DNA of 63,614 bases, the filler included, from Octopus bimaculoides (taxonomy: Eukaryota): NCBI RefSeq assembly GCF_001194135.2. It is 5 parts of 5 records of this genome, joined end to end, with 100 filler letters (N's around TTAATTAATTAA, not from the genome) between each part and the next. Parts side by side here need not be neighbours in the genome. Positions count along the whole stretch, not along the records: positions 1 to 17,778 come from NC_068983.1; 4 more parts are not named here. One strand, written 5' to 3'. The notes beneath the pieces were generated by a model that saw nothing but the letters and a program-made list of their open reading frames with translations, made no database searches and was not told the DNA's origin. Of this stretch, positions 1 to 63,614 are shown one piece after another. Position 1 is the stretch's first letter. Every line of letters starts with the position of its first letter. A program made the position numbers and the translations under genes.

Positions 1-34
<34 letters not shown>

Positions 35-481
35 GCACACACACACACAAATTCGGCAAGGTTGATAAGAAAAAAGCTAACATCATTCTATTCTGTAAAA
101 ATGTTTTGGGACCGGATGCTGAATGAAGAGAAAAAAAGAAGTGGGAAGCGACGACTCGTTAAAAGATGGTGTGATTGCCCTCTTTTAGTATAACATAACA
201 TAATAATATTACATGCAGGGGTGCGTGCTTTTGCATCTCAAACATTATATATTTTAATTGTAAAACTGGGCTATTTGCATGACTCCACTTGAGAATTTCT
301 GAAGAGAACGGTTTCATTAACATAAATATGATAATTCTTCATAACTCTTTGAATGACATCTGTTGCGCCTATGGCATGTCACAGTGTCTTGTCTTCGGAT
401 CATATGAACATACATCTTCCTGGCGGTCTAGGAATTACATACTTAAATACTTGAAAAGAAAGTTTCATATACATGCGATAT

Positions 482-859
482 AGGCGCAGGAGTGGCTGTG
501 TGGTAAGTAGCTTGCTTACCAACCATATGGTTCCGGGTTCAGTCTCACTGCGTGGTACCTTAGGCAAGTGTCTTCTACTATAGCCTCGGGCCGACCAAAG
601 CCTTGTGAGTGGATTTGGTAGACGGAAACTGAAAGAAGCCCGTCGTATATATGTATATGTATATATATATATATGTGTATGTGTGTTTGTGTGTCTGTGT
701 TTGTCCCCGCCCCACCAACTCTTGACAACCGATGCTGGTGTGTTTACGTCTCCGTAACTTAGCGGTTCAGCAAAAAGAGGACGATAGAATAAGTCATGGG
801 TTTGATTTTCTCGACTAAAGGCGGTGCTCCAGCATGGCCACAGTCAAATGACTGAAACA
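482..859 (+). mobile_element. tRNA-derived SINE, family A (full length)
   Basis: Head has A-box TGGCTGTGTGG and B-box GGTTCAGTC, then an internal (TA/TG)n and a tail ending GACTGAAACA. Near-identical copies recur throughout the window. From memory it resembles Octopus OR/OK-type SINEs (unverified). Confidence 0.85.
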
Positions 860-1431
860 TGGTATTAGTTGACCCGGGGCTATTGTGGAAGACACATGCC
901 GCACAGTGGAGCTGAACTCAAGACCACACGGCTGCAATGCGAGCTAGTTTATCACACAGCCGTTCCCGTAGCTTAACTTTTATGAGGGAGCGTCAGATCA
1001 TGTTCCTCCTCCCGAAACTGTTTTCGCATAGCAGCGTTCCAAATGCACATTTTTTAATGGAATTTTGTAGAAATGTGTTATCGTTGTGTGTACATTATAT
1101 ATGTATTTTTTTAAATACTAAAAGGTGAGTTTCAAATCGTCCTTTTCCTCATCCGATTTTGTTACCACAAATTTCCCTAACTGTAGGATTCTTTTCCGAA
1201 TTTTATCAACATAATCGTAATCTACACTCACCAAAACCTATTTCTGCTGCGTTTCAATAAAAATACGCATTTTGAAGAGAATTATGTGGAAATAAAGTCG
1301 GAAAACCAAACATATTTCAGCACATCTATAGTTTTGGTAACCCTATCAACTTTGTTTTTCCTCATAAATATCTAAAAACAGCGTAATTTTTTAATAAGAT
1401 TTTGCAGAGATACGTTTGGGCGTATATAGAT

Positions 1432-1836
1432 TACTCTTTTACTCTCTTTTTACCCTTTTACTTGTTTCAGTCATTTGACTGTGGTCATGCTGGAGCACCG
1501 CTTTTAGTCGAGCAAATCGACCCCAGGACTTATTCTTTGTAAGCCTGGTACTTATTCTATCGTTCTGTTTTGCCGAACCGCTAAGTTACGGGCACGTAAA
1601 CACACCAGCATCGGTTGTCAAGCGATGGTGGGGGGACAAACACAGACATACAAACACACACACATATATATATACATATATATGATGGGCTTCTTTCAGT
1701 TTCCGTCTATTAAATCCACTCACAAGGCTTTGGTCGGCCCGAGGCTATAGTAGAAGACACTTGCTCAAGGTTCCACGCAGTGGGACTGAATCCGGAACCA
1801 TGTGGTTTGTAAGCAAGCTACTTACCACACAGCCAC
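1432..1836 (-). mobile_element. SINE family A
   Basis: Reverse-complement match to 482-859 with a (TACTCTTT)n tail. Confidence 0.85.
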
Positions 1837-2027
1837 AAACCTATGGGTATTCTCTCGAAATTCAAGAAAGACGATTTTGCAACTTTTTGTTGAACAGACT
1901 GTACAAATGGTTTGTTAATTATAGTGATCAAATCTTTGTGCCCACTTTCCCCACGAAATTGGCATTGCCCGTATAGATAGGTGCACAGTGTCCCACATGT
2001 CAGATGTTGAAGTGATCAAAGATCAGC

Positions 2028-2130
2028 GTGAGATGAAGTGTTTTGCTCAAGAACATAATGTACGGTTCGGTCCGGGAATCGAATCCACGATCTCGCGAGT
2101 GCAACGCCCTAACCACTTCGCCACGCGCCC
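2028..2130 (-). mobile_element. tRNA-derived SINE head fragment (family C-like)
   Basis: Minus strand reads GGGCGCGTGGCGAAGTGGTTAGGG...GGATTCGATTCCCGGACCG, giving A and B boxes like those at 6157 and 61577. Confidence 0.65.
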
Positions 2131-2393
2131 TGATATACGCATAAATATACGTGTGTGTGTGCGTGCGTGTGTTCGATCCGCCACAACACCGCTTAATAAC
2201 CGGTGTTGGTTTATTTACAAGCAAAGGAACAGCTAACCGCACTTTAAAATAAGTTTTGTGGTCGATCTATACAACTAATAGCCATGCAAGGTAGTGCTGG
2301 ATCATTTTCTGTTCATACGGAGAATCTCGAAGCAAATAATGCTATAAATAACAGCATGTAAATATTGGGTTAAAAACCCTTTAAATAACAGCA

Positions 2394-2507
2394 TACTCAT
2401 TACTCTTTTACTTGTTTCAGTCATTTGACTGTGGTCATGCTGGAGCACNNNNNNNNNNTCGGCCCGAAGCTATAGTAGAAGACACTTGCCCAAGGTGCCA
2501 CGCAGTA
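2394..2507 (-). mobile_element. SINE family A fragment spanning a small gap
   Basis: Tail and mid-body match family A. Confidence 0.7.
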
Positions 2508-3737
2508 AATATTGGGTTAAAACCCCTTTAAATAGATACGCCATTTTTCTGTCATTAATGACAGAGTCGGTATATTTTTAGTGCACGTGTATGCTAGTAC
2601 CAGTAATAACCACATCTATATTGGTCTCAAGTAAAGCAATGAGTCTTCTTAGTTTCTTACTGGTCTTCGTTCAGCTCACATGAAATAGAACTATCATATA
2701 TATAGGTTAGTGTGTCATTAACGGTCTACGATATGTCATAGTTAACTGACTCATGACCTCAGTGCGGTGTCCAGTTTTAGATCAGCGCTCGTTATAATAT
2801 TGCTCATTAGATCTTAAGTTGTGTACTCATCATTAAAAAAACATGTGCCAGCTGGTGATATCAGACAATCGACATAAATTTAGACTTACACATGCTTGTN
2901 NNNNNNNNNNNNNNNNNNNNNNNNNNNNNNNNNNNNNNNNNNNNNNNNNNNNNNNNNNNNNNNNNNNNNNNNNNNNNNNNNNNNNNNNNNNNNNNNNNNN
3001 NNNNNNNNNNNNNNNNNNNNNNNNNNNNNNNNNNNNNNNNNNNNNNNNNNNNNNNNNNNNNNNNNNNNNNNNNNNNNNNNNNNNNNNNNNNNNNNNNNNN
3101 NNNNNNNNNNNNNNNNNNNNNNNNNNNNNNNNNNNNNNNNNNNNNNNNNNNNNNNNNNNNNNNNNNNNNNNNNNNNNNNNNNNNNNNNNNNNNNNNNNNN
3201 NNNNNNNNNNNNNNNNNNNNNNNNNNNNNNNNNNNNNNNNNNNNNNNNNNNNNNNNNNNNNNNNNNNNNNNNNNNNNNNNNNNNNNNNNNNNNNNNNNNN
3301 NNNNNNNNNNNNNNNNNNNNNNNNNNNNNNNNNNNNNNNNNNNNNNNNNNNNNNNNNNNNNNNNNNNNNNNNNNNNNNNNNNNNNNNNNNNNNNNNNNNN
3401 NNNNNNNNNNNNNNNNNNNNNNNNNNNNNNNNNNNNNNNNNNNNNNNNNNNNNNNNNNNNNNNNNNNNNNNNNNNNNNNNNNNNNNNNNNNNNCCCCACA
3501 CACACCCACCCACTCTATTCTGTCTGTTCTTGCCCTCTTCTCTAATTCTGACCTCATCGCCTCTCTTCTCTCTACTCTCACCCTCACCTCCGCTTTAGTC
3601 TGTATCACCACCGCTCTTTGCTATTTAGCCTCGCGTTAGGCAGTGATTTCAGGAAAATTTGGCAGCTATTTCTAGCAGATCAAGAAACCAGGCTGGAGCT
3701 TTCTTGTTTGGATATTTACGGTTAAAAGGGAAATAGT

Positions 3738-4067
3738 TTACTCTTTTACTCTTATACTTGTTTCAGTCATTTGACTGCGGCCATGCTGGAGCACCGCCTT
3801 TTAGTCGAGAAAATCGACCCCAGAACTTATTCTTTGCAGCTTATTCTACCATTGGTTACCAAGCGATGCTGGGGGGGGGGACACAGACACACATATACAT
3901 ACACATATATACATATACACGACGGGCTTCTTTCAGTTTCCGTCTACCAAATCCACTCACAAGGCTTTGGTCGGCCCGAGGCTGCCCAAGGTGCCACGCA
4001 GTAGGACTGAACCCGGAACCATGTGGTTGTTGAGCAAGCTACTTACCACACAGCCACTCCTGCGCCT
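3738..4067 (-). mobile_element. SINE family A, internally deleted
   Basis: Matches family A with segments missing from the tail and head. Confidence 0.8.
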
Positions 4068-4149
4068 TTTACACTATGGAGGATATTTTTCTACCTACAA
4101 ACAAGATATTCAAGAGACACCTCGATTCAGCCAGCAGAATAAAGGATAG

Positions 4150-4535
4150 GGTGACGGCATGATATGAGAGTAGAGACAGAAGAGAGAGGCTACGATGACG
4201 TGTGAGAATAGGACGGCCATATTGTGCAAAACAAGAGCCAGAATAAGACTGACGCGGTGTAATGTGAAACTAGGCAGCAGAGGGTGTCGTAGTGCGAGAC
4301 TTGACAGAATAATAGAGTAGTGACCTAGTGCGAGACGAAACGGAATAAAGCGGTGGCGTAATGCGAAACGAAACAAAATAGAGCAGTGCGTAGAAGCGAG
4401 GCGAAAGATTGAAATGGCGACGTAGTGCAAGATTGGGTAGAATAGAGCGGAGTTGTAGAACTAGATAGAAGAGAACGACAGGGTAGTGCGAGATTGATGA
4501 GGGAAGAGAGTGGCACTAGAGAGAATAATAGAACA
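4150..4535. repeat. Degenerate ~30-34 bp minisatellite
   Basis: Recurring G(A/G)CGTAGTGCGAGAC...GAATAGAG-like units. Confidence 0.6.
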
Positions 4536-4552
4536 GTGGATTGAATTAGAAA

Positions 4553-4726
4553 TACAGTTCTATATTTAAGAGATGAGGAATTATGTACATTATTTACATT
4601 TGACGAATATTTGCCCTCACCTTGTTTGTTGTTAACACAGCGTTTCGGCTGATATACCCCCCAGCCTTCATCAGGTGTCTTGGGGAAATTTCGAACCTGG
4701 GTTCTCATTCCTAAGGTATTTTTCGA

Positions 4727-4764
<38 letters not shown>

Positions 4765-4830
4765 TCACTGCCTGGAATCGAACTCGGAATCTTCGGGTTA
4801 GTAGGCCGCGCTCTTAACCACTACGCCATA
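4553..4830 (-). mobile_element. tRNA-headed SINE with internal (AAT)n and a Penelope-like 3' region containing a hammerhead motif
   Basis: A-box TGGCGTAGTGG, anticodon-like loop CTACTAA and B-box GAGTTCGATTCC, then (AAT)n, then the CTGATGA...GAAA hammerhead core. Confidence 0.7.
4634..4679 (-). ncRNA. Minimal type-I hammerhead ribozyme motif (Penelope-type); this copy is probably mutated at the cleavage triplet
   Basis: Minus strand: GACAC-CTGATGA-A-GGCTG-GGGGGTATAT-CAGCC-GAAA-CGCT-GTGTT. Stem I is GACAC/GTGTT and stem II is GGCTG/CAGCC. Confidence 0.65.
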
Positions 4831-5450
4831 TGTAAAAGAAAGTCCTTATATATTTAATACTCAATATTACATTTATTCAATAAGACATTCAATACTTCAT
4901 TTCATTTTACTATTTATATTATATATTCCATATTCTATATCCCACATTAATTTTATAAGAATATAAATAAAACATAAAAAACAGACATAGTTGGAACTGT
5001 TTTGAATAATATATATATATATNNNNNNNNNNNNNNNNNNNNNNNNNNNNNNNNNNNNNNNNNNNNNNNNNNNNNNNNNNNNNNNNNNNNNNNNNNNNNN
5101 NNNNNNNNNNNNNNNNNNNNNNNNNNNNNNNNNNNNNNNNNNNNNNNNNNNNNNNNNNNNNNNNNNNNNNNNNNNNNNNNNNNNNNNNNNNNNNNNNNNN
5201 NNNNNNNNNNNNNNNNNNNNNNNNNNNNNNNNNNNNNNNNNNNNNNNNNNNNNNNNNNNNNNNNNNNNNNNNNNNNNNNNNNNNNNNNNNNNNNNNNNNN
5301 NNNNNNNNNNNNNNNNNNNNNNNNNNNNNNNNNNNNNNNNNNNNNNNNNNNNNNNNNNNNNNNNNNNNNNNNNNNNNNNNNNNNNNNNNNNNNNNNNNNN
5401 NNNNNNNNNNNNNNNNNNNATATATGTATATATATATACACACTACACAC

Positions 5451-5482
<32 letters not shown>

Positions 5483-5543
5483 CACACTACAAACTATATA
5501 TATATATATGTAAACATACTTTATACATACACACGTTGCACGT

Positions 5544-5850
5544 TGGACAAATGTCTTCTGCTATAGCCCCGGGCCGACCAATGCCTTGTGAGTGGATTTG
5601 GTAGACGGAAACTGAAAGAAGCCCGTTGTATATATACATGTGTGTGTGTTTGTGTATCTGTGTTTGTCCCCAACGTCGCTTGACAACCGATGCTGGTGTG
5701 TTTACGTCTCTGTAACTTAGCGGTTCGGAAAAAAGACCGATAGAATAAGTACTAGGCTTACAAAGAATAATTCCTGAAGTTGATTTGCTTGACTAAAGGC
5801 GGTGCTCCAGCATGGCCGCAGTTAAATGACAGAAGCAAGTAAAATAATAA
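5544..5850 (+). mobile_element. SINE family A, 5'-truncated
   Basis: Body and tail match family A. Confidence 0.8.
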
Positions 5851-6156
5851 GCCCGGTTACACCCGGTCGGTTTGGATGATATGGCTGTAAAACCTGCTCT
5901 GTGTAAGCATTCGACTTGTTTGGGCACACTTACGTTAAAAAACAATTTTAGCTGTCAAAACGCTAAAAATAACTGACCAACAAAAAAAAAACAACCAAGA
6001 TTCAACCAAATCAAAATATAACACACACACACACACACACGCACACATTCAAATACTCCAGCATGGCCCCAATCAAAATGACAAACCCTGTGGAAAGTCA
6101 GCTACTGTAAATGCATCTTATTGTTCTCCTCTCATGCATATACAAAGCTAATTAGT

Positions 6157-6518
6157 GGATGCGCAATGGCCCAGTGGTTAGGCAGCGGACTCGCGGTCAT
6201 AGGATCGCGGTTTCGATTCCCAGACCGGGCGTTGTGAGTGTTTATTGAGCGAAAACACCTAAAGCTCCACGAGGCTCCGGCTGGGGATGGTGGCGAACCC
6301 TGCTGTACTCTTCCACCACAACTTTCTCTCACTCTTACTTCCTGTTTCTGTTGTGCCTGTAATTCAAAGGGTCAGCCTTGTCACACTGTGTCACGCTGAA
6401 TATCCCCGAGAACTACGTGAAGAGTACACGTGTCTGTGGAGTGCTCAGCCACTTGCACGTTAATTTCACGAGCAGGCTGTTCCGTTGATCGGATCACCTG
6501 GAACCCTCGACGTCGTAA
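6157..6518 (+). mobile_element. tRNA-derived SINE, family C
   Basis: A-box TGGCCCAGTGG at 6167 and B-box GGTTTCGATTCC at 6209. The 3' half matches the reverse copy at 54790-54960. Confidence 0.8.
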
Positions 6519-7099
6519 GTGCCAACAAAACAAAGCTAATTCAGTCATTCTATATAAACATTTGAATGATAAACGTACACAACTCTTGACCCCAGCACCT
6601 ACACCTTTGAGTGTATGTGTATGTGTGCATACTGGTGTACAAGCTTGTTCGTTGGTGTACATTTGACTCAAAAACGGTCACTGTTACATCAAACATTTGT
6701 TTAATTTTGTGAAGGTGCGAGGTTAAGTGAATGTCTGGTGTGGAAGTTGGTCAAATTTCTGGTGGGTGTGTTGGTGGTTGAAAATAGCAGACACAAGTAG
6801 TAGTTACAGTGAAGGAAGGGTGATGCATCACCTCATTTCTAGCTGACACTGATGTGTATGTGTTTGTGAATCATTCAAATATATTATTTAATATGTATAA
6901 TAGATCGTATTTCGTGGACAAGAAATAATAACATTGTTCGTTACAATTTTTTCAACGACAAAACTACGCATTTATTGCTTATCTGACTATGAGGGAGACA
7001 AGAAAGTGCGTGTGTAACTCTGGATGTATTTACAAGCACAAGGTATTTTTCTTCAATAAATTAGTTTTATCGGTGATTTTCATGCTGAAATGTATGAAA

Positions 7100-7519
7100 T
7101 ACTCTTTTACTCTTTTACTTGTTTCAGTCATTTGACTGCGGCCATGCTGGAGCAACACCTTTAGTCGAGCAAATCGACCCCAGGACTTATTCTTTGGAAG
7201 CCTAGTACTTATTCTATCAGTCTCTTTTGCCGAGCCGCTAAGTTACGGAGACGCAAACACACCACCATCGGTTGTCAAGCGATGTTGGAGGGGGGAGGAC
7301 AAACACAAACACGCAAACATATACACACACACATATATATATATACATATATATATGACGGGCTTCTTTCAGTTTCCGTCTACCAAATCCACTCACAAGG
7401 CTTTGGTCGGCCCGAGGCTATAGTAGAAGACACTTGCCCAAGGTGCCACGCAGTGGGACTGAACCCAGAACCATGAGGTTGGTAAGCAAGCTACTTACCA
7501 CACAGCCACTCCTACGCCT
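7100..7519 (-). mobile_element. SINE family A (full length)
   Basis: Reverse-complement match to 482-859. Confidence 0.85.
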
Positions 7520-7732
7520 TTAACTGATACATTCGCGCACAGGCGCATATTAGCAATAAATCTCCCCTGTTTCTAAGCTACAGTCTATATTTATTACTAT
7601 AACGATTTTGGACAGTGATCCTTACTCCACTACCCCACCACTAACCATACATTGTAAAGCGGGACGCAGTCAACTTAACTGGAAATGTGAATGGAAAAGT
7701 CGATGTCAGCTGGATTTGAAGACAGAGCATAA

Positions 7733-7772
7733 CTAAAATACCTATGCGTTCGGCCACGCATAGGTATTTTAG
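7733..7772. repeat. Perfect 17-bp inverted repeat with a 6-nt loop
   Basis: CTAAAATACCTATGCGT-TCGGCC-ACGCATAGGTATTTTAG. Confidence 0.9.
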
Positions 7773-8251
7773 CAGCCAAATCACCTTCACACCACATTCT
7801 GCAGTCTTATACAAAAATGATAAGAACGTTAAGCAATGTTATATGTTCATTGGAGGAAGGAAAACAAAAGCTCTGAATCACCTTTCGTCATGGGCTTATT
7901 CTATCAGAGATAAGCTGAACCCCAAACTACAAGCAAGAACAATTAAAAGCACAAATATATAAATGACATGATTGATTAATGACCGTTGGCATGATCAGAT
8001 TTATAGAAGGAAGTTGTTCAATCCCCACAAGAACTAGCGTCTCTGTACGTAAAACATCGACAATATGAGGAAACAATGTCTCTTCTGAAACCTTACGCAT
8101 ATCAGCTCAAATGCACCTAAATACAGACAAATATTCTAATATTACCGTTTTTATCACTTGCTGTACACTTAAACATGTTCCGCCATCCTGGCATTTGTAC
8201 TCGGGGTTATATTATCCAATGTGGTCATTTTATTATTAATATTTTATTTTT

Positions 8252-8544
8252 ACGGCTGTGTGATAAGAAGCTTGCTTCCCAACCACATGGTTCCGGGGTC
8301 CGTCCCACTCCATGGTACCTTGGGCAACTGCCTTGGCCAAATGCCTTTTTTTCTATATTTATTTTTGCTTGCAATAGCCGGTTCTTTTGGTCAAACTGTC
8401 GTATCTCCAGCTGCTTTAAATGTCAAGATATCAAAAATTGTCAAAGTGCAGTACAACGTTTTTGCTATGGAATGGTGAAACTACTTTTTCGTTTTCTGAA
8501 AAAGCAACGTTTTGGACTTACGATACTTTTGCATAATAGCAACG

Positions 8545-8606
<62 letters not shown>

Positions 8607-8825
8607 CTATCTTGTGTTTGTCCCATCACTGCTTGACAACAGGTGTTGGTGTGTTTACGTCCCCGTAATTTAGCGGTTCGGCAAAAGAGGCCGATAGAAT
8701 AAGTACCAGATTTAAATTAATAAATTAATAAGTCCTGGGATTGATTTGTTCGACCAAAACCCTTCAAGATGGTGCCCCATCATGGCCGCAGTCAAAAAGA
8801 CTGAAACTAGGAAAAGAATAAAGAA
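8252..8825 (+). mobile_element. SINE family A pieces (head ~8252-8330, tail ~8598-8825) separated by unrelated sequence and (TG)n
   Basis: Head and tail each match family A. Confidence 0.65.
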
Positions 8826-9039
8826 CAGCAGAATACAGACTGAATGGGATTTGGCTGCTATTTCTAGCGGGTCGAGTGACCACGTGGATTCCAACTAGTT
8901 TAGTTAATTCTATAACACTGAAATGTTAGTTGAAATGACAGCTTGTGATATGTCGTCATGGAGAAACGGACATTAAAACTCATTCCTATTAGTTAAAATG
9001 ATGTTATACCGAGCTAACTGAAAATTCAGGAGAAAATAT

Positions 9040-9354
9040 ATCTCTTTTACTCTTTTACTTGTTTCAGTCTTTTGACTACGGCCATGCTGGAGCACCGCCT
9101 TTAGTCGAGCAAATCGACCCCAGGACTTATTCTTTGTAAGCCTTGTACTTATTTTATCGGTCTTTTGCCGAACCGCTAAGTTACGGGGACTTAAACACAC
9201 CACCATCGGTTGTCAAGCGATGTTGGGGTGGACAAACACAGACACACAAACATACACACACATAGACATATATATACATATATACGACAGGCTTCTTTCA
9301 GTTTCCGTCTACCAAATCCACTCACAAGGCTTTGGTCGGCCCGAGGCTATAGTA
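9040..9354 (-). mobile_element. SINE family A running into a gap
   Basis: Matches family A. Confidence 0.85.
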
Positions 9355-10024
9355 NNNNNNNNNNNNNNNNNNNNNNNNNNNNNNNNNNNNNNNNNNNNNN
9401 NNNNNNNNNNNNNNNNNNNNNNNNNNNNNNNNNNNNNNNNNNNNNNNNNNNNNNNNNNNNNNNNNNNNNNNNNNNNNNNNNNNNNNNNNNNNNNNNNNNN
9501 NNNNNNNNNNNNNNNNNNNNNNNNNNNNNNNNNNNNNNNNNNNNNNNNNNNNNNNNNNNNNNNNNNNNNNNNNNNNNNNNNNNNNNNNNNNNNNNNNNNN
9601 NNNNNNNNNNNNNNNNNNNNNNNNNNNNNNNNNNNNNNNNNNNNNNNNNNNNNNNNNNNNNNNNNNNNNNNNNNNNNNNNNNNNNNNNNNNNNNNNNNNN
9701 NNNNNNNNNNNNNNNNNNNNNNNNNNNNNNNNNNNNNNNNNNNNNNNNNNNNNNNNNNNNNNNNNNNNNNNNNNNNNNNNNNNNNNNNNNNNNNNNNNNN
9801 NNNNNNNNNNNNNNNNNNNNNNNNNNNNNNNNNNNNNNNNNNNNNNNNNNNNNNNNNNNNNNNNNNNNNNNNNNNNNNNNNNNNNNNNNNNNNNNNNNNN
9901 NNNNNNNNNNNNNNNNNNNNNNNNNNNNNNNNNNNNNNNNNNNNNNNNNNNNNNNNNNNNNNNNNNNNNNNNNNNNNNNNNNNNNNNNNNNNNNNNNNNN
10001 NNNNNNNNNNNNATACACTGATAT

Positions 10025-10545
10025 ATACAGGAGATAGAACGTGTCCATATCTTTGTGATCCAGAAACGAAGGCTCAGTGCATAGAATGGTGTCACATCCC
10101 TTCTCCAAGCGCTGGCGTTCGGCACAGGATGGTATGATAGCTTTTTTTAAGGCCGCCAGGTCCTTAATTTTCTGAACCCTGGCTGTACTGTGAACATCGT
10201 ACGGTACATTGAAGCAATACCAAACAAGAATCAAAGAACTAACCACATTCACCATAACGATGCATTATCATACACATCTTTGGTAACAAACCAGGCAATC
10301 GGCAAATAGAGCAAATCAGTGGTTCCCCCATTCACCGTACAGTCCAGATCTGACACCCTCTTGACTTCTCTGTTTGGTCTAATGAAGAGTAGTCTTCGAG
10401 GACAACGAAATCATGACAGGGATGAGGTTTAAGTGTATGTAGAGAAATGGCTGCAACAGTACATACGTGAATTTTTAAGATGATACATAACTTGAGCCCA
10501 ACGATAATACAAACGCACCGCTCGTGAGAGGGCTATGTTGTGTAC
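10025..10545 (+). pseudogene. Mariner (Tc1/mariner) transposase remnant
   Basis: YLCDPETKAQCIEWCH resembles mariner YEPETKRQSMEW. HSPYSPDLTPS and LFGLMKSSLRG match the YSPDL motif region. Frameshifts and stops are present. Confidence 0.8.
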
Positions 10546-11188
10546 TATCTTTGGATAGAGAAAGAGATACTCTGCTAACATGTAATGCCTATTTGTTCAT
10601 TGCTTTAGGGACAACACTTGTAAATAACATGTAAATATAATAAATTTAGGCTCAATATTACAGATTCAAATGCAAATAGAATCAAGATTTATAAAAAAAA
10701 TAACTGAAAAAGAATACAAAGATAAAATTTTTCCTTTTGTAAAATGAAAGGTCATTTCTGAACTTTTACAGTAAAGGAACGGATTAACAATATATACATT
10801 TATAATAAACAATAATTATATACTGAAGTATAATATTTAAACCAAATACACTCGAAAGCTACAACGGGGAGAAAAATATTTACTAATATTAATATTATTT
10901 TTAAATTTACATTAAACAGCTAATCTTAAAATGATTTTGTAAAAAAGTTTTCTAAAGAATGACAATATTCCCGTTCAATATATAACACAATGCTTCTTTG
11001 AATGTCCGATATTTATAAGCAATGTTGTTTTAATTAATGTTTCCAAATCAACATTGGATATTTCTTCAGCATTGGTGAAGAGTACATAATGATTATTGTT
11101 GGATTATATTTCCAATTCAAAGAACAGTTTTTCTTTTTTTTTTTTTCATCCAATATCTTTCTCTCTTACTCTGTTCAGTTTTATCCAA

Positions 11189-12514
11189 TCAAGCCTCTGT
11201 GAGTACTTTCCATATCATTAGACATATTCCTTCGTCTGGATTATTCCTGCAAATAGTTTCGATCCGTTGCAGTTTTTCAGAAAGTTTCTCTGTCTTGTTA
11301 TTATCCGATTCCCCGTCTTTGTCGCTCATATCAGCTTCGTAGTTCAAATCTGTTTGAGATTCCTTTTCTAATATCAACTTACATCTACGGTGACAATCAA
11401 CCTGTTTTGCCATCGCTTCAACACCAGATTCACTATTTCTCCTGCAAGCATCACCTTGGCCGGAATTCTCCCTTTCACATTTTTCATAACAATGACTCTT
11501 TCTGTTGTTTCTGTTGTAATTATTATTACTCAAACCACGCAGTCGACACAAATCATATGTTTGACCTTTATAGTTTGCATGAAAAAATGCTTTAAACCAT
11601 TTTCCGAAGAAGAAATTCCCTTTAAAGGTTCCTTTTATTAAATTCTCCACTGGAATATCCTTATCGACTGCAAAATTTTTAAAAGCAGCTTGAAGGCATT
11701 TGAAATTCTGGCGTTTATCCGTGTCGGTAACAGGACTGAATTTTATATCTTCAAAAGCAATTGAGCCAGGAAATAATATTCCTATACCAACACAAAAGTC
11801 GACACCGGTTCCTAATTCACCAATGCTAGACAATTTCGGAGCGATTGCTCTGCGGAACCAAATAATTAAATCTTCTTTGCTTACATTTTGAACCCGAAAC
11901 GTATTATTCACAGCCAAATTCTTTGATTTGACGAATATTTTCGGCGGTTGAATCATAGCGTTTTTATGAACAGATTCATTATCACGGTGATTCCCAGATT
12001 TCAAGATTTCTTCTTTGTTTTTGTCGACTGCTGACTGAACATTCGTTTCAGAGAAGTCCTTTGTATCTTGAGAATTTTCTCTATTTTGAGATTTTGTAGC
12101 CCTTTTCTTGAACTTTTTCTTTTTGCATGAGGCTCTAATTTGGTTTATATCATAAGGTTGGCCTTGATAATTCTCCATAAAGAATGATCGGAACCATTGC
12201 CCAAACTGATAACAACTTTTAAAATTTCCTTTTAAAATATCTTCAACGGGAATCTCTTTTTCAACACCATTTTTCTCAAAGACTGTTTGAAGGTAAGTAA
12301 AATTATGGCGCCGATCGTTTTCTGTAAGTCTGTCAATCTTTATATTCCGTAAATCAACAGAGCCAGGGAAAAGTATTTCCATTCCTAAGCAAAGATCGGA
12401 TCCAGACCATAGGTCTTCGATTGCATTGAACTTCGGAGAAACTGTACGACGGAACCAAATAATCAAATCTTCTTTACTGACATGTTCAATTTTAAAACAA
12501 TTATTTGCACTCAT
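11189..12514 (-). CDS. Divergent EB1/MAPRE-family (RP/EB) microtubule-associated protein with two tandem CH domains and a degenerate C-terminal EBH domain; intronless CDS
   Basis: Uninterrupted 441-aa ORF, ATG to TGA. aa ~12-128 and ~200-327 each carry EB1 CH motifs: LFPGS, NF..LQ..F...GV.K.IPV..L.KG.F, F.QWF..FF..NY.G..YD. The C-terminus EKLQRIETICRNN...IWKVL aligns with the EB1 EBH segment GKLRNIELICQEN...IVDIL. No symbol given because orthology is unclear. Confidence 0.9.
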   Translation of the reverse strand: MSANNCFKIEHVSKEDLIIWFRRTVSPKFNAIEDLWSGSDLCLGMEILFPGSVDLRNIKIDRLTENDRRHNFTYLQTVFEKNGVEKEIPVEDILKGNFKSCYQFGQWFRSFFMENYQGQPYDINQIRASCKKKKFKKRATKSQNRENSQDTKDFSETNVQSAVDKNKEEILKSGNHRDNESVHKNAMIQPPKIFVKSKNLAVNNTFRVQNVSKEDLIIWFRRAIAPKLSSIGELGTGVDFCVGIGILFPGSIAFEDIKFSPVTDTDKRQNFKCLQAAFKNFAVDKDIPVENLIKGTFKGNFFFGKWFKAFFHANYKGQTYDLCRLRGLSNNNYNRNNRKSHCYEKCERENSGQGDACRRNSESGVEAMAKQVDCHRRCKLILEKESQTDLNYEADMSDKDGESDNNKTEKLSEKLQRIETICRNNPDEGICLMIWKVLTEA

Positions 12515-12602
12515 ATTTGTTGTATTCTGAAGTTGTGCTAAAATCCAGGCTTATTATTTCAAGAATATCAACGTATATGAATATATTGATGGATATTGTA
12601 TC

Positions 12603-12697
12603 CTAAAAAGCAAACGATATTAAATACTAGAAATAAAATAACAAAGTGAACGATAAATAAGTTTACGTGACAACACCAGACAGCAGAACGCAACTGA
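12603..12697 (-). promoter_or_regulatory. Candidate core promoter and 5'-UTR mini-intron of the EB1-like gene
   Basis: The minus strand has an Inr-like TCAGTT at 12697-12692. A 64-nt T-rich GTAAAC...TTTGCTTTTTAG segment at 12666-12603 fits an intron upstream of the ATG. The surrounding DNA is CpG-rich. Confidence 0.3.
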
Positions 12698-15600
12698 CTG
12701 GTTACAGTTTCTAAACGTATGGAAAACGTTTGAAGACAAACGCCACTGAAGGACGCTTTTTTAATTTAAATAGTTTGCCTTTTCTATTCGGTCGTACTTT
12801 GTGACATTACATTTTCTATCGAAATTATCGCGAATAGAAACATTAGTTATAATTTTTTTACATAAATTTATAACTAAACCTTTTAGTGACATAAATGAAG
12901 CGAAATGAATGGATAAAACCGGAAATCATAACCGAATCACGAGGCTTGGTTCGTTGAAAGCTTAACTCTGTTCTATAGTTATTTTGGAAGTAAGATCACG
13001 CGGTTTATTGGAAACTGATGTTAAATTAGAATGGATATCATGTGATCCATTGCATCTTTGATACACCCCTAAAGATTTATTTATTTTATCGGAAATACGT
13101 CAGCTTAATTTCAAACACATAACACGTGGATCTGTGCCCGTGCTACACCACTTCAAACGCAACATAACTATTCATATAAATGTTTACTGTTCACAACCTG
13201 GAATTGACCAATCCATGGCTATTGTTTACAACTTCATTAACCGAGTTCACCACATCGTCCGCTCGTATGCAGGAGTAAACACCTGATCGTTTTGACAGTC
13301 TACTGTTCTTTGTCCTATTACACATTCACAATTTTGAGTAAATGTTTACTATTACACCATTTAAAGAGGAAATGTGGTATTCCTGTGGTATTTTAGTGTG
13401 TTTTGAACGAATCTGACCTTCAAAAATGTCGAAAATTACTTGTTGTTTGGGTAAATTATTTGTTGTTTAACGGCGGTGCATCAGCATGGCCGCAGGCTCT
13501 GAGATGAAACTATAGAAAAAAAAAACTATTCTCCACCCCGAAGACAGACAAGGTTATAACAGTGTGAGTCTGTGAAACTTCTATTCTTATATATATATAA
13601 TGAGTGCGCGCGTGATTTGCTTAGTCGAAGGGCAGATGACACCTAAAGATGTTTTTCACTGTCTCTAAGACTTAACAGAACGAAGAAGAGAGAAGTTATC
13701 TTCAGATAGAAGACTAGATTCGAATGGTGACTAGATTCCAATCGTCAGCAGAGAGTAGCTCCGCTGAAGACAATCCAAGACCAGGTGGTGATGCTCAGTC
13801 TAGTGACGAATGAAATTTGTATACTGTTCAGTTCACATAATTGTGTAGAATAAGAAGCAGAAATTCTGTGAATCTGCTTCTAAGAGACTATGTGAAAAAA
13901 GCTTTATCTCTGATTTGATTAACGCTACAGAAACGATAGCGATCTTATCTTACCTGTCTTACTTGATAAGGTTAATTCTAACATTTCATCTTTAGAGTTC
14001 AGTGACATGTGAACCTTATATGTCTTGGCTTTCAGTTCGGGATCTAGAAAATGATCAGCCTCGGACAAGTGTTGAATCTACATAGCTGAAATACACTAAG
14101 AAAAAAGCATGAAATAGTAGTCAAATATCTCTCAACTTACATACTACCCTCTTAGATAGAAAAATAAAAAAACACACTGAGTACAAAGTCTTATATATTC
14201 ATAAAGTCAGAATGATCATAGTTGCAACGACTTTATTCTTATATGTGCTTGCACAGAATTCTGCTGCAGCTAAACAACAATAAGGGCGCATTTAAATGGT
14301 CGTTCGATTTGACAGAAATAGCAACCAAATCTCTTTGAAATTTCAAACTGCCGTCTTAGAAAAGACTGCAATGCTTTTATTCATCGGTCAGTTCGTTAAG
14401 AGCTGACCTTGGGCTAAACACTTACAGCACAGAAGCAACAGTAGCCTTTTTTTCCGATATATTCTCACAATACATTAAGTTTCTCCAATCTCCAGGCCCC
14501 ACTGCTGACCAGATCACTCTTAGTTCCTGACTCCACCCTTCTGATCCCAGAAGGCATTCACAGACTATTACAAATACCGCAGCTTCCCCTTGGTAGTAGT
14601 CTAAAGTTAAAAAATAGAATGTGTTCAGTTATTTTTTTGCCAGACGACCGACCAACGCGGCTTTTGGTTATCTTTTTCAAAAATCTATTCAGCTTTTTTT
14701 CTATTACTGCGAACACAAACTGATGATATAATTAATCATTCCAACATAAACATTCCCTAAATTGAAAAAAAAAAAAAAAAGGATTTATGCTAAAGAGTCG
14801 TCAAACTTTATTTATGCATTTATATGTTTATATTTGAATTTCTTTTTGCATCTATATTTATGCATTTGTTTCTTATTAATGATTTCAAAATTCTTGTTGA
14901 AAGATATTTCAGCACATCTACGCTTCTACGCCTTCCAATTAGCGTCACAAACCGTTCTTTTTTCTTTGTGTGTGTTTTTATTTTTTCGTTTTTCTCTAGT
15001 TTAGCCAGAATAGGAAAGGCTGTACTTATAACCTTTTTCATGGACTTCCTGACTGGTTGCAGGAAGTTATACTCACATCGGAGTACTTAGCCCAAATAGT
15101 TGCAACGGAGTGTACTCTGTAAAAAGAGAAACAGTTGATATCGTTCAATCTATCCATAATTTCATTTAGAAGTCTCACGAGACGGCAGTTCTCACATGGG
15201 TCTTGAGCAGATCACGCCACCCGGTTTAATACCATAACCTAATCCTTGAGCTTTTTGTGTATTTCACCCTGTTGCATGCATTCAAATCAGACGTACGGTT
15301 CCCTCCACACTCATGCCTTTGATTAGGGTTGACTAAACAGCAGACATTTGGAAATAAAATGGACTATAGGTAATTACCACATTCCAACCACCGTATGAAA
15401 TTAATCCTGCAATCAATGCATTAAAAGACCCTAAATTTCATATGTACATAACACGAAAACGATGTACAGAACGTACATATATTTCATATAACATAACATG
15501 AAAACCGTGTATAGAAAGTACATTAATGCAAGTGGAGTTAAATCCCCTATTTTTTTCTTTTTTTTTTTTTTTTTTTTTTTTTTGTAAGACTTAATCCACA

Positions 15601-16134
15601 CAGAACAACTCTGGCGCTTCCCATCAATTCTTTGTGCGAAACTCACTGGTTTTGCAAGATTATTGTATCGCATGGAACTTTGCTGGCTATCATGTAACCT
15701 GATGTAGCCCACGGAATTGATTTTCCAATGGTGTTCGTTGTTGAGTGTATAGTACGTTGGAGCTGTTATACTTCAATTACTATTTCATAAATGCTTAAAA
15801 TATCGCTAGAGGATATAGGTGCCTGTAGATACAATATGATCAAGAGGTTCTGTTAACGAAATTACGGTATTTCACTGGAATTTGTTAATTAAATTATGGG
15901 GTTTCTTTGTAGCCACTTCCAGCAGAATTTCGTTTCCCTCCTTTTTAGGAGACTAAACTTCCCAGTCAGCCATCAACCACTTTGTGTCATCGTAATCAGT
16001 AAACCTTGAATATTCAACTAAGCGCCATATTGTTGTTGTTCGAATATACTTATGATCAAATGAGCTTTATCATATCCTCTTGAACTTGATCATTTTGTCT
16101 TCTACATATATGTAAGATTTTTTTCTATCTAAAG

Positions 16135-16525
16135 CAGTGGTTCTCAACCGGGATCCATGTGGCCCCTGAGGGTCCATGTAAGATTTTTATTGGTTCATGC
16201 AACAAAATAGCAAATTGGGGAACCACAATAGTATTTTAAGGGCGCGTGAAAAATTTTTTTTTTAGATATATGTATTGGTATATATTGCAAGAAACAGCTA
16301 AGTTTCTTTTTCTAGTGTAGCTAGTATGGCCGTCCTCTCGGGCGCTTCTTTCTCTCAAGTTTTTCATGGTCCAATCTACATAAGTTAATGCGTGAAAAGC
16401 AGAATCGGAATTTTGAAAGAAGTTTCTATAAAACTAGTTTTTAAACATCGAATAGCTATGGGATTCCACCAGAGTAAAATAGTGACCAAAGAGGTCCATA
16501 GATTAAAAGTTGTTGAGAACCCCTG
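16135..16525. mobile_element. Non-autonomous hAT (Charlie-like) MITE
   Basis: Termini CAGTGGTTCTCAAC ... GTTGAGAACCCCTG. The 8-bp TSD is ATCTAAAG (16127-16134) / GTCTAAAG (16526-16533), close to the NTCTAGAN target of Charlie elements. Confidence 0.85.
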
Positions 16526-17026
16526 GTCTAAAGTATATTACGAAGCATCTATTTTTGCTTATGCAAAAGGGTAGAGTTCCACTACAAGGGAACTATTGAC
16601 TGTAAGTATTATTTCGTTGCGGTTTCTAGCAGGTAGGGCAACTTCGTTTAAGCTCTTGATGGTATGTTTATTTTTCTCTTCCTCACACATCAGGCGATTC
16701 AACGTTTTACAAATGAAAACAAAATATTTCATAAATTGTTTATACACTATAAAAAGATTTGAGGCTAATTTCCATGTCTTCATAAAAACTGGAAGTTTAA
16801 ATCTAGTAATAAGGAGTTGCAACGTTTGCTTAAGGTCATATTTAACGAAGGTGACAACGTCACTTGTCAGTAAATTCATTCAAAAATAATTTATAATTTC
16901 CTCGCAAAAATTTAAACAAGTCACGCAGATAGAGACGACGCGTATGAGAACATTCGTGTGGATATGTGTGGGTGTATGTGTGTGTTGTGCGCATATATGT
17001 GCCCGAATATCTGTGTGTAATATATA

Positions 17027-17062
<36 letters not shown>

Positions 17063-17308
17063 TGTGTGTGTGTCTGTATGTGTGTGTGTGTGTTCATGAA
17101 TGCATATGTATGTATATACATGTATGTATGTATATGTATATACATACATGTATGTATGTATATGCATGTATATATATATGTATATACATATATATATATA
17201 TGCATGTATATATATATGTATATACATATATATACATTTGCCAAATATCCATACGAATATATATATTTATGATTATATATCTATAGATGTGTGTGCGCGC
17301 GCGCGAGT

Positions 17309-17670
17309 GCGCAGGAGTGGCTGTGTGGTAAGAAGCTTGCTTCCCAACCACATGGTTCCGGGTTCAGTCCAACTGCGTGGCACCTTGGGCAAATGATGTC
17401 TACTATAGCCTCGGGACGACCAAAGCCTTGTGAGTGGATTTGTTAGACGGAAACTGAAAGAAGCCCGTTGTATATATATGTATATGTGTATTTGTGTCCG
17501 TGTTTGTCGTCCCATCATCGCTTGACAACTGATATTAATGTGTTTACGTGCCCGTAACCTAGTGGTTCGGCAGACGGGACCCATAGAATAAGATCAGGCT
17601 TAGAAAAAGTAAGTCCAGGGCGGTACTCCAGCATGGCCTCAGTCAAATGACTGAAACAAGTAAAAGAATA
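17309..17670 (+). mobile_element. SINE family A
   Basis: Matches family A from head to tail. Confidence 0.85.
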
Positions 17671-17894
17671 TATATATATTTATGATTAGATATATATATC
17701 TGCGTCTGTATCTATATATACATTTAACGAATATACATATATTTTAATGATTATATATATATATATATATATATATATNNNNNNNNNNNNNNNNNNNNNN
17801 NNNNNNNNNNNNNNNNNNNNNNTTAATTAATTAANNNNNNNNNNNNNNNNNNNNNNNNNNNNNNNNNNNNNNNNNNNNAAAATTTTTTTTGACT

Positions 17895-17971
17895 AAAACA
17901 CAACTAGAACCCTAAGTAAGGCATGTGTAAAATTTGAATGAAATTGGTTGCGTAGTTCTCGAGTTTTAGGG

Positions 17972-18011
<40 letters not shown>

Positions 18012-18032
18012 TCTCATTTTTATATATATAGA
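17895..18032 (+). mobile_element. Non-autonomous Helitron/Helentron-like (Lep1/DINE-type) 3' fragment
   Basis: TGTGTAAAATTTGAATGAAATTGGTTG...GTAGTTCTCGAG-(CA)n-TTCTCATTTTTATATATATAGAT recalls the core-microsatellite-tail layout of these elements. Confidence 0.4.
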
Positions 18033-18383
18033 TGATGGCCGTCCACTCATGACTGAGGAAGACCATTGCTGACCTTCAAGAACATAGTGTGCTCTAGGAC
18101 TAACTTATATTTTGCATTTGTGGCTCTGTTGGTGGCAGATGAGTCCTGCTCTTGACAAGCATACATATCTGCTAACATTGCAAAACAAGCTTTCCCCATT
18201 CACTATACCAGCAGTGTGCTTTCAAGCAGCATGCTTAAGTTCTTCATGCAGAATACATACTCTCTCAAAAGTGTCAACCCCCCTCCTTGACCTGCTTCCT
18301 CCATCTGTGGTAATGACAGGCATAACTCTCCCAGTCAGTCTTCTGCATATCACAGGCCTTAAAGAAGGACTTGATACAGTCCT

Positions 18384-18385
<2 letters not shown>
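18033..18385 (-). mobile_element. RTE (BovB-like) LINE C-terminal fragment
   Basis: KDCIKSFFKACDMQKTDWESYACHYHRWRKQVKEG resembles the RTE ORF C-terminus KD.LK..LK.C.I....WE..A.DR..WR..V.EG. Confidence 0.65.
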
Positions 18386-18428
<43 letters not shown>

Positions 18429-18512
18429 TCATACATATACATATATATATATATACACACACACATACATATTTATACATATATGTGTGTATGTGTGTGT
18501 GTATACATATTA

Positions 18513-18559
<47 letters not shown>

Positions 18560-18872
18560 ATCATCATTATTATTATTATTATTATTCAAAACAATTCGAT
18601 TCAGCCCCATGCAACTTAATGTTTCATAGGCTTCTTACAGAAACCTAACTCAGTTAATGGAATTGAGAGATGCAGGAAGTCCAAGATGGCTACAGGAAAC
18701 TGGACTGCAATTGGTCAAGGCAGATCACCTAGGGTTGTTAGATCAACATTCCAGAGACACCAACCAGATGCATTAAAAAGAAGGATTTCCTGGACAGCAT
18801 GGCTTGACTGAACAGGAAGCTGGTAGCACCTTGCTGTCTGGCCAGCCTTTGAAGGAACTTGCAGGTGTGTGT

Positions 18873-18904
<32 letters not shown>

Positions 18905-20659
18905 ACTAGATGCATAAGTGCATAAATGTGGATGTCTGATGCCTATGCATGTGTATCTGCAATGCATGTGTGTGGGCAGTTGCACACGTATGTGTAAACT
19001 GACATGTGGGTGAGAACTGATTGCATCAGCTCATTGGTGCATATATGCATGTTTACTAGGGTTTGTGTTTGTATAGGTACAGGTGCATATCAACCATATG
19101 TTAGTGCTTGTATGCACGAATATGTACAGTAATAAGCATATGCTCAGCCTGGGTGCTTAAATAAAATGTTTATTATAAGTTAACATGTATACGTTAATAA
19201 ACATACATTCTGCATTGCTGTATAAATAAACTGTATGTAAGTTCACGTGCATACATTAATAGATATACACTCAGCTTTGCTATATAAATAAACTCAATGG
19301 TTAATGCATTTTGGTTTTCTCTACTGGTCAAACCCAGGAATGGTTCAACAAGTTTCAACTGGTTATTGCCAACTTTCAAAAATGTTTGTTTGAATTATCT
19401 TACAGAGAGAGGAAGTAGTTTAGAATTACAGTACTAATAAAAGATGCTACAAAGTAATATTGCACTCTGTCATCATCATTGTCATCATTGTCATCATCGG
19501 TGGTGGCATTGTCAGCGTTACCATCATTATCATCATCATTTAACATCCATGTTCAAGGCTCACATGGGTTGGACAGCTTGACAGAATCTGACTGGTCAAA
19601 GTACTGACATCAAGCTTCAATGTCTACTTTAGCATGGTTTCTACAGCTGGCTGCCCTTCTTAACCACTTTAGAGCATGTACTGGGTTCTTTTATCATAGG
19701 CCCATGCTAGAGAGGTTGCTGTGCAGCTTTCAAGACTATGATCCCCTTCGATTGAGTTTAACTACAATAGAGATGGAAAATATTTTATACTAGGAGAATA
19801 GAAGTTAAAGTATGAGAGAAGGGGCCGGAACAAAACAGGTTTCTTACCATAGAGGAGCTACATAACTCATTACTCTCACCCTCTCTTCTATGGAAGAGAG
19901 GGTAAGAGTGATAAGGGTAGAGTTGGAAAGATATAAAACAGTAATGATGAGGTGTCAGGATGGAACCTCAAAATACAAAAGGAGTAAGAGTAGGAACAGA
20001 AGAAGAGAGTGTGAATGGGTAGAGGTTGTAAGAGTGAAGGAAGAAAGTGAGAGATGAGGAATATGTGATGGGGTGAATATAATGAATGAAGAACAAGTGT
20101 TGAAGGATAAGTAGACATTGGAGTGAAGGTAGGGACGAGTAGGTGAGAACTGTAAAGATTAGGCAGTGTTGAGGGGTGGATGTGGTTACTGGTGGATACG
20201 GGCAGGCTAGGATAATCAATAATACATATGAGTTGATGGAAGGTAAGGGAGAGTAGGAGATGACTGGCAGTGTGGCAAAGGTTGAAGAGCAGCAGAACAG
20301 TAATAATGATACAGCTGATAGAGGAATGGTGCGAGAGATGTGAGATTGGGTAGTTTGTAAGTGTGTGATAAGAGGAAAAGCATGCTTTAGTGAATAAGAG
20401 AAGGGGGAGATGAATAGTTGAGAAGTAGAGATAATTTGGTAGCATAAAAGGGGTCAATGTAAAATGAAGGTGGAGAAGGTAGTACTAAGAATAAAGAATG
20501 AATATTGAGTGAAATGATTCTAAGTCATGAAAAAGATAAGAGATATCAAGGAAAAGCTGGTGAAACATGCAGATCTACACACATTTAATTAAATTAGCAG
20601 AATACAGTAGTTAGATAATAGATGGTGGTAATGTCTTAGCTAGGAAATTGGACAGGAAA

Positions 20660-21100
20660 CCCAGTTGTGTATATATACAGATTACGCTTCCTGAATCAGT
20701 CTTGTCAAGATAGGCAGGTCTTCTTGAGAACTATATATTGCCAGTCATCCCAGTCCTTGATTACCTTGTCTGTATGATACAAAGACTCGAGAAGAGCTTT
20801 CACCACTTTATCCTATGCTGCCTTAGGTCTCCTCCCATAAGCTTCGTCCACATGAAGTGATTGGTACTTTGGTACTTCGTTACACAGTTGTCCTCATTCA
20901 TATGCATTACATGTCCATACCAGCAGTCTTCTGTTTTGCACACTACACCAGATTCCTCTCATGCCCAGTCTTTCCCTCAGCACATTTGTGCTTTGTTGTT
21001 CATGCAAACTGACATTGTCCATCTAGTGAAGCACAATAGAGTCCTTTGATCCTGTCAAATCATCCAACCTATTCTAACATGGAAAAAGGACATTGAATGA
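20660..21100 (-). mobile_element. RTE LINE 3' fragment
   Basis: Decayed LRERLGMRGI..SVQ.RRL / GRRP..DKVVK peptides, similar to 25790-26300. Confidence 0.7.
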
Positions 21101-21101
21101 T

Positions 21102-21173
21102 AAGGATGATGATGATGACAAGGATGATGATGATGACAAGGATGATGATGATGACAAGGATGATGATGATGAC
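21102..21173. repeat. Four perfect copies of the 18-bp unit AAGGATGATGATGATGAC
   Basis: Read directly from the sequence. Confidence 0.9.
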
Positions 21174-22159
21174 AATGACGACAATAATGATGATGGGGAT
21201 GATGATGATGGGGATGATGATGATGACTACCAGTGACTGTACTGATATGTAATTATGTCTCACTATAGCAATTATACACACTTCCAGCAACTGTACTATA
21301 AACATGTCTTACTATTATGGTTATATTATACACACTTCAGTGACTGTACTGATATGTAACTGTCTCACAACTGTAATTATATCATACATACTGCCAACCA
21401 ATGTACTAATATATAAATGAGTAGAATTAGTGCCTGTTATTCCTAGTATTTTTAAAAACTAGTTTTCAACTGCTTTTACTCTATGTAGGACAAACATAAT
21501 TAGATTTACTGGATAAGACAAAAATAATCAATGCAAACTATTCCAGCTGTTCTTAGGTACATTCTGCAGAATGAGTTCTATGGTTTAACTATAAGGTCAC
21601 TGTGTATGGTATAGCTACCTGTATGTTTATCAAATACTTGTGCATGACAATTTATGTACAATTTATATAGTTATATTTTGTAAAAATGTGTGAATGTACA
21701 TAATTGTATATGTACTTTCATACCTGTGTACAATGATACAGATGCAGCAAAAAAAAAACAAAAAAAAAAATTCACTATTTTTGATAAGTTTTTCAACAGC
21801 AATCATATGATGTGCACTGGTCCAAACCATGATGATAACTAAAGAAAAGACAGTTATTAAACATTAGAAATCTGAAGGCACCTGCCTAACTTCAGTAGCA
21901 CCACACAAATGACTGAGTAAAATGTGATAGGGTTTTCTTTTGCACCCTGTATGTGTGTGTGTGTGTGCATGTATGTCATGGTGATGATGATGATGATCAT
22001 CATCATCATCGTCGTTGTCATAACCCTCCTCCTCCTCCTCCTCATCATCATCATCATCATTATATGAACATGCTTCCATGCTTGCTTGGCTTGGATGGAT
22101 CTTTTCCAGCACATTTCACAACTCATTGCAGTCTTTTGTCATCTATCTTGTGAAGTTTA

Positions 22160-23290
22160 AAATCTTAAAATCAACTTTTACCACTTCTCATGCTTCCTTT
22201 AGTTTTCCCCTCCCATAGGTTCCTTCCAGTTTGATCCCTTAACACTTCTTTACCCAACAGTCTTCTCCATGCATATTACAAGACCACAATGACTCAGTGT
22301 TCTCACTTATACACTACTTATTTTTCTCCCGGCTGATTTGTTCTCCATCAGGCATGCATGCTAATATTATACATCCATTGAAGCGTGCAGGTCACATTTC
22401 ATTCCAGCCTCCATATATCCTCTATGCTTAATCTTTTCCATACAAATTTGTTTGAGACTGCCTTATTCTATGACACAACTTTCTGTTTTAATGTAATCTA
22501 AAAAACTTCCATCAAAATTTCATGTTAATTTAGGCCTCAAACAGGTGCTGAAGTGGTAGCAACATTAACATGTGAGACAAAATGCTTAGCACTTTACATT
22601 CTGAGTTCAAATTCTGCAAAGGTTACTTTGACTTTCATCCTTTCAAGGTCCCAAAAAATAAAATATCAGTCAAGTACTGGGGTCAATGTAATCAAATTAC
22701 CCCCTCCCCTCAAACTGCTGGCCTTGTTCAAAATACCGGCTTCATTATGACAAAGTTGTTTTACTAAATTCTTCATTATTTTCAAAATTAATTGAAATAA
22801 AAGCAGTGTATTTCAAAAGAATTATGGCAACAAAAGGGTTAATGCCCATATTTCACTAACTGCACCACCTCCCTTCCAACATTATTGCTCCTTAAAGAAA
22901 CATTATATGAACTGTCCTTCATGGAGAAAAAGAAATGTTTTGCTGCCTGCAAAAGTAATCTCTAAACTTTTCCACCCTGTCCTTACTCTAGCTACAAAGC
23001 TTTTTTTAAAGATCATATTCCATTACTTATTAGGTCACCTAGGTAACAGAAATTATCAACTTAGGAATTCTCCAAATATTTGAAAGACCGTATTATTGTT
23101 GCTTTTTCTACTAAATATACCTTATCTACCGTATATGTCATTCTCTGGGATTCTGCCTCTGATCCCATTGCACCACTTCTGCATACATAATTAATAGTGA
23201 GTACACCAGCTAGAATTCTTACTTTATTCCTTTTCTGTATAAAAGTGAGTAAAAGAATATAGCCACTTCTCATATGCCAGTAGAATCCCG
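22160..23290 (-). mobile_element. Old RTE LINE fragment interrupted by a family B SINE and a MITE end
   Basis: VDNFCYLGDLISNG matches VDSFHYLGDQVSSG at 26.4 kb, and SRKKDGILLAYEKWLYS matches SRKADKPQIPSGRWRYS. Confidence 0.6.
22543..22735 (+). mobile_element. SINE family B (CORE-like), CpG-eroded
   Basis: CTGAGTTCAAATT...ACTTTCATCCTTTC...AAAATATCAGT...GGGGTCAATGTAATC matches other family B copies. Confidence 0.7.
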
Positions 23291-23482
23291 TCTTTCTTCC
23301 TGCTAGCTAAAATTAAAAGGTGTGTGTGCATGTGTGTGGTGGGGGGAGCAGGAAGGAATGTGTGTGCATGTGTGTCTATGTGTGAATGTAAATATGTGTA
23401 TATGTATATATGTATACATACATATACATGTGTATATATATGCATATATATGTACGTGTGTGTGTGTATATACATACATACA

Positions 23483-23516
<34 letters not shown>

Positions 23517-23520
23517 CAGC

Positions 23521-23680
23521 ACAGGCATGGCTGTGACATAAGAAGTTTGCTTCCCAACCATATGATTCCTAATTCAGTCCCTCTGCTTGGCACCTTAAGC
23601 AAGTGTATCCTACCATAGCCTTGGGTCAACCAAAGCCTTGTGAGTGGATTTAGTAGATGGAAACTGAAAGAAGCCCATCA
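23521..23680 (+). mobile_element. SINE family A head, CpG-eroded
   Basis: Matches family A with systematic CG to TG/CA changes. Confidence 0.75.
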
Positions 23681-23896
23681 GGCGTGTGGGTGAGGATGTA
23701 TACAGTAAGAGCCACAGATGAGAATTAAGATGCTCTGCATCAAAATTCGAAATCATCAGTGATCTGGCTATCTCCTAGGGAACATATTTCCTTTGTCAGT
23801 CATTAAGATAGTGCATTTGTGGCTATTGTGTTGTTTTGACTCTTATTTCTAGTAATGTCAGTACCACTTAGTACCCTCTGTCACTTTAGTGATGCC

Positions 23897-23942
<46 letters not shown>

Positions 23943-25318
23943 NNNNNNNNNNNNNNNNNNNNNNNNNNNNNNNNNNNNNNNNNNNNNNNNNNNNNNNNNN
24001 NNNNNNNNNNNNNNNNNNNNNNNNNNNNNNNNNNNNNNNNNNNNNNNNNNNNNNNNNNNNNNNNNNNNNNNNNNNNNNNNNNNNNNNNNNNNNNNNNNNN
24101 NNNNNNNNNNNNNNNNNNNNNNNNNNNNNNNNNNNNNNNNNNNNNNNNNNNNNNNNNNNNNNNNNNNNNNNNNNNNNNNNNNNNNNNNNNNNNNNNNNNN
24201 NNNNNNNNNNNNNNNNNNNNNNNNNNNNNNNNNNNNNNNNNNNNNNNNNNNNNNNNNNNNNNNNNNNNNNNNNNNNNNNNNNNNNNNNNNNNNNNNNNNN
24301 NNNNNNNNNNNNNNNNNNNNNNNNNNNNNNNNNNNNNNNNNNNNNNNNNNNNNNNNNNNNNNNNNNNNNNNNNNNNNNNNNNNNNNNNNNNNNNNNNNNN
24401 NNNNNNNNNNNNNNNNNNNNNNNNNNNNNNNNNNNNNNNNNNNNNNNNNNNNNNNNNNNNNNNNNNNNNNNNNNNNNNNNNNNNNNNNNNNNNNNNNNNN
24501 NNNNNNNNNNNNNNNNNNNNNNNNNNNNNNNNNNNNNNNNNNNNNNNNNNNNNNNNNNNNNNNNNNNNNNNNNNNNNNNNNNNNNNNNNNNNNNNNNNNN
24601 NNNNNNNNNNNNNNNNNNNNNNNNNNNNNNNNNNNNNNNNNNNNNNNNNNNNNNNNNNNNNNNNNNNNNNNNNNNNNNNNNNNNNNNNNNNNNNNNNNNN
24701 NNNNNNNNNNNNNNNNNNNNNNNNNNNNNNNNNNNNNNNNNNNNNNNNNNNNNNNNNNNNNNNNNNNNNNNNNNNNNNNNNNNNNNNNNNNNNNNNNNNN
24801 NNNNNNNNNNNNNNNNNNCCGAGCTGTGTGTTTCACCCACATATAACAAGAAAACTTGTCACACACCATGCTCCAACAAACCACTCTACATCTCTTCTCT
24901 TCCTCACATTTCCTCCTCCATACACTATTCCTACCTCTCACTTTCCAATCCTTTCCTCACGGCCCTATTTCTCTGTATCATTGCTATCCAGCAGCCCCCA
25001 CCCAACTCCATACATACCCAGGTTTTCACCACTCACTTTCCCACCTCTCTGCACTCTCTAATCCCGTCCTTTGGTAATATCCTGCCACTTGTATTATGAC
25101 CTTTGAACCTCAAGGGTATGTCCTGGACTTGCCACCATCTATATCTCTCTCTTCCTTTACCCAACCATCCCATTTATATTCTGATCTCCGTCCATTGGGA
25201 GTATGCCCGGCAAACAATTCAAAATTATTTACGAATATATCAGTGGCCAGAACACACAATCAAAACAATTTTTTTCATAAAAAAAGAGTGTATAAATGTA
25301 AATAAATCACAATTATAA

Positions 25319-25623
25319 CAGAAATTAACACAAAAAAAAACATACCTTGAGGCTTAACATGTGTCCCAACTGGTAAGAATAATGTATCAACATCTATCTA
25401 CACAATTCAAATTCTGTATTCAAACATCATGCACAGCATTTATAAGAGACCAGTTTAAATAAGCCACAGCGAAAAACTGGATACAAGTGAAAATAAATAA
25501 TAATAACTGGATATGAGTCAAAATAAATAATTGTGCAGAAAGACATTGACACATTATTCTTGCCAGTCAGGACTCATGTTAAGCCTCAAGGTATGTTTTT
25601 GTTTTTTTTTGTGCCAATTTCTG
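25319..25623. mobile_element. Foldback/MITE-like element with ~75-bp imperfect terminal inverted repeats
   Basis: AAAAACATACCTTGAGGCTTAACATG...GAATAATGTATCAACATC (25319-25394) pairs with the reverse complement of 25542-25623. There is an internal direct repeat AACTGGATA...AAAATAAATAAT. Confidence 0.75.
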
Positions 25624-25789
25624 TGTACAGGAATGTTCTCCTGACGAGAAAAATGGATTCACTTTTGATTCATAACTTCGAAATTGCAATAAAGGACTAA
25701 CCTTTTATTTTATTTAAGCTTTGAATTTTAAGGTTGAGGAGGTATAACATGAGTGCTTATAGTGGCTTTATAGCAAAGTTTATTGTCCA

Positions 25790-27427
25790 ATGAATGAAGG
25801 GTACTCATAAGTGGGCTGGTTATGCAGCACTGGCATAGGCCACGGGTTATGGTCTCACTTGGCTTGTCAGGTCTTCTCAAGCATAACATATCTCCAAAGG
25901 TCTCGGTTACTAGTCATTGCCTCAGTGAGGCCCAATTTTCAAAGGCCATGCTTCACCACTTCATCCCAGGTCTTCCTGGATCTACCTCTTCCACAGGTTC
26001 CCTCAACTGCTAGGGTGTGACACCTTTCACACAGCTCTCCTCATCCATTTGCAACACATGACCATGCCACTGCAGTCGTCTCTCTTGCACACCACATCTG
26101 ATGCTTCTTAAGTCCAACTTTTCTCTCAGGGCGCTTACACTCTGTCGTATATACACACTGACATTACACATCCAGCGGAGCATACTGGCTTCATTCCTTG
26201 CAAGCTTACACATGTCCTCAGCAGTCACGGCACATGCTTCACAGCCATGTAGCATGGCATACACATGCAGCATACAGTCTACCTTTTACTCTGAGTGAGA
26301 GGTCCTTTGTCACCAGCAGAGGTAAGATCTCTCTGAACTTTGCCCAGGCCATTCTTATTCTAGCAGCTACACTTTCAGAGCATCCACTCCCGCTACTGAC
26401 TTGGTCACCTAGGTAATGGAAGCTATCAACTATTTGTAGTTTTTCTCCCTGGAATGTGACAGAAGCTGTTCTCTGCACATTTTCAATGTTTATTGCTCCT
26501 GAGCATTTGCCACATACAAAAACTATCTTCCCAGTTAGCTTCCTTTAATATTGATGCACCTCTTATGTGTCCATAACTTACACTGGGTACATTTTATGGA
26601 GTTTCTACCTATGCCTTTTCTACAGATTGAGTAGCGCCATCTACCTGAAGGGATTTGTGGTTTGTCTGCCTTCCTACTTATTAAGACTTTAGTTTTAGCT
26701 AGATTGACTCTAAGGCCCTTCGATTCTAATCCTTGCTTCCACATCTGAAACTTTTCCTCTAGTTCTGATAGTGACTCAGTAATTAGAACAAGGTCATCAG
26801 TATAGAGGAGCTCTCAAGGGTATCCTGTCTTGAATTCCTCTGTTATTGCCTGGAGGACTATGATGAATAAGAGGGGGCTGAGGACTGATCCTTGATGGAC
26901 CCCTACCCCTACTCAGAATTTTTCACTGTACTCATTGCCAACCCTCACCTTACTGACAACATCCCTGTACACGTCTTGCACAACTCTCACTAACCATTCA
27001 TCTGACTCTCTCCCTAATTAGTTGGGCTATGACCCTCTTCATTACCTGATCCAACAACTTGATACATCTGTAATTATTTGTTTCTAAAGCATCACCTTTA
27101 CCTTTGTAGCAGTTGACTATGGTGCTGCTGCACCAGTCATTGGGTACGACTCTTTCATGTATCACCTGGTTAACTATACAGGTGACTAGGCTATAGCCAA
27201 CACCGCCAGACATTTTTAGCATCTCTGCGGTGATTCCTGATGGGCCGGGGGCTTTCCCTGTCTTCATACCCTTAATTGCTTTATCTACCAAGGTACTGTC
27301 AATTCGGATAGCTGGTCCCTCTGTTGGGTCAGTATTCAGTAGACTCTCTTTCTCCCATATATATTCATATATATTTCGTTTTGGGATTTGGTTTGCAAGA
27401 TTTTTTATGTGATTTCGTGTGTTGAAG
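25790..27427 (-). mobile_element. RTE-clade non-LTR retrotransposon, RT-containing and decayed
   Basis: GKAPGPSG...DW..STIV..YKGKGDAL..NNYR.IKLL, GVHQGSVLSPLLFIIV, YTDDL, GLRVNLAKTK, YLG and RRLQWHGHV; stops and frameshifts present. Confidence 0.9.
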
Positions 27428-27642
27428 TATATTCTGTTGTGTCTGGGGAGAGTCATTTTCTTATTGTGCCTTAAAATTTAACACACTCACCGTTAAAATT
27501 TCCATTTATTTTTCTTTTTATTTTCCTAAAATTTTCATTGCATCTTGCAACCTTATCAATAGTAAATAAATAACGGACAGTCAAGATTATTGATAGGGTT
27601 GCAAGACGCAACGAAAATGACTCCCCAGACACAACAGAATAT
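27428..27642. mobile_element. MITE with ~30-bp TIRs abutting the RTE fragment
   Basis: ATATTCTGTTGTGTCTGGGGAGAGTCATTTTC (27429-27460) versus GAAAATGACTCCCCAGACACAACAGAATAT (27613-27642), differing by a 2-nt indel. Confidence 0.8.
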
Positions 27643-27989
27643 TCATATATATATCTATATCTATATATATNNNNNNNNNNNNNNNNNNNNNNNNNNNNNN
27701 NNNNNNNNNNNNNNNNNNNNNNNNNNNNNNNNNNNNNNNNNNNNNNNNNNNNNNNNNNNNNNNNNNNNNNNNNNNNNNNNNNNNNNNNNNNNNNNNNNNN
27801 NNNNNNNNNNNNNNNNNNNNNNNNNNNNNNNNNNNNNNNNNNNNNNNNNNNNNNNNNNNNNNNNNNNNNNNNNNNNNNNNNNNNNNNNNNNNNNNNNNNN
27901 NNNNNNNNNNNNNNNNNNNNNNNNNNNNNNNNNNNNNNATATGTGTGTGAGTGTGTGTGTATGTGCATGCGTGTATGCATGTATTTATG

Positions 27990-28046
<57 letters not shown>

Positions 28047-28679
28047 GACAGATAAATCTACACCACCACAGTTCCTAAATATATTCACACCAATACCTAT
28101 ATATATATAGCAGTTGCTCAGTCAATATTACACACAAAACTGGCAACAACATTGATTCCATTCAATTATGATGCAATTTCTTTCCTTTGTTTACTCGCTT
28201 TTATTTCAAAGATAGCTTTCGTCTTGATTTTTCAGTATTTGGCTGGCTGAAGACTGCGCAATCACGATAATAGGAATGATAAGATGGCAGATGAAGCTAC
28301 ATTACCAAACATACATTAATGGTTGTCTGTTAATACTGAGGTTATGATGGCAACTCACCATTATCTAAACAGTCAAGAGCTGAATTTTTATATATTTATT
28401 TTATTTTATGTTGCATTTCAGAAACAGTTGTATCATTAGTTATAGGTTTCCACAAAACATGAGTAATAAGGGATTATCTGTGAAACTTGGGTTGAACAAA
28501 TACTACACAGGGTATTTTTTTTATTTGAGCCCATCAGTGTTTCAGTTGACTTGTAAGGTGATGGATACAGTTATTCTCAGTTACCTTCCCTAATACCTAT
28601 TCTGTCTAATCTAATGCTTATTTATTCACAATATTTTGAATTATTCATGCATTATCTTTTTTTGCTGAGATTTTGATGA

Positions 28680-28990
28680 TGTGCATGTATATTTTTAGTA
28701 TGACATGTCCTCTATCTCCTGTTTGATCAACCTTCACTCTCATTCAATGCAGCAACTGTGAGCTGGAAGAGACCTCATAGCAGGCTCTACACCAGATGGC
28801 TCGACATGATTGGGGAAGATCTCCAGAGGCTTGACATTGCCTTGGAGGATGCAGAGGAACTGGCAAGAAAGTGCCAGTGATGGAGAGGATTGGTGGACCT
28901 GGTCAGCTCTACACATGATGACACCTCTGGGACCACTAACTTGGAATGACCCCAGCCCCTTCAAGCAAAAGCATGAAGCCAGAAGCCAAG
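28680..28990 (+). mobile_element. RTE-like LINE C-terminal fragment (different subfamily)
   Basis: WKRPHSRLYTRWLDMIGEDLQRLDIALEDAEELA resembles WKRPRGRP..RW.D.I..DL......DA..LA. Confidence 0.6.
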
Positions 28991-30402
28991 TCATAGGGTA
29001 GGTGTGAGAGGCTGAATACAGCCAGTCTGTACATAAAACTGGTATGATATTTGGGCCAGATATGGCTGGTTTAAATGCTGAAAGGTTAAGCTTCTTTTCA
29101 GACTGCACCATCACAGCAATTGTTATGGAGGCTTCTTTTCATCTATTCACATTCTATAAACACAGGTGTACCATAAGGTTTGGTTATGTTCATCACATGC
29201 TTCCATATTAATCACCTCCACTTGCTGTCACCTCCAACAACTCTCGTTCATGTGCACATAATAACACACTACACCAATCATTGGAAAACTATGAGATGTG
29301 GGACTTTCTAAATGGCATGCTGAACAGAAAATAACCTTGAATTTTTTTTAGTAATGTGGCCCACCTGATGATGGGCCATATCTCATGTGACTCCACATAC
29401 AACCCAGACACACACCACAAACTTACATCATCTCCATATCAGAGCCATTTCCCAATAAGAACGCAGCTAATAAACAATACCCCCCACCTCAACAAACTTA
29501 TGGTTTTGTGTCCTTTCTTAGAAATCATTGTTGTATCATCCAGGACAAAGCTAAATTCAAGCTTGTATCTATAAACACTCTTGACCACTATTTAATTATC
29601 TAATTTAGTTTATTGACCAAGGTATTAATGCATTGCCTTCAAATTTACTGCATCAACTTTCATCATCATCATCATCATCATCATTATTACTATTATTATT
29701 ATTTGTATTTCTAGATTGGGAAAATTGGTTTTGGCAAAATAATATATATGCATATCATTGAAGAAAGTGTTTTTTGTTGTTTTTACAGTTAGACTTCCTA
29801 TTGCTAACCAGTCAATAAAGCTCAACAGCAGTGGCAGCAGCAGTAACAACATCAAAATTTAATGTCCCTGTTCCATGCTGGCATGGGTTGGACATTTTGA
29901 CAGGATCTAATGAATTAATTGAGTTCATATAATTGTAATTCGTAGTCAAACAGATCTATGCTTTTGCATATATAAGATAACCTTGTCTATTGTGACTTCA
30001 CTTTTTTAAGATGACGTAGGCTGATTTGAGAGAATTTGATTGCTGTTTCCTACAGGTTGATCCACCAGACTACAGTAATGCAGTGTAACAAAGTTTGATT
30101 TGATGGTCGTGTGATCAATACTTAACATTTTGTTTATTGAATGGGAAAATGTTTGAATGAAATTTGGAAACAATTTGGTGAGCTGACAGAACCTTTAGAA
30201 CATCAGTACTTTCTGAATTCATATTTCACCAAGGTCAACTTTGCCTTTCTTCCTTTCAGAGGCTATGAAACAAGTACCGGTCAAGCACTGAGGACATTAG
30301 AATCAATTATTCCCCTTCTAAAAACTGCTGGTCGTGTGCCAAAATAGGAAATTATTATTATTATTACTATTATTATTGTTGTTGTTGTTGTTGTTGTTAT
30401 TA

Positions 30403-30697
30403 TTCTCTTTTTGTTTCAGTCATTTGACTGCGGCCATGCTGGAGCACCGCCTTTTTAGTCGAGCAAATCGACCCCAGGCCTTACTCTTTGTAAGCCTAGT
30501 ACTTATTCTATCGGTTTCTTTTGCCGAACCATTAAGTTACGGGGGACGTAAACACACCATCATCGGTTGTCAAGCGATGTTGGGGGTACAAACACAGACA
30601 CACAAACATATACACACACATACATATATATATATACACATATATACGACAGGCTCCTTTCAGTTTCCGTCTACCAAATCCACTCACGAGGATTTGG
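30403..30697 (-). mobile_element. SINE family A, young copy with CpGs intact
   Basis: Matches family A; runs into a gap. Confidence 0.85.
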
Positions 30698-30901
30698 NNN
30701 NNNNNNNNNNNNNNNNNNNNNNNNNNNNNNNNNNNNNNNNNNNNNNNNNNNNNNNNNNNNNNNNNNNNNNNNNNNNNNNNNNNNNNNNNNNNNNNNNNNN
30801 NNNNNNNNNNNNNNNNNNNNNNNNNNNNNNNNNNNNNNNNNNNNNNNNNNTTGCTTGGGGAGGGGAAGTAGCAAAATATCTTCATGTAATACAACACAGA
30901 C

Positions 30902-30978
<77 letters not shown>

Positions 30979-30979
30979 T

Positions 30980-32580
30980 TTTGTAACACAGTGTAGGTAA
31001 AAATGTACCATAGTCTTTAGTCATCTGTCAAGTCACAACAAGGACCTCAGACAGATAATACTTTCCTTAAGATGTGTGCTGTGCCCAATAAGGTTGCTTT
31101 TGGCAAGACCTCAATCTTGCATGTGATTTCCAGTTGCTTTATGAAGTTTTGAAGTTTCAATGGGATTGAGCCCAATGCTCCACTCACCACTGGTATCACT
31201 TTTACATTACCCTCTCACATTCCATAGTCTTGCCATTTCCACTTTCAATTCAGAGTACTTGGTGATTTTTTCAACCTCTTTACTCACAACATTCATGTCA
31301 TTTCGTATGGCTACATCAATGATCTGACAGTATTTGTCTCTCTTACTCAATATGACAATATCTGGCCAATGGTTTTTGATTACACAATCCATCTGAAAAT
31401 TATAGTCCCAGAGTATCATTAGTTTTCCATCCTTCCACATAACTTCACTTGGTACATGCTCATACTAGTTCACCATTACTTCATATTGGTATTTATGGCA
31501 TAAGAGCCAATGAAGATACACACATTTTATCGTGGTGGTGTTTGTATTCTTTTTGTGCAAGGCTCTCATATTCACTTACCAAGTGGATCACATTTTCCAC
31601 ACTCTTTCCATGGAGTTTGCATTTCTGGGTGTCAGAAGTTTTATTGATGTTATACTTCACTCAATTGGTAGCGAAAGCCTGGTCTTGTACAGCAATGATC
31701 AGACTTTTGGTGGTACTCTTCAAATTGTCCATGCATTCTCATTTCAAGGTCTTCTTCTCTCTTCTCTGGTTAAACTCTTCCTTGCCCATTGTTTCATCTG
31801 CATTTACACCCATATCTTTCATGGCATATTGCAGCAGGTCTTCATCACTATTTATCAAATACTCGGCAAGCATTTTCCATTCACTCCTTTTGCAATGGTC
31901 TATACTAATTAGTCTTCTGCCACCATTCTTTCTTTTCATATAATGTCTGTTTACGTTTGCTTTAGGGTGTAGCACTTCATGCAACATCATCAACTTTCTC
32001 ATCCTTCTATCCAGTGTTGATATTTCCTCCTTAGTCCATTTGAGGATGGACACACTATATCTGACCACCGCAACTGCCCAGATATTCATTGAGGTAATCA
32101 AATTTTAGGCATTCAGGTTAGATTTCAACACCATCTTCACCCTTTTTTGATATACCTCACTGACCTTGACATTCAATTCTCTGTGTAGAATGTCAGCCAG
32201 CTCCAAAATCCCTAAATATCTATGCCCACTACCATCAAGTTCACTCATGGTCTCTCCTGATGGTAACCGCAATCCTCTGCAGGATGCTTTCTTCTCTCTT
32301 TTCATATTAAGTACTGAGCATTTGGTAATCCCAAATTTCATACCGATGTCCCTACCATACTTCTGGACTGTTTTGCTTAAAGAATCTATCTGTTTTTCAG
32401 ATTTTTCAAACAATTTCAGGTCATCCATAAGCAGAAGCTGGTTCAATGATGAGCCTTTATTCCCACATCGGTAACCCATCTTAACTTTCCTAAGTGTCAT
32501 TGTTATGGGTATTAGTGCAATTACAAAAAGTAATGGAGAAAACGAGTTACCTTGGAAGATACCCTTTTAATATTAACTTC
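30980..32580 (-). mobile_element. R4/Dong-like non-LTR retrotransposon (RT plus restriction-like endonuclease), 5'-truncated and decayed
   Basis: IFQGNSFSPLLFVIAL, LLMDDLKLF, GMKFGITKC, YLG, and the RLE motif PDIVI..K....QIIDVAI..D.N...KE.EKI.KY. A (TAA)n run follows the 3' end. Confidence 0.85.
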
Positions 32581-32661
32581 TGCAAGGAATACATTACTTG
32601 AGTACAATTTGGTTTTCCACTTTTTCATTATTATTATTGTTGTTGTTGTTGTTACTATTAT

Positions 32662-33318
32662 AAAGGCAGAATCATTAGCACACAGGGCAAAATGTTTAGC
32701 AACATTTCATCCATCTCTAGGTTCTGGTTTCAAATACTGCCAGAGTTGACTTTGCCTTTCATCCTTACTGAGTCAATAAAATAAGTATCAGTTGAGCACT
32801 GAGATCAATATAATCAACTTAACACCCCCTCCGAAAATTGCTAGCCTTTTGCCATAATTTGAAACTATTGTTGTTGTTGTTATTATTATTATTATTATTA
32901 GTAGTAGTAGTAGTAGTAGTAGTAGTTGTAGTATCATTATTACTATTATTACTAGTGGTATTTTGTCTGCCACTACATTCTGAGTTCAAATTCTGTCAAG
33001 GTCAACTTTGCCTTTCATCTTTCCGGGGTCGATAAATTAAGTACCAGTTGAGTAACAGGGCCAATGTAATCGACTTAACCCCTCCTCCAAAATTTCAGGC
33101 CTTGTACCTATAGTAGAAAGGATCATTATTATTTTTTATTTATTTATTTTTTGTTATTACATCTGTCTTTACATTCTGAGTTCAAATTCCACGTGGGTTA
33201 ACTTTGCCTTTCATCCTTTCAGGGTCAATAAAATAAGTGCCAGTTGAGCATTGAGGTTGATGCAACTGACTAACCCCTTCCCCCAAATTTAGGGCCTTGT
33301 GCCCATAGTAGAAAGGAT
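32662..33318 (+). mobile_element. Cluster of three family B SINEs (~32662-32866, ~32956-33125, ~33160-33318), each ending in (ATT)n
   Basis: Repeated TTCTGAGTTCAAATT...CTTTGCCTTTCATCCTT...GATAAATTAAGTACCAG...GGCCTTGT.CC.ATAGTAGAAAGGAT. Confidence 0.8.
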
Positions 33319-33336
33319 TATTATTATTATTATAAC

Positions 33337-33393
<57 letters not shown>

Positions 33394-33439
33394 CATCATT
33401 ATTATTATTTATTGTCTTTGCATAGCTTCTAATGCTGGA

Positions 33440-34113
33440 GATGTACTATGGTGCCAGCTTTTCACAACTAGTGAATTAAGGTAACATCCCTTATTTTTCA
33501 AGCACCAGCTGGAATATTCAAGCGGTTCTAAACAGTGCTGTTTTCTGCAAGTGCTTCACCATTATTGCAGCCCCTATGTGTTCCATGTACTTCTCAAGAT
33601 TTTTGCTCACTGTTCCCAGGGCTCTGGCAATTATTGGTACTACTATCACCTTTTTCATCAACCACAACTGCTTAACCTCCCAAGCTAACCTGTTGTTTCT
33701 ATCGACTTTTCTTTCTTCCTTATTGCATACCTTGTTGTCAGCTGGGCATGCTATATCTATGATCCGGCATCGTTTGCATTCTTTCTCAATTAACACTGTC
33801 TGGTTTCCTATTCTCTATCTCATGGTCATACTGAATCATAAAATCCCATAGGATCTTTTCATTATCATTTTCGATGATGCCTTCAGGTTTATATTTGTAT
33901 CACTATCTTGCTCCATCAAGTCCACACTTGTTGCAAAGTCCCAATGGACAATCCTTGCTATATTGTCATGATATCTCTTATATTCTTTCTGGGCTAGTGG
34001 CATACATTGACTGGTAATCTGCCATGCAGTTTCTCCATTTTGTTCACAAATTCTGCACATATCACTTTCTGATGTGTTGTCTATTCTGTATTTGATGTAA
34101 TTGGTTCTTAATG
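33440..34113 (-). mobile_element. R4/Dong-like LINE 3' fragment (CCHC plus RLE)
   Basis: CRICEQNGETAWQITSQC..LAQKEYKRYHDNIARIVHW and CRIIDIACPADNKV..KE..KV. Confidence 0.85.
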
Positions 34114-34626
34114 CNNNNNNNNNNNNNNNNNNNNNNNNNNNNNNNNNNNNNNNNNNNNNNNNNNNNNNNNNNNNNNNNNNNNNNNNNNNNNNNNNNNNNN
34201 NNNNNNNNNNNNNNNNNNNNNNNNNNNNNNNNNNNNNNNNNNNNNNNNNNNNNNNNNNNNNNNNNNNNNNNNNNNNNNNNNNNNNNNNNNNNNNNNNNNN
34301 NNNNNNNNNNNNNNNNNNNNNNNNNNNNNNNNNNNNNNNNNNNNNATCCTACACAAGCCTGACGGTCTTACTTCCAATAATAGTGGTTCTGTAGCACTTT
34401 ACATACCATACTATATTGTTTTCTTCTGCTCTAATGCTGTGTTCGCATCTAATCAGTCCTCTTCCCACTCTTTTTATTATTATTATTATTATTATTGTTC
34501 AGTAGTTTTATTTTTATAACGTGCTTTCACTTCACTACCGAGCGCAGCTCTGTGTGCCTTGGGTATGTGCTGTGGTTTGCTGTGATGCTCCTATGGTTAC
34601 TGTATTGAAAGTGTTTTGCGTAGGAT

Positions 34627-34687
<61 letters not shown>

Positions 34688-35369
34688 ACTTCCAGTTGAA
34701 AGGCTAAAACGTTGGTGGAATCTTGATAGGTATTTTTGTTATCAAAACTACTGTCTTCATTGATATTATTGTTTAAAAGGGAGCATAAGACAATAGTCTT
34801 TGACCCCAGAAAATAAGAACTAAATAATATTTGAGCCTTTTGCCCAAATATTAGTATTTGTGAAATGCTTACATGCTAGCAAGTGAAAAATGGCATGGAG
34901 GGGCATAACTTACTAACGCAAAACAAACCAGCTTGTGACAGCAGAAAAAATCATGGAAATGTAATGTAATTTTTCTTGACACAAGTAACAATTTCTAGGA
35001 CAAAATTAATAATGAATCCAAAAGCACTACAGACTCTATGGACAGTGAGAAAATTAACTGCAAAGAACAAAGAGGTATTGCAACAGAGAAAAGCAACACA
35101 ATGGACACGCAATCACTCAATAATTGAATAGACAACAAAAATGTAACTTGCAGCTCCCAAAACAGAAATAATGTGGAAAATTCCATGATAACTAATAACA
35201 ACACAGAAAATAACAACTCTAACAACACGGAGCAGAGAAGCTTAACAGAAAACAATAACAGAAGGAATAATGACAACAAAAACATCAATGAGAACAACAC
35301 CAATACCAATATCAACACTAGCAACAGAGAGGCAGGTGCTGAAACGAGAGTTGTTTGATGGGCCCGGGT

Positions 35370-63614: not shown

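What the first reader, a model, noticed from the sequence alone, without database searches (positions are those of the whole stretch)
11189..12514. Single-chain double-CH EB1-like protein: an intronless, probably retroposed EB paralog that may mimic an EB dimer
Seen: an intact 441-aa ORF amid decayed TEs holds two full EB-type CH domains (aa ~12-128 and ~200-327). Both start with the same VSKEDLIIWFRR, which indicates an internal duplication, yet they differ at many other positions and both remain open. A ~70-aa linker with a KKKKFKKR basic patch joins them. Established: canonical EB1/EB3/Mal3/Bim1 have one CH per chain and present two CH domains only by dimerising through the EBH coiled coil; animal EB genes are usually multi-exon. 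Inference: a retrocopy whose CH duplicated could track or bundle microtubules as a monomer, possibly in the male germ line as with other fast-evolving EB retroparalogs. I do not know of a described cephalopod protein with this layout.
Basis: partly seen in the sequence, partly recalled or inferred. Interest (0 to 1): 0.82.

Follow-up and report, generated by a model that had tools for sequence, protein, structure and literature searches.

The report
Octopus EB-like protein with two CH domains
This is a real, conserved, intron-free octopus gene for a microtubule end-binding (EB)-type protein that carries two microtubule-binding CH domains in one chain and has lost the usual dimerising coiled coil, so it is an uncharacterised natural variant of a well-known protein family.

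Summary
Window 11189-12514, on the minus strand, is an intact 441-aa ORF in Octopus bimaculoides. It has two complete EB-type CH domains (aa 8-128 and 206-327) joined by a 77-aa basic disordered linker.

- **Real gene:** the same single-exon gene is present in O. vulgaris, O. sinensis, another octopus and Argonauta hians. A 488-aa probable ortholog occurs in a more distant, unidentified lineage.
- **Under constraint, not fast-evolving:** both CH domains are under strong purifying selection, with dN/dS of 0.03-0.09.
- **Altered C-terminus:** the coiled coil, the FYF pocket residues and the acidic EEY tail are gone. Only a short EBH-like helix hairpin remains.
- **Old duplication:** CH1 and CH2 are 49% identical. 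The second unit begins at a fossil start, LAVNN from MAVNN.
- **Family context:** the gene belongs to a cephalopod radiation of intronless EB-like genes, which includes a second, separate double-CH family.

Most likely it binds microtubules bivalently as a single chain and favours the lattice over growing tips. That is inferred, not shown. I could not test expression or oligomeric state.

The retrocopy origin is plausible but ancient. The idea of a fast-evolving male-germline gene is not supported. I rate it a new variant of a known kind, of moderate interest.

The parts
11189..12514 (-). Complete single-exon CDS of 441 aa plus a TGA stop at 11189-11191. It encodes the double-CH EB-like protein.
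   Evidence: ORF list. The identical protein is annotated in O. bimaculoides GCA_001194135.2 with a gene range equal to the CDS length. Overall dN/dS against Argonauta is 0.117.
12131..12493 (-). CH1, an EB-type calponin-homology domain (aa 8-128). It is acidic in octopods (net charge -2) and is the more diverged of the two.
   Evidence: PDB phmmer matches it to the EB3 CH domain at about 2e-26. The local profile envelope is aa 8-126. AF2 pLDDT is 83-93. dN/dS is 0.086.
11900..12130 (-). Linker 1 (aa 129-205). It is disordered and basic (net +9). KKKKFKKR lies at aa 131-138 (window 12101-12124).
   Evidence: AF2 pLDDT is below 50 for aa 133-199. Charge is and coordinates. It evolves faster than the CH domains, with dN/dS of 0.6-0.8 within Octopus.
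11534..11899 (-). CH2, an EB-type calponin-homology domain (aa 206-327). It is basic (net +6), closest to canonical EB1, and the most constrained part of the protein.
   Evidence: PDB phmmer matches it to the EB1 CH domain at 3e-29. dN/dS is 0.033 and it is 93% identical to the Argonauta domain. EB1 K89 is kept and Q102 is replaced by K.
11900..11917 (-). Fossil N-terminus of the second repeat unit: L200-A-V-N-N-T (TTG GCT GTG AAT AAT ACG). It is colinear with M1-S-A-N-N-C of unit 1 and matches the EB-family start MAVN.
   Evidence: The local CH1/CH2 alignment starts at M1 opposite L200. Codons are shown. Family E begins MAVNNFKVK and canonical EB1 begins MAVNVY.
11303..11533 (-). Linker 2 (aa 328-404), disordered. 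It holds the motif ENSGQGDA (GQGDA at aa 352-356, window 11447-11461), which is specific to the double-CH family, and the family-wide SQTD motif (aa 386-389).
   Evidence: AF2 pLDDT is below 50. E349, N350 and G352-A356 (GQGDA) are invariant between the octopod and lineage-X proteins; position 351 is S in octopods and I in lineage X. SQTD also occurs in families F and D.
11192..11302 (-). C-terminal helix hairpin (aa 405-441), a remnant of the EB-homology (EBH) four-helix-bundle segment. It has no preceding coiled coil, no FYF motif and no acidic EEY tail.
   Evidence: AF2 predicts helices at aa 405-424 and 429-440 with pLDDT 70-75. hhalign against canonical EBH gives 90.5% probability and E 1.4e-6, covering only the KLRNIELICQ...VLQRIVDILY part. 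Pfam EB1 is not hit. A PDB profile search finds no EB1 C-terminus.
12686..12757 (-). A conserved non-coding block 172-243 nt upstream of the ATG, shared with Argonauta. It is a candidate core promoter or TSS region.
   Evidence: Local alignment score is 45, against 23.5 +/- 2.6 (maximum 32) for shuffles. Otherwise Obim-Ahia DNA homology stops at the CDS edges.
11128..11146 (-). An A-rich tract (A13 G A5) starting about 42 nt after the stop codon. It may be a relic poly(A) tail or part of a polyadenylation region. The evidence is inconclusive.
   Evidence: Sequence is. The tract varies among Octopus species, and there is an AAATAAGAAAAAG stretch at a similar distance in Argonauta. Conserved sequence continues downstream within Octopus.

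Best explanation
**What it is (shown).** This is a functional, single-exon O. bimaculoides gene for an EB-family (MAPRE-like) protein. Its layout is CH1, a 77-aa basic disordered linker, CH2, a second disordered linker, and a short EBH-like helix hairpin.

**How it arose (inferred).** It belongs to a cephalopod radiation of intronless EB-like genes. Within that radiation, a tandem duplication or fusion placed an extra CH-plus-linker unit in front of a complete ancestral ORF. The old start codon of that ORF survives as L200 in LAVNN.

**How it works (inferred).**
- Canonical EBs need two CH domains for robust microtubule binding, and they obtain them by coiled-coil dimerisation. Here the coiled coil is gone and the second CH domain is supplied covalently.
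- One polypeptide would therefore bind microtubules bivalently. The disordered linker should be long enough to reach neighbouring EB sites, or a neighbouring microtubule.
- The octopod protein is basic overall (pI about 9), lacks the acidic C-terminal domain and tail that give EBs their tip specificity, and has K at the EB1 Q102 position. It should therefore favour lattice binding, stabilisation or bundling over acting as a tip-tracking hub.
- The SxIP pocket aromatics and the C-terminal EEY are missing, so the classic +TIP recruitment role is probably lost.
For: **Identity and fold:**

**Real and constrained**
- Single-exon orthologs occur in O. vulgaris, O. sinensis, an unnamed octopus and A. 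hians.
- Obim-Ahia dN/dS is 0.117 overall, 0.086 for CH1 and 0.033 for CH2.
- In lineage X, the intact 488-aa P0172 compared with L010 gives dN/dS of 0.073 for CH1 and 0.058 for CH2, at dS 0.74.
- Obim-Ahia DNA homology is confined to the CDS plus one upstream block.

**Coiled coil lost, EBH remnant kept**
- AF2 shows only helices at aa 405-424 and 429-440 after a disordered stretch from aa 328 to 407.
- hhalign aligns the C-terminus only to the bundle part of EBH.
- The sequence comparison shows EKLSEKL in place of RDFYFGKL, and the protein ends at ...VLTEA.

**Charge:** pI 8.8, net +10, linker 1 +9, no acidic tail.

**Literature**
- Removing or neutralising the acidic EB C-terminus increases lattice binding, and dimeric CH-plus-linker is needed for full activity (PMC3154886).
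- EB1 K100E/Q102E impairs microtubule binding (PMC5042579).
- EB1 K89 is kept in both CH domains. Q102 is K in both, and K100 is N in CH1 and T in CH2.

**Origin**
- The repeat starts at M1 opposite L200, whose codon is TTG in Octopus.
- There is no recent DNA repeat, and the two halves are about 66% identical in DNA.

**Parallel case:** a second octopod family (P0080, P0181) has two EB-type CH domains and no C-terminal domain at all.
Against: - There is no experimental or expression evidence of any kind. The Logan contigs that carry the gene begin in microsatellite or A-rich low-complexity sequence and look genomic.
- The retained and conserved C-terminal hairpin could still mediate homo- or hetero-dimerisation.
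- CH1 is acidic in octopods (net -2) and has lost several basic surface residues found in EB1 (K66, K76, K83, K100). It may not bind microtubules.
- In lineage X the charge pattern is different: CH1 is +9 and the protein keeps a tail of net charge -21. The lattice-bias argument therefore applies to octopods only.
- The AF2 alignment was shallow (14 sequences, pTM 0.38), so it says nothing about how the two domains are arranged relative to each other.
Confidence: 0.55

Rival explanations
1. The protein still dimerises through the retained EBH-like hairpin, either with itself or with other EB-like or canonical EB proteins. It would then present four CH domains and act mainly as a microtubule cross-linker or bundler, or as an adaptor. 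This would resemble Drosophila Mst27D, which dimerises through its C-terminal region and bundles microtubules.
For: - The C-terminal hairpin is conserved: K414, L415, I418, C422, P426, I434 and L438 are invariant across octopods and lineage X.
- It is predicted to be helical.
- It aligns to the four-helix-bundle part of EBH.
- Mst27D is a precedent (PMC10359004).
Against: - The roughly 25-residue coiled-coil stretch that precedes the bundle in EB1 is absent. The helix here is only 20 residues long.
- Pfam EB1 is not detected, and a PDB profile search finds no EB1 C-terminus.
- The second double-CH family has no C-terminal domain at all, which shows that tandem CH without a dimeriser is viable.
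Confidence: 0.25
2. Only CH2 is the microtubule-binding module. CH1 has taken on a new role, such as a partner-binding or autoregulatory domain. On this reading the protein is not a dimer mimic but a single-headed EB-like MAP with an extra CH-fold domain.
For: - CH2 is more constrained (dN/dS 0.033 against 0.086), more EB1-like (41% against 37% identity) and basic (+6).
- Octopod CH1 is acidic (-2) and has substitutions at the EB1 positions K66, K76, K83, K100 and N104.
Against: - CH1 keeps K89, W110 and the overall EB CH fold, and it is still under strong purifying selection in both lineages.
- In lineage X, CH1 is the more basic domain (+9), so the asymmetry is not consistent across lineages.
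Confidence: 0.17
3. The ORF is a non-functional young retrocopy, a pseudogene, or an assembly or annotation artefact.
For: - The gene sits in gene-poor, repeat-rich DNA with assembly gaps nearby.
- One relative (L010) shows two 1-nt insertions in CH2.
Against: - The ORF is intact in five or more independent assemblies of at least four species.
- dN/dS is 0.03-0.18.
- All other indels between orthologs are multiples of three.
- The two halves are 49% identical in protein, with no recent DNA repeat.
Confidence: 0.02
4. The two CH domains form an actinin- or spectrin-type tandem actin-binding domain rather than a microtubule binder.
For: Tandem CH is the classic actin-binding layout. Foldseek lists fimbrin and alpha-actinin actin-binding domains weakly, at E 0.03-0.1.
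Against: - Those matches have rmsd of about 15 Å.
- Both domains individually match EB-type CH domains best, by sequence and by fold.
- The domains are separated by 77 disordered residues instead of being packed together.
Confidence: 0.02

Closest known systems
Canonical EB/MAPRE proteins (EB1, EB2, EB3, Mal3, Bim1)
   Same: Both CH domains are EB-type by sequence (E about 1e-26 to 1e-29 against EB1 and EB3) and by fold (target TM-score 0.85-0.94). K89 and the WF(K/R)xFF helix are conserved. There is a basic stretch after the CH domain. A remnant of the EBH bundle segment (KLxxIExxC...I...L) lies at the C-terminus.
   Different: There are two CH domains per chain instead of one. There is no coiled coil, no FYF or Y247 pocket residues, and no acidic EEY/F tail. 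Pfam EB1 is not detected. K100 and Q102 are changed. The CDS has no introns. The octopod protein is basic overall, with pI about 9 against about 5 for human EB1.
Drosophila Mst27D and other testis-specific EB1-family genes (CG15306, CG32371, CG2955)
   Same: Both are lineage-specific, diverged EB1-family paralogs whose similarity to EB1 is largely limited to the CH domain. Mst27D is reported to have arisen by retroposition. It binds along the microtubule lattice rather than as comets, and it bundles microtubules (PMC10359004).
   Different: Mst27D has one CH domain and dimerises through a C-terminal coiled coil. Its partner (Nup358) and testis expression are known. The octopus protein has two CH domains, no coiled coil, and unknown expression and partners. 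The two expansions are independent.
Engineered EB constructs: CH-linker monomers and EB-NL-LZ artificial dimers
   Same: These experiments show that pairing two CH-plus-linker units restores robust microtubule binding. They also show that a non-acidic dimeriser shifts binding toward the lattice (PMC3154886). The octopus protein looks like a natural covalent version of this arrangement.
   Different: The pairing here is by tandem fusion in one chain with a 77-aa linker, not by a leucine zipper. The two CH domains are only 49% identical, so the pair is asymmetric.
Second cephalopod double-CH EB-like family (A. hians P0080, O. vulgaris P0181, and others)
   Same: It has an intronless CDS, two EB-type CH domains in one chain and no coiled coil. 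It occurs in octopods and in the same unidentified ENA and Logan sources.
   Different: It has a roughly 90-aa N-terminal extension and no C-terminal domain at all. Its CH domains group with each other (100% bootstrap) and apart from this gene's domains, which suggests a separate duplication. It evolves much faster, with Octopus-Argonauta identity of about 50% against about 75% for this gene.

Membership tests
EB/MAPRE family | N-terminal EB-type calponin-homology domain | tested here: met
   There are two such domains. Pfam CH matches in two stretches. PDB phmmer matches EB1 and EB3 CH domains at 1e-26 to 1e-29. Foldseek's top hits are EB1, EB3, Mal3 and Bim1 CH domains.
EB/MAPRE family | Parallel coiled coil that dimerises the protein | tested here: not met
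   AF2 predicts disorder from aa 328 to 407, followed by only a 20-residue helix. The region that aligns with the heptad stretch of canonical EBs is absent. Oligomeric state itself was not testable.
EB/MAPRE family | EB-homology (EBH) domain, Pfam PF03271, with the FYF/Y247 SxIP-binding pocket | tested here: inconclusive
   Pfam EB1 is not hit even at E <= 1, and a PDB profile search gives no EB1 hit. However, hhalign gives 90.5% probability against the bundle part of EBH. The FYF position reads LSE and the Y247 position reads T. The identities of the pocket residues are recalled from the literature, not tested here.
EB/MAPRE family | Acidic C-terminal tail ending in EEY/F (CAP-Gly binding) | tested here: not met
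   The octopod proteins end at ...KVLTEA or ...KILADD. Lineage X keeps an acidic tail, but its EEVEEY is internal, 20 residues from the end.
EB/MAPRE family | Autonomous tracking of growing microtubule plus ends | not testable with these tools
   This needs TIRF reconstitution or live imaging.
EB/MAPRE family | Microtubule-contact residues of the CH domain (EB1 K89, K100, Q102) | tested here: inconclusive
   K89 is kept in both domains. K100 is N in CH1 and T in CH2. Q102 is K in both. K100E/Q102E impairs binding in EB1 (PMC5042579), but the effect of these particular substitutions is unknown.
Retrogene (processed retrocopy) | Intronless coding sequence | tested here: met
   The gene range equals the CDS length in O. 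bimaculoides, O. vulgaris, O. sinensis and A. hians. The ORF is also continuous in genomic contigs of lineage X.
Retrogene (processed retrocopy) | An identifiable intron-containing parent gene elsewhere in the genome | not tested
   The canonical octopus MAPRE gene was not retrieved. All five EB-like families I examined are themselves single-exon, so the immediate parent was probably already intronless.
Retrogene (processed retrocopy) | Relic poly(A) tail and flanking target-site duplications | tested here: inconclusive
   An A-rich tract lies about 42 nt after the stop in Octopus, with a similar stretch in Argonauta. Conserved sequence continues beyond it. Target-site duplications were not searched for and would not be expected to survive at this age.
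Tandem-CH actin-binding domain (alpha-actinin, spectrin, fimbrin type) | Closely packed type-1 plus type-2 CH pair | tested here: not met
   Both domains are EB-type and are separated by 77 disordered residues. The Foldseek matches to actin-binding domains have rmsd of about 15 Å.

The most novel reading that the evidence does not exclude
Cephalopods may have replaced coiled-coil dimerisation of EB proteins with covalent tandem CH domains twice, independently: once in this family and once in the P0080/P0181 family. This would have happened within a previously undescribed radiation of intronless EB-like genes. The result would be natural single-chain EB 'dimers' that act as monomeric, lattice-biased microtubule stabilisers or bundlers in specialised arrays such as the spermatid manchette or long neuronal processes.
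Probability: 0.3. Interest if true: 0.7.

Novelty: new variant of a known kind. Interest (0 to 1): 0.55.

Why it matters
EB proteins are the central hub of the microtubule plus-end network. How their two CH domains cooperate is known mainly from engineered monomers and zipper dimers.

This protein has two diverged EB-type CH domains fused in one chain, no coiled coil and no acidic tail, and it is conserved under purifying selection. It is a ready-made test of three questions:
- whether bivalency alone is enough for microtubule binding;
- how linker length and charge set the preference for tip or lattice;
- whether the two heads of an EB can specialise.

The finding also exposes an apparently undescribed cephalopod expansion of intronless EB-like genes. 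That expansion parallels the testis-specific EB1 paralogs of Drosophila and may relate to cephalopod-specific microtubule arrays.

Tried and rejected
1. **Identifying the distant lineage X.** I searched papers for the run and assembly accessions (ERR3431203, ERR12370320/23, ERR12408771, ERR14857104/5, ERZ21867824, SRR11869384/90/91). Only neighbouring accessions from unrelated projects turned up. The lineage stays unidentified. I think it is a non-octopod cephalopod because the same sources carry other cephalopod-type EB-like families.
2. **CH-domain tree.** A first bootstrap run timed out. My own NJ tree groups the four double-CH domains and the two CH1 domains only weakly (8-33% bootstrap). 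Quartet-informative sites split 3:1:2. The CH domains alone therefore cannot prove that the duplication predates the octopod/X split. Orthology rests on shared architecture, spacing, the GQGDA motif and the C-terminus.
3. **Expression evidence from Logan contigs.** The contigs are colinear with the genome and begin in (TG)n or A-rich tracts, so they are genomic and uninformative.
4. **PDB profile search with the C-terminal alignment.** It gave no EB1 hit. The EBH assignment rests on hhalign only.
5. **Six-frame Pfam scan of the flanks for decayed TE proteins.** I characterised the repeats by self-BLAST instead.
6. **Rfam scan of the window.** It found nothing.
7. **DNA direct-repeat search inside the CDS.** It found only chance 16-17-mers.
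8. **Recent gene conversion as the cause of the identical VSKEDLIIWFRR.** I rejected this because the two copies differ at synonymous sites in both Octopus and Argonauta.
Full report
**1. The observation**

Window 11189-12514 holds an intact 441-aa ORF (ATG to TGA) on the minus strand.
- Pfam CH matches in two stretches, E 3.9e-12.
- Against PDB sequences, aa 9-122 match the EB3 CH domain (about 2e-26) and aa 206-325 match the EB1 CH domain (3e-29). Bim1 and Mal3 follow further down the list.
- A CH profile built locally places full-length domains at aa 8-126 and 207-325.
- AlphaFold2, run on a 14-sequence alignment, gives two confident CH folds with pLDDT 80-93. It predicts disorder for aa 133-199 and 328-407, and a C-terminal helix hairpin at aa 405-424 and 429-440 with pLDDT 70-75.
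- Foldseek's best PDB matches are EB3, EB1, Mal3 and Bim1 CH domains, with target TM-scores of 0.85-0.94.
- VSKEDLIIWFRR occurs at aa 12-23 and 211-222. KKKKFKKR lies at aa 131-138.

It only omitted the strand.

**2. Source and reality of the gene**

The exact protein is annotated in Octopus bimaculoides GCA_001194135.2, on CM046603.1 at 10,226,477-10,227,802. The gene range equals the CDS length.

Near-identical 441-aa orthologs, all single-exon, are present in:
- O. vulgaris and O. sinensis (XP_036356937.1, auto-named 'RP/EB family member 2-like');
- an unnamed octopus in three Logan run assemblies.

Argonauta hians has a 428-aa single-exon ortholog, 73-76% identical over the full length.

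Nei-Gojobori dN/dS for O. bimaculoides against A. hians:

| Region | dN/dS |
|---|---|
| Whole CDS | 0.117 |
| CH1 | 0.086 |
| CH2 | 0.033 |
| Second linker | 0.17 |

The first linker is saturated at synonymous sites in this pair. Within Octopus its dN/dS is 0.6-0.8.

DNA similarity between the two genera stops at the CDS edges. The exceptions are a dispersed short repeat and a 72-nt block 172-243 nt upstream of the ATG. This is a functional gene. It is not a decaying retrocopy or an assembly artefact.

**3. A more distant relative**

I ran an exhaustive HMMER search of 1.84 billion cluster representatives. It returned 1484 hits at E <= 0.001. In only two of them did a single aligned stretch span both CH domains of the query: the Argonauta protein and P0017.

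*P0017 and P0172.*
- P0017 comes from a 130-kb contig of ENA assembly ERZ21867824.
- Its relative P0172 (488 aa, 72% identical to P0017) is intact and has the same layout. CH2 starts at residue 206, as in octopus. A continuous ORF carries it in several run assemblies.
- The two share with the octopod protein the N-terminal FK(I/V)E..SK(E/D)DLI(I/V)WFR, the motif EN(S/I)GQGDA after CH2, and the C-terminal KL..I...C...P......I...L.
- Between the two lineage-X species, dN/dS is 0.073 for CH1 and 0.058 for CH2, at dS 0.74.

*The two insertions in the ENA contig.* The contig carries two 1-nt insertions in CH2, and every other indel is a multiple of three. The disruption is therefore an assembly error or very recent.

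*Identity of lineage X.* I could not identify the organism. It is probably a non-octopod cephalopod.

*Orthology.* CH-domain trees and quartet sites do not resolve whether the duplication predates the split. I infer orthology from the shared architecture and motifs, at roughly 85% confidence.

**4. Origin of the two CH domains**

- CH1 and CH2 are 48.8% identical in protein and about 66% identical in DNA.
- The shared 12-mer differs at synonymous sites in both Octopus and Argonauta. It is therefore held by selection, not by recent gene conversion.
- The internal repeat begins exactly at M1 opposite L200. Residues 200-204 read LAVNN (TTG GCT GTG AAT AAT), against the EB-family start MAVN(N/V).

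The second half (aa 200-441) therefore looks like a complete ancestral single-CH ORF whose start codon has mutated. A CH-plus-linker unit was added in front of it by tandem duplication or fusion. This step is an inference.

**5. Family context and the retrocopy question**

The closest single-CH relatives are several octopod and cephalopod EB-like families, 275-761 aa long. Some have long coiled coils. One, family F, still passes Pfam EB1 and keeps Q102.

Every family I checked has a single-exon CDS:
- family A in O. bimaculoides;
- family C in O. sinensis;
- family F in A. hians;
- this gene;
- a second double-CH family.

Animal MAPRE genes are normally multi-exon; that is established knowledge and was not tested here. 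A retroposition at or near the base of this radiation is therefore plausible. It is ancient, however, and it does not belong to this gene in particular. An A-rich tract about 42 nt after the stop is the only possible poly(A) relic, and it is inconclusive.

**6. The C-terminus**

- Pfam EB1 is not detected, and a PDB profile search finds no EB1 C-terminus.
- hhalign aligns aa 414-441 to the KLRNIELICQ...VLQRIVDILY segment of canonical EBH, at 90.5% probability and E 1.4e-6. Families F and D2 provide visible intermediates.
- Three canonical features are missing: the heptad coiled coil upstream, the FYF motif (here LSE), the Y247-equivalent (here T), and any acidic EEY tail.
- Lineage X keeps an acidic tail (net charge -21) with an internal EEVEEY.

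**7. Mechanism (inferred)**

Published work supports three points:
- Monomeric CH-linker fragments bind microtubules poorly.
- Artificial dimers restore binding.
- Removing or neutralising the acidic C-terminus shifts EBs from tips to the lattice (PMC3154886).

The octopus protein supplies the second CH domain covalently. Its inter-domain linker is basic (+9). It is basic overall (pI 8.8, net +10) and has no acidic tail. EB1 K89 is conserved in both heads. K100 and Q102, whose double glutamate mutant impairs binding (PMC5042579), read N/K in CH1 and T/K in CH2.

The most economical reading is a single-chain, bivalent, lattice-biased microtubule binder or bundler that no longer recruits SxIP or CAP-Gly partners.

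Two rivals remain open. The protein may still dimerise through the retained hairpin, giving a tetravalent bundler like Drosophila Mst27D (PMC10359004). Alternatively, CH1, which is acidic and more diverged in octopods, may have a new role. Nothing here tests expression. The Logan contigs are genomic, and no paper on these genes was found.

**8. A second double-CH family**

P0080 (A. hians, 415 aa, single exon), P0181 (O. vulgaris, 428 aa, auto-named 'RP/EB family member 1') and relatives in Logan and ENA sources have a roughly 90-aa N-terminal extension, two EB-type CH domains and no C-terminal domain. Their CH domains group together at 100% bootstrap, apart from those of this gene. This suggests an independent duplication. 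The tandem layout therefore recurs in cephalopods, and in both families it comes without a coiled coil.

**9. Verdict**

The double-CH, intronless and dimer-substitute elements are reasonable. The 'fast-evolving retrocopy' and 'male germline' elements are unsupported, or contradicted by the strong constraint.
- This is a new architectural variant of the EB family. It is present in databases only under automatic names, and it is uncharacterised as far as I could find.

Noticed in passing
window 479-859, 1438-1836, 3737-4072, 5534-5850, 7100-7524, 8546-8822, 9034-9354, 17309-17681 (fragment at 8254-8334): A roughly 400-nt SINE-like interspersed repeat is present in eight copies plus a fragment, in both orientations, at 72-91% identity. 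Its translated frames give the recurring 'ASFSFRLPNPLTRLWSARG' peptide in the ORF list. Three of the four N gaps (2900-3493, 5023-5419, 9355-10012) have a copy at or close to one edge. Rfam found no tRNA or other RNA family in the window.
   Followed up: partly
L017 3001-4248 (A. hians BAAFZT010000005.1); also proteins P0181 (O. vulgaris), P0179, P0180 and P0131: A second, separate family of intronless EB-like proteins has two EB-type CH domains in one chain, a roughly 90-aa N-terminal extension and no C-terminal domain. It evolves fast, with Octopus-Argonauta identity of about 50%.
   Followed up: partly
L008 3001-3900, L009 3001-3939, L018 2001-2918; proteins P0003-P0014, P0018-P0023, P0081, P0139: Cephalopods carry a radiation of at least seven diverged EB-like gene families, 275-761 aa long, some with very long coiled coils. 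All the families I checked have a single-exon CDS. Most have K at the EB1 Q102 position. Family F, which includes a Sepia pharaonis protein, keeps Q102 and the Pfam EB1 motif. I found no paper describing this expansion.
   Followed up: partly
L010 about 10860-10900 (ENA ERZ21867824 ctg112704l): The lineage-X copy on this contig has two 1-nt insertions 42 nt apart within CH2, which shift the frame and create a TAA. Everything else is open, and dN/dS against the intact relative is 0.18. This is either an assembly error or a very recent inactivation.
   Followed up: partly
window 12686-12757 (minus strand): A 72-nt non-coding block 172-243 nt upstream of the ATG is conserved between Octopus and Argonauta. 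It contains CGTTTTCCA(T/A)ACGTTT and TTGCGTTC. It is the only flanking sequence conserved at that distance and is a candidate promoter element.
   Followed up: partly
L011 1687-1830 (P0172 aa 441-488): The lineage-X ortholog keeps a strongly acidic tail (net charge -21) with an internal EEVEEY followed by 20 more residues. This looks like a fossil EB C-terminal EEY motif that is no longer terminal. A sister sequence reads EEVEKY.
   Followed up: no
proteins P0105 (Aethina tumida), P0021 (Ladona fulva), P0079, P0147: Some insect and other EB1 database entries show partial second CH matches. These are fragments or repeated exons and look like annotation or assembly artefacts, not true tandem-CH proteins.
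   Followed up: no
In A. hians, two EB-like genes (GAB1600285.1 and GAB1600286.1) have consecutive accessions on one contig, which suggests local tandem duplication within the family.
   Followed up: no
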